In this document: positions 1 through 64,000 of the stretch, piece after piece
How the letters are laid out: the number at the start of each line of letters is the position of its first letter
Numbering within the stretch: position 1 is the first letter of the stretch
Source: Oopsacas minuta
Taxonomy: Eukaryota; Animalia; Porifera
Assembly: GCA_024704765.1 (NCBI GenBank)
Contig: JAKMXF010000055.1
Span: 194,353 to 258,352, forward strand
DNA length: 64,000 bases
Reading direction: 5' to 3'
Notes under the pieces: generated by a model
Databases searched by the model: none
What the model saw: the letters and a program-made list of their open reading frames with translations, nothing else
What the model was told of the DNA's origin: nothing
Program-made: the position numbers and the translations under genes

Positions 1-630
1 TTTATTCATTTACACACATAGCATATGACTAATAGTGATTTGGCATTGATGCGAGCAGATTCATTTCCGGTGCTGGACTAAGTTCCTTGTTTCTCAGCAA
101 TTATAAGAGGGAGACAGTTATATACAAGGCAGAAAATGACTATTGACGTAATGCAGTTGTACGTTAGTGTTGTACTTTATCTCTGGTCTCAATTATAGTT
201 CAGGCTATATCCTAAGTAATTGCAATTAGAATATTCTTAAAATAATATGGTTTAGTGCTGGCTCAGTCAAAGGTCTATCGTACATTCTTAGAATTACAAA
301 TAACTCAATGTAGTTAAAACATGTCTTGAAAATTTGATCTTGAATTTCCTTAATCCAAAAATTCATTGCTTATTGAGAAGTACTCTTCTACACGAAAAAC
401 GAACATATTCGTTTTGATCATCGATGAAATCAGATAAGCTGTTAACAGCTATCTCTAAATTTGTTCATATTCGCATGCGGATGTACTCATTTAATATCTC
501 CCTGATTTGGCATGTGGATTTTCATTTTGAATAGCTCCAAAATGTATGTAGGAAGTTGGACAATTAATCATTAAATGAAATATAGAAGAAGATGCAACAG
601 AATAGCCAATAAAGGCCAAATTATGAAATT

Positions 631-1716
631 TCAAGAGTCAGTTCGTACCTCGAATGCAGACTTTTTTCTCTCAAGAATGTTAACGAACTTTGTGAAGAAA
701 GGTCTGTAGTCATGAGTACGTCGTTGAAATTCTACCTCATACTGATTTCGAATTTCCTTTACTCTTTCATATTCAACCTCAATTCTCGATTTTTCCTCCA
801 TCAATTCTCTAATCTTCTCCAATTCCTCACGTGGTAATACGAGTGTATTGGAAACATTTCCTTCCGCTTCTGTTTCAAATTTACCTCGCTTAAAAGCTTC
901 TGCCAATAGACGATTCATACTCTGCTCTATCCTCAATAACCTAATTTCATTCATATATACTTTATTAGGCACAATTGCCATCAAACTGAATCGTATTTCA
1001 ACACCAGTAGTCTGTCCATTCTTATCCATACCGAGACGTGTAGAAATACACTCTCTAAACAGATCAATCCAATTCTCGCCCTTACGCCAAGGCCCGTGAT
1101 CAATAGGCGCATCCTTAAGCCCATCAATTTCTATCAGATGACTATTCAGAGGAACATAGCTAACGTAATGGAACTTATCACCGTAGAACATTGTCATAGA
1201 TCCTTTTTTCCTCCCGGCACCAACGGCTAACTGAGGTGACGCATGCTTGTTATGTGCCAATGCGATTTCAGGGATATTACAGATAGATACACCCTTATTC
1301 TCTGGTGTGAATCCCTTTGTGAATTCTTTTAGAGAACTCAATGTATCTGATAACTCAACTTCTTCTGAATTCAACAATACGCTTAGCAACGAATGAGTTG
1401 CACAGGAATTTGGAACTATCTGATGTGCGAAAAACATTTCCCGTACAACTTCACTATCTTGTATTAGAAAATCAATATTTTCGTCATACAACAGTTTCCT
1501 ACGTGATTTTCTGCCAGAAACTAATTTGAATAGAAATATAAATCCATACACAGGAGGGGTAATACTATCTAAATCGTATATCTCTTCTACTTGTATGCTG
1601 GGCATCTGAAGGTCCTCTAAGAGTAGAGAAAATAAACCTGGTGCACTCTCTAACTCAAGCCATTCATCTGAGAAAAATGAAGTTTGTTTGTATTTGGAGA
1701 ATATCGTTTGATCCAT
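631..1716 (-). CDS. BAP1: BAP1/Calypso-type ubiquitin C-terminal hydrolase (UCH, peptidase C12), intronless, 361 aa
   Basis: WLELESAPGLFSLLLED, QVEEIYDL, PVYGFIFLFK, FFAHQIVPNSCATHSLLSVLLN, FHYVSYVP, EIDGLK..PIDHGPW and IRFSLMAIVP match BAP1. Catalytic Q/C/H/D present. C-terminal ULD-like RRTHDYRPF. Confidence 0.9.
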   Translation of the reverse strand: MDQTIFSKYKQTSFFSDEWLELESAPGLFSLLLEDLQMPSIQVEEIYDLDSITPPVYGFIFLFKLVSGRKSRRKLLYDENIDFLIQDSEVVREMFFAHQIVPNSCATHSLLSVLLNSEEVELSDTLSSLKEFTKGFTPENKGVSICNIPEIALAHNKHASPQLAVGAGRKKGSMTMFYGDKFHYVSYVPLNSHLIEIDGLKDAPIDHGPWRKGENWIDLFRECISTRLGMDKNGQTTGVEIRFSLMAIVPNKVYMNEIRLLRIEQSMNRLLAEAFKRGKFETEAEGNVSNTLVLPREELEKIRELMEEKSRIEVEYERVKEIRNQYEVEFQRRTHDYRPFFTKFVNILERKKSAFEVRTDS

Positions 1717-2567
1717 CTCAGAGCTAAGATTAATGCCTGATTACAGAATACAATATAGTCAGGGAATATCAGAGGCGTAGCCTAGGTCGTGCGAGGTGAT
1801 GTGGCACATCATCTGAACTTGTTCAGACTATTGTAGGCTGAAAATAGCAAAATGGTACCGGGTCTGTATTACTCTAAGCTGGGCCGCCGGAAGAGGTGCA
1901 GCTGGAACAGCCTAGGCCGCCCCAATTTATAGTACTATGCTATCTGATCATGAGCCGTACCACTTTCAATTGAGATTTAATCTATACGAGCTTTAGGCTC
2001 GTCGTTTCGCGATGAACTCGGCACATCGCGGCCCATTTGAGTATTATAAGATAGATATACGTATACGGCATATATATTATTCGGTGTGAGACATTTGTGT
2101 AGAAAGACAAATGTGTACAGAGACATATGTGTACAGATTTTCTGGGCAAATACTTAGAAATCAATCTAAGGATACAGCTCCCTTTAACTCGGCAGACTGC
2201 ATACCATGGATGTTGACTGTAGTACAACTATTTCCTTTGTTGTAGTAAAAAATATGCTTATATATTTAAGAGAAAAATCAAGAAAGAATCAAGTTATAAT
2301 TGAATCCTATCTCCAAATTAAGAAGATTCCAGATCTACTCCAGTTACCAGGAAAGTTCAAATTCATTTTTTACAATTGATTCAATTAATAGGAGAGGTGA
2401 GTTTTCAGGATTTTTGAAAAGCGACCATTAGATGTTGTATAGGGTATTTCAATACTTATTGGTGTTCATCGTTCGGAAAAGTATTATATTATAGGTGATA
2501 TATATGGCATATATATTATTGAAATATTTTGTAACGTCAGCCCCCTTTGAAGCGGTGAGAACAAATA

Positions 2568-3772
2568 CACTGGACAACATTTTACAACTTATTTTTTATT
2601 CCTTGCTCGTTTCAAGTTTACCTAGACTAATATGGCCATGCTGAATCCAAATCTGGCCTTAGATTTTTTCTAACACGTCACGTTTTTGAGATATGACATA
2701 TGCACACAACAACCCGTAATTGTCATTTTGGCTAATTTTGGCTGTGCAGAACAAAACATTACATGTAATAAACACAGTGATTGCTAGTGAAAATAACAGA
2801 ATTATCATTTTGCACAAGTTAACACAACCCAGGATGATTAAACCAGACAAAAATAACATTGTATCCTCTCAAAAGTGCTTTATACACTTGCTCTTTCGAG
2901 CATGTTTAGTGTCAGTTTCACGCTGGAGAAACCAGCAGTAGTCCTCCATCATGTTTGGGTTAAATCGACCTCTATACCGCGATTCCATCACGATATAGAG
3001 GTCAAAAATCCAGCAATATTTGTTGTGCAAAAATAACAATGCGACGTATGGTTTTTAGGTTCTCGCCAATCATAGGTACCGCAAATGGCATGGATTTCTT
3101 CTTTCCATTAAGCCATTGGATTAGACTGGCATAGCAGACGGTACAGCAGATGTGAGGTGCCAAGTTCTTGTCTTGGTCACCAACTTTGCAACCAAAGTAA
3201 TACTTGTAGCCAATCTTGACACGATTGGCAATATTTCTTCGCTGGGGCTTCGACGTAAATTTTCCACAAATATAACAGAAGTTATCTGGGTGGTTCGTGC
3301 ATTGTCTTCTGCTCGTATTCATCGTAAACAAAAAGCTTAAATACACAATCAGTTACAAACTAAAAATTCTGCAAAACAGTAATGTTGTTGGTTTATCGAT
3401 ACAGTCTACAATCCACCCGCAAGTAGGCTAAATAACCCCTCCTTATAGCCATGGCCAAGAACACTCAAGAATGCATTAATTGTCAAAAGATAAAACATTA
3501 CATTTACAAAATAATGTTAATATTAACCGTACATAATATGCATTGTTGACCAACAATTCGCTGGGAAAGAAAATTGTACAATAGGCCTAACTTGACTGTA
3601 TAGTACCTTATAATATAGTGCCAATCAATGCAAAATCCGAATTTCGTGAATTTTCATATCTTGAAATCCTGATGTGATAGACCAATTCTGATTTCAGATT
3701 TGGAATCAGCATCCCAAAGTTAGTCTAGGTAATATATTTTCATTTGAGGAATAAATTTGATGTTGCCCAGTG
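2568..3772 (-). mobile_element. Internally deleted Chapaev3-like (CMC) DNA transposon
   Basis: Imperfect TIRs CACTGGACAACAT...TACCTAGACTAA...ATGCTGAATCCAAATCTG (2568) and CACTGGGCAACAT...TACCTAGACTAA...ATGCTGATTCCAAATCTG (minus strand from 3772). ATA 3-bp duplication at 2565-2567 and 3773-3775. Family assignment from recalled motifs. Confidence 0.75.
2880..3346 (-). pseudogene. Chapaev3-like transposase remnant (N-terminal Cys-rich region joined to extreme C-terminus)
   Basis: ORF 3002-3346: CTNHPDNFCYICGKFT...GDQDKNLAPHICCTVC...WLNGKKKSMPFAVPM. Just downstream in another frame: SRYRGRFNPNMMEDYCWFLQRE. Catalytic core absent. Confidence 0.75.
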
Positions 3773-3775
3773 ATA

Positions 3776-4030
3776 TCTGCACAAATTTTGAGATTTTGCT
3801 AATTTGTTTACCTTATATTTATAAAAACAACAATAAATTTACATATGATTAATCCAAAAGTGTGAAAATCGGATTCAGCATGTTCGAAATATTTACTGAT
3901 GTTTTATTGAATTCTATTTACTTCCTTGATAAACACGATAAATACATTGTTAGGCTACAATTTCAAAATTGCATACCGTAAATCCTTTCCATGACAACGG
4001 ACAACCAAACAAACAACAATTGAGGTTTAC
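3776..4030 (+). repeat. Dispersed repeat family with (ACAA/ACAG)n tract; other copies at about 5520-5705 (-), 5895-5985 (+), 35120-35270 and 35770-35832 (+), 51745-51800 (+)
   Basis: Shared blocks GAAAATCGGATT(C)AGCAT(G/A)TTCG...TTGATAAACAC and ACCGTAAATCCTTTCC(A/T)TGACAACGGACA..CAAACAACAATTGAG recur. Class unresolved (Helitron/Helentron-like is a guess). Confidence 0.7.
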
Positions 4031-4285
4031 TTGCTGCTTGTTAGTCTGTTAGTCTGTTTGTTTGTAGAACTTTGTTATGAATTTCTATCCAATAAGTGTA
4101 GGTAAAATACAATAAATAATCACTTCTCGAATTGGTTTGTAATTTACAATAATTATACATTTAAAGAGTATTAATAGGCAATAGTTCTAGTTCATTAAAA
4201 TTAAATCAGAATAATCATGTGAAAAGTATTCTATTACAACATATCACTTATTAACATAACGTGTTAAGCATATTGAATCGATGTG

Positions 4286-4293
4286 TATAAATA
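4286..4293 (+). promoter_or_regulatory. Candidate TATA box (TATAAATA) of Maf-like gene; mirrored at 7701-7708
   Basis: Consensus TATAAATA ending 72 nt before the ATG. The AT-rich background makes chance occurrence plausible. Confidence 0.35.
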
Positions 4294-4364
4294 GAACATA
4301 AATCTTTTTAAATACAACAATATATCCAAATAATAAGAATTAACACAACATTTATTCAGGGAAA

Positions 4365-4697
4365 ATGACAAGCAATATAACGGAAGCAGAAATAGTAAGC
4401 CTAGACATAAAAGAACTAAATAAGAAATTGAAATACAAAAATGTCTCCAAACCTGAACAACAAGAGCTAAAAAAACTAAGGAGAAAAATAAAAATGAATA
4501 AATATCGCAGAGATAGCCGCATGCGAAAAACAACAGAACTAGAGACATTATTGGAGCTGCGGGCACTCCTACTAGATGAATTAATAGGTTTGGAGCAAGA
4601 AGTTGTCTACTTGCATAACAGCAAAGATCATCTCATCAAACACATCCACTCCAGCGATGAAGATGATGAATATGGAGAATTTGTCGTAGTGGACTAG
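4365..4697 (+). CDS. Small Maf-like bZIP protein (copy 1), 110 aa, divergent basic region
   Basis: ITEAEIVSLDIKELNKKLK resembles the Maf extended homology region (LTDEELVTMSVRELNQHLR). Basic region KKLRRKIKMNKYRRDSRMRK. Five-heptad leucine zipper TTELETL-LELRALL-LDELIGL-EQEVVYL-HNSKDHL. Acidic tail. Confidence 0.8.
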   Translation: MTSNITEAEIVSLDIKELNKKLKYKNVSKPEQQELKKLRRKIKMNKYRRDSRMRKTTELETLLELRALLLDELIGLEQEVVYLHNSKDHLIKHIHSSDEDDEYGEFVVVD

Positions 4698-7001
4698 TCA
4701 TATATGCGCACGCGGCTTCCCTGCGTTGACTTATATTTGTTTGTAATTTTATTATTTAATTGATTCAATTTTGTAATTATTTATAGTCTTATTAGTGGGT
4801 ATTCATTAACGAAACGCGGTTGAATCATTTTAATTAATAATGTGCCAGACTTGATTCGAAATTCCTTTTTCACTGGATAGTAATATTTCTATTACTAATA
4901 TTACTGCATGTTAGTAGACAATAACTAGAATTTAATTAGATATTACAATTGCAACACCTGATGTAGCATTAGGAATTTGGAGCGATAATATACTCAGACA
5001 GATATGTAGTTTTAAGTAGGTGGTGCGACAATTCCAGGCACAATGCTGTTGAGCAATAAAACATGTAAAATAATATTAAAAATACAAAAGTAAATTTATT
5101 ATTTCTCATTACCAATCTCATCTAATTTCTTTGCTGTATAGATAAATTTGCTATTTTTGTTAATGTTCTCATGCGTTACTTTACAGTTTGCTCCACGAGC
5201 CACCGCACTGGCTAGTAGCTACGTCCCTGGTATAGATTGAGTAGGTGCTGGTCTGATTAATATTATATATATAACACACTGTTTTAATAAGTAAATTTTC
5301 CTGACAAATTGAAGTCAGATAGTGTTGCTAATATATCACGTCAGCAATAAATTTCATGCACTGAATGAAGCTCTTTATTTATAACTGCGATTGAATAGAG
5401 ATTACTGGTTTTATACAATTAGAGCCACTCTTCTCCGCGTAAATATTGTCAATATATAGTAGTAACAACTTTGATTCTACATACTGCCGAAACCGGTATT
5501 TCCTAATAGATATTTGCAGGCAAATCTATATTATTAAATCTCAATTGTTGTTTGTTTGTCTGTCCGTTGTCAAGGAAAGGATTTACGGTTATACAATTTT
5601 GAAATTGTCGCATAAGTATGTATTTATCGTGTTTATCAAGGAAATAAATAGAATTTAATAAAACTTGACTAAATATATCGAATATGCTGAATCCTATTTT
5701 CATACTTTAGAATAATCATATGTATACATATTTCTTTGTTGTTTTTATGAATATAAAGTAAGTATACATATTATTTCCGTTGCCTAAATTAGCCCAATCT
5801 CAAAATATCGTAAGAGACTTACTCTATAAGTAGCAAGCGAAGGGCACCAATATGAATAAAAACTGCATTAAATTTTGCTTTGTTACTGTTGTTTATTTAG
5901 TGTGAAAATCGGGTTAGCATGTTCGATGTATTTTGTTAAGTTTTATTGGATTCTATTTACTTTCTTGATAAAAATGAAGAAGGATTTTTGTCCAGACATG
6001 TAGACACGTATGTATTTGACATAGAGGTCTAGTTCTTCTTTAGAATAGTTGATAAATTCTAAATATTAGTAGGTTTAAAATTGTTAGAACACAACGAAAA
6101 TTACATTTGTAGATTGTTCTTATGTTGATTTCCTTATATTAGTCTTAATTTGTGTGGAGTGTGAAGAAACTAGTCTAAAGTCAAACATTCAAGTATTCTA
6201 CAACTAATAATTAATTACATTTTATCACTATTTTTTAGATCTATTACATCATAATAGAGATGGATCATCGTTTCATAAATTAGATTAAATAATATCCAAT
6301 AAGTCTCCTCTGGTGTAACTAACGTAAAGCATGATATTGATAGTGTGCTATCTCCATTAATATATATTAATATATGTATTGATTAAACCAGATCAGGGGT
6401 TCCTAACCCCCGACATTACATTGCCCATCGAAAATCCTAATAATACCCCACTTATGGTAATTACCCCGGTGCTTCGTTAGAATTTAGATCAGAATTTATT
6501 GTGATCAGTTCCACACTAATTTTGAACAGTTGTTATCATTTTGACCGATAGATTCTAATCTGCTTCAAACAGTGAATTTTCTCCAATATTTATGGCATAG
6601 GTACAACTAGGACTATTTTGGTGCCCACCGAAATGTTCCTAGTTGCGGCTATACCAACGAATATCCCCAGCTCCTGCTATCAAATATTCTACCAAATGAA
6701 AGTTAAGCAAATATTAAGTTTGTGAGTGGATAGTGCCTAACTTGGAATTCGAGTGCCCACCTAGATTTGGCTCCACTATAATAGAAAATGTATGAGGCGG
6801 GTGAGAATGAGAGCCACGACGCCATCTTTTCCGCCCTGACTCATGATCCTATTGCGCCAATGTTCAATGGTGATAGTAAATATATCATGAATTACTGAAT
6901 CAATTATAACACTCCTGAATTTCTTAGCAACTGCGGAAAGTATTATTAAATCCCAATTGCATATCCGTCTGATATTAAATGTTATACTTCGTATGTATAA
7001 T

Positions 7002-7928
7002 TATATTATCGCTCCAAATTCCTAATGCTACATCAGGTGTTGCAATCGTAATATCTAATTAAATTCTAGTTATTGTCTACTAACATGCAGTAATATTAGT
7101 AATAGAAATATTACTATCCAATGAAAAAGGAATTTCGAATCAAGTCTGGCACATTATTAATTAAAATGATTCAACCGCGTTTCGTTAATGAATACCCACT
7201 AATAAGACTATAAATAATTACAAAATTGAATCAATTAAATAATAAAATTACAAACAAATATAAGTCAACGCAGGGAAGCCGCGTGCGCATATATGACTAG
7301 TCCACTACGACAAATTCTCCATATTCATCATCTTCATCGCTGGAGTGGATGTGTTTGATGAGATGATCTTTGCTGTTATGCAAGTAGACAACTTCTTGCT
7401 CCAAACCTATTAATTCATCTAGTAGGAGTGCCCGCAGCTCCAATAATGTCTCTAGTTCTGTTGTTTTTCGCATGCGGCTATCTCTGCGATATTTATTCAT
7501 TTTTATTTTTCTCCTTAGTTTTTTTAGCTCTTGTTGTTCAGGTTTGGAGACATTTTTGTATTTCAATTTCTTATTTAGTTCTTTTATGTCTAGGCTTACT
7601 ATTTCTGCTTCCGTTATATTGCTTGTCATTTTCCCTGAATAAATGTTGTGTTAATTCTTATTATTTGGATATATTGTTGTATTTAAAAAGATTTATGTTC
7701 TATTTATACACATCGATTCAATATGCTTAACACGTTATGTTAATAAGTGATATGTTGTAATAGAATACTTTTCACATGATTATTCTGATTTAATTTTAAT
7801 GAACTAGAACTATTGCCTATTAATACTCTTTAAATGTATAATTATTGTAAATTACAAACCAATTCGAGAAGTGATTATTTATTGTATTTTACCTACACTT
7901 ATTGGATAGAAATGCATAACAAAGTTCT
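7002..7928 (-). repeat. Right arm of 927-bp inverted repeat
   Basis: Reverse complement of 4066-4992. Arms are separated by a 2009-bp non-palindromic spacer (4993-7001). Confidence 0.97.
7297..7629 (-). CDS. Small Maf-like bZIP protein (copy 2), identical to 4365-4697
   Basis: Identical 110-aa translation in the ORF track; convergent with copy 1. Confidence 0.8.
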   Translation of the reverse strand: MTSNITEAEIVSLDIKELNKKLKYKNVSKPEQQELKKLRRKIKMNKYRRDSRMRKTTELETLLELRALLLDELIGLEQEVVYLHNSKDHLIKHIHSSDEDDEYGEFVVVD

Positions 7929-8980
7929 TGTAAATTCGAGAACTTTCATTTGTAATTTATTTCTTCTTATGAGAATTCTTAAATAAATAATTCTGGTACT
8001 ATTAATTAACAGATTATGAATATGCGAATTATGACCTAAATTTTAGGAAAAGGTGATGGATTGCGTTCCCTTTTAACAATTAGAATGACCATATGGCAAT
8101 CATAGACCCTCTCCCTTCTATCCTGTGTAGTATATGGTGTTTTAAAATCAGAGCAGAGTATTTCCTGAATAATGAAGGTTATTGCCTTTATTTGCTAATA
8201 TTCAGTTGAAATATTGTTTGCCAACAGAAGTTCAGGTTCCGTTCACTCTCCGTACAAGTAATAGGATAATTCCATTTATCAATTCAATATTCTTTAAAAC
8301 TAAACCAGTTTGTGATATCATTGTGATCTGTGTAAATAGGCCGAAGTTTCTGTATCATCTACCATACAGGACTAATATCGAAATAAACTATAAGACAATC
8401 AACACTATTATACTACTTCTCATCGAATCGCCTAGAACCCTCTAAACCAGTGATCCGCGGATCCTTTAAATTGAACATAAGGGGTCCGCTACCCTAAACT
8501 ATACTTCTATAGTTCCGTCTTGCTATATTCTTCATTCATTTTGTATGGCTCTGGTTTACAAGTATGTAGCAGCATGAAATTTACTTACAGCGCTACATTA
8601 CTTTTATTATTGCCTTTATCGCATCAATTATAACGCAATTCAGCTGAACATCCTAAAATAATAAATAGAGTTACGTAATCATTTGTTTAATTTATAAAAA
8701 ATGCGCTATACATATTGACTCAAATATCTCTCGTTCAAGGACATTTGCATTTGAAAATATAAATGTGGAATGGGGGTTATTAGGAGATTCACCGGCCTGA
8801 CCTCCCCACTTATAAAGGTTCTACTGTACTCTATATTTTATATATCTTTGAATTCCTTTACAAGCTGAAATGAAAGTTTTTGCAGTTGACTTTTGGAAAG
8901 ATTGTATTTTCATAGCATTAGTTAATTTATATTAATAATTTCTTATTGAACAGTATGTTTGAATATTTAGACATTTCCGT

Positions 8981-10039
8981 TGTTGTAGTGCCATCTGTTC
9001 CTCCTAATTTAGTCCCCCGGACTTCTGGCACTAAGGCAAGATGTCCCTGTACCAGTTAGATTTGCCCAAAATAACCTGGATATTATGTTATATTCTAATG
9101 ATAAATAATTAATCATAATTCATAACAAACTAATAACAATAAATAATCGTACTACTTCTGAAATTCCTTTCTATACTCTATAGTACGAGTAAAACCTATT
9201 CCAAATTCAGGTATTTCTAATCAGTTTGGTACTACGACCTTTCTCTGCCATCTCTTCGTGCACTCTCGACGTGGCTTTTTTGATGGCGGGAACAGAGTCA
9301 TGTTCAATTGTTCTAGACAGCTGCGTAGAAATGTTCGTAACTTTTTCGACGAATAACTCGGCGTTCGTTTTTGGAAGATTTTAAAGGATAGCGTTTAAAA
9401 GCTGCATGTTCGTATATCTGATCATACAATATATCCAACATTATTGTAGAGAAATGAATACAAGAAATTTAGTGACTACAACTCATATTCATTGAACACT
9501 AGTATATACTACAACCGGTGAGTGTTGAATGTTATCGCAAGTTTCAACATAGATTTATCAAGTAAATATCTCTGTGGCATTTATAATATCAACCACAACA
9601 AGTATTACAGTGGCGTTTCTAGGCTTTTGATTAGGAGTGTGCTAATTTATATGAGTTGACATTGAAATTAAAAAGATTTCGTCAGACTATATTCACTATA
9701 ATAGTACTTCTCTATCAATGAAGGGCAGGGAAGCACTCGATTTGATTGTAGGAACCACAGAATACTTGATTTTTAGACAACAATCTCTGTCTAAATCTTT
9801 ATCAACTACTATCATTGTTGTTCAAGGGTTGTGCTCGAGCACCCATTGCGCGCTCCTGGATAGTGAATACGCCACTAAGTATGTACAGTTGAAACCGGTG
9901 TCATAGTGCCACAAGTCCGGGGGGACATCTGACCCTAGAGCCAGAAGTCCGGGGGAGACAGCTGACTCTAGTGCCATTAGTCCGGGGGAACTCCTTTCCC
10001 TAGTGTCAGAAGTCAGGGGGGACAGCTGACCCTCTCACA
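8981..10039 (-). mobile_element. Degenerate Ginger-like non-autonomous element with subterminal 32-bp repeats
   Basis: TGT...ACA ends with 16/24 terminal identity. Flanks CCGT/CAGT. Inverted copy of the repeat unit at about 9010-9033. Minus-strand fragment at about 9210-9420 (IYEHAAFKRYPLKSSKNERRVIRRK) resembles the YP...RRK N-terminus of the neighbouring Ginger1 transposase. Confidence 0.45.
9904..10032 (+). repeat. Four tandem 32-33 bp units (TAGTGCCAGAAGTCCGGGGG...ACAGCTGACCC)
   Basis: Units start at 9904, 9936, 9969 and 10001, with no unique spacers. Confidence 0.9.
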
Positions 10040-10800
10040 CAGTATCAAGCTATTATTGAATAATAATTTTAAACCTGTATTTCTGAGTTCTGCCTTAGTA
10101 ATCATCAGATCGGTATCAAGCTCATAATTTTATCACTATTTACTACTGCCTTATTCAGTGATGAGACTTCAATTAACATGGTTTCCGCTCGTATTGATAG
10201 CCAGTTTAAGAAGTTATGTAAAATTTTCGGAAAGGTGAAAGGCATAGCTATGTAAAAGCAAGATTAAATTTAGCTGCATACCATGCAGGTCCTTAAAGAC
10301 CTATGATGTGTAGCAATCGTACTTTGGGTAAATTTTTACGCAAATACCCAATTCATGGACAGATAGAAAGCCTGGATAAAGACTGGACATCTTAATAAAA
10401 TTTTCAGAACCTATACTGTCCAGGATAGACAATTGCAACCCTAATTCACACCTGTGTAAACGGTTTGGGGGATTCTCGCCCCTAAATCGCTAGCGTTTTG
10501 TGGACCCCTGGATCCCTAAAACGGTAGCGAAATAGAGATTAATAAAGGGATACTGGGCCGTTGCATAGATTAGTGAGGCACGTAGAATATTGAGGCACTG
10601 TCTACATAGACCATGGATGAATATCTACTGTAGAATATTGAGGCACGGTAACAGAAGGAGAAACTATATACATAATATGTAGTTATCATTATGCGGTTTA
10701 TTTGTAGTATTGACGTAATAATGACTTGACACATTTGTGACCAAGATAGCTTTCTCGAATTCGCATATAAATTGTAAATTATTTTCAAGTAACAATAAAG

Positions 10801-12750
10801 ATGGAAGTATTTTATGAAAAAATTGTAAAGTTATAAAAGATGGAACATATCCTGAACCTGACGGAGTTTCCTCTGCAAAAAAAAGATGGAATTTTAGAAG
10901 AAAAGTTTCACGATATTTCTCGGTAAAGATAACAAACTTTACAAGATAAAACCTCAATATTATTTATAATCTACAGTTGTGTTCGCCAAATGGCAAGTGG
11001 TACCTTGCTGAAAATTTGCTGACAAATAGGCGATCACTACTGTATATAAATATTTAAGTTATTGATGCAATATCATATGAACAATTATTTAGAAAGTGGA
11101 CATCAATGGTTCAACAGTTGATTTGGAAGTCCCGTTAGAAACGGAAAATGATCATATAATCAAAAAACATCATGATCAAGTTGGTCACCCTGGAATCAAT
11201 GCCACTGTTGATTCCATACATCAACAATATACATAGAAAGGCTTATATACACATATCATTGATTATGTAAGTACGTAACTTACTTGAGTACAGTTCATTC
11301 TCAATATTTCCGAAATTGAAGGAATAGTATTATTATTACTATGAATATTTTGTTATTATTGAGAGTTGAGAAACTTGTATGCTTCCCTAAAATCCTTTTT
11401 CTTAAATTCAGAGTACATAATTTGATATTCATTGAATATTTAATATACTAGGTGGCTTCCTGTAAGATATGCCAAATGACAGCAACAATTCCAAAATCAA
11501 CCAAGAAACTTCAACCCATTCAACCTCCTTCTAGAACATGGAAACACTTAGGCATGGACTTGATTTGTGACCTCCCTGTGAGTTCCGAAGGATTTAAGCA
11601 TGTTCTTATCAAAGTTTGCTACTTAAGCATGTTCGTAGTTGTAAGACCCCTTAAGAGGAAAACTTCTGAAGAAGTTATTCAAAATCTTCAAGATATCTAT
11701 GCTACAATGGGATTACCGGATATTATTCAACATGACAAAGGCTCGGAGTTTACAATCAGTTTAAGTGATATTAGAACTTAATATATCTGAAATTGCTTAA
11801 TTAATTAATATATTTTCTTTAGATGTTTCAGGAATTCCATTGCAAACTACACATTGACAACCGTAGTACTAGAGCTTATCATCCTATGGCTAACGGTTTG
11901 GTAGAGGCACACAATAAAATCTTGAAAACGTAAGTTATAATTCCGAAGATTAGATCGGCAAGTTACTCAGTGTAATAAAGATATTGAATAACTATTACTT
12001 ATTGATCTTAGGAAGTTAACAAAGATGGAAGTCCAGACAGGCAATCACTGGTCCCAATTACTCAAGCTCGCATGTCTCACTATGAATTCTACAAAGAAGA
12101 AGTCACATGGACAAACTCCTTTTAATGTAAAGTGGGGACGGGAGTGAAAACATGTGGATCTGTTGTCTACATATCCAAACCTGGCTATTGATCCTATAGA
12201 AGACTTTGAACATGAAGACGCTATATTTAGAGAAATTCTATCGCAGCAATCAGAAAATGACTATATAGACGATCAAGATGAATTTTCCCCGCCATGTTCT
12301 GAGCCAGGAGAAGAATTAAGCTGTATCTATGAGACTCGAGACACGCGATTCAAATCAGCTGCAGAGGATATCCATTCTGAACAACTCAGACAAAAACTGC
12401 AATATGATAAAAAAGTCAATACCAAGGGGTGAGCTTTCCTACAATTTCTTGATATTAGTGTTATATCTAACCCATTAAATTTAGGTCTTCAATAAAGATA
12501 GGTGATAGGGTCATTTACACAAACATGAACAAATTTAAACGGTTGCCAAACACGAAAAATAAACCAAAATTTTTGGACCTCAAACAGTCTGTAAAGTCAC
12601 TGAGAATCACATTACTATTTGTGAAAATATCTCAGGAGCTAAGAAAAACAAAAACATACCAATTGACCTCGTTCGTTTGTATGCAGAACGAAAACCAAAA
12701 TCCCTCAGACAAGCTAACCCAATGGGAATTAATCACATTTCTTCCAAGGT
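10801..12750 (+). pseudogene. Intron-containing Ginger1 integrase/transposase pseudogene
   Basis: N-terminal GTYP...FRRK motif. H2C2 finger HHDQVGHPG...DY|VASCKICQ split by intron 11267-11451. DDE core GMDL / QHDKGSEFT / YHPMANGLVEAHN. Intron 11930-12011. TPF..WGRE and a GPY/F-like region. Contains stops and frameshifts. Confidence 0.85.
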
Positions 12751-13866
12751 ATACGAGTTTATTGGATAAATCCTGAAATTATCACAATTACTTACATACT
12801 TTAGATATTGCAACGAAAACTTTATGGATTTCTAGAGAAAGAATACTTCATCACCTCAATAATTTCAAGGTTTGTACATTTGTATTCAGTAGATCCTCAC
12901 TAAATAATTAAAGAGTTCCGAATAGGTTTAGTATGAAATATGAAAAAAATCAAGAGTTTAATCCGGCCTGGCAGATGCGGCCAGGCATTTGTTCTACCAC
13001 TTGTATTGCCTCCACCGGGCTTGTGTTTGAATATATTTTACTCATTTCTAATCTAACTTTAGATAGTTTTGAAATAAAATATTGAGCGACACACCTACTT
13101 AACACTACTGCATGAGGAACTTCATAAAATCTCAACATATTCCACACCTATACCTGCAATACTCTCCTGTTTGAATTCCTACTCGATTGCAAAGAATACG
13201 AAATAGTAAGTTTGATTTCTTGGTATTTGTATAATTACACGAAGTATAGTGTTTTCTCAAATCTATTGTTAGTGAAATACGCATAATAAATGATGCAACA
13301 ATGATGCAACAATGACATATACACATTGTAGTTCTTTCTCTTGAACATTCTGTATATGAATTCATTAGTATTCAGCAACAAGAGAAATTTGATACATGTT
13401 TAGTGAAGAAATATACAAATGATTGTCTTATTCCAATACAGCGATCCCAATACTATTTTTATTTTTTGAATACTTTTAATCATGAAAATATGTATATTAT
13501 TCCCAATAGAGCGGAATCAAAATTAATGATTTTATTGAATTATAGAAGAGAGATATTACTGACACTTTACTCAATTGGACGACAGAGTTATATCCTCATT
13601 TTACAAACACCCAAGCTGACAAATACACACACAAAGTAGTGTTCTTTCTAGTAAGTTGATCCAAATTTGCATTTAGCATAGAGTATATACATCCATATTG
13701 TAATAGTTATAATGATAATCTGTTAGGCAATGGAGTCTTAAATTTGATATTGTTGCAAACATTCCCAGAAAGCATCTCTACCTATATCCCTTTATCTGAT
13801 TCAAGTCCAATCATATCTGTGGTCAATGAAGAATAGCTTCGTGATAAATGCAAGTTTCTGGGACTG

Positions 13867-14346
13867 GTGTTTATATCCACCATCAAGCAACCACAAAACC
13901 TAGCCGGACTGTCACTCAGTAAATATACACCATGGGAAACTGAAAGAATAGTCGGTGATGGGAACTGTCTTTTCCGATGTATTTCTAAAATATTAACTGG
14001 TGACCAGACAAGTCACTTAGAAATTCGCTCTACGATTGCACACTTTATCGCCAGTGAGGGAGTAACTAGAATTGGTTGGTATTTTAAACAGAAATTAACT
14101 AATCCTTGTAAGTACTTCATGAATGAACATCTTGTGTCTCAAGAAGGAACTTGGAGTAGCGATGTGGAAATGATAGCATTGTCTAATATTCTTGACGTCG
14201 ATGTGTATGTTGCAAACAACTACTATGGAAATCAAGGCAACTTAACTCGAGAAGTTCGCTGGAGCTTGCTCAGAGGCTCTAAGAAACCAACAACCGCACT
14301 TTACATTTGTAATTATTGTAATCATTATGAGCGGTCACTTCTATGA
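13867..14346 (+). pseudogene. OTU-like cysteine protease exon of the Ginger1 element
   Basis: IVGDGNCLFRCIS (catalytic Cys), WSSDVEMIALS and NHYE (catalytic His). Lies inside the Ginger1 TIRs. Confidence 0.8.
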
Positions 14347-15855
14347 TTGAGAGTTCCACACCTACTTATGGCGAAACTTCAGAAGAATCAACAAATATAC
14401 AAGAATGAAGAAAATACAATTAGTCATTATTTTGTGCTAGTATCAAGTTTTTATGTGTTAGTAGAGTAATATCATAAATTGCAAGATTATATTCTAACCA
14501 TGTAATAACAAGTTAAATTTTGTTCATTACAGTATAACTTTCACTAATGTGAACGTCAGAAACCATCAAAATTCGTTTATCTTATCCAAAGTTTGTATTA
14601 ACCATAGTGAAATCAGTTGGAAAGTATTGAAAGACCAAATTTTGGAAAATTACTTGCTTGCTTAGCCAGGAGATTCGTATTGACTGCGTTTGTAATAATA
14701 ATTAATGAGGTTTCGCTGTACACGTATCTGTTGTCAAAAACAGGTATATTTTCAAGTCATGATTGAAATACGTAATTACCATTAATGAAAGAAAACCGCA
14801 TGATGACAACTACATATTCTGTATATAGTTTCTCCCTCTGTTACCGTGCCTCAATATTCGACAGTAGATATTCATCCATGGTCTATGTATACAGTGCCTC
14901 AATATTCTACGTGCCTCACTAATCTATGCAACAGGGCTCCAATCTGAAGGCAAGCCTCACTACCTCCCAGATTTTGGGTTGTGTCTTTGGAAGCGATATC
15001 TAATTGTTATTTGGTGAGAAGGATTTTGATCGAATTAGCTAATGGTAGCTCATTAAATTTGAGTATTGGTGGATTATATTCACTATTCTTTCCGTTGTTC
15101 AGGATTTTTTCCTTGGATTCACGTCAATATAAGTATATATAACTTCAAAACACACAGACAAACATCTAAGAGGTAGTGAGATATTCCAGCAACATCCAAG
15201 AGCATAATTAACACCAAAAATCCAAGGTCAATTTCTTAGCATAGAACCGAGGATCCCCATAACACTAGCGTTTTGGGGATGGGGATCCCTAAAACGCTAG
15301 CGATTTAGAGACGAGGATCTCCAAATCGCGCTTACACATGTATAAGCGCATTTTAAGGACCCTTGGGCACCAAAATACTAGCGATGTAGGGACGGGAATT
15401 CCTAAATCGCTAGCGTTTTATGTGTGGTGGCCTTAGCTTAAATCGCCAGTTTTGGTGACTCTAGTGATTTGGGGTTCCAGTTTTATACATTTCACAAAAA
15501 TAAAAATAATCCCTTTCAAAGAAAATATGCCAACCAGTCTGAAAATGATCTATCATATTCTATTATGTGTAATCCACCTAATGAGAATTGATTGAAACTT
15601 CTCAAACAAAGATATTTAATTGAGGGTCCAATTTCAAAAATGTCGCCCAAATTTTTGACAGATTTTTCAAATTTTATTTTCTTGAAACTATCATGTGGAA
15701 TGCGTTGTAACTTTTAGGTTGCAGTGTGCAAAGTTTCAAACAAATCGAAGATGGTTAGTAAAATTCATCCATTGTCACTACAACACAGTTGGCAAATACA
15801 GGCAGTTTGGGGAATTAGGCATGTAGGTAGCACCATTTGTTTGAAATCATGTATA

Positions 15856-17118
15856 CAGGGTGACAATTAACTTCTGATACACGGATATACCCTGGTTTTT
15901 CCTAAACTAGTTATTCTTTCAATCTTAAAGCATATTATAATAAATCTTCCTATCCAAATCTATTCGATATAACCGCCTTTTGCCTTTACTACAGCTTTAA
16001 GTCGTCCTTGAAACCGTTGGACAGATTTACGGAGTTCTTGCGGAATTATCTCTCATTCGGTAATCAAAGCCTTCCGCAGAGATTCCAAATTTCTATGTGG
16101 AGTAGCGCAGGCTCTGTTCTGTAAAGTCCCCAGACGGGATAGTCAAGTCGATTCAAATCCGGACTTGAAGGAGGCCATTCTTCCTTGGACAAAAAGTCAA
16201 TATTTTCCCCTTTTTAAAATCTAGGATTGAGTTGCTTTCGAGGCATCCGCTGGCGCAGAGTCCTGATGGAATATCCAGGGTGTGTTTTTGAACAAGGATG
16301 AACCAGCAGATTTGATTATATGCTTAAGAGTCAACTCTCTATATGTTTGCAAGTTAATTATGTCCGAGAATCTGCGGACACTCCAGCCCAGACCATCACA
16401 GAAAGCGGTTTTTGCAAACGATCGATGAATTTAATTCTCTCAGGGATGTCTTTGCATGACGACACAATAATTCTATCATTTTGACGGTTAGTTGCTTCTT
16501 CTACCGTGAAAATCCTTTCGTCCGAAAGCAATATCTCTTCATAATCTTCATTTACGAGGTGCCGCAGAAGCCTTTTGCACCTTTCAACTCTTTTTACCCG
16601 AAGAGTGGGAGTGAGATGATGAACTGTTTGCTGTTTGAGTGATTTAAGTCCCAGGTCCTCATGTATCACCTTTCGCAATGTTTCGCGATTACAGAGTACT
16701 CCTTTGCCATCTTCCGGATTGACCGCCTGGGATTTCGGCGGATTTTACTGCGGAGTTTTTCCCTTAGTGCTCTCGTACGAACTGTAGTCGCTCGGCCTGA
16801 ACGAGGCTTGTCCTTCACACTTTTGGTACCGTTATATCGTTTAATAGTACGATAACTGGATAATCTGTTGATCTTTCCACTTTTTCAAAATCTCGCTCTG
16901 TGAGCTCCCGGTCATAAATAATGAGATAATTTTTGACCTCTTCACTTCCATGTTGAAATTTCTGATTTTATACGTATTTAGATTTAGATTTAGATTACTG
17001 TTTGAGCATAACAGGAAGACATATATGTTAGAATATAAATGATAGAAATGGTAATATAATAAATTTGGAACGTATCAGAACTATTGGAACTATGTATCAG
17101 AACTTAATTGTCACCCTG
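15856..17118 (-). mobile_element. Tc1/mariner-superfamily element, maT (DD37D)-like, inactive
   Basis: TIRs CAGGGTGACAATTAA(C/G)TTCTGATAC with TA flanks. Disrupted transposase 15960-16951: RSGR HTH linker, LSDERIFTVE, NRQNDRI, VMVWAGV, FHQDSAP, WPPSSPDLNRLDY. A frameshift prevents an exact D-D count. Confidence 0.88.
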
Positions 17119-18733
17119 TATATATAGTAAATGGATGCAAAGATATCGATTGGAAAAGCCAAAATTTATGCAAGATTATACCTTCATACAGTTTAGCGCG
17201 ATTTCATAAAAATGTACAACATTTGACGTTTATAGTTCGATAAATATCTGAATTTTGTAAACTCATGTTATAAAAATGAATTAATAATGTGTGAAATTCA
17301 GATAAATCTGAGTTTCCACTGATATATCTTCACGCCATTGTATTATGAGAACATCATAACGATGTTAGATTAGAATATGTAATGGTAAGGTAAATTAGCT
17401 GTTAGAAAATCAGAAGAATAGTTCAATGGAATGCGGATACAATTCTTTTTCTTAATTTGTAAACATACTCATATACTTTCCAGGTTAATCACACGGACAC
17501 TATGTTGAATTGCCAGCTTGGTAAAAATTTGTAAATGAATAGAACAATTCTATACTTATTCTAACACAATTGGCTCCAAAATTATACTAATTTGACCAAT
17601 AAATAACAATCTATATCCAATTTTATCCTATAGTATAAAATGTAAGGCACACTAAGGTGAAAATATCGTAGTTTCTCGATATAATTACGTATATATGAAA
17701 TGAACTTAATTTCCAGGAAAGTTGTCTAAATCTGATAAGGTTACTAATGTTTGATAGGAGACAATTTCTAATGTTTCAGGAATACGACCATCCCGAAATT
17801 ACGACTATATTCTTTGGTCCCATGGGTGGTCGTAATACTGACAAGGGGGGAACGTGTTAAGTGGTGGTCAGGCCATTGGCTTGATCTATTGTAAAGTGGT
17901 CAGGCCCGGACCAACAATTAAATAGGCCAATTCCAAAAGTAGTCAGTCCATGGCCTGACTGGCCTAACCGTTTGCGCCGCCCCTTTAAGAAGTTCCACTG
18001 TATTAAATTCGAGTGCAGTATATGTATACCCGCTTGCGGAATGTGTAAATCCGCATGCGGGATAAGAACTAACTTTGGGAGAGGATCAAATTCGAATTTT
18101 TGATGTTGTGGAATGAATATTTGCACTAGTTACAACACATTTCAATTGGGAGGGAAACGGTGTCTTTATTTACCAATTTTTTGATGTTTGAATAGGTTAC
18201 ATTTGCACAAGTTCCTCTTGCGGAATTAGATATTTATTCTGCCCATAACTCTGTGGAGGGTAAAAGCTCAACTCGCGTAAATCCCCCACATAAGATCCCA
18301 GATTATGGACGTCGCCAGGGGGGGGTCATAGGGGCAATGCTCCCCCCAGATAAACTATACACCAGACACCTTGGCCTAATTTCATGAAGCTACATTGAAT
18401 TGTTACCTGCTCCATAATAAATTATATACACACTAAGATGCGTAATTAGGAAAGAGTGACTTATTTGTGTTTCTTTGACGTAATCAAATATTCATTTATT
18501 GATTATAGTATTCGTACTTGCTAACACTCTCAGGAAATCCCCGGGATTTGGCAAATTAAATTACTAAATATATTATGAGGGTTTGTTAAGAATGAGTATT
18601 CCACATGTTTACTACAATTAGGTTTTGAGCAAAGGTGATTACTGGTCTGGTTTAATTAAAACATTTTTGATTTCATAATCCAATTTCTCTGAACATTTCA
18701 AAATATTATCTTCAATTCAACTTTACTTTTTAG

Positions 18734-21472
18734 ATGTCAGATAAAAGTCTTTCAGAATTTTATCAAATAAAGGCTGAAGGAAATGAACTTTTCAAATTAC
18801 ATAGCTATTCATCTGCAATCTCGTTATATTCCTCTGCCATTTGTCTCTTAACGAAAATAGGAGACCAACATAAAGAACTGAGTGTTATATATTGTAACAG
18901 AGCTCTGTGTCAATTACGACTTCATAGGTATGAACAATGTGTCGAAGATTCTACTTCTTCACTGAAGTTAAATCCGTCTGATATAAAAGCCCTCTACAGA
19001 CGAGCTGTAGCCTTACAGCACTTAAGTTTATTCAATCAAGCAATTGATGACGTAAGAAGAATATTGAAAATAGAGCCTCAAAATCCTGATGCCTTATCAC
19101 TTGGAGAGAGCCTTAACCTCGAGTCAACTAAACAATTTAGAGAAATAGGCACAACCCATGGTCAAATGACTAAGGTATTCTCAGTGCTAAATGACAATTC
19201 AGCTAAAAGAGAAGATAAAGTGAATGCGTCAAAGAATTTAGTTATTTTGATAAAAGAGGGTACTGGTTGGCAACAACTATTGAGTAGTGGGAAACTTGGG
19301 GATCTAATTACTCTCCTTCCTTCGTTGTACGAATCTATCCAGAAGCACATTTTACACGCCCTAGCCTGTCTCTCTCAACAATCAGATGCCGCCGCTTACA
19401 CTGTAATACATGAAATTGGTTATTCACTGTTAGGTTCTTTCCTTCATGGACAAGACATAGAGCTGCAAAGAGCTTCTGCATCAATTATTTACTATTCTTT
19501 GATACAACTTTTGTCGATTGAGGAGGACAGAGTTATATGTAAAGAACACCTCCAGAGAGCAGAAGAATTGACCAAACAGGTTATGGAATGGATATCTAGC
19601 TCAAAGGTTGGATCTAACGGCAGGGAAGTTCTATTGGAGAGTTTGCTGCCAACTGTTTCATGCTCTGATATGCAATATTTCCTGATGAAGAATGAACTAG
19701 TAAAGAACCTTTTATCCGTTTCAGTATTATCATGCTCTTCTCCTGAATTATGGACGGCCAAGAATAATGGATCTATCGTAACTCTTTTACACAATTTTCT
19801 TAAGTCAGTAAGAGGGGATAAACACCGATTGAAATCTTTCAAAGATGCATGTTTTTGTTTTGTGATGCATCGTATGAAGGAACAGGACCCAAAATCATGT
19901 TTGGAGGGATTAACCGTCTTATCTAATATTGCTCAGGCGTCACCTGAACTAGGGAGTGAAATACTTGGAAACGAAAAGATACTCTCTGTCGCTCTTCTCT
20001 CATCTAAGTCAGCTGATGAGACAGTACAAATGATCGTAGCTGAGAATATTGCACTAGCTGCCTCAGACAAAGACCGGTATCATCCTCTCATTGACTCTAT
20101 GTCTGCATTAAAGTCATTATACATGTGTAAAAACCCTGAAATCCGGGTTCGAGCTATGGTTGCTATTTGCAAACTCTCCGCGCTAAACAAAAATGAGTCC
20201 GAACCCGATTCGTCGCTGGATACTTATGTACAAGATTGCCGTGAGTTTTTGATAGGACAGAACACGGGAGGAATAAAGCGATGGGCTGTAGAGGGTCTTG
20301 CCTTTTTGTCAATTTCTGCACCAGTTAAAGAGTTTATTTGCAAAGATGAGAAGTTGCTTCACTCTGTTTTCGATTTGATGGCTAAGAGTGCCGATACAGC
20401 TGTTCACTATGGAGCTGCTACTTTATTGGTCAACCTCACTAACAGTTATGAACAACCCGAAAGGCAGCCAGAACTGGAGCAATTAGCACGCTTCTCTGGT
20501 GAGAATGTTCCCACTCCCCATGAGTTCGATGGAAGTGATTATTTAATAGCTCGAATATCTCTTCTCCTCAAACTAAATATTGTGCCTGTACTCAATCTTC
20601 TTAGCTGTTCACATAGTCTTGCCACATCTGAACAAACTTCACGGATTTTTCTCGCACTTGTGGAGTCTGAGAGTAACAGAGGTTGTATCGTGCAACAGGG
20701 AGGAGGAAAATCCCTAATCTCACTTGCTAAATCTAATTCAGATATTGGTCGGCACAAAGCAGCACAAGCTATTGCTAAGATATCAATTACAACTAATCCA
20801 CAACTCGCATTTCCTGGGGAACGTGTCCTGGAAACAATTTCTCCTCTCGTCATGCTTCTTAAGTCTGATAGACAACTACAGCAATTTGAAGCGTTAATGG
20901 CTCTTACAAACATCTCCAGTCTGGGACAGAAATTTTGTAAAAAGATTGTTCTTGAAAAGGGTGTACATTGGATTGAGAGTTTACAGTTTGAGGAACATGA
21001 AATGTTGCGTCGAGCAGCTACTGAATGCATGTGTAATCTAGTAGTGTGCGATGAAGTAAAAGAATTATATAAACAAGATGGCAATGACAGAATAAAATTA
21101 CTAACTCTATTCTCAGGGGAGGAGGATCGGCATCTTAGGATAGCAGCTTCAGGTGCATTATGTATCCTCTCTGAGGATGAAAAGATTTGTAAACGTATTT
21201 TGGACGTGAAACAATACTTCGAAATAACAGAAGAACTTTTAGGGTCTGGAGATGATGAGCTGCAATTTAGAGCAGTATACATCCTGACTAATATAGTACT
21301 TTGTGGGAGTAGTAGCGCAGAAGTGGTTTTAGGATATGCAAGAGGCTTAGAGTTGTTTGAGTTGTGTACTACTGAGAACTTTAGTGAAAGAGTTAGAGGT
21401 ATTGCTAAAGCTGGCATAGAACAGCTGATTAGTTATGGGCTAGTGAAAGGAAACATTACAATACCAGACTGA
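18734..21472 (+). CDS. UNC45: UNC-45 myosin chaperone (TPR-central-UCS), intronless CDS, 912 aa
   Basis: N-terminal TPRs (KAEGNELFK, YCNRALCQLRL, KALYRRAVA). UCS motifs WAVEGLAFLS, KAAQAIAKISITTNPQLAFPGER, LQQFEALMALTNIS, EEHEMLRRAATECMCNLV. Confidence 0.95.
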   Translation: MSDKSLSEFYQIKAEGNELFKLHSYSSAISLYSSAICLLTKIGDQHKELSVIYCNRALCQLRLHRYEQCVEDSTSSLKLNPSDIKALYRRAVALQHLSLFNQAIDDVRRILKIEPQNPDALSLGESLNLESTKQFREIGTTHGQMTKVFSVLNDNSAKREDKVNASKNLVILIKEGTGWQQLLSSGKLGDLITLLPSLYESIQKHILHALACLSQQSDAAAYTVIHEIGYSLLGSFLHGQDIELQRASASIIYYSLIQLLSIEEDRVICKEHLQRAEELTKQVMEWISSSKVGSNGREVLLESLLPTVSCSDMQYFLMKNELVKNLLSVSVLSCSSPELWTAKNNGSIVTLLHNFLKSVRGDKHRLKSFKDACFCFVMHRMKEQDPKSCLEGLTVLSNIAQASPELGSEILGNEKILSVALLSSKSADETVQMIVAENIALAASDKDRYHPLIDSMSALKSLYMCKNPEIRVRAMVAICKLSALNKNESEPDSSLDTYVQDCREFLIGQNTGGIKRWAVEGLAFLSISAPVKEFICKDEKLLHSVFDLMAKSADTAVHYGAATLLVNLTNSYEQPERQPELEQLARFSGENVPTPHEFDGSDYLIARISLLLKLNIVPVLNLLSCSHSLATSEQTSRIFLALVESESNRGCIVQQGGGKSLISLAKSNSDIGRHKAAQAIAKISITTNPQLAFPGERVLETISPLVMLLKSDRQLQQFEALMALTNISSLGQKFCKKIVLEKGVHWIESLQFEEHEMLRRAATECMCNLVVCDEVKELYKQDGNDRIKLLTLFSGEEDRHLRIAASGALCILSEDEKICKRILDVKQYFEITEELLGSGDDELQFRAVYILTNIVLCGSSSAEVVLGYARGLELFELCTTENFSERVRGIAKAGIEQLISYGLVKGNITIPD

Positions 21473-21561
21473 TCCGTTACAATTGTAATTCTCCAGTCAA
21501 AATATTAATGCAATATTATTCTTAGTTTGGTATATATGTTAAGTATTCAGCTATAAATACA

Positions 21562-21710
21562 CAGGGCTCTCAACTCCCAAGATCTCGTCGTGAGTTTCAC
21601 GATTTCGGGTCTTTTCATAGATTACTACTACTAAATTGCTCATCTCACGATAGAATCGTGAAATTTTTGACGAATCTCACGTTTTCAAGGTTTCCAGGTT
21701 AAGAGCCCTG
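21562..21710. mobile_element. Short hAT-like MITE
   Basis: CAGGGCTCT...AGAGCCCTG termini; no clean TSD. Confidence 0.4.
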
Positions 21711-22504
21711 CATACACCACGCATATATCCCAATCTTTCTTGATTGAGTTATGATGAAAGCTAAATAAAATATCACAAAAGAACATTATTCGAAGCATCA
21801 TAATAAGTTCGGATAACAACGGGCGTTTCAGGTAAACTGCTGATCGGCCTAAGGCATCCCAGTCAAAATTTCCCTGTGAGAGGACACCGTGCGTCACAAA
21901 TTGTGACATGGCCTTCAACAATCGATCTCCCTCATAATTCACAAATATGGCAAAAATCTTGTAAACATATTCTTTCAGTTTTCGCATACCATTAGCTATG
22001 GTATGCGAAAACTATAAGCGCTGAACCATTTTTGCTATATTCAGCTTGCACTATTTCAGTGGTTCTAAACCAGATTGCCTCAGAACGTTGTTAAGTGTAC
22101 CACCAATTTTCAATGACATATCTGTAATTGGTTAAAATACTTACAAGCAGGGGTGTAGTGTAGGTCTCCTACAAATTTCAAAGAAATCCCGCATTTAACA
22201 TTTTGAAAGATAGCATTGCTTCTATAAGTGGTCCGGCTAGAGATAGAAACAAATCTTGTTGAACTGTTCATTAAATATATAATTAATTAATACTATTGAG
22301 AATAATGTTTAATGGAAAGTGATCTCATAGTATAAGTACTAGGTTACATGTCCTGTCTTAATAACGTAACAAAAACAGTGATGCAAAGTCATAATTAACC
22401 AAAACACGAAAAGGCATGGTCCAGCCAAAGCCAGAACTGCTCCTACGCCTATGTGACTATCTTTTATTATTATCTATACTATTAAAACGCAATTATTCTA
22501 TATA

Positions 22505-22686
22505 CAGTAGAACCTCGTTAATACGTACACCAAGGGACCGTCGAGATTTGTACTCCTTATCCGGGGTACGTATTAACCGGAGTAAAAACAATTGAATTTC
22601 CATTTTACGGACTAAAATTATGTAAAATAATGTTCGTATTATCCGGAAATTCGTATTAAATGTGTTCGTATTAACGAGGTTTCATG
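22505..22686. mobile_element. pogo/Tigger-like MITE
   Basis: TA|CAGTAGAACCTCGTTAATACG...CGTATTAACGAGGTTTCATG|TA. Related ends at about 23797-23978, 32765, 35385-35648, 35835, 46195, 58030, 58540. Confidence 0.75.
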
Positions 22687-23796
22687 TATACGTATGTGCA
22701 AATATAGATATATATGTTAGTATGTTCGGAATTGATTGAAGAAACTGGAAAACCTCCAGGGCTGATTATTGGCATACAGGAGTATTTTGGGCCTGGCTCG
22801 GACATGTTCGAGTCTTGAAAATTTTACATGTAAATATATGTGAAATGTGCTATTCAGCTAGTAGAGCGGCCAATCAAACCGTAATCTTGAGGGATTAATG
22901 AAAGAATACAATAGCCAACGCCGAACGTGAAATATAGGTAATATACTATTTGCTATTTTCATAATGGGCAACTAACTTCATAAAGTAGAATTAACGGTTG
23001 GCTTATGTAATCATAATTCTGAGTCGTTTTATTGTTTGATATGAATATACGATTGGTAAATCAATAAATAATCAAGGCATTGGGTACTCCAATGTGTGCT
23101 ATACGTGGACACTGTGCCCGCGAGTCACTCAGCACAAGCAAGAGAGCTTTCTTTTTATAATAATTCCACTTCTGCATAATATTGCGAAAGAATATCGCTA
23201 CTCAAGAAATGAATGGAATTTAATACACGGTCGCTCGTGATGAGCGGAAGTATCCTTGAGCTTTGTCCCTTGTTTTAGCATAAGTATGAAACAGCTACGT
23301 TTTGTCAGCGTTTTTGTGTGGACCAGGGATGTACGACGCGACCGAAGTGAAATTTAACGAATATTTCGCCTGCTTGTTATAATCATCATAACTCGATATA
23401 CTACAGTATTCTAGGTTATATATTTGTCCTCTACAGACATTTGTCTTATCTCATACATTTTCCCCATTGAAGTACGTATAATAGAAGTAAACATAGGTGT
23501 TAATTTCACAATATGATCAACAAACGATACATAACTCAACAGATATTAACAGTAAATACATAAATCAATCCACGGAGGTAGAAAGGTGTTTATCTAAATA
23601 CAGGAGAGGACCAACTTTGAGATGCAAGCTCCTTTATGTATTGAATGTTTCTTTCAAAAAAGACCGGCTGAGAGAATCCTTGCCCATGAAAGTACCAATC
23701 CAGGCATCTTAGGTAAAAGATTTACATCATATTCCTCGCCTAAATAACATATGACAAAATAAATACGATACGTACTTCGTGTGTTAAGTATAAATA

Positions 23797-23978
23797 TAGG
23801 GGAACCTCGTTAATAAAACAAGGGTAATACTTTTACCGAATGAAACAAACAATTAATCAAACAAAATCAAGTACCTATAATGGTTATCCAATTTGTATTA
23901 CAGTTAATACGAACTCTGGATAAAGCAAAGAATTTTACCGCCCGTTTGTGTTCCTATTATATTAACGAGGCTACACCG
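23797..23978. mobile_element. pogo-like MITE (diverged)
   Basis: GAACCTCGTTAATA...TATTAACGAGGCTACACCG|TA, similar to 22505-22686. Confidence 0.55.
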
Positions 23979-24145
23979 TAGAGAGTCTAGACATATAAAA
24001 ATAATCTTAAGAGAATACATACTTTGTGAGTTAGATAATGTGGTTGAAAAGTTTCTAGAGTGGTGATAGCGTCAAGGAGCTGGTTTTTGAAGGTCGTCTA
24101 CATATATATCCCCCACAGCCCTCCCTAACCTAACGTTTCGATTTA

Positions 24146-25345
24146 CCGAGCGTTCAATAAGTTCGAGTAAAAGTATGCTTACAGTACAGATAGATATAAA
24201 AATACTATTTCAAATGTTCGAAATACTCCCCATTAGCATCAATACACCTTTGACACCGTTCTAACCACATGTCAAATAGTCTTGAGTAGCGACTTTCTGG
24301 TATGAGGTCAATTGCATCCAAAAATGCTGCGCTCAGCTCTGTTTCCGAATCAAAACGTCTACCTTTTAGATGACGTTTTATAGTAGGAAACAACCGGAAG
24401 TCACAGGGGGCTAGATCTGGGCTATAGGGTGGATGATCGATCAATTCTAGCCCCGATTGTTTGATATAGTCCTTAGTTTTTCATGCAGTGTGAGCTGGAG
24501 CATTGTCATGGTGGAATTTTATTCCGCGAAGACCAGTCTTTGGACGCAACCTCTCGACAGCTTGGAACACTTGCGGAGGACAATTTTCAGTGTACCAAGT
24601 TGCAGTAACAGTGTGCTTCTTAGGAAGCATCACATATTTGAGCTCTGCTGCTTTGATTGAATGTCGTAATAATAGATCCATGTCTCGTCACCAGTTATGA
24701 CTTCTGACCAGCGTCGCGAATCTTTTTTGGAATAATTTAGCAGCATAAAACGACAAAATTCTAGTCGACGATTTTTTTGCTCAAAATTTAATAAATGGGG
24801 GACCAACTTAGAACAACCCTCTTTAGCCCAAGGTGTTGGAGTAAGATGGTTTCTATTGTCCCCGATGAGACCGAAACCTCGAAAGCTAACCGTCTGACAG
24901 TGATTTGCCTATCGTCAGTTACTAGCTTCGATACTTTGTCGATATTCTCCTCGGTGACCGCCGTAATTGGACGTCCTGAACGTGACTCATCGTCAAGAGA
25001 TGTGTGGCCTAAACGGAATTGACGATACCACTTGTAGATGTTGGATTGGGTTGGACTTTGATCTCCAAAGATAGAAAACATCTCACAACTGCAATCCGCA
25101 ATGTTTAATCCACGTTTGAAATTGTAGAAAATGATGGCACGGAAATCTCTCTTATTCAAATTTTCCATAATATTAAAATATTGAAAGTGAAGACTATAAA
25201 ATTGGCTACAAAAAGTCGAGTATAGTACTTATAATCCTGAAATTTGGTTAGGAAGTATGGATTCACTAGGTATGTATGTGGTTGCGTTAAATTAGCTCTA
25301 CTGTAAGTGCTTTGTATAGTTTACTCGAACTTATTGAACACTCGG
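24146..25345 (-). mobile_element. mariner (DD34D) transposon, inactive
   Basis: TIRs CCGAG(C/T)GTTCAATAAGTTCGAGTAAA with TA flanks. Disrupted transposase 24205-25168 with RSGRP, TGDETWIYYYD, HHDNAPAHTA* and HPPYSPDLAPCD (34 residues between D2 and D3, including an in-frame TGA). Confidence 0.92.
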
Positions 25346-26750
25346 TATTCAACGAATGATATGAAAGACAATAATTTGTGAATTTATAAGTTTCGTGTTA
25401 ATATCAACATGCAATAACGAAACTGCAACCAAATATTAACCAGCTTTGCAGAGAGGTAACAAGCACGTCCTCTTTGGAGTTACTTTGGAGATGAGGCATA
25501 GGTTTCACAAAACATTTGGGCTCCCGGAAATCTCCGTCAGCACAGACCAGGAATTTACCAGGAGTCCCAGACCTACCTTGAAGCTGGAATCAATGGATAT
25601 TACAGGATATTTTTATATACTTGTAGTATCTAACTTTCATAATACTCAAGCGGTAATGTATTTCAACATTCAAGTCAGGATTATAAGCTCTCCATGACTC
25701 AAAAAGTGTATTCAGTGTTAGTTCAAGGCTGGATTTTCCCGGTTCACCACACTGACTTATGGCGTCCGGGTGGTCAAAGAGCCAGGCAAAAATATACTAT
25801 ACACATGGGCTGCTATCCAATAATTATTGATGGTGCATCCAAGTCTAAAGTCTAAACAATAGACAAGATATCAGGGACATCGCCACGGGGGGGCATAGGG
25901 GGACAATGCCCCCCCTGGTAAACTCGTGCCCTGGGCATGCTACCGGAGCCCTTGGCTTAAATTGCAAACTGGAAATTTCGGCTCGCTTCGCTCGCATCTT
26001 GCCCTCAATATTATTTAATCTCACCCATAAATATAGGATATAGCTTGTATTGATCTACCGAACTAGGTAATATTTTGAGTGTTCATACCCTGAGCAAATG
26101 CAGTGTTTTCCCAAAGCCGTTTTGGCATATCGGGCCGGTATCCCTTCAGTTGTTAAAAAATATATAGGCACCCATTGCAATACTGGGCCACTATACTAGA
26201 GTATAGTCGGCAGTGTCAAAAGTAGAATTGACTATACAAGTTATAATATCAAGAATTATCGTACGATTTTCCGGTCGATGCCTCCATTGATATAATAATT
26301 ATTTATAACTTCTCGTTGTTTGTTTAAAGATTTCAATTTAATCCTAAAATATGACTTTAACATTGAGCTATGACTGGTGAAAATTCCTCCAGACGCATGA
26401 CACAAACCGATACGCCTTAACAAATTCCTGGGGAGAACCCTGAAATGTATCCATCTTATTCATATACGAGCAAAGCACAAATCCAATCGGAAAATAATCA
26501 AACCAAATGTGTATTACGCAGTTATGAGAAATTGTTTCAAGATTCAAACCTACGTGGACCCATATATCAAAGCGACACGACGCAACTGCCCGCTTGATGG
26601 TTCTACCCAACTAAAAATTTATTGATCCGCCACTGGGCATGCTCCTGCTAAATCCGTGAAATACCTTGCCCTTCGTCCTGCCCCTTGGTAATTTCTTTGC
26701 CCCCTAGGTGAAAAACCCTGGTAACGTCCATGCAAGATATTATACTAGTT

Positions 26751-26935
26751 CAGTGTTTCCCCAGGATGTTTGTAAAGCGGTCATTTTGGGGATTGAGTAG
26801 GGCCTTTGTTGCAAATCAAGGTCTTAAGCCATAGCATAGAGTCTCATTTAAACGCAGCTGGGTATTCTAAGCGAGTTGTTTAGCAGGAAATGCCGGGTTA
26901 AATGACGCGCTCAATGCGCTTTGGGGGAAACACTG
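26751..26935. mobile_element. hAT-type MITE (related copies at about 26101 and 62935-63134)
   Basis: CAGTGTTTCCCC...GGGGAAACACTG termini. 8-bp flanks TACTAGTT / TACTAGAT (7/8). Confidence 0.8.
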
Positions 26936-27183
26936 TACTAGATAGAGTATAAATTATTCCTGACAGTGCAGTTACTTGTAAAAGTAAATTATTCTACTTA
27001 GTAATCATATGTGTAATAATAAGCACATAACGAACATGCAATCTGCTTCACTTTTCATAGTTGCGTACTGTATATCCTTGTAGCTACTTCAAATCGGGAT
27101 TTCTAACGTGGGCCAGACCGTAAAGTTTGAACCCAAAATTTGGGTTATATTTATGGCAGACAATGGATATTCAATTTTGCATA

Positions 27184-29721
27184 TGTTACAGTCAATGTGT
27201 AAAATCAGTCAATTTACAAATTGACTGAAATTTCCAGTCAATTTGTAAATTGACTGATTCACTTAGGCAATTTACAAATTGACTAGAATTTTCAGCCAAT
27301 TTACAAATTGACTGAATCATTGGTCGGTTTTTTTGACAGATTGACTGAAAACATATTACGAATTTAATTAATTGATATCAATATCCATTAAAAGCATGTG
27401 ATTACAGCATACTGACTAAATAGTTCATATATCGTTCCCATTCAGATCTTGTTGGGGCAGGTTATGCTCGCGTGACACTTGCTATTACATTTAAGTCCAG
27501 CCTTGAAACATTTACATTTGTTTGATTTGCATTGTTTGCCACTTTGTGTACAGTTACACTTGGCAAACCCTTGTCCACCACACTTAGACCCTTGTTGAAC
27601 AGCTTGTCGTAGGCCTATTTCTTTGTCTGTGGTGAAATCGTTCACACTATGTAGCGGGTGGGGACACAAATCAAATTGATTTCGGCTGTAAGATCCTTTC
27701 AGGATTCCTGTACGGACTGCTATACGGTACATGTCATTTTCATTTCTTTCCAGAATTACACCCATTATGTTTCGAGGATCTCCTCTACCGCGATCCACTA
27801 AAGGGATTGGAATAATTACATTATCTCCAGGGTTTCCAGCGACCTGCTCTAGACGACTGCGTTTCAACATGCGTTCGGCCTGAGCTATCTGTCCTTCAGC
27901 TGCTCTCTTGCGGTTGAGTTGAATGTTGTCGTGCCGTATTTGGATAGCGGTTACCTGAGACGAAGGAGCAGATAAAGATGTTGAAGGAGTAGCTTCTGAG
28001 GGATCAGGTGACTTATCTTCTTGTGTAAGAAGATTTGGAGAAACTGTGGTCTGGCTACCTGGAGAGACTTGAGAGGGGTCAGATTGCTGATATGCAGCCA
28101 TTAGGTCATCTTCGGACACAAGGCGTTTTAGGATTTCATTAGGAAGGGATGCTGAACGTAGTCCAACTTGTGCATCACGTCCAAACAGGGCCTTGAATGG
28201 GGATTGTTTAATTCCGGAATGGTAACCCACTGTTCTTCTGAAACTGCACAAAACGAAGCACAGTTGGCCAATCTGTGGAGTCATTGTCACCTAACCAGGC
28301 AGTTAGTATGTCTTTGACGTCACAATTCAGTCTCTCAACTGATCCCTGGCTATCGGGATGGCGAGGTTTACCATGGACCATAAGTAGATCAGGCCAAATA
28401 ACCTTCAGTTCAGTGATGACTGATGCTGTAAATTCACTGCCGTTGTCACTCTGGAGAATTTGAGGGACGCCTAGTAACAAGAAAATGTCAACCAGTTGCC
28501 ACGCGACTTCAGCAGCACGTTTGGAAGTCAAAGGGCGTAATACACAATACTTTGTTAAGTGGTCTTGATAAACCATGATCCAGCTACATGAAACTTTACA
28601 CATAGACTGCATGTCAATGAGGTCAACCTGAGCACGGGAACCAAAGTCTTTGGACAGAATTGGCTTCACAACAACACCCTTAGTGGTGGAACGCTTACGT
28701 TTCTGTTGACATTGAACACAGAGAGATTTATAGAGCTCAATGGAGTCGCGAGTGATGTTTGCATATTTGTCCAAAGCTTTAGTCATCTTGTCTCGACCGC
28801 CGTGGCCGCATGCAACATGAGCGCGTTTAATGATGTCGAACATATCATCTATGTGAGTAAAGTAAATAATTTCTTGGGAGCCTTCACTTTGCTTTCGAAT
28901 CAACTTCTCAGCATCGCCACACTGAAGAATTTCGTACCTGTAAAATATATAAAATATGTCACTTAATCGATGCCAGCAACATAGTACACAACCGTAGTCC
29001 GCAATATTATAGGCATATTTTCCATGTACAGCCAAGGAATCCCAAAACAACGACGTACTAGGCTCTATACAATTAAAGAACTAATTATTGTATTATATAG
29101 AACATTTATTTGACCTGAATCCAAGTAATGCAGCCATGACTCAAGCTTAATTGTTGAACCAATAATTATTTGTTCACATACCTGCCAAGGATATAGTACT
29201 GCCTGTTGGACTTCTTTGCGGTGTCAGATGCAACTTTGACCTTTTCAAGCAACAAAAAATACTCGTGTTTGGTCATCAATAATGATTTGGCATCGGAGCT
29301 TTTTCGTTTCAACATCTCCTCACGGAAAGACTGTTCCTTAGTGTCCGACATCTTTTAGAGTTATGAGGGTGTTCACATTACCTTGCCTTTTATACTCCAG
29401 AATATTTCACGTCGATAGATGCTTCCCTTTGATATGTTGTTATTGAGGATACACTACTTTGAATCAGGTTTCTCTTATACATTTTCAATTCTTAAGTTGA
29501 GTAGACGTATATGTTTTGGAATAACAATAATTGCAAGATTTCCCATTTATTCACTACTCTATTGATTTGAAATTCGTAATATGTTTTCAGTCAATCTGTC
29601 AAAAAAACCGACCAATGATTCAGTCAATTTGTAAATTGCCTAAGTAATCAGACAATTTACAAATTAACTGGAAATTTCAGTCAATTTGTAAATTGACTGA
29701 TTTTACACATTGACTGTAACA
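27184..29721 (-). mobile_element. Ginger2/TDD-type DNA transposon, nearly intact
   Basis: TGTTACAG...CTGTAACA ends. TIRs 27184-27365 and 29570-29721 built of CAGTCAATTTACAAATTGACTG units. Flanks CATA/TATA. Confidence 0.88.
27442..29351 (-). pseudogene. Ginger2 integrase (KRBA2/SCAND3-like), two exons, one frameshift
   Basis: Exon 1 29182-29351; GT-AG intron 28938-29181 in frame (ILG-R-YEIL). H2C2 AHVACGHGG...CVQC; QVDLID / QSDNGSEF / QGSVERLN; frameshift near 28235; C-terminal Cys-rich CNC...CKC..C...C. Confidence 0.88.
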
Positions 29722-29989
29722 TATATACCATACATTCGAGTTATTATTATTATTTCTCAATAATAATATGTTGTCAAATCTATGTATAATCAGAAATCAG
29801 TCCATAATGACAACTATTAACTCCCATACTTTAACTAAATATCCCTCATTATCCATACAATATTATTAACGACCTATCTAAAGTAATGTAATTTCTAATA
29901 ACTACCATGTTCCTTATTATATTTTCTAACAGCTGACCTATTCTGTTTCAAAAGGTCAGTATGAGGCTCGAAAGAAAAGCAATCTTCAT

Positions 29990-31800
29990 TGATGTTAATC
30001 TTTAAGTCTAGCAATGAAACAATTGTTTTAATGTAAGTGGGTCCTCCTTCTGTATCTATATTCCGAATCATTGAAAAACCTCGTTCACTGTCAGCATTGC
30101 AAACTGGGAAGGCAAGGAGTGCTCTTACAAGGATAAGAAATTTTTCATAGAGGGGGGTAGTAGTTTATATGCATAAACACTATGCATCCCAGCCCAAAAA
30201 GGGTCAATACTCCCTCTTGTGCAAGGTCTGATTCATCTGACATCTGGAAATCAATCACTTCATTTCGAAGTTCTTCTAATCTCTCAGTGGATATAACTGT
30301 GACAGTTTGGCAAGGCGAATGACAGCATTTGGATAATCTTTATATGTAAGGCGTTCTGTTGGGTTTAGAATTCTCATGTCAACCAAAAATGTGGAATTAA
30401 ATGGGAACTTCTTGAAATTCGTAGATACAAATTTGATGTAAAACAATCGACACATCACGAAAGAATTTATCAACCTCGGGTTCCATACCCCCTCCCATAG
30501 ATTGTTCGCCAAATCTCGTGTGTCATTACCTACTTCCATATCCTCATATCAAGAGGATGTAAAAAGCTGGTTTACATCCTCTTGACATGGAGCCTGTGTC
30601 GGGTCAATTAAATGGATGATTTCTAAATTCACAAATTATCTGAGAACGCGTTTCGCTAGCTTTTACATTTCATGGTGAAGCAAATGAATGGTAGTGTACG
30701 CCGTAGCTTGGAAGGCAACATTAAAAGCATTAACGGTTGGAAGAATGAAGTTTAAAGATCAGTATATAGTTTTGTTTCCTCACACATTTGTATAGTTTGA
30801 ACCCGTCCACCCTTCTCAGCATCTGGATGACAGTTAAAATATGAAATAAGTGCAGGCAATAGTTGTAAAACAAGTTCAACTTCTCGGAATAAACTGTGCC
30901 ACCTTATCACAAAATGCAGTAGAATCCTTTTAGAAGTGATGTTTATAAAATCGCAAAATTCTTTGAATTTTTCTTTCCGTTTTAAGCACAGATAGAAATG
31001 AGTGTTAATATCAACCAAAATAGGATCAATGGTAATGTGTAAGGATTTTATGGCAGCCTTGTGAGTAAATTCTCCAGAAGACACAAATGCATCCCAAATC
31101 AAACATGTGAGATTTTTTGTTAAGCGTCTCACCAAACCTTTTCGCTATCCTTTCATAGTATTACATGTGTCGATTTTGAAACTGACTAGATGGTCATACC
31201 TTAAGCCATTAGATACTATGTATACTTTCATCAATTTTCGCAAATATTGCAGCAGCAGTTCCATTTTTCGATATTGGCAGATCGAAGAACCTAGTTACCG
31301 CCTTCATAATACTAATGTCAAAGAATCTTAGAAAGCATAACTAAATGTTTTACTTCGACTCCTCGGTTAATTGATTTGAGCTCCAAAAAAGGTTATCATG
31401 GCAGAACTTTCTGTTGCCAAAGCGGTTAAAACTGATGTTTTTGCTCGAGCGCACTGGAATTCTTTCGCAATCTCTGAATCTGGAACCTTTTTTTCACAAG
31501 CTTGGTGAAATGGTTTCCGATGAGGAATGACAAGTTGTGTTCTGCTACAAACTGTACGAACATTACTGTTGCCAAAACCCAAACTAGCTAAAGTGTTTGT
31601 AGATGAAATTAAGGAAATAGCTTGAGAATGATTTTGACTTGTAAAATGCTTTAAAACATCATTCGCAGCACCATGGCGGATAGAAAATGTTAGACTATAT
31701 GGTACACATTTTGCATTACTACCTTCAATTTCGGCTAAAACTTCACCTGAAAAAGTCTTCAACGTTTCTCCTTGATTCAGTGGGAACCTTTGATTCTAAT
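29990..31800 (-). pseudogene. hAT transposase remnant
   Basis: Fragments: VLKHFTSQNH (zinc-finger-like), VPDSEIAKEFQCARAKT, ILLHFVIRWHSL and C-terminal PVCNADSERGFS dimerisation motif. Many stops and frameshifts. A CAGGGCCTGG hAT-like terminus lies at 32519 (-). Confidence 0.75.
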
Positions 31801-32911
31801 TTTTAAATTGACAGTAAACTTGTTCTTCCTACTATTTTTGGCACTGGATCATCCATAAACCGAATAGATGCCATAACAAGTGAGAATGAGAAATAGAACA
31901 GTTTATGCAATAATGAGATGGTGAAGTGTAAAATATAACAATAGCAAATCCAAAAGTGTAGTGGTCTAAAACCCTATACGTGTTGTCTTAAAGTTGAGGG
32001 AAATATTGAATTCACAATGTAGAATATCGAGTTAAATAGGGAGAAAATAGGTCAAATCGGATTATATAGCTTCCAACGAGACTTGCGTCGGGAGTCGGAT
32101 CGGGATAGACAAACGAAAGCGGGAAGCATGGACAGTATGACTTAGTTGCAAATAGTCGGTTGTGAACTTTTAATGGCACTTATATCAGTAATATCCTCTT
32201 CAGTTTCTACTTCAAATTCTTACAGCGTAGTTTGCATTAAATTCAAACAACAAGTTTTAGAAGAAATTTTGTCCTTTTTCAGTATATTAGCAATGTTTCC
32301 AAATTAACTATTGTCGATCATGTTGCTGTCTAGATATCGTATATTTTCACTAATGTCCAATTGTAGGGAAAATATTACATATTTTAAGGCTAGGTTAGGT
32401 GATAATATACATAAATTTTCAGATATAGATTGACATTCGGGAGCCCGTGTAATTTCTGTTGTAATTTCAGTTTATAAAAGTTAGAATTAACCAGTTTAAC
32501 TGGTAATTACCAGGCCCTGCATACTATTGGATTGCGGTCTTCTAGTTTAATTCCGCATCTGGATTGACATTATTATAGCTCGAAAATTGAGAGGCGATAA
32601 ATTCACACCTTCGACGAAATTATGGCGTAATTATCACCTTTTGGATAAAAATCACATTATTAGCCACTGCTCAGCCTATATACATTATAGTAGCTTGAAA
32701 TTTGAATAAGATTGCAAACTAAAAGACCACGTGGCAGTTCAAGAATACAACAAAAGGCCATTACAGTGGAGTCTCCGAATAACGGTGAACCAAGTTCCAG
32801 GCGACGAATGTTTTAATCGTTTCAAATGATAAAATTATACCCTTCTGATAAATGATATCTTCAAAACTAGAAATTAAGCCTTACATTAAACCTATTCGGA
32901 TATGAATTATA

Positions 32912-32990
32912 ATGGACATTAATTAGTAGGAGAACATTTACAGGAACATGAAAGGATAAATACATGTTCTTTAACCCAAGTCGATATCGT
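32912..32990 (+). repeat. Degenerate duplicate of the 5' end of the sulfotransferase ORF
   Basis: ATGGACATTAATTAGTAGGAGAACATTTACAGGAACATGAAAGGATAAATACATG...CCAAGTCGATATC aligns to 33306-33388. Confidence 0.85.
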
Positions 32991-33305
32991 TTTGGGCTCA
33001 AAAGCGAAAAGGATGGCAGAACACTGCAATAGTGAGCTTTGAGGCAAACTCTTTAGCATAATTACTAGTTCATATCATTCAGTGAATAGTCCAGTGAATA
33101 TCTATTCACAAGAATGCTTCATTAATAAAGTATGCGTGATTCAATTGTTGAAAACGTATAAATACTAATGTTCAATGAGTGATTCTGAAATGGTTTCTAT
33201 AATAGAATATTCTTATCCACTTGCTCTGGTAATACTTCTCAGCATCGTATACATTATTAAAAAAATTTACAGAGAAAATCTCCTACTTCAAATACTGGAA
33301 TTATT

Positions 33306-34532
33306 TTGGACAGTAATTTAGTAAGAGAACATTCACAAGAACATGAAAGGATAAATACATATTCTCTACTCCTTCCAAGTCGATATCAAACTTCATTGGA
33401 TGGATACAAGTTGATGGTAAAATTGTGGAAAAAGGATAGAAACCTCCATAAGAAGGGTAGAGAATACTGTCACAAAGAAATTGAATCGAATCTGAACAAC
33501 ATGATAGGGATTTATCAACAGATTCGAGATTATCCAGCAATTAGTGAAATTGAAATAAAACACCCTGTTTTCATTGTATCATGGCTAAGAACTGGTTCTA
33601 CATTGCTGCACAACCTTGTTGCTGTTGATCCAAGGAACCATACTCCTTATCTTTGGGAATTGTTATACCCCTTACCACACACGTGTAGTGCGGACATTAA
33701 AGAAGATATAAAGGATAGAAAACTTTTAGCCCACAAAGAAATGGAAGAATTCTATAACAGTGGGTTTGAAGATTTCAGATGTATTCATGAGCTTCGTTCA
33801 GAATATCCAGACGAATGTTGTCACATATTTGAGAGATGTTTTGCTAGTAGACACACACCAATTATGGGACAATATATGCAAGAATATACTGATTGGTTCA
33901 TGAACCTTAGCTCCGAACAAATCGATAATATATATTCATTATACAAATCTGAGCTACAATATATAACTTTTTGCAAAAGAAAGTATAATGTTGGAAATCA
34001 CATAGCGCCAAAACAATGGTTCCTTAAAGATGAAACCCACATGTACTTCCTAGAAAATCTATTGAAAACATTCCCAGATGCAATAATTATTAATCTACAC
34101 AGGGATCCAATACAGGTACTTGGTTCAACTATATCTGGATTCTATATCATAATGAAGGTTTATTACCGGATTGAAGATATCGATGGAAAAGAGCTAGCAA
34201 GAAGATGTTTAGAGCAAATGTTAGTATGCAAACAACGATTACTTTACTTAAGGTCTCGTGTAAAAGAATTAACCGGAAGGGATGAATCTGAGGTATTTGT
34301 TGACATAAAATTTGATGAACTCTGTCGCAATCCGAAGAAGACAGTTATGGATTTATACGATAAGATTGGAAAAAGTTGTACTGATACACACCTATTAGAG
34401 ATGATCACATATCTCTTGGAAAATCCAAGATACAAACACGGAAAGAATTTATACAATATCACTGATTTTGGGTTACAGGTAGCAGAAGTTCGCAGCCAAT
34501 TCCTGGATTATATCGACAAATTTCTCTCATAA
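33306..34532 (+). CDS. Sulfotransferase family protein (Sulfotransfer_3, bacterial Stf-like); start codon uncertain
   Basis: PVFIVSWLRTGSTLLHNL (5'-PAPS loop), DECCHIF, WFLKDETH, FPDAIIINLHRDP (3'-PAPS), IKFDEL. 408-aa ORF opens with TTG; first in-frame ATG about 36 codons later. Confidence 0.85.
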   Translation: MDSNLVREHSQEHERINTYSLLLPSRYQTSLDGYKLMVKLWKKDRNLHKKGREYCHKEIESNLNNMIGIYQQIRDYPAISEIEIKHPVFIVSWLRTGSTLLHNLVAVDPRNHTPYLWELLYPLPHTCSADIKEDIKDRKLLAHKEMEEFYNSGFEDFRCIHELRSEYPDECCHIFERCFASRHTPIMGQYMQEYTDWFMNLSSEQIDNIYSLYKSELQYITFCKRKYNVGNHIAPKQWFLKDETHMYFLENLLKTFPDAIIINLHRDPIQVLGSTISGFYIIMKVYYRIEDIDGKELARRCLEQMLVCKQRLLYLRSRVKELTGRDESEVFVDIKFDELCRNPKKTVMDLYDKIGKSCTDTHLLEMITYLLENPRYKHGKNLYNITDFGLQVAEVRSQFLDYIDKFLS

Positions 34533-34679
34533 TTGCTTTTCTATTAGCAGCATATCTATGAACTTTGTCATTTATGCTCTCCAGCTAGCTTAGGTCACAA
34601 AAGTAATCCTCCTCAACTGCTCTACTAAGAATAAATAACTCTTGATATTATTGCATTTTCTGAGAATAATATTTCTATT

Positions 34680-35832
34680 CTATATATACCCTTCGTCCCT
34701 TCGCAACGCGATAAACTCGGCAATTTCCGCCACGAGGTAGAGTATATTAGTTACTGATGATTTTTTCTAATCTATTTTGTTAGGACGAGCACGCTTCGTA
34801 TGCTCCAGTTGTTGGCTTACAAACACTTCGTGTTTGTGTGTGTTTTGTGTGGAGCTCGGAACTTCATGACGCACAAATATTATTTTTTAATAAAAACAAA
34901 AAATTACATATAAGAAACTTGAAAGTCTGAAATTCGGTCTCTGCGTACTTTGTTTCCCAGTTTGGTCGTTGAGAGCTAGTCTCTACGTTGATCTTTCAGA
35001 TTTCAATTGTTTGTTTACTTTATCCTCTTGAATCAATAATAAATTTACATATGAGAAACTTTAAAATGCGAATTTCGGATTTCGAATTCTTTGTTACCCC
35101 ATTGTATAGTTGAGAGTAAGTCTCTACTATATTTTGAGATTTCAATTTGTATATTCATAAAAACAACATTTATTTACGAATGATTAATTAAAAAGTGGGA
35201 AATCGGATTAGCATATTCGCAATAGTAAGTTTATTGAATACGATTACTTGCTTAATAAACAGGATAAAATACTTGTCAACCATCTAGGGATTTGACGTAT
35301 GATCGAGGGGGGGATTACTAAATCTAAGGAAATATCGAATATTTATAGCTCCTTGTATCATAAAAGAGGGAAAATTTCATATTACAGTATACCCCGCTAA
35401 TCCGAACACCACTGTTCCGATTGCAAAATTGTTCAATTAGTGAAATGCATTGAAACAATACTATAGAATCTGGGAGGACATTTTCGAAAGTTGTACAAAC
35501 GATGGAATGGGGGCCAACATGCGTAATATAGTATTAGATATTGATCTGTAGTAGAATTGGATATAAATCGGCTATGTTTTACGTTTGAAACAATTTCCCA
35601 AAGATTGTATAAGCTCTAGGCCCTGTTCAGATCAGCGAGGGTCTACTGTATTTGCATACAAATTGAAATCCAGAGATTTGGAGAAAATTATCCAGGGAAA
35701 CCGTTACAAGAGGTTGGCTTATATGATACTACATCGTTTCTCTATATCTCGGAATTGAGAAATTAGAAATCAAAATAGCATACCATAAATCCTTTCCTTG
35801 ACAACCTACAAACAGACAAACAACAATCGAGA
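34680..35832 (+). repeat. Longer copy of the (ACAA)n-tract repeat family, interrupted by a pogo-like MITE
   Basis: Shares blocks with 3776-4030 in the same order. 34790-34900 also matches 48440-48530 in reverse. Confidence 0.55.
35385..35648. mobile_element. pogo-like MITE
   Basis: TA|CAGTATACCCCGCTAATCCGAAC...GTTCAGATCAGCGAGGGTCTACTG|TA. Confidence 0.7.
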
Positions 35833-36744
35833 TACAGTAGACCCTCTAATCCGAACTGAATATATCTTAGAAATCCAAATTTTCTGTAAATGAGGATATA
35901 TCCCACAATACTTAGAATTAGTTGGGTGAAGGAAACCTTTGCCGTGGGAGTAGAATTTCAATTCCCATACCTATTGCATACGAAAGGGGATCCCCATATC
36001 CACGGAACCCAGGTGAAGGAGGAGGAAGATCGTTTTCCAAATTGAAAGTTGTGAAATCTATCTAAGATCAAGAATTGGATAATACATACTTTCAGGTTTC
36101 AGCACTGTCGCTCCTATCTAATGAGTGCGATTTACATCACTCAATTGATTTAGAGACGTTATAAGTCAATTTGCGAAGAAAAAGAGCTGAAAAGTCACAC
36201 TATTGGCAGGATTCAACACCATTTCCAAACGCTATTAATAAATTCATATTTATGACTCATTCAATTTATTATCCAAGCATTTACAAGATACTTTAAATTT
36301 AAAAGTAAATTTACTATTAAATGGCTTAAGAAAAAGTGCCCAGGCCTACTAAGGCACTAACTCACTGTACCTTGAAAGTAATTGATTCTACTTCGCTTAC
36401 AAAATACAGCTTATAACGAAATGAATCCGATTTATCGAAGCAATTCGTTATTATGAGTATTTACCGTATACGTATAGTTGAAAAATGATAATAAGTGGAT
36501 AACTAACTAAAATTCAGAGTAACGAATGTCAATATTATCTTGAAAGTTCTGGAGCAAAGATGTTTGCTATCGCTAAGAAACACTCACTATTAAATTTCTC
36601 AAATTATATACACACTTCAAATATATCCAAACATGATATGATCCAACATATGCACACAATTAAACAACCTTGTATATATATGTAATGGATAAAAATAAAG
36701 TCTAGAAGATAGGGAGAAGGTAGATTACTTAAGCTAACAAAGTT

Positions 36745-37325
36745 TTATGTTAGAGCTTCGACAGAAGATTCGGGCGTATGGTAAACTTTATAGTCTTCGG
36801 TCTCAGATACCATAGGGTCTCTATTCCTTAAAGTTGTAATTCCTTCACTAGTTTTTCCTCTCTTTAGAATTCCACGGACTTCTTTATTCCGTAATACTAT
36901 CACAAGTAAGAACACCAAACCAATAAGACCGTTCAAAAAGATGAATATATATTGGAGTGCTATGTGTTGGATTGAAACGTTAAGTAGTAGGAAGAGCCAA
37001 GGGATACCCAAAACAGGAGTTAATACTAAAGCTGTGATTAGTGCATCTTTCATTATATCTGTCTGTTCATTGTTTTGGCTTGACTTTTTAGTATAGATGA
37101 TCTTCACAATAGCTATCACAAGGAACACTGCGTTGATAATTAATATAATAAGTATTGGAGCGATGAGTGCCCAAATAACTCCACCATCATTATTGAGAAA
37201 GCAATGTTTTGACTCATTTACATAGTATGAATGCGTAATGCTGATGGTTATAATCGGGATAATTATTGGAAACACCCAACCAAACACGATGAGATATGGA
37301 TAAATCTTCCTAGTAGACATCACAC
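36745..37325 (-). CDS. Adhesion/secretin-class 7TM receptor, last exon (TM4-TM7 and C-tail)
   Basis: YLIVFGWVFPIIIP, CFLNNDGGVIWALIAP, LTPVLGIPWLF, FIFLNGLIGLVFLL. Acceptor cattatag|GT, phase 1. Confidence 0.88.
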
Positions 37326-38227
37326 CTATAATGAGGTAGTGTATTAAACATTAAGAAAGTCTCATGGTTTGTAATAGAGCACTGAATTTTTGTTACAGTT
37401 TGGTGATGTAAATCATGTATTTTGAATGCATATTAGTTTTTGGAAATCTTAGGGTAAATTTGTTACATGCAACAATGTTGGATTTCGGAAGCAACTTGGT
37501 TTGAAATATTAACTTGCGCGTATGATGCCTTCTTGCATTATCGTGTATGATGGGGAAAAAGGAATAGCTCCTCTTTACACTTTCATATACAGACAGCCAG
37601 ATACCCTGTTCCTGAAAGCATTTAAAGTCGTTTATTTACTAGGGTGAAATTTTAGTGCCACACTTAACAATATTCTGAGCCAAACGGGTTGAGTACTACA
37701 CTACACTACCCTACTCCCACACTATATCCTTGAATTTTCCCTCCATTACATCAAATACATATTACATATACTCCCTGATGGGTATTTTAGAGGCCTGGAT
37801 CGTCTGATTGAATTTCTATTTTTTGGCTCTATCAGACGCCTAGAGTCACAAACACAGGCAGTGTTCACCAGAAACAGAGTATTTGACCGTAATGTAGTGT
37901 GAATTCACTTTTCAACCTTAGCTACGTATAATCGGAAGCGCTGTATTTGTCAGAATTTCACAGTATACGTTCAGACAGATGCTTCTAATTGCTGATTATA
38001 TGTATTTTACTCACTGTTTGTACTCTTATGAAGAGATTTGCGTCGGATTAGTGTCAGCATTGGTCCTGGATTTTGTCGGATGTCTGACTACCTAATTATT
38101 TTTGGACTAATACATATCGGACAATTTCATACAGCATATAGCTGTCTGACAGATGAATACTACAGAAATTCTGACGAATGCAACTGGTTTGCCTGACAAT
38201 GCATGCGACTCGAATAAACAAACTTAC

Positions 38228-38542
38228 TTATCACAAATTTGAACATTATCAAAATTCCGATACATAGTGTCCAAGTAAACACAGCAAGCCATGTGTAGTG
38301 AAGTACAAAGGCTATGCTCATGCAAAAACCTCTATTGAATTTCCTTGTAGGTATGCCAAACAGGAATATTCCTGTAGCTAGCAGCATTGCAATACAGTAG
38401 TTGAAGTAAATTATGTTTGTCTCTACTCTGAAGAATGCTCTTCCGGCAATGCAAAATAGGATCAGTGAAATGATCAGAGATATGAAGGAGATAGAAATAA
38501 GAATGTAGCTGAAGACATCGAGTACAAGTATTGCTGTTCCAC
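38228..38542 (-). CDS. 7TM receptor exon (TM1-TM3)
   Basis: LDVFSYILISISFISLIISL, NIIYFNYCIAMLLA, FCMSIAFVLHYTWLAVFTW. Acceptor gtgatag| and donor |gtaagt, phase 1 at both ends (315 nt). Confidence 0.8.
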
Positions 38543-39281
38543 CTATCACATTGAGTAACGAAAGATATTTGTTAAAAATATTCACATGTTAATACTACTA
38601 CACATACATACACCTCAAGTAACCAGTCAAATACTGGTTAGATTAGAGTCCAGCTTTGCAACAAAATCGTATTACACTATTTAAATGTTTCGAATATTTC
38701 CGCGTATTTGAAAATATTGATTCTTTCCAATGTAGTTGTGATAATTTCCTGGTTTATACTATCATCATTTTATGACTATATTCTGCACTTGTTATAAGTA
38801 AGATAACGGTTGTTAAGTAAAATAGATTTACTATTGTTGTCCAAACATAATAAAAAGGCTTAAATAATTCAATTTTGTTCATTATATAGCACATTAAGAT
38901 TTAGACATACAATCGATTCTCGATAGTACGAACACAGATAAGATGTAATCGGTTTGTTAATAAATTTTCAATTCCCAGGATTTAACACTATGGGGATAGA
39001 TGTCAGGGGAGGCACATCATTTAAATATGTGGTGCCATGTATATTATAACTGACACTGTATAGATAGCTGAGCCTTTCTTAAATATGTAAATAAATGTCA
39101 AAATGTTATACCAAACAACTTGATGTAGTACTTTCATTCTAACCTTAAATGAAATTTAGGATTGACTAGATTGGTCCGATAATGTAGTACGGCGCTCTCC
39201 ATGCCTGCCACTACATGCAATTTGCTTGATACAAACAGGGTTAATCACGAATTATCTGATAATATGTCGTTAGGTACCTAC

Positions 39282-39584
39282 CAGGAAGACAAGTGATGTA
39301 GATATGTTCACTACTGAAGCAGGAATCAGGAGTATAGGGAGAATATGAACAATCGAGGAAAGCAGCTTCATTACCAACACAATCAACCAGGTTCAGCAAG
39401 TAGTTAGTGTTATCGTCGTAAAAACCGACAGCAGTAGATAAAGCATAACCATAACCTAATATATCACAAGTTACATTTGAATTTAGTTGTGTCCATCCAT
39501 CATCACATACATAACCCCATTCTCCATCATAGAATACCTGTAACACTCCGTTGTCTCCATTTGTTAGTCGTATTGCACCGTTTT
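39282..39584 (-). CDS. SRCR domain exon G (7th)
   Basis: IRLTNG..GVLQVFYDGEWGYVCDDGW...VTCDILGY...CVGNE..FLDC...C...EH...C; ag/gt borders, phase 1-1. Confidence 0.9.
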
Positions 39585-39710
39585 CTATGATATAATGTAA
39601 TAAACATTTGAAATAGCTTTTCCAAAGCATAATACATAGCATCTAATTATTACATACAAACATTTTAAAAATCTGTAATACACAAAGATATAATGAAGTC
39701 AATTATGTAC

Positions 39711-40021
39711 CTGATGCATAACAGGTGATCTGAACCACCTCCATACTTGAACATGTTTCTTCTATATTCACACACTCACAGAGTGAACTTTCTGAACCAC
39801 TACAGTTGAATTTGTATCCATATATTGGAAATCGTAATCAACATCACTTGATGAAATAGAGGTAAATCTCATAGCAGTAGTATTAGTATGTGATCTACAA
39901 ATGACATCAGCAGCTTGCTGTGTCATACCATCTGTACAGATATACTGCCATTGGTAATCTTGATAGAAGTAAGCTGTTTGAGAAATTGAAGCTACACTTT
40001 GTAAAAGAGATTCACAACCCT
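39711..40021 (-). pseudogene. SRCR-like exon F (6th), 1-nt frameshift relative to exon B
   Basis: About 98% identical to 47387-47698, but TATATTGGAAATCG replaces TATATTGGGAAATCG (311 vs 312 nt). Confidence 0.85.
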
Positions 40022-40830
40022 CTAAATATATGATACAAATAGTAAGAAAGGTAAATACTTATCATCCCATAAATTAAGGCAATGTTGCGCTTAAAATAGA
40101 TGGACCAGAAGACCAGGGATTGGTTACATATTTAAGGTATTTAGATCAGGAACCTAGAAATTTTATATCATGAATGTATAACATGTATTATTGATGCTAA
40201 CCGGTATCCCTACAATAATGCTCCAACTTACCCAAAATTAAATATGTTTTTAAGTAGATAAACGAAATGATGTAGATAAGATTGTTATAAAAGGATCAAT
40301 AATTTGTCTTCTATTGCCCAAATATTTTAAGCGCGCCATTTGCATTATTGTAAAGAATGCGCTGGCAGCAGTGATAAGATACAATCTATAAGATATATTA
40401 TTAATGTGAAATGTTGCCATTCTCACTAAAGCAAGATTCATTTATTTGAACACAATCTCTCATTCATTTTTACTGACTCACATTAAATTATCCTTGGAAA
40501 TTAGAAGTTATTACAGTAATTCAAAATATACTGAACACTATTGCGAGTATATAAGCTATCAATCATCCATCTCATTTCAAAACTAGCTAAATTCTACTGT
40601 TATATCTAAAACAACCTAACAGATAGATTTTTACAAAGTTTACAACTATGGTTCTTATTTCGTTTGTTTGCGTTTTTCTCAAGGCAATGAGTTATAGTAT
40701 GCTATAGCGAATCCAAATTATATATTGCCCATGTTCTAACACGTAGACGACTTATTGCGTTAAGAATTTACAGTAAACAAATTTGCCTAATCTGAAAAGT
40801 ACTTAGGGAACTGTTTTCAATGGTTATTAC

Positions 40831-41121
40831 CTGTTTCGCAAACGACTGCAACATGTTCAAAGGAAGAACAGTCTTCTGCAGTTTTATAGGTGCAATCATT
40901 GATGCGGAATTGATTGGTTCGACACATAACATCGTCAATTTTGTAATCAGAATTATCATAATAATGGCCAGTAGATGAAATTCTAGCTCGTCTCTGCCCG
41001 AGTTGTCTGCATACTGTATTAGCAGCTGTTTGATCCCAATAATCATCACACACATATCCCCAACCATCTATGTAAACTTCTAATAGCCCTGAATCATTAT
41101 TGATGCGAATATTACCATTTT
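40831..41121 (-). CDS. SRCR domain exon E (5th)
   Basis: GLLEVYIDGWGYVCDDYWDQTAANTVCRQLG; ag/gt borders, 291 nt, phase 1-1. Confidence 0.9.
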
Positions 41122-42416
41122 CTAAAAGATAAATAGGATTAATTAACACGGAATATAATATAGCAAATGTGGGGCAAGATGAAAGTTATGCCAGTATAGC
41201 TATCTATTGATTATTAGCCACATCTGAGGCGTAACTAGAAACACTAGAGAGAAAAAAGAGGCAAGGATAAATATTTGACTACAATATAGAGATATGGAGA
41301 GGCGTAGAAAAGAGAGGAGGCAATTGCTTCATTTGCTTCAATGATAGTTACGCCAATGCAGATATAATGTATCAATAAATATGTTGTCGATGGTAAAAAT
41401 ATGGATTGTAACCAACAAATCACGATGGGATGGCAGAGCATGAAAGGAGCTCGCTCATATTTTGAGGAGATGGACCTCCATATATGAACCAGGAGTGGAA
41501 GGTAGAGCGGGACTCCATTTTTTGAGGAGCGTACATATCGGAGCATGCTCCTATTTGAGTATAATCAATGTATATATTAGATAATTATTCTGCATAAAAT
41601 TCAATATTTTTGCTGTTGGTTGGACACTACATAATTCACATAACATGCGTATTTTTTGAAATGGTTGGACGTTGCACATTAGCTTAGCTATTTCCAGATT
41701 GTACAATGGTCTAATGCAATCCTGATTGGTTAGATACAAATTTAAAATAATTCTGAAAGAATGAAATGGAGCACCGCTCCATTTTAAGGCCAGGAGCGCG
41801 AAGCGAGAATGCGCTCCAAAAAATACTGAGGTTGTAATTTGTGATGTTAGGAAAATACATATGTAAACGGTAAACCCATAAACATTAGTAGTCAAGGCTG
41901 TTAGCACACAAAAAATGGAAAATTTTGCACATTGTGATAAAAGCATAAACTTCTCAAACTGATATATGGCAACATAGAGGACAATTTAATTGGGTCTTTG
42001 GATTAGATATCTACTTGCTGAATTGGATTTTGATCAGATTAGTTAAGAATATTAATTATAATTGATTTCGGGTATGATAGTTCTACCTGAGCTTTGGCAC
42101 CCTGACCACTTAATGCGTTGGAGGCCATTATTGTTCTACCCCTGACAAGTTATGGTCAACATTACTACGCTAATTCTCAGCATTTCGGTATGTGAGTGTG
42201 CGATAATTTCAAAATGTGACAATTAAGTCATATTTTCGTCAGATGTGAATTTGTTCCCAAGACCCCTAACAGTCCCAGCCAGGCCAGAAATACCCCTGCA
42301 GCATGCAGTACATAAGTAAGGCTTGAGGATCTTCCAGTTTCTTCTATCGATTATGACCATAGAAATATAATATTAACACATACGTACAAACAAATATACC
42401 GTTTTTAATAGCTTAC

Positions 42417-42722
42417 CTTGAGGAGAGCACTCGACATATACAATAGCACCACTAAGACATGGTTGCAACATTTTTGAGCATTCACATAAAGAATCTTCAT
42501 ATCCTTTACATTGGAATGTAGCAGGATATATTTCACTGGTTCCGTTGTAGATGGAGGAAGATATAGATGTCAAATTTGTACCAGTGTTTTCGCGACAAAC
42601 AACTTCGCCTTCTGCTGTAGTAAATTCATCAGCACAAACTTTAAATATCTTTGTACCATTGTTATATTCTAATTCACTGAGCCCGAGTTCAGCACTCTTC
42701 AAAATTGATTCACATTGATTGT
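42417..42722 (-). CDS. Divergent SRCR-like exon D (4th)
   Basis: NQCESILKS...VCADEFTTAEGEVVCRE...FQCKGYEDSLCEC; B-type domain; 306 nt, phase 1-1. Confidence 0.8.
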
Positions 42723-43389
42723 CTGTAGAATATATACAATCGGTAAAATATTTCTAAAATGTCCAGCCTACAAACTAGACTGGTAGTGTAGCTCAGGATT
42801 ATTTGTTTTTGTTCTTTTCGGGGCACGGTCCCCCTGACACCCCGTGTAGATGCCTCAATGCACCAGACCCAGACTGATTTTGGGCTCCTGGACCTTAAAA
42901 TATTTCAGGATAGTAAATATTATTAGTTCCTTACTGTATTTCATGTTTTGTCGTCAAATTCTATAGCTAAGATTCCGAAAAATTATCCTGCAATTAGCCC
43001 CTGTCAAACTTTTGAAACGGAATCTCTAACATTAATTTGAAATATGTGCAAACATTGGAATCTATATGCTCGATTACCCCTGACAAAGAATAGAAGCGAA
43101 ATTTTTAGCATCATTTCAAAAAATACAAAAGGTGCAAAGTTGTGGATATAAGATTAAACATATGATAAATAATGTAGATATAGATTGCAATTCTCAAAAT
43201 TGTAATCTACATACTCGATTACACCTAACTAGCAACTAAAATGAAATCTCTAGCACATAGGCTATTCTAAGGAAATTTTAAACTGCACAATTTCTAAATT
43301 TAGAGACTTGATAGTTACTTTTGTATGACCGAAAATAAAAATTCTCCTAAATAAATAATCAACAATCCAACTAGGTAACAAAACATCAG

Positions 43390-45560
43390 AAACAAATTTT
43401 TCTGAATATGTAGTTGTCTTAGTTTCTTAATAAGCTTCTTTGAATATTGAAGCAAACCAGCGTTGTTCTATACTCTTTTTTGGAAGTATATCTCGACGTT
43501 CTTTATCATTTAACAAGCCAATACACAAGGACGAGGATCAAACTAGAATAAATGGTATGTGTCTAATGTATAAATAATTCTTCGTTATGTTAGAACGATC
43601 TTCAGGCTTGTATAACATCGTAAGATTGTATCAGCCTTCAACATCAGCTGAATGTGGTTTTGCTGCCACAATCCGTGCAAATGCGGTTACTAGTTTTTTT
43701 GTGATCCGCTAATAATCCAGATTGAATTATGGATTTTATAATTTCAATTGATGCCATATTTACGTGACCAAATGCATCACAAGCATTTCTGTATTGCAAT
43801 GCAAAAGATGCAAGGTCTGATTCTTGAATAATAATCTCATAGCAGTTTTTTAATTCATTGAATTTTTTTCAATGAGTATAGTTGTTTTACTCTTTTTAAG
43901 TCAAGACTGTATCTTTCCTCTAAAAATGTAGAAAAGATTCGATAAATTCAAAACGAATTGCAGAGAAATCCCTTTTCACTGAGACCAGAGTATGATTTGT
44001 TCTCTTTTGCTTATCTATTAACTTCACACCAAAGACAGTAATGCTTCTTGGTTGTAGTTTTCATTGAAGATATTCCCAACCTCCTAATAAAAATGTAAAC
44101 TTCATTTTGTAAGTTGTTCTATCAAATTAAAACCTTAGGATCCCAGTCAAAATATGGTTATCTTAAATAGCTTTTGAGATCTAAAAAATCTGTAGATCAG
44201 CAACACAACACATTGTTCGAAATTTTGTCCTATCTGTCAAGAATATTATGTGACCCTGAGCTTATCTATCTTCTGTGTACTGGAAATATTTTAAAATAGC
44301 TTGCAAAGAAAATACTGAACAAACTATAGGAAAATTCGGACCATCGAACTTCAAAATATTTCAGAATGTGTTTTAGTTTCAAAATGAAATCATGGCAGGA
44401 TGCTATTTTTCTAGCTCTTTAGTTCTAATAGCAGATGTATGGAAAAATGTTGACAACCCACAGGCATCACAAATTAGTAAATTTACTTCTTTACTGTTTT
44501 TGACCATTTTCCAAATGCAAGGTCTGACCTATGGACAGTGAACCATATTTTCATCCATGGAAGAGTTGGATTTGAGATAGAATCTGGACGTTCATCTTGT
44601 AATGTTTTCACAAGCTATTGTGTTCTCCAATATTCATACTTTCAGCATCAGTTACAATACATTTAATGTTATAATACAGCTCTTTTCAAGTGATTGTAAA
44701 AAAGATACTGCTTCCTTGACTACAGATACATAACCCACTATTTTTAAATATTCAAATATTTTAGTGGTCATTTTGAAGTTTAATACTGAACCACTTCGAA
44801 ATTTCTTTAGAACTTCAATATCTGGGGTAAAGCAAACCCAGTGGGTCAAAGTAGCCCCATTTTATGGTACTTATTATCCAATCGGAAACGATTTACTTAA
44901 TCATCAATTCCCATGAAACTTCCAATGCAGATTTGGTTTTGAGTAACAACTTAGTTTGTGTCCAGAAACAATATATAACAATTAATCAGCATGTTGCATT
45001 GGTGTTACATAGGAGAAAATGCCTTATGATGGGTTATAGGTAACATGGGGAGATCCCATATCAAGTTAATTACTCGTAGTATTTGAGATATGAATACATG
45101 GACATGACCATGCAGATATTGTTCCTCGTTTACAATTGTTGAACACTATTATAGACCACCAATTCTATTGCAAAGAGCTGCGTTTTGATTTGAAGTATAC
45201 ATCCCGAATTCTGTTTTTGTCGTTTTTCAACATTAGACATTTTTGAAATATTTTCAGCACTGCATGATTTTTGATGAATTTCAGACAAAAGATGTTCTTG
45301 TGGTTGTACAAAGTCGCATTATGGTTACATTAGCTGTACAAATTGCTGGAATTTTGTCTCGGTATGACATTGTTTTTGCCATAGTATCATTTAACATAAA
45401 ACATTGTTCACATCTGTACTTTAATCTGCCTGATTTGGAGACATTTACAATACACTTATTAGTTTTGAGAATGGATTTGATAGAATTATTTTTCTTGGTG
45501 GTACCAGTTTCAAAAATAAATTCCTGAGAATTCTCGCTACATTTTGGTATATCATAGCCC
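43390..45560 (-). pseudogene. Second hAT-like transposase remnant, inside an SRCR-receptor intron
   Basis: Minus-strand fragments WFTVHRSDLAF (CxxH-like) and ARIVAAKPHSADVE (C-terminal hAT-like motif); heavily interrupted. Confidence 0.55.
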
Positions 45561-46936
45561 AGTCGGGTCTACAGTTTCTTCTCCCGGTAGAGTTGTTATT
45601 TTAGAAAAAATGAATTAAGTTTCCTTGTAGGCTTTCTGAAACAGTGGCTGTTCGTATCTTCAGTTAGCTTTCGTTTTGACATGGCATTATGCTAATTACT
45701 ACAAATAATGTTATTAACAAATAGCTGAGACAATTTAAATTCACCAAATATAAAGGGTTAGGGTTAGCAAGAAAATAAACACGGCTCAGAGCATTAATCT
45801 AACTTAACAAAGAAGCTCAGCTTAAAGGATAATCCACTAATTTAAAAATACAGATATTAGAAATAAATAATTCACACTTGAATTTTAAAGGCAGATAAAA
45901 TGTCTATAAATACACGCTATAATAGCCTGTGCCCCATTGTTTTTATCGTCATGATTGTATTAAAATCAACAATATGTATTATGATATACAATTGTTATAA
46001 GAAATTTACTCTAATTCCAAGGTTTATAATAGAGTTTCGTACTAAAACAATGGCGAGAATTCGGAACTTCGAAGTGGCCGTTATTCTGAAATAATTAATG
46101 TTAATGTCTATAGGGATTCAAATGGGATTTTTAACAGAGCAGGAATATCGGGGTGGCCGCTGTTCCGGGGTGACCGTTAAGCTAGGTTCCACTGTACAAG
46201 GATAGATTTAGTTTCAAACTTCAAGGGGAGGTTATCATGAAGCTGACTGCTTATACCCCCTCTGTGGTGTGGCTAGATGTAACACTGTATTAACAAATAC
46301 CAAACGACGCCCCAGATAATATATTCCTACTCGATTATGAGATATCAATAAGTACACGATGAACCCAAGTTCCAGGACTCGAGCTGATAGCCTCCCGCCC
46401 ATTTTTAATTTGTCTTTATCATAGGCTTCAATTCTCACAAAGGGGAGGGTATTTCCCCACCACTTAAATATAGTTGGCGAATCCCCCAATGGATTATTGG
46501 TTCATAGTTTGGCTTCAAATAACAGACTCTTTGGGTGAGGTATTTCTTCATTAAATATTGTACTGGAGCTATTTATTTAATAAAATATCAAGCATTAATA
46601 AAAGTAACACTGTGTAAGATAAAAACTAGCTTAATTAAGATACACGAGAATGAGGCATTTAGGTAAGATGGATTAGCTATTTGATATTGCAAAAATTATC
46701 ACGATATTTTGGGAAAAATAGTGGAAATATCAGAAGATTAGCCGATAATTTCCTATATTACTCGTTATTTTCCGAAATTTTCCGAAATTTCCTGATATTT
46801 TTGATATCCCCAATACTTCTGACATTGTTAGATATTTTCGGTAAACCTAAAAAATATCGAAGTAAACATGTACTAGTACTCTAGCACATTATAATTGATC
46901 AAACCATATAGTAAAAGATGTAGAAAATAAACTTAC

Positions 46937-47239
46937 TAGGACGACAATTGATGTAGACATGTTCATTACTCGAGCAGTAGCCAGGAATATAGATAGAATA
47001 TACACAATCGAGGAAAGATGTTACACCACTAAAACAACGAATCAAGTTGAGTAAGTAGGTAGTATCGTTAATGTAGTAACTAGTATAGCTTGTTATAACT
47101 CCCTCATAACCTAATATCTTACAAATTTCGTTAGCAGTTGAGTCTGTCCATCCATCATCACATATATAACCCCATTTTCCGTTATATAATACTTGTAATA
47201 AACCGTTGTCTTCATTCGTCAGTCGTATTGCACCGTTTT
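46937..47239 (-). CDS. SRCR domain exon C (3rd)
   Basis: GLLQVLYNGKWGYICDDGW...ICKILGY; 303 nt, phase 1-1; 56/101 aa identical to exon G. Confidence 0.9.
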
Positions 47240-47386
47240 CTATAAAATGATTCAATAAAATCTCCTTCACTATGGATAAAGGCATTCAATTTCAAACTCG
47301 CGATTACACAACATGACAGAGTATATTTGAATAATGATCAAATTAGGCAAAACACATAGACAGAAATAATGAAGTCAATTATGTAC

Positions 47387-47698
47387 CTGATGCATAACAG
47401 GTGATCTGAACCACCTCCATACTTGAACATGTTTCTTCTATATTCACACACTCACAGAGTGAACTTTCTGAACCACTACAGTTGAATTTGTATCCATATA
47501 TTGGGAAATCGTAATCAGCATCACTTGATGAAATAGAGGTGAAGCTCATAGCAGTAGTATTAGTATGTGATCTACAAATGACATCAGCAGCTTGCTGTGT
47601 CATACTATCTGTACAGATATACTGCCATTGGTAATCTTGATAGAAGTAGGCCGTTTGAGAAATTGAAGCTACACTTTGTAAAAGAGATTCACAACCCT
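47387..47698 (-). CDS. Divergent SRCR-like exon B (2nd)
   Basis: EGCESLL...QWQYICTDSMTQQAADVICRS...FNCSGSESSLCEC; 312 nt, phase 1-1. Confidence 0.85.
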
Positions 47699-47765
47699 CT
47701 AAATATATGATATAAATAGTAAAGTAGAGAAGTTACGATAAATAAAGAACTATAATACTAGTTAC

Positions 47766-48056
47766 CTAGCTCACAGATTACTTCAACATGTTCATCTTTA
47801 GCGCAGTCCTCAGTAGTTTCATATTCGCATTCGTTGATGTAAAATTGATTGTTTGGACAGAAAACATCATCAATTTTAAAATCATCAGAATCAGCTATTA
47901 TACTAGTTGAGTAATTTTGAGCTCGTCTATGTCCAAGTTGTCTGCATACAGTGTTAGAATCTGCTTGACTCCAAAAGTCATCACACACATACCCCCAACT
48001 ATCAGTAAACACTTCCAACAATTTTGTTCCAGAAATGATGCGGACATCGCCAGACT
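47766..48056 (-). CDS. SRCR domain exon A (most 5' exon found; signal-peptide exon not located)
   Basis: LLEVFTDSWGYVCDDFWSQADSNTVCRQLG; 291 nt, phase 1-1; 56/97 aa identical to exon E. Confidence 0.9.
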
Positions 48057-49099
48057 CTAAAGTGAGAAGGGCAGATTAACCCATGGGCAAATAGAGGCCA
48101 TTGCCTGGAGCAACCTCCACTAAAATATAATTTGTTTAAAGTTGTTTGTTTCAAAAAATAAATGAATGTTTCTAATAAGCTTTAATACTTTGCTGTGTGC
48201 CATCTGCTTTGCTATCTACAGAAATAGTGTAGTAAAAAAACCTAGGTGTCAACCGGATAGTTCAATATTCAGTTCAACTGAAATTATTTGGCGAATAGTT
48301 CAAAACTCGGTTGCAAACCGAATATCAGTATTCGGTATTCGGTTAGATGATTTAGTACAATTCATGAGCGGTTTCAACCTTGCAACAAACAAAGTATGTA
48401 GAATCAAATTTCGCGTTTCAAGTTTCTAAACTGAAAATTTATTGTTGTTTTGAAGAAAAAATAATCGAGGTACATGTGCAGAGCTCCACACAAACAGGAT
48501 TTGTGGGCAAGCGAATAGCGCTCATATTTTCTAGAATCTAGAATTTAATGAACCTGATCGTGGGCATATAAAATAGGTATACGACAATAGGATTGTATAG
48601 TATATAAAATCCATCGTATGCACCTTTGTTGGATGCCATACAACCTTCGTACTGCCGGGAACTTAGTAATATAGGACTTACAACTGACATGTTTTTCATA
48701 GCACCATGGATGGCGAGTAGATGGCTATATTTTCAAAAGATGGTCCAAACAGGTTAAATATTGAAATTATGCCCCACAAATGTTCTACCAACATATAAAT
48801 ACGGTAACCCGCGAATAGGCGCAAACACATAATTTTTGTAGTGAGCTAAATTTCAAAAATAGACAATTTTCAAATAAGGAAAATTTAGAACAAATGTTAG
48901 CCCTGTTGAAAGACAATTTACTTACCATGACGGTTCACTTACCTCTCTATTGTTTCTATCCACTATGGCTTCACAATTTATACTTCATGTTACACATCTA
49001 CTATTGGATTTAGTTAGGCAGCTTACCTACTTTATGTGAACATCCCGGATAAAAGCACCAAACTATGTTACCCCATGACCATATATCCTGACTTTTCAT

Positions 49100-50545
49100 A
49101 GGAACCACTTCCAGCAGATACATTTCGATCCCTTCTTACCTTTTTAGATAGTGGATGGCAGCTATTTCGCGGATATATCCCCAAGCGATAACCTCTTCAA
49201 ATTAAGCAAACCTTCGGGTACCACCTAGGGGAGGCAGACGTTGGAATATTATTAGGGCAATCAACAACCAGATCAGCGAGGAATCTGACCAATGTTACCC
49301 AAACAGGACAAATAGAGCTAGACGATCGCGTACAGACCCCCTATTAGTAATGGATGCCCTAGTCACCCGTGTAACTGGAAAGCTGGTGGATGGAGATTAC
49401 AGAGGGGCAGTCCGTTTAGCACGCTCACAAGATTCTAAAGATACCCTTATCCCACCAGCCCTTCCGATGTTGTTTCATCAATATGTGTCACTGAAGCCCA
49501 AGTAGAGCCCAGGCGATTCAATCATTCCCTAATGGGTCTGCAGCTGGTCCAGATGGCTTGCGTCCCCAACATCTAAAAGACCTGACACTAGTCTCAGCTG
49601 GGTCAGCCGGATCGCAGCTTCTCAAAGCTCTAACATCACTGACTAATCTGATCCTAAATTATTATACTCCTAAACCATTCGCCCTCTATTTTTCGGGGCT
49701 AATTTATTTGCCTTGGAAATACCGGATGGTGGGGTAAGGCCAATTGCAGTCGGTTGTACCATTCATCGCTTATCAGCCAAACTTGCTGTTAAAAATGTGA
49801 TTTCTGCCATGGCCCCACTCCTTGCAGCACAACAATTGGGGTTTTGTTCTCTGCAAGGGCCGAGGCAACAGTACATGCAGCTCACAGTTTTCTCCAAGAT
49901 ATGCAGGACACACATATCCTTATGAAGTTGGACTCAGGAATGCCTTTAATAGCATCCGTCGTGACAAAATGTTGACGGTAGTAATTGATAAAGCCCCAAG
50001 CATCTTCCATTCATATACTTTAACCACCCTGAATCATCCCATCTATCCTGGGGAGACAACTGTCGGTAATCCGCAGGAGTGCAACAGGGGACCCCTTTGT
50101 ACCGTTCTCATTTATGCCATCACTGAGGCACAGAATTTGACTAACATTCTACCCAGTCTCCCTTATACCTTGGCAATCCGGGAAATCCTTGTTTGGGATG
50201 TCATATGTCCCGATACCTTTGCTCGCTCCCACAGAGCAGAAGCAGTCAAGGGACTCGGTTTTGTGGCAACCAAAGCTGAAACCACCAAAAAATCAAACTA
50301 CTGACACCTTCTCTCGACACATTTCTTCTTACCAGTTGCAATCGAAACGCTCGGGTGCTTTGGTCTCGAAACCGCCACCCTCATTAAAGACCTGGGTAGG
50401 AAATTGAAGCTGGAGTCTAAGGATAGCAAGTCATATACTTATCTAGTCCAACTTCTGTCAGTGGCTGTATAAAGGGGAAATGCTGCTCGGGTCTTAGGTA
50501 CAATAAATATTCCAGTGGAAGAGAAAGACGATCTCTTCTTCTAGT
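49100..50545 (+). mobile_element. CRE-clade non-LTR retrotransposon remnant (RT start plus RLE endonuclease), internally deleted
   Basis: KLVDGDYRGAVRLA, FPNGSAAGPDGLRPQHLKDL, DGGVRPIAVGC, GVQQG.PL, then LVWDVICPDTFA...AE..KKSNY and GNAARVLGT. YLDD region missing. Confidence 0.75.
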
Positions 50546-52985
50546 ACTTGACGCCGCTTCCTCCTCAAACACAAACTGTACATTTATTTTGAACAAATTG
50601 TATTGAAATTTTGTATAAATGGAATTTTTTTAAATTATTACTAAAAAACCAAATTAAACAACAAAAAATTAATAATTTACCAAATAATGAATCAATAACA
50701 AAGTCGCTAATAATTCGTGAATAGAATTAAATAACTTTGAAAATTGTTGCTTGCCTGTATGCATATAATGGAAATCCGATAGTAGATATGTAATAGGAGG
50801 TATAAATTGTGAAGCCATAGTGGATAGAAATAATAGATGGCGGTAAGTGAACCGGGGAGCATGCATTTGTCCAAATTCGTATAATGAATTAGTCCAAATA
50901 TCAAAATGGGCATCATTCCAAAATTATGGCGATGTTTGCGTTAGTCCAAATTGTTGGTGATCGAATGCATGGATTCATGAGGAAATTTGGTCGCAAAAAC
51001 ATAGTCATTTACTTTTGTTGTTTTGAATCTAAATACTCTCAGCAACTCACAGCCTGCTCGAGATCCAACAATAATCCAATCAAAACACCACACTAGTTAT
51101 TCAACTAGTCTACTGAAATGCTCATCTCCTCAGCTCAAGCCAATCTAGCTAGATAATAAATGAAAATGCCAATTCTAGCACCTTCCAACGTGAGTCCAAT
51201 GCATAAATGAATCAGTATACGCATTGTTTTTCAAGTTTATCAATAAATAGGGCTGGCTGGCATAAAACACTTACAAATTTAGAACTCATTTATTCTCGAA
51301 CCATAATTATTAATTATATCAAAATACCACAAATACGTCATAGTCCCATTTCCAGAAGTGCGACTAAAAATCTGGTGCTATGTTTGAAATCTACAGTGTC
51401 GATTTAGATTTACTATATATGACAATAATTTAACAAATATCTTCAGTGTAAGTATCTATTACCCCATAATCACCATTTTGCCCCACGGTGTATATTATTG
51501 ATAGATAGTTCAACTTCTTAAGCTCGAATTGCAAATATACTTCTAATTTAGAAATTTTACTCTCTAAGAACGACCATTTTTGTAAGTGGCCCGAAGGCTA
51601 TAGCCTACTTAGCCTAATGGTAAATCCGGCACTGCGTGCGACCGTGAGACTCAAATTAGTACAGGATCAATTAATCGTCGATAAAGTACCATCCTAGGAG
51701 AGTCCCTGCAAGAAAAAGTGCCTGCCCAGAATTCCTGGATAAACTCCTGTATACCGTATATCCTTTCCTTGACGACGGACAAACAGATATACATCAATTC
51801 AGATTAAAGAATATTGATTAATCAATTAATTATATCAAACTCACTTTGTCCATGCACAAGATGGTGAGGGGAAAAAAGCTGTAGAATTATATACGATATT
51901 AGTATACTGAATTCGAATTTCATTGCGAAAAACAAAATACAATAACACGTCTAAAATTTCAAGTAATAATCATACAATTGCACTGTAATATGTCCACGTT
52001 TTTATATGAATATATATAAACGTTACTAGTAAGATAATATTCAATAATGTAATGCATATGAATACCAAATTTAATGCAATCGATACTAAGTCAATATTTA
52101 TAAGTTCAGTAACTTGATAGTTTTTATCTAGTTAAATGTAAACGCAGTTTTACGAATAGTAGGGAGAACATTTGGTAGTAATGTTATGGTCAGGCCCGCG
52201 CCAGGAGCTTCGACAAATGAACGATCGAGCCATTGAAATTTGTAAATGTTCAAGAGGTTATATATATGTCTGGACTGCATTTTGGCTTGCCTTTGCCTAG
52301 GGGCTAACTCGAAAACGAAATTATCTACACATATAGTATGTTATGTCGATTTGCAAAATCAGCCTCGATTGTTCTCTTAGTGTAGGACCTTATAGTTAGG
52401 TCGAGTAGGTGTCTTTGTAATTTGTAGCTGAAGTTGGCTAGTGCATTTTAAAGGCACATTGATGTATGGGGATCTGTTGTTGGCTGATTAATTACGCACA
52501 GGACCCATGTAAAAGGGTTTTGAGTTTACACTATTTTACAATTCAACAACTAAAATATGATCGTTCTGTAAATTCACAATACAGTGCAAGTTCTATAAGT
52601 GGGGTCTCTATAAAAGGGGAACCTATTTAAGCGGGACCTTTTTTGTCGACCTTCATTCATTTCCATAGAAAAGAAGTTCTACATGGTTTCAAAGATGGAG
52701 TAGTTTTTAACATATATTTGCAAATTAAGCTAAGAAATGACGTCATTTCGATCTGAGTTTTGCCAATTCGTACATATCAATAATACATTTATTCGGGTGA
52801 AAATGTACCAGTTTCTTATTATCGGTGATTATAGATTTTTCCCATCCATTATATCCATTTCCTCTTATCCATGGTCCAGTGAAATTTGACATGATCAGGT
52901 CTATCTATAGTAGGCTATGACATAGTATACCTTAGTGAATACCAACTTCGTTTTGCTGTCTAATAGAGAAAAACTTAGTCAAAAC

Positions 52986-54802
52986 CATAGTCTACTAAAC
53001 ATAAGGCCATTTCACTACTTTGGACCAGGGATAATATCCAGTCGACTTTTTCTAGACTACAACACATTTATATTATTATAAATTACTTTATTCTTCTTCT
53101 TTATTTAAGTATTATTATCATAAATATAGCAGTATGGGTATTTAATTGCTTCCCAGTACAAACACAAGTATAAAATATGAAATTATTAATATAACGATGA
53201 ATACAATTAAATTATTTAGAAGATAATTTGAGATATTTCCTTTGATTATCTTTGGAATAGGTAGTGGGAATATTTAGATTCTTGGCCTTATTGTTAAGTA
53301 AACAATTGGCTACTGTTGTCAAAAGTGAATGGAATAGGCCTTTTCCTTCTGTACAGTAATCGAAACACTCATAATCCAAGTCTTCAAACTCCTCATTATC
53401 AAGTTTAAGAAGAGTTAGCTGCACTAAAATTGATCTTGAATCCGATCGTAGAAATCATTGAGAACTGGCGGACGTTCAATATTTTGTAAACACTTTCCAG
53501 ATTGTAAAAAACAGAATTAATAACTTGTTTAGATGGTCATTTAAGTCCGCCACGGTCTAGGAGTTGAATCAGCGAAAAATTAAAATCTAGATCTTCTATT
53601 TCTATAGACTATCCTCAGTTAGTAGAGAGTAACATTCTGGGCACAATTCTGAAGTTTTAGTTAATTTCCTTATCAAAGAAAAAGCTGCATACCCTCCGAT
53701 GAAAGCTAGAGCTTGTCTTGTATCAGAATTCGGAGGCAAATCTTCAAAAGAGAGAACACATGTAAAGTGATTAACATCCATCTTATCACCACAACTAGTT
53801 GTACAACCAAGATCAATAGCGTTTTCCTGGATTTGAAATGTACTGATAAATTCCATAAAGGAGCCTCTATCTTTACAGTCATAATCTTTCCTATGATATA
53901 ACTTGAGAATATTGGACAGTTTTAGTACCCTTTCACTTTCTAGTACTATGTGATTTAGTGTTTATGTGATCTAAATTAGAGACAGTGTATTTTCTCTGCT
54001 CTTCTTTAAATACATCAACTCTCTGTGTTTAATTGCCTATATAGTACAATACCATAAAACATGTAAGAATACAACTTAAATATTTGACACAACTTGACAT
54101 ACTTTGGATCTGTAAATCACTTTCCTTTTTGCCTCTATCAAGCCTTGGATATTTAATGGTGAGATCATTAAGACGATCAGGGCAACCAGGAAGATATTTA
54201 GGTATTGCACCTTTCTTCAGAGTAGCCTTTATTGATCGTGTCTTCGTTTGATTATCAATGTCAAGATAAGTTTGCATGTAAACGATATCATCAGAATCAA
54301 AGTGTTTAGCACAAACAAAAATGTTTTTCATCGTGTGAAGACACATTACGTAATGATAAATTAAGCCTGAATCGTAGAAATATAATTTTAATTTATATCC
54401 AAGTTCTAAAGAAATACTTTCCATTTCTATGCAGAAATCGTTTCCACTTATGGACGATATCTTGCGGCCCAGAAGGAATGTGAAACACTGCAACACCACA
54501 TGATCATTGTAGTATCCAGTAGTACATCTGGGAGCAGAACACGAGTTAGGCATGTGCCAAAGAAATAAATAAACAATGAGCTAATATTATAAAAGCAAGT
54601 ATGTTAAAATGATTAGAAATTGAATTTAGAATTACATAAATTCACAATACAAATCTCAGGAAATTATTGATAAACCTGACAACAATATGTTTTATTCAAA
54701 ATATATATTTACATTATGGGTGTATAAGAAAATCCCCTTCATCTTATCCCTGGTACAAGCGCATTTAACTCAGTGAAATGGCCTTATGTTTAGTAGGCTA
54801 TG
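52986..54802 (-). mobile_element. P-element-family transposon, internally deleted
   Basis: 31-bp TIRs CATAG(T/C)CTACTAAACATAAGGCCATTTCACT. Perfect 7-bp TSD TCAAAAC (52979-52985 / 54803-54809). THAP remnant MPNSCSAPRC...VCAKHF...GAIP and P-transposase C-terminal ALAFIGGY...CPEC. Confidence 0.92.
54029..54553 (-). pseudogene. THAP (C2CH) domain of the P-element transposase, frameshifted
   Basis: C-x4-C start; FHIP...WKRFLHR in an alternate frame; FVCAKHF; LKKGAIP. Confidence 0.8.
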
Positions 54803-55951
54803 TCAAAACTTAGCTTTAGTTTAGTGAATAAAGCTCTGTCATTAGAGCCCGTGAGAGAAAATCTGGGCCCTAGTGATCATATGAAATGGTCATAGATACG
54901 TTTTTTGCAAAATATCAAAATTTTGTCAAGATAAAGTTTACACGTTCTAGAGTCATAATAGTGACCATGGATAGCATATTTTGATCAATCTTTACCTATA
55001 ATTTGACAACCTTCATAGGTATGGCTATATCGTCTTGCCAACAGGTTTTAAATCCCAACTTCCCATACCCTGATAATATATTTGATGTTATATCTCAGAC
55101 CGTTGTGACGCAATCTTGAAAATGACCATATATTACAAAATTAATGATCGCGTTTTATAATATTTTATTTTATAGGTTAATAATAAACTAATTATTTGTT
55201 TCTTTTAATAGTATAAACAGTAAGAGAATGTACAAGATAATATAGACACATATTTTAGACATCACTAGAGGTTGGCAAGTCTTATAGTAGTGTGGGTTAT
55301 ACCTGGACATTCCTGACAGTAATGATTAAAAACTGGACATCATACAATAGAAAAAATGTGGTATAAATATACAACATTTGTGATCTTAATTAGATAATCT
55401 GCAAACAATCAAAAGTTGACTACATGATCATTTTTCTTCAAAATAACTAAGAAATTAATATTTTAGCGAAGAATGAACTTTTCTTAAGACCTCTTTATAT
55501 GACATTATGTTATCAAAGAATTCAGTACAGGACATGAAAGAATCTGGTTATAAATTTATCTATAACATTGATGCAAGTGTGTCTATTGAAAGCTGTCTTA
55601 TCAGAATAATAAATTTGAATTCATAATAGAGAATACATTCTCTAAAGGAGCAGATGCGCAGATGCGAATTCACTAATAATCCCAAAATTTAGGATATATA
55701 ACTGTCACTTACTTAGGCTTAAGTTAATACAATAAGTGAAAATAAGATTAATACATTACTCTTCCAGTCACTGTAGTGCTGCTTAACTACGGTGAGCAGT
55801 TGTCCAGTTTTTGTTTCCTTTCCTAGATAAAGGCAAATTATTCTTGTTATTTTATCTGTTTTATTAGTGTGCAGGTCAACTTTCATTTGGGTGGTCAGAA
55901 TATCCAATACAAATAATTGATATATATAGCTCAGCTAACTATAGTATAGTC

Positions 55952-57636
55952 CATAGCATTCTATTCACTAAGGCATGGTGCTGATTAATGGACTTGGACC
56001 AGGGATTGGGTAAGTCAGTTTTAAGGAAATATAGAGATATATAGTTGCGATAAAACTTAAACGGTACACTTTGGCCCGAATATACAGGGTGTCTCAAAAT
56101 TATTGCCTTATTGCGCTATAGCACAAAATATGTTATAACTGAACCTTAAACAGTATAGACATTAGTTATGGTGATTGAAGAATTGAAATATAATTGCTAT
56201 TCAACTCGAAATATTATAGCTGCTATTTTAGAAGTATTTAAAAACTTTCGTCCTCTTTGCCCCGACTGGATTTATTGCCCAATATGGATGTCAATGAAAA
56301 TAAATTACAGGTTAGAAATCGTGCTATCGGTATGTTACTCGCAGGTTCTACTCAGAACTATGTAGCAAACAAACTTGGAAAGGATATCCGAACGGTTCGG
56401 AGATGGTTGGCACGGTATAATTCTTCAAAAGACCTCCAACATAGAAAGGGGGCTGGAAGGCCCAAAAAGCTAAAAAGGCGGTCCAAAATCATTATTGCAA
56501 AATCTCTTGAGAAACGACACAAGTCAACACGATGTTGCTGAACAAATTACCAGAACGTGTGCTTCTGTCTCAAAAGACACCATTCATCACTATTTAACAA
56601 AATATTTGGGAGTTAGGCCCTATAAGCGACCCAAACAGCCAAAACTCTCTGCAAAACAGAGAGAAAACAGATTAAATTTCTGTCTGGCAAAGCAAAACTG
56701 GACTGTCGCTGACTGGAGAAACATCCTTTGGTCTGACGAATCTTCTTTCGAGCTATTTCACCCAACAAATCGTCAAAATGATAGGATATGGGCCAAGAAT
56801 AGCTCGAATATCATGCCACAGGAAACGGTGAAATTTCCCCCGAAATTCATGGTTGGGGGATGATGAGCTTTCGAGCTATATCGAAATTACACTTCATCCC
56901 TCCCAAACAGACAGTGAATACAGCCTACTATATAGATGAGATCCTGGCTAAGTCTTGTTTGGATACCCTTCAGCAGAACTAAAAATAATGGATCAGTTTT
57001 CGAGATGAAAATGGTACCAAACATGTCAAAGGTTGTCTTTATGCAGGACGGTGCCCTGATGATTATGAAGCAATCTTGAAAATGACCATATATGGTATTA
57101 ATGATGACTGCGCATTATTCTTTGGAGATATCACACCAAAATGTATTATTAGGGTATGGGAAGTCGAGTATATACTATATATGTGTAGGTTTATCTGGGC
57201 GTAACATTGAAGGATTCAAGTTATGGATGAATATTGGCCCAAATATGCCACCATGGTCACTACGATAACTCTGGAACGCGCGAACTTTATAATGATAAAA
57301 ATTTGATATTTATATAGCAACTGCGTATATTCTATGGTAAAAATTTTGAAACCGTAAATGTATTAATTTCGTCTCTACCTAGTTTCAAAACAGGAGCATT
57401 TTTCTGACATATTTGCTAACTAAGCAAAGAGATGACGTCATTTTGGCCTGAAAATAGTTTGTAGATGTAGACTGTGAGTAATGTCAAATATCAATAATAT
57501 ATATATTCGGGCCAAAATGTACCGTTTAAATTTTATCGCAACTATATATCTCCATTATTTCCTTAGAACTGACTTACCCAATCCCTGGTCCAAGTCCATT
57601 AATCAGCAGCATTGCCTTAGTGTATAGAATGCTATG
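55952..57636. mobile_element. P-family non-autonomous TIR element containing a truncated Tc1
   Basis: About 130-bp inverted termini starting CATAGCATTC (roughly 90% identical). 7-bp flanks TATAGTC / TACAGTC. Internal sequence related to 52720-52919 and 54880-55130. Confidence 0.75.
56085..57056 (+). mobile_element. 5' part of a Tc1-like element, truncated at the second catalytic Asp
   Basis: TA|CAGGGTGTCTCAAAA terminus; paired-like HTH with GAGRP; WSDESSF, NRQNDRIW, ending at FMQDGAP. No right TIR. Confidence 0.85.
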
Positions 57637-59689
57637 TACAGTCATTTTTTCGGATTAATGAAAGTCACCTTTCGAATTAGGGTATTCCTCGAATCGCTAG
57701 ATAAATGAATAAATGAAGGAAGGGGTGTTTTATGTTTTGTATTTTTGTATAGCTACACTTTTCGATGCCGTTGCAAATGTGTTAAAGTAAAATATAAGGT
57801 TTTCAATTATTAGATAAATTGATTATGTTTAAGTGTGAAGATAAATAATGACGATTTGTATACCAAAAAGATAACTAAAACTTTTATTCCATGTGTATGA
57901 AATCCACATAGAATACAGTAATATTGACGTACGAATTACTATGGAGGGTTCCCGATTAACCGAATTTTTTGGTATTATTACTATGAATTAGGTTCAAATT
58001 CTGAAAATGAAAATGTGTCCCCAAATACCGGTTTTCCTATTAACCCGAGTCCGCTGTAATTTATATTTAATATTATACCAAAATAATCCTAATAATGCTA
58101 TTAAACGGGTTTTTTATTCCCTATAAATATTCATAGGATCATACAAATTGTTCCACCAATCCCAGGATTGGGATTTGGGACCCCTATTCTTAAATATATC
58201 AAAATGTTAAATTCCCCACACCTGGAGGGAAAATATTAACAAATCTCCTATAACTCCCCAGTAATAGCCCGGACTGGGATACTTGAGGACAACCATTGAT
58301 AGGTACATTGCATTATTTTATAGATTTAGTCTAGAATACTCTAGAATCTAGATAATGTTCATAAATATGGTGAAATAGGTACTTTCAGGTATATCATCAT
58401 ATTTCATACCATATATGCATATCTCCAGTATAAATACTCATATATTTAGTGGTTTTCGGGTTAGAGAACGATGAAGCACTAGTGAGTAGAGAATACAAGC
58501 GTTCGGATAACTGGAGTCTGGAAATAACTGAAGTTCTACTGTAGTTTCTTCATTTGGGATCTCTAGCCTATATTAATTCACCATAATAACAGAATATATT
58601 TATAGTATTTATGTTGTATTCTACTTTTATTAAGTATCCCAATGATGAAATATACTCTCTTGACCCAATATGGTGCTTGTTGTAGTACATTGGGTTGGAT
58701 AGAAGATTATGAGAGCTGAGGGATCCGGTCTAGCATATTGAACATTCTAGCATTAATTAATTCATTGTCTCTTAACCTGGAGTGCTGAATTCAATTTTAA
58801 AGCATCTGTTATATGCAGTACATGATTTTGGTTTAAATAGTGAAATAAAGACGTAGGCTTGTGAATGCTTGAGCTTAGATATCGGAACTGTCTTTTGAAA
58901 AAATTATGATGTCTGGCTACAATTTATGTTACTCAGGCCCAGCCCCAGCTGATCATTTTCTGAGCCTTTGCCAATAATGATAATACAGTCATAACATATG
59001 TGATCTCCGAGGCCGAATTTTGATGTGCGTAATAAATATATGCGTAAATGCATTATTTATATATTGATAACGAAAGTAAAAGTGGGGCCTTCAAGAGGGA
59101 AAACTTACAAAAGCGTGGCGTAAAATAGACTTCAATTACTTGTACATCAATTCCTTGCAAATGGAACCAATGAGAGCGGAGAAGTGGGAAAGCGAAGGAA
59201 CAAATTCGGGGCCAATCTTCCGTATGCGTATGTCTGTAAATTTGAGACAAGTAGTGTAATTTAAGGGAACATGGAACCTACTCATTTTAACAAAAATAAC
59301 TAGCAAAAGTAAACTAATATTATTGCACACAAAACCTCAACACTCCTCTCTCTCTCTCTCTAATGATACTAATTTCGTTCAAATCTGATCAGTGGAAGAG
59401 AGTCAAATCAGCGACTGAAGTAAACCTGGTCAAATGCTAGGCTAACTCCACACTCATCAAATAATAGTTGTGTCTAAATGTAACGTCTCTAAAAGTGGGT
59501 ATCCGATACGTATGAAGTATTCCAATTATTATATCCTTCATCAATCGATTAAGAATAAATGATGAAATGAACCTGATTAGATGGAATTATGTTTGCTTAA
59601 AATTTTGAAACACACCAGTATACAAATAAAGATACATTAAAGTTAAAAATAAACATTAAAAGCGGTAAATGACACCAGAAACTTGACGA

Positions 59690-60043
59690 TTAATTGGGGA
59701 GTTGATCATAGAGAGAAATCAATCGTTTCTTGATAAGGAGAGAGGGAAGAGAGGGAGCGATGAGGTCGGGAATAGAGTTATTATACTTGCGACCTGGCTG
59801 CCAACACTCTTGTATAATCTCTGAAACTTCCGACAACTCTCTAGATTGGGACCATCGAATAGGAATGTGTGGTCGTTCGTCCCTTATCAATATCATTTCT
59901 CTCATCTCTTGAAACGAAGGCTCTCTGGAAACACAAGAAAAATAGGGCAATTCACAATCATCACACACTCCATCAGTCACACAGCGTCTAAATATCTCCC
60001 ACAGTACCAGACACAATGAATAAACATCAGCTCGTTTGTATAT
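59690..60043 (-). CDS. TGF-beta/activin type I receptor exon 3 (kinase C-lobe, stop)
   Basis: attctag|IYKRADVYSLCLVLWEIFRRC...LPYF...PSFQEMR...RP.IP.RW; phase 0. Confidence 0.9.
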   Translation of the reverse strand: MYKRADVYSLCLVLWEIFRRCVTDGVCDDCELPYFSCVSREPSFQEMREMILIRDERPHIPIRWSQSRELSEVSEIIQECWQPGRKYNNSIPDLIAPSLPSLLIKKRLISLYDQLPN

Positions 60044-61943
60044 CTAGAATTAGCATTCAATTTGTTAACATAAAAAGGATATAGGCTAAGATTTGATGGA
60101 TAATTCAATACAGTGAATATTATAAGTACACAGTATTAAAAGAATATATTGGTTATACGTTTTAGGAATTAATGATTATGAGACATTTATACTGTGAATA
60201 TCGCTTGTTATAGGAACGTACCGGATTTAAGGTTCATATTAGTAATAACAATTGTGGTTGATAAGACAAATATTTTGGTTATAAGAACATTTTTCTCAAC
60301 TCCGAAAGATGTTCTTATAAGAGGCATCTACTGTTGTTGTTGTTCATAATTCTTAATGGTGAATAAAGCACAGCTAAAGAGATCCCTCGCCGTTTGCGGG
60401 GGGATAATTATGTACTTACGTTGCTGTGCTGAAAATAGCCGCGAACTACAATTTCGCGAGACTGTAGTGTGTAGTTTAATGGGACTAGAGGGTTTAGTTT
60501 CTTACGTTTTTAGACAAATACGGATTTGAAGAATCAGTGCTACTAAATAGAAGCAGAATCAATAAGGGGCAATATGTAGGAGTTTAAATATAGCTGATTC
60601 ATTAATGAAGTTAATATAGTTTGATATAATTGGGGGGGGAAAGAATAGCCACACTTCTGAATTACTTTTGCATGATCTTTACTTCATTCATACTTCCAAT
60701 AAATTAAGTGAGTGAGATGATATGTCTTTGTTAACGGGGAACTAAACTCAATACATGGAAATTTTATGATAATAAAAATATTCTGATTCGGACCTAGGTT
60801 TCAATAAACATATCTTTCGTTGTCACGGATACTTGAAGGCCGAGTATATTTCATTAACTACTCTATAGAGACATAGTATTGTCCATTCATATCAAATCTA
60901 AAAATCTTGTTTAGTTAAGATTACACATCATGATTGGTTATTTTTAAGACAAATAATCCTGCAGCTGCTTTCCAAGCCAGTTTTTGTCCATTTCCAAGGT
61001 ATCAAGACCTCATAATATAAAATGAGATACACCAGTCAATGGGTAAACCAAATTGATTAACAATTTATGGAATGTGAGAATGTGTATATTTTCGCGTCGG
61101 TTGTGGAATCGTGATTTGAGCCAGAATTTGAAAAATACAAAGGTATGTAAATAAAATTATTACATTTTTGGATTTCAAAAGCAAGCAAATTAATAGAAGA
61201 TGACCTTTTAAGCAAGGCCGTAGGAAGTGGTCGGCCTGACACCTATTCAGAAAAGTGACCCCTTCCAATTCGCCCGAAACCGGTGGATTTTCTTAGAAAG
61301 AAACTACGAAATTCTGTATTGACAAGCTAGCTATATGCACACGTTTATGAGTTGTATATTTCACAGTTCTTTAGCTAGTCTGTTGGAAATTGAGGTGTCA
61401 TCTCTCCGTCGTTGGTGAAGTCGCCAACAACTCCACAAGGTTTTAGTGGTCATAAGCGTTCACTATTTCCAGAATGTCTGAAAATCAGAATTTGTTTTGT
61501 CTGGTTTTAAGGGTAATCTCAATTATGCCAGATAGGCAAAATAACAATTCTAAGGCATCTGATTTTCCGGGGTAGTTTGCAGGAATCATCTCCTCCCATC
61601 TTCGGTAAAGCAATATGACCAGACCACAGTTGAACAGCTTCCTATAGGCCTGTTAAGCACCTGTGGGACTTCTAACGTAACAATGTCTATGGCTTCTAGC
61701 GCCCAATACCCCCCAATACCCCCAGCTTATAGTTGAGAAATCCAGGCTCAGGCACAAACTGTGTATAAATAGTGGAATCAAGAATGTGCCAACATTGGGT
61801 ATAACTGGAGTAAATATATGGATATGTCCTAAATCCAATTTTTCCAAATCTCAAAAAAATACACGTGGAGACTTTGCTTGCTCTCAGGGGTAACCGAGCA
61901 CGTAGTTTCGCATATACAAGACCTCATTATATTATACACTTAC

Positions 61944-62543
61944 CTCAGAAATATCCGCCTCTTCTACTTTGTCTTCCATCAACTCTGGAGATAGATATCT
62001 CTTGGTACCCTCCCGCTTATAAAACAAGTTACAGAGATAGCGAGGAGAGTCTTGATTATATCTGATAGCAAGCCCAAAATCCCCGATGACAGCCTCTCCA
62101 GTAGAGCTGACTAATATATTCTTTGATTTTAGATCTCTATGTATAATACAGGGTTTATACAAACCTTCACTAGAATTAAATTTATGTCCTCCCTTAATTT
62201 CAGAGTGAAGGTGTGCCAGCCCTGCAGCCGCACCCTTACCAAGTCTTAGCGCGTCACGTAGTGACAAAGGATGCTCATACAAGAAATCTAAAAGGGATCC
62301 ATGTGACATATAGTCTGTAATTAACCAATATTGTAAGGAGAAGTCCAGGTCTATCTTGTCAGCAGCAACAAACCCCAATATGTTCTCATGACGTATTAGA
62401 TTAGTCATATAAATATGTGTTTCTGCTTCCCAAGATGGAGCATCCTGGCTATACGAAATTTTAACAGCCACCAACTGATCTCTCCAGACACCTTGCCACA
62501 CCTCCCCGTATCGACCTGAGCCAATTAGCTTCTTTTTCTCAAC
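61944..62543 (-). CDS. TGF-beta/activin type I receptor exon 2 (kinase subdomains I-VIII)
   Basis: IGSGRYGEVWQG, VAVKI, IRHENILGFVAAD, HGSLLDFL, GLAHLHSEI, HRDLKSKN, DFGLA, GTKRYLSPE; phase 0 borders. Confidence 0.93.
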
Positions 62544-63370
62544 CTAAATAGAATAGACACCACATAAGTCAAGCTAAATAATTCTAGGGTGGATTAATCG
62601 AGAAATTAATTGCGATATATAAATACTAGCGGAAATAGTCTAGATTAAGTATAACAAGTGTCAAGGATTAGAAAATCAAAAATGAAATATTTTTGGTTCA
62701 GTAAATCCAAATCCAGTGAATAATGGAAAATGATTATAAATATAAGAATGAGTGATGCAAAATGGAAATTTTGAAAACCTCAAAACTGCAAACAAATGAT
62801 GCTAAGTTAATAATATTAAAGCACTCATGCTAAGATTACAAAAGAATTCAATATTTAATATGATTTGGTATTTAGTAATGTTTGAATGTCCAAAATTGAT
62901 TGAAGTGGAAGACTTCCAGGACTGATTTGGCATACAGGGGCATTTTGGGTCTAGCTCGGAAAGTTCGAAATATGAGCTCCAAAAATACTGTGGGCGTTTC
63001 GCATTTTTTGGATTGAGTGGGGCCTATGTCGCTAATAGACGTACTAAACCCTATGCATAGAGTCTGCCTTTTTATGCAGCTAGATTTTCTAAACGAGTTA
63101 ATTGACGCGATTACGCAGTTTGGGGGAAACACTGAATGAGGCACAAAGTGCCGGGATTACTAACTAAAAGCCACGTAGTAGCTCCAATCTCACCACAGAA
63201 GGTCATTAAATGTAATTTGGATGGCCATGGATAATAAAATATTAACCTCGAGGCACATAGCGCCGAAAGTTTCAACTACTAATCAAAGGCACTTGCAAGG
63301 AAATGGACCTGAATTACATAGCTAGTCTGTCAAGTGTCAGAATTTACTCAGAATTTACTCATTGACCAAC

Positions 63371-63979
63371 CTGCATAGCAATTGTCACTTGTGATAGTTG
63401 TGCCATTCCAGATCCAGAACCGGTTCCATAGGTACTATCCAAATCAGAACTCAGTTCATCTATATCTAGACGCTGCGGTGGATTCTTGTACTCCAAATGT
63501 ATTACTTGATGGTATTTTCTCCACCAACAACGAAAGAACGTTAGTGAGATAATAAAGGCAGTTATACAGCCGACAATGCATATAATAAGAACTGCTAGGG
63601 TGGATACTACTTGAACTAACGCAGAAGGGAGATCGCTTGTAGGATAGTCATTGTAGTATGTTGTTATGTAATCAGGTGGATTGCTAGTAGTTGGGAACTC
63701 AGTTGTTGTCAATAATAACTGAATAGAAGTAAGGTTGTTACAGAGATATGTATCACAGCAAAAACGGTGTATTGTACTATACACGCTACAGGTACTAGCT
63801 ATAAGATCTGGCGGCACACAACCTTGAGTTGTGGAAGTTAGTTCTGATCCGATTACCTGCTCGATACATAGGCCCTCTGTTATACAAGTTGGGTAGTCAT
63901 AACAACTGTCAGGACTACAGTGACAAATGAGAGGGGAGGAGACAGGGAGGCATAATATCAGAAAAACGAAATAATACAT
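63371..63979 (-). CDS. TGF-beta/activin type I receptor exon 1 (signal peptide, Cys-rich ectodomain, TM, GS box); spliced product 520 aa
   Basis: Signal peptide MYYFVFLILCLPVSS; Cys box FCCDTYLCN; hydrophobic TM; GS box GTGSGSG; donor CAG|gttggt. ALK subtype not assignable. Confidence 0.9.
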
Positions 63980-64000
63980 CTAAAGATAAATAAAAACAGA

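Follow-up and report, generated by a model that had tools for sequence, protein, structure and literature searches.

We found a 3.9-kb inverted repeat carrying two identical mini-Maf genes on contig JAKMXF010000055.1 of the glass sponge Oopsacas minuta, inside the 64-kb stretch of DNA analysed here (hereafter the window). The locus is situated between a UCH/Peptidase_C12 gene and the next gene downstream. This palindrome is very probably an old inverted duplication of a ~0.94-kb intronless mini-Maf unit, the arms of which have been homogenised by recurrent intrachromosomal gene conversion. The conversion was not observed as such, and we infer it from the pattern of variable sites among four aligned arms, two in the window and two at a second locus.

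A repeat search placed the inverted repeat at 4066-5000 and 6994-7928 (935 nt, 99%), and direct alignment of the arms gave 927 bp of clean homology at 99.7% identity, which is far beyond chance (Table 1). The arms differ at three positions, all non-coding and outside the ORFs: 4080 A / 7914 C, 4873 C / 7121 T and 4947 A / 7047 G, where right-arm bases are quoted as the reverse complement. The left-arm base at 4873 reads as the derived one because the right arm and both arms of the second locus agree, and likewise at 4947. Each arm holds 299 bp upstream of the ATG, the 110-aa ORF and 295 bp downstream of the stop. The initial annotation had described this layout (927-bp arms around a 2009-bp spacer, convergent genes, three differences outside the ORFs, and per arm about 300 bp upstream, a 333-bp ORF and about 295 bp downstream), and the alignment reproduced all of it; its TATA-like box is the TATAAA at 4286. 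No further copy of the arm was found within the 64-kb window, and the non-coding GC content of the arms (0.23-0.29) is lower than that of the spacer (0.32).

Table 1. Features of the palindrome and its left flank (window coordinates; L002 is the second locus).
Feature	Position	Strand	Remarks
High-copy dispersed repeat, ~245 bp	3785..4029	+	Ends 36 bp before the left arm; same place in L002
Left arm	4066..4992	+	Complete mini-Maf gene unit; repeat search and alignment
Third arm difference	4080	.	A/C; L002 has T
TATAAA box	4286..4291	+	79 bp upstream of the left ATG; motif conserved in both L002 arms
Small-Maf-like bZIP ORF, 110 aa, left copy	4365..4697	+	PF03131, MafG match
Arm difference	4873	.	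C left / T right; right arm and both L002 arms agree
Spacer	4993..7001	.	2009 bp, non-coding, not homogenised, dispersed-repeat insertion inside
Inverted copy of the dispersed repeat, in spacer	5523..5806	-	86% identical to the copy at 3808-4029
Right arm	7002..7928	-	Reverse complement of left arm, 3 mismatches/927 bp
Small-Maf-like bZIP ORF, 110 aa, right copy	7297..7629	-	Nucleotide-identical to left copy
TATAAA mirror	7703-7708	-	Right-arm counterpart of the 4286..4291 box

The encoded protein matches the Pfam family bZIP_Maf (PF03131) over residues 6-92 in a profile search (E 1.1e-13, 51.9 bits against a cut-off of 22), and its best solved relative is MafG (E 1.7e-5). It shares with the small Maf proteins MafG, MafK and MafF a size of ~110-160 aa, the combination of extended homology region, basic region and leucine zipper, and the lack of an activation domain. 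It differs from them in the DNA-contact motif of the basic region: in the alignment to MafG the canonical contact residues N-x2-YA-x2-CR are absent, and the KNRGYAASCR of MafG is aligned with KMNKYRRDSR. Here Met replaces Asn (with an Asn one residue later), Arg-Arg replaces Ala-Ala and Ser replaces Cys, while the Arg is kept. Comparison of the window ORF with the paralogous ORF of the second locus (P0002) yielded dS 0.19, dN 0.05 and dN/dS 0.26, indicating that the coding sequence is constrained, under purifying selection.

The second locus, L002 on contig JAKMXF010000353.1, is collinear with window positions 3785-7813 at ~88% identity overall. The homology runs through L002 9434-11184 (window 3785-5528, 87.7%), 14550-15369 (5594-6409, 89.1%), 15865-16338 (6468-6931, 82.2%), 16810-17014 (6924-7128, 89.8%, spanning the inner-right arm/spacer junction) and 17014-17199 (7628-7813, 87.2%). 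Within this, the left arm of the window is collinear with L002 9705-10645 at 86-93% identity, the two spacers are 82-89% identical, and non-coding divergence is ~12-14% (arm identity 86-88%). Both loci have the left flank and left arm, the spacer and its two junctions with the arms, and these inner junctions align base by base. The right arm of L002 lacks the ORF (a ~500-bp deletion) and the outer ~105 bp. Its left arm retains 11 extra bases over which the homology to the right arms extends further; this indicates that the 927-bp limit of the window arms is due to a 14-bp deletion in the left arm of the window. In the extra 3.3 kb of L002, no ORF of at least 80 aa looked transposase-like when judged by eye.

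Because L002 shares the junctions at ~12-14% non-coding divergence, the palindrome predates the split between the two loci. This shows that the palindrome, with its inner junctions and left flank, existed before a ~4.1-kb block was duplicated to the second locus. This contradicts a recent one-off inverted duplication, which had been among the earlier suggestions and under which the arms are alike because they are young, without gene conversion. Just 3 differences in 927 bp and a single palindromic pair in the window fit such an event; however, L002 has the same arm-spacer-arm layout with inner junctions at identical bases, and without conversion a palindrome older than the split should show arm divergence at least as large as the 12-14% seen between the loci. 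Two independent inverted duplications with the same junctions are not credible. Given also that variable sites group the arms by locus (see below), we regard a young duplication as extremely unlikely.

Where the four arms can all be aligned, 39 variable sites place the arms together by locus and 0 by side, a pattern that argues for concerted evolution by arm-to-arm gene conversion. Furthermore, the two arms of L002 are 99.5% identical over the 194-bp promoter part, and its right-arm remnants, which match the left arm of L002 at 99.5% but the arms of the window at 85%, are neither an assembly error nor a later copy from the window locus. From this four-arm comparison it is shown that, since the block duplication, each locus has homogenised its own arms. 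The possibility of arms kept identical by gene conversion, raised in the initial annotation, is thus supported by the junctions common to L002 and by the site pattern. We found no sign of GC-biased conversion, the non-coding GC of the arms not being raised over that of the spacer in a comparison without an outgroup to polarise changes.

Under gene conversion, the arms would be kept nearly identical by homology-directed repair or synthesis-dependent strand annealing with the other arm as template, while the 2-kb spacer would evolve freely. Exchange without crossover would copy sequence, and a crossover would do no more than invert the spacer; the inverted orientation would thus be stable against deletion. 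The outcome would be two identical, convergent, independently promoted copies, that is, a doubled dosage with mutual proofreading. L002 shows the alternative fate, in which the ~500-bp deletion removed one ORF and the short inner remnant then started to diverge.

Read-derived (Logan) contigs bridge the outer-left (3987-4438), inner-left (4874-5141 and 4963-5482) and inner-right (5732-7031) junctions, so that three of the four are bridged, the outer-right one not being among the contigs listed. The contigs break at an arm difference (4872/4874), which is what a two-allele bubble would produce, so the reads contain two different copies of the arm. The contigs come from four runs on one sample of the same study as the assembly and hence are not independent of it. 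No single contig or long read spans arm, spacer and arm, and none crosses the high-copy repeat at 5483-5731, where linkage rests on the published hybrid PacBio/Illumina assembly (SPAdes hybrid, scaffolding and gap filling). It is this uncrossed repeat, together with the way the assembly was built, that would let a hybrid assembler misjoin the arm copies, or one copy, across the spacer. Such errors do occur: in one metagenome contig a related gene sits inside a perfect 5-kb palindrome, which is apparently an artefact of assembly and was left out of the analysis. A misjoin is nevertheless very unlikely in the window, given the bridged junctions, the arm differences that appear as bubbles and arms that are not 100% identical. 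Moreover, L002 repeats the order of left arm, left half of the spacer, repeat, right half of the spacer and right arm at 88%, and the same architecture assembled independently on another contig argues against a chimera.

The initial annotation had further listed a mobile palindrome among the possible explanations: a foldback-type element with a captured bZIP gene inside its terminal inverted repeats and possibly a 3-bp TGT target-site duplication (TSD). Such an element would be non-autonomous, with a Maf gene captured in each of its long terminal inverted repeats. Long terminal inverted repeats are indeed present, TGT stands at both outer sides (4063-4065 and 7929-7931), a second copy lies on another contig and the neighbourhood is rich in transposable elements. 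However, the homology between the window and L002 does not stop at the arm end but extends another 280 bp to the left, across 36 bp of flank and the dispersed repeat. The proposed TSD fails, as L002 reads TGA where the window has TGT and the left flank is common to both loci. In addition, the window right arm and the L002 left arm share one more outer base (A); the arm probably starts one base earlier than proposed, and the flanking triplets become TTG and GTA. In the arms TRF finds only 19-20 bp arrays of ~2 copies and no tandem subrepeats. Positions 4066-7928 hold no ORF of at least 60 aa besides the Maf ORFs and their antisense ORFs, which agrees with the earlier remark that the palindrome has no transposase.

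A protein look-up, as distinct from a genome-wide DNA search, found this protein or a close relative at only two loci. Among them there is no further copy with homology ending at the tips of the inverted repeats and with differing flanks, the sole other copy being L002, in which 280 bp of the left flank are common to the window. The more distant paralogues occur singly and have coding similarity only; no palindrome was found at the distant paralogues and orthologues L003 and L008-L010, which are single genes with an ORF-level similarity of 68-74% nt. Foldback and Galileo transposons likewise have a middle segment framed by long terminal inverted repeats, and non-autonomous copies without transposase. 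Their inverted repeats are internally repetitive (PMC3573991), and they are multi-copy with fixed-length TSDs, whereas the present arms consist of unique gene sequence with no subrepeats, L002 does not bear out the proposed TSD and the flanks are common to the copies. Collectively, these results do not support a foldback-type element, an origin to which we assign a very low probability. A 10-bp hairpin across the outer-right arm end (7921-7946) was considered as a mechanistic scar and rejected as not significant (z -2.2, with 8/200 shuffles folding equally well).

L002 has the left-edge dispersed repeat in the same position, so the repeat is part of the duplicated block. It gave no tRNA or Rfam match and is unclassified. 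Word depth is 10^4-10^5 in this repeat and 16-100 in unique spacer and right-flank bins, and per-contig depths are contaminated by repeats and unusable as copy number. The second locus could have arisen by repeat-associated transduction, in which the left-edge repeat carried the ~4.1-kb block, instead of through a plain segmental duplication; such a route bears on the spread of the block and does not conflict with gene conversion between the arms. On the left, the homology and the repeat begin at the same position (3785), and both loci are in repeat-rich DNA. Nonetheless, transduction appears unlikely: the block ends without poly(A), TSD or terminal repeats, the right end at L002 is truncated and hence unreadable, several partial repeat copies upstream in L002 blur the boundary, and there are two copies only, as found by protein look-up. 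There is only a slim chance that the block was copied between sites with the help of its edge repeat and that transduplicated, self-proofreading palindromes were one route by which the large mini-Maf/CNC bZIP family of glass sponges grew. The read-derived variants 4401T/4408C match neither assembled locus and may leave room for further unassembled copies. We also considered the flip of a formerly tandem pair by recombination between the inverted dispersed-repeat copies at 3785-4029 and 5523-5806; the window and L002 have the same arm orientation today.

Gene-bearing palindromes are known from mammalian sex chromosomes, namely P1-P8 of the human Y and those of the primate and mouse X (PMC3723533, PMC8600007, PMC8327919, bioRxiv 10.1101/800185). 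As in the window, these are inverted repeats around a unique, unhomogenised spacer, with an arm identity above 99% in a far older structure that is maintained by arm-to-arm conversion, and an arm can be lost by deletion. They differ in scale, with arms from >8-10 kb up to megabases compared to 0.93 kb and one gene per arm here, and in host, which here is a sponge without known sex chromosome. The age of the window palindrome, moreover, is inferred by way of the paralogous locus L002 and not of orthologues in other species, and no sign of GC-biased conversion was seen.

Drosophila Hsp70 inverted pairs, which are divergent and heat-shock regulated, are an example of small inverted pairs with concerted evolution. 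In contrast, the pair here is convergent and encodes a transcription-factor-like protein, and its putative conversion is dated against a second, decayed copy of the palindrome. Small inverted pairs of duplicate genes that evolve in concert have been reviewed for invertebrates (PMC3924832), and they resemble the window palindrome in being kilobase-scale intronless units that include promoters and undergo ectopic gene conversion.

Taken together, the palindrome gives no indication of a new type of mobile element; it provides a compact and datable case of what is very probably concerted evolution, in which a 0.9-kb gene palindrome has kept its arms 99.7% identical over a time in which the non-coding sequence of the sister copy diverged by 12-14%. 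The sister copy also illustrates the consequence of one broken arm. In the expanded mini-Maf family, dating young duplicates by sequence identity alone thus calls for caution. Arm-to-arm conversion would operate at the kilobase scale in a glass sponge, an early-branching animal, and hence beyond the mammalian sex chromosomes.

The repeat search found a single dominant inverted pair in the window (4066-5000 / 6994-7928), within which direct alignment gives a clean homology run of 927 bp (4066-4992 versus 7002-7928) around a 2009-bp spacer. The arms mismatch at three positions (4080, 4873 and 4947), every one non-coding, and each ORF has 299 bp 5′ of its start and 295 bp 3′ within the arm. The initial annotation had described arms, ORFs and spacer accurately. 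Contig JAKMXF010000055.1 of GCA_024704765.1 has two coding sequences for the exact 110-aa ORF product, whose closest relatives are Oopsacas minuta proteins; the window starts at about position 194,353 of that record. The palindrome lies in a repeat-rich setting, with a Peptidase_C12 gene on one side and a 241-aa gene on the other.

The closest paralogue, P0002 (88% amino acid identity to the window protein), is encoded on contig JAKMXF010000353.1 at a locus that we call L002. BLAST of window 3000-9000 against L002 revealed homology that is collinear over the whole block, beyond the gene alone, indicating that the same palindrome is present there. At both inner junctions the two loci match base for base; an independent origin of identical junctions at both is not credible. 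The right arm of L002 has no equivalent of window 7129-7627, ORF included, nor of the outer ~105 bp, and its spacer is longer by an extra 3.3 kb. Outside the block the flanks are unrelated, and the two are paralogous loci rather than alleles.

Features of the palindrome block in the window and their counterparts at the paralogous locus L002
Feature	Window	L002	Strand	Identity	Remark
TATAAA box	4286				upstream of left-arm ORF
333-bp ORF, left arm	4365-4697		+		identical to right-arm ORF, convergent
333-bp ORF, right arm	7297-7629		-		identical to left-arm ORF, convergent
Dispersed repeat, ~245 bp	3785-4029				ends 36 bp before left arm
Inverted copy of dispersed repeat	5523-5806			86%	within spacer; identity is to the repeat copy before the left arm
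Repeat, 36-bp flank, left arm, spacer start	3785-5528	9434-11184		87.7%	
Spacer	5594-6409	14550-15369		89.1%	
Spacer	6468-6931	15865-16338		82.2%	
Spacer into right arm	6924-7128	16810-17014		89.8%	
Promoter region of right arm	7628-7813	17014-17199		87.2%	

In an alignment of the left and right arms of both loci (191 + 127 columns), 39 variable sites join the window arms against the L002 arms, and none joins left with left and right with right. The window arms are 99.7% identical to each other; identity between window and L002 is 87.8% in 5′ non-coding sequence, 86.4% in 3′ non-coding sequence and 92.8% in the ORF. Because the palindrome is older than the split of the loci, the window arms would, without homogenisation, be expected to differ by at least as much as the loci do (~110 differences), and we observed 3. 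Collectively, the 39:0 site pattern, the deficit of differences and the age of the palindrome argue for arm-to-arm gene conversion, active at both loci since their separation, an option that the initial annotation had raised. The L002 arms are 99.5% identical over a 194-bp promoter part and 93.7% over a short inner remnant, which, cut off by the deletion, has started drifting. At 4873 and 4947, two of the three arm differences, the window right arm has the L002 base; the left-arm bases are new mutations, so far neither erased nor spread.

The TGT flanking both outer ends had been proposed as a 3-bp target site duplication (TSD), which the comparison does not bear out. L002 has TGA where the window has TGT, the outer-left flank is common to both loci, and one extra A beyond the proposed arm end is common to the window right arm and the L002 left arm. 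The TGT duplication is thus fortuitous, owing to a single base substitution, and the duplicated unit does not end at the arm tips. Furthermore, the L002 left arm carries 11 extra bases, homologous onward with both right arms, so that the ancestral arms measured at least 938 bp; the arm limit at 4992 in the window reflects a 14-bp left-arm deletion.

A mobile palindrome or foldback element, also put forward in the initial annotation, is disfavoured by this failure of the TSD and by three further results. The arms contain no tandem subrepeats; no transposase-like ORF lies inside the palindrome, nor, judged by eye, among the ORFs in the extra 3.3 kb of L002; and the protein look-up found only two loci with the 110-aa protein or a close relative. 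Paralogues and orthologues at greater distance each consist of a single gene, with similarity confined to the coding sequence. Of the interpretations offered, gene conversion is the part that stands, given the site pattern and the diverged L002. On its left the 4.1-kb block has the same limit as the dispersed repeat, it bears no poly(A), TSD or terminal repeat, and its right end at L002 is truncated; the simplest reading is that the second locus arose by ordinary segmental duplication in repeat-rich DNA.

Further copies of the dispersed repeat lie at window 35131-35831 (a ~700-bp version) and 51748-51819, and at L002 9090-9680, 14492-14734 and 18092-18284. It terminates in ...CAATTGAGATTTA, and a search for terminal inverted repeats, a tRNA-like part and an Rfam match found none. 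Its word depth in read-derived contigs is 10^4-10^5, versus 16-100 in unique spacer and right-flank bins. A 114-aa Cys-rich ORF (CxxC ... CxxC; window 3002-3346, minus strand) without Pfam match lies in DNA of moderate to high repetition (word depth 10^2-10^4) and probably belongs to a transposable element. Just upstream of the L002 palindrome, an ORF fragment (8017-8349) resembles, judged by eye from its translation, a Tc1/mariner-type transposase in its C-terminal portion, suggesting surroundings rich in TEs. The spacer holds a hairpin-forming inverted repeat of 70-130 bp kept at both loci (window 6586-6688, L002 15982-16111), with a DNA fold of -15.5 kcal/mol (z -3.8) and sited away from the palindrome centre; it might represent a small MITE.

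The ORF matches Pfam bZIP_Maf (1.1e-13), and the closest solved relative of its product is MafG. The protein is laid out as Maf extended homology region, basic region, zipper and acidic tail, and its DNA-contact motif is non-canonical, MafG KNRGYAASCR aligning to KMNKYRRDSR; in the L002 ORF (10001-10333) the displaced Asn is further changed to Lys (KMKKYRKDSR). Between the two ORFs dS is 0.19 and dN 0.05, and the ratio of 0.26 is consistent with functional coding sequence. Among more distant Maf relatives, a contig from the metagenome of a different glass sponge (L004, ENA ERZ26869290 ctg355906, 1-11034) forms a palindrome whose ~5-kb arms are 100% identical, with the gene (5320-5667) at its centre; since its sibling contigs L003 and L005 have no palindrome, this one probably reflects a foldback artefact of long-read assembly. 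Contigs L008 and L009 (ENA ERZ25072740), both long and from a single sample, share their gene order around a 120-aa Maf paralogue of near-identical sequence and likely represent haplotigs in the assembly of another hexactinellid.

The published assembly (PMC10280926) combined Illumina with self-corrected PacBio reads in a SPAdes hybrid, which was then scaffolded, polished with Pilon and gap-filled. Four runs contain the region; all derive from one sample of one study and are probably the data behind that assembly. Their short-read contigs span the outer-left (3987-4438), inner-left (4874-5141, 4963-5482) and inner-right (5732-7031) junctions. Read contigs end exactly k-1 bases inside the arms and also at the 4873 difference, the pattern produced by a two-copy repeat with real differences. 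Among contigs from the four runs, none passes through the high-copy repeat at 5483-5731 and none is listed over the outer-right junction, so arm-spacer-arm continuity rests on the assembly. In read contigs of runs X2 and X3, 4374T occurs jointly with 4401T and 4408C (and at the mirror positions) inside the ORF; 4374T is the L002 base, 4401T and 4408C match neither assembled locus, and this variant may come from a third copy, or from a diverged allele, that the assembly lacks.

With its continuity taken from the assembly, the O. minuta palindrome would belong to the already known class of conversion-maintained palindromes; the defining features of foldback/Galileo elements are absent. It resembles the gene-bearing palindromes of the mammalian Y and X, where conversion holds arm identity above 99%, the spacer evolves freely and arms are occasionally deleted, and the kilobase-scale inverted gene pairs of Drosophila, which evolve in concert. 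Unlike these, it has 0.93-kb arms and a hexactinellid sponge as host, and its age is evident from a paralogous copy, now decayed, elsewhere in the genome.
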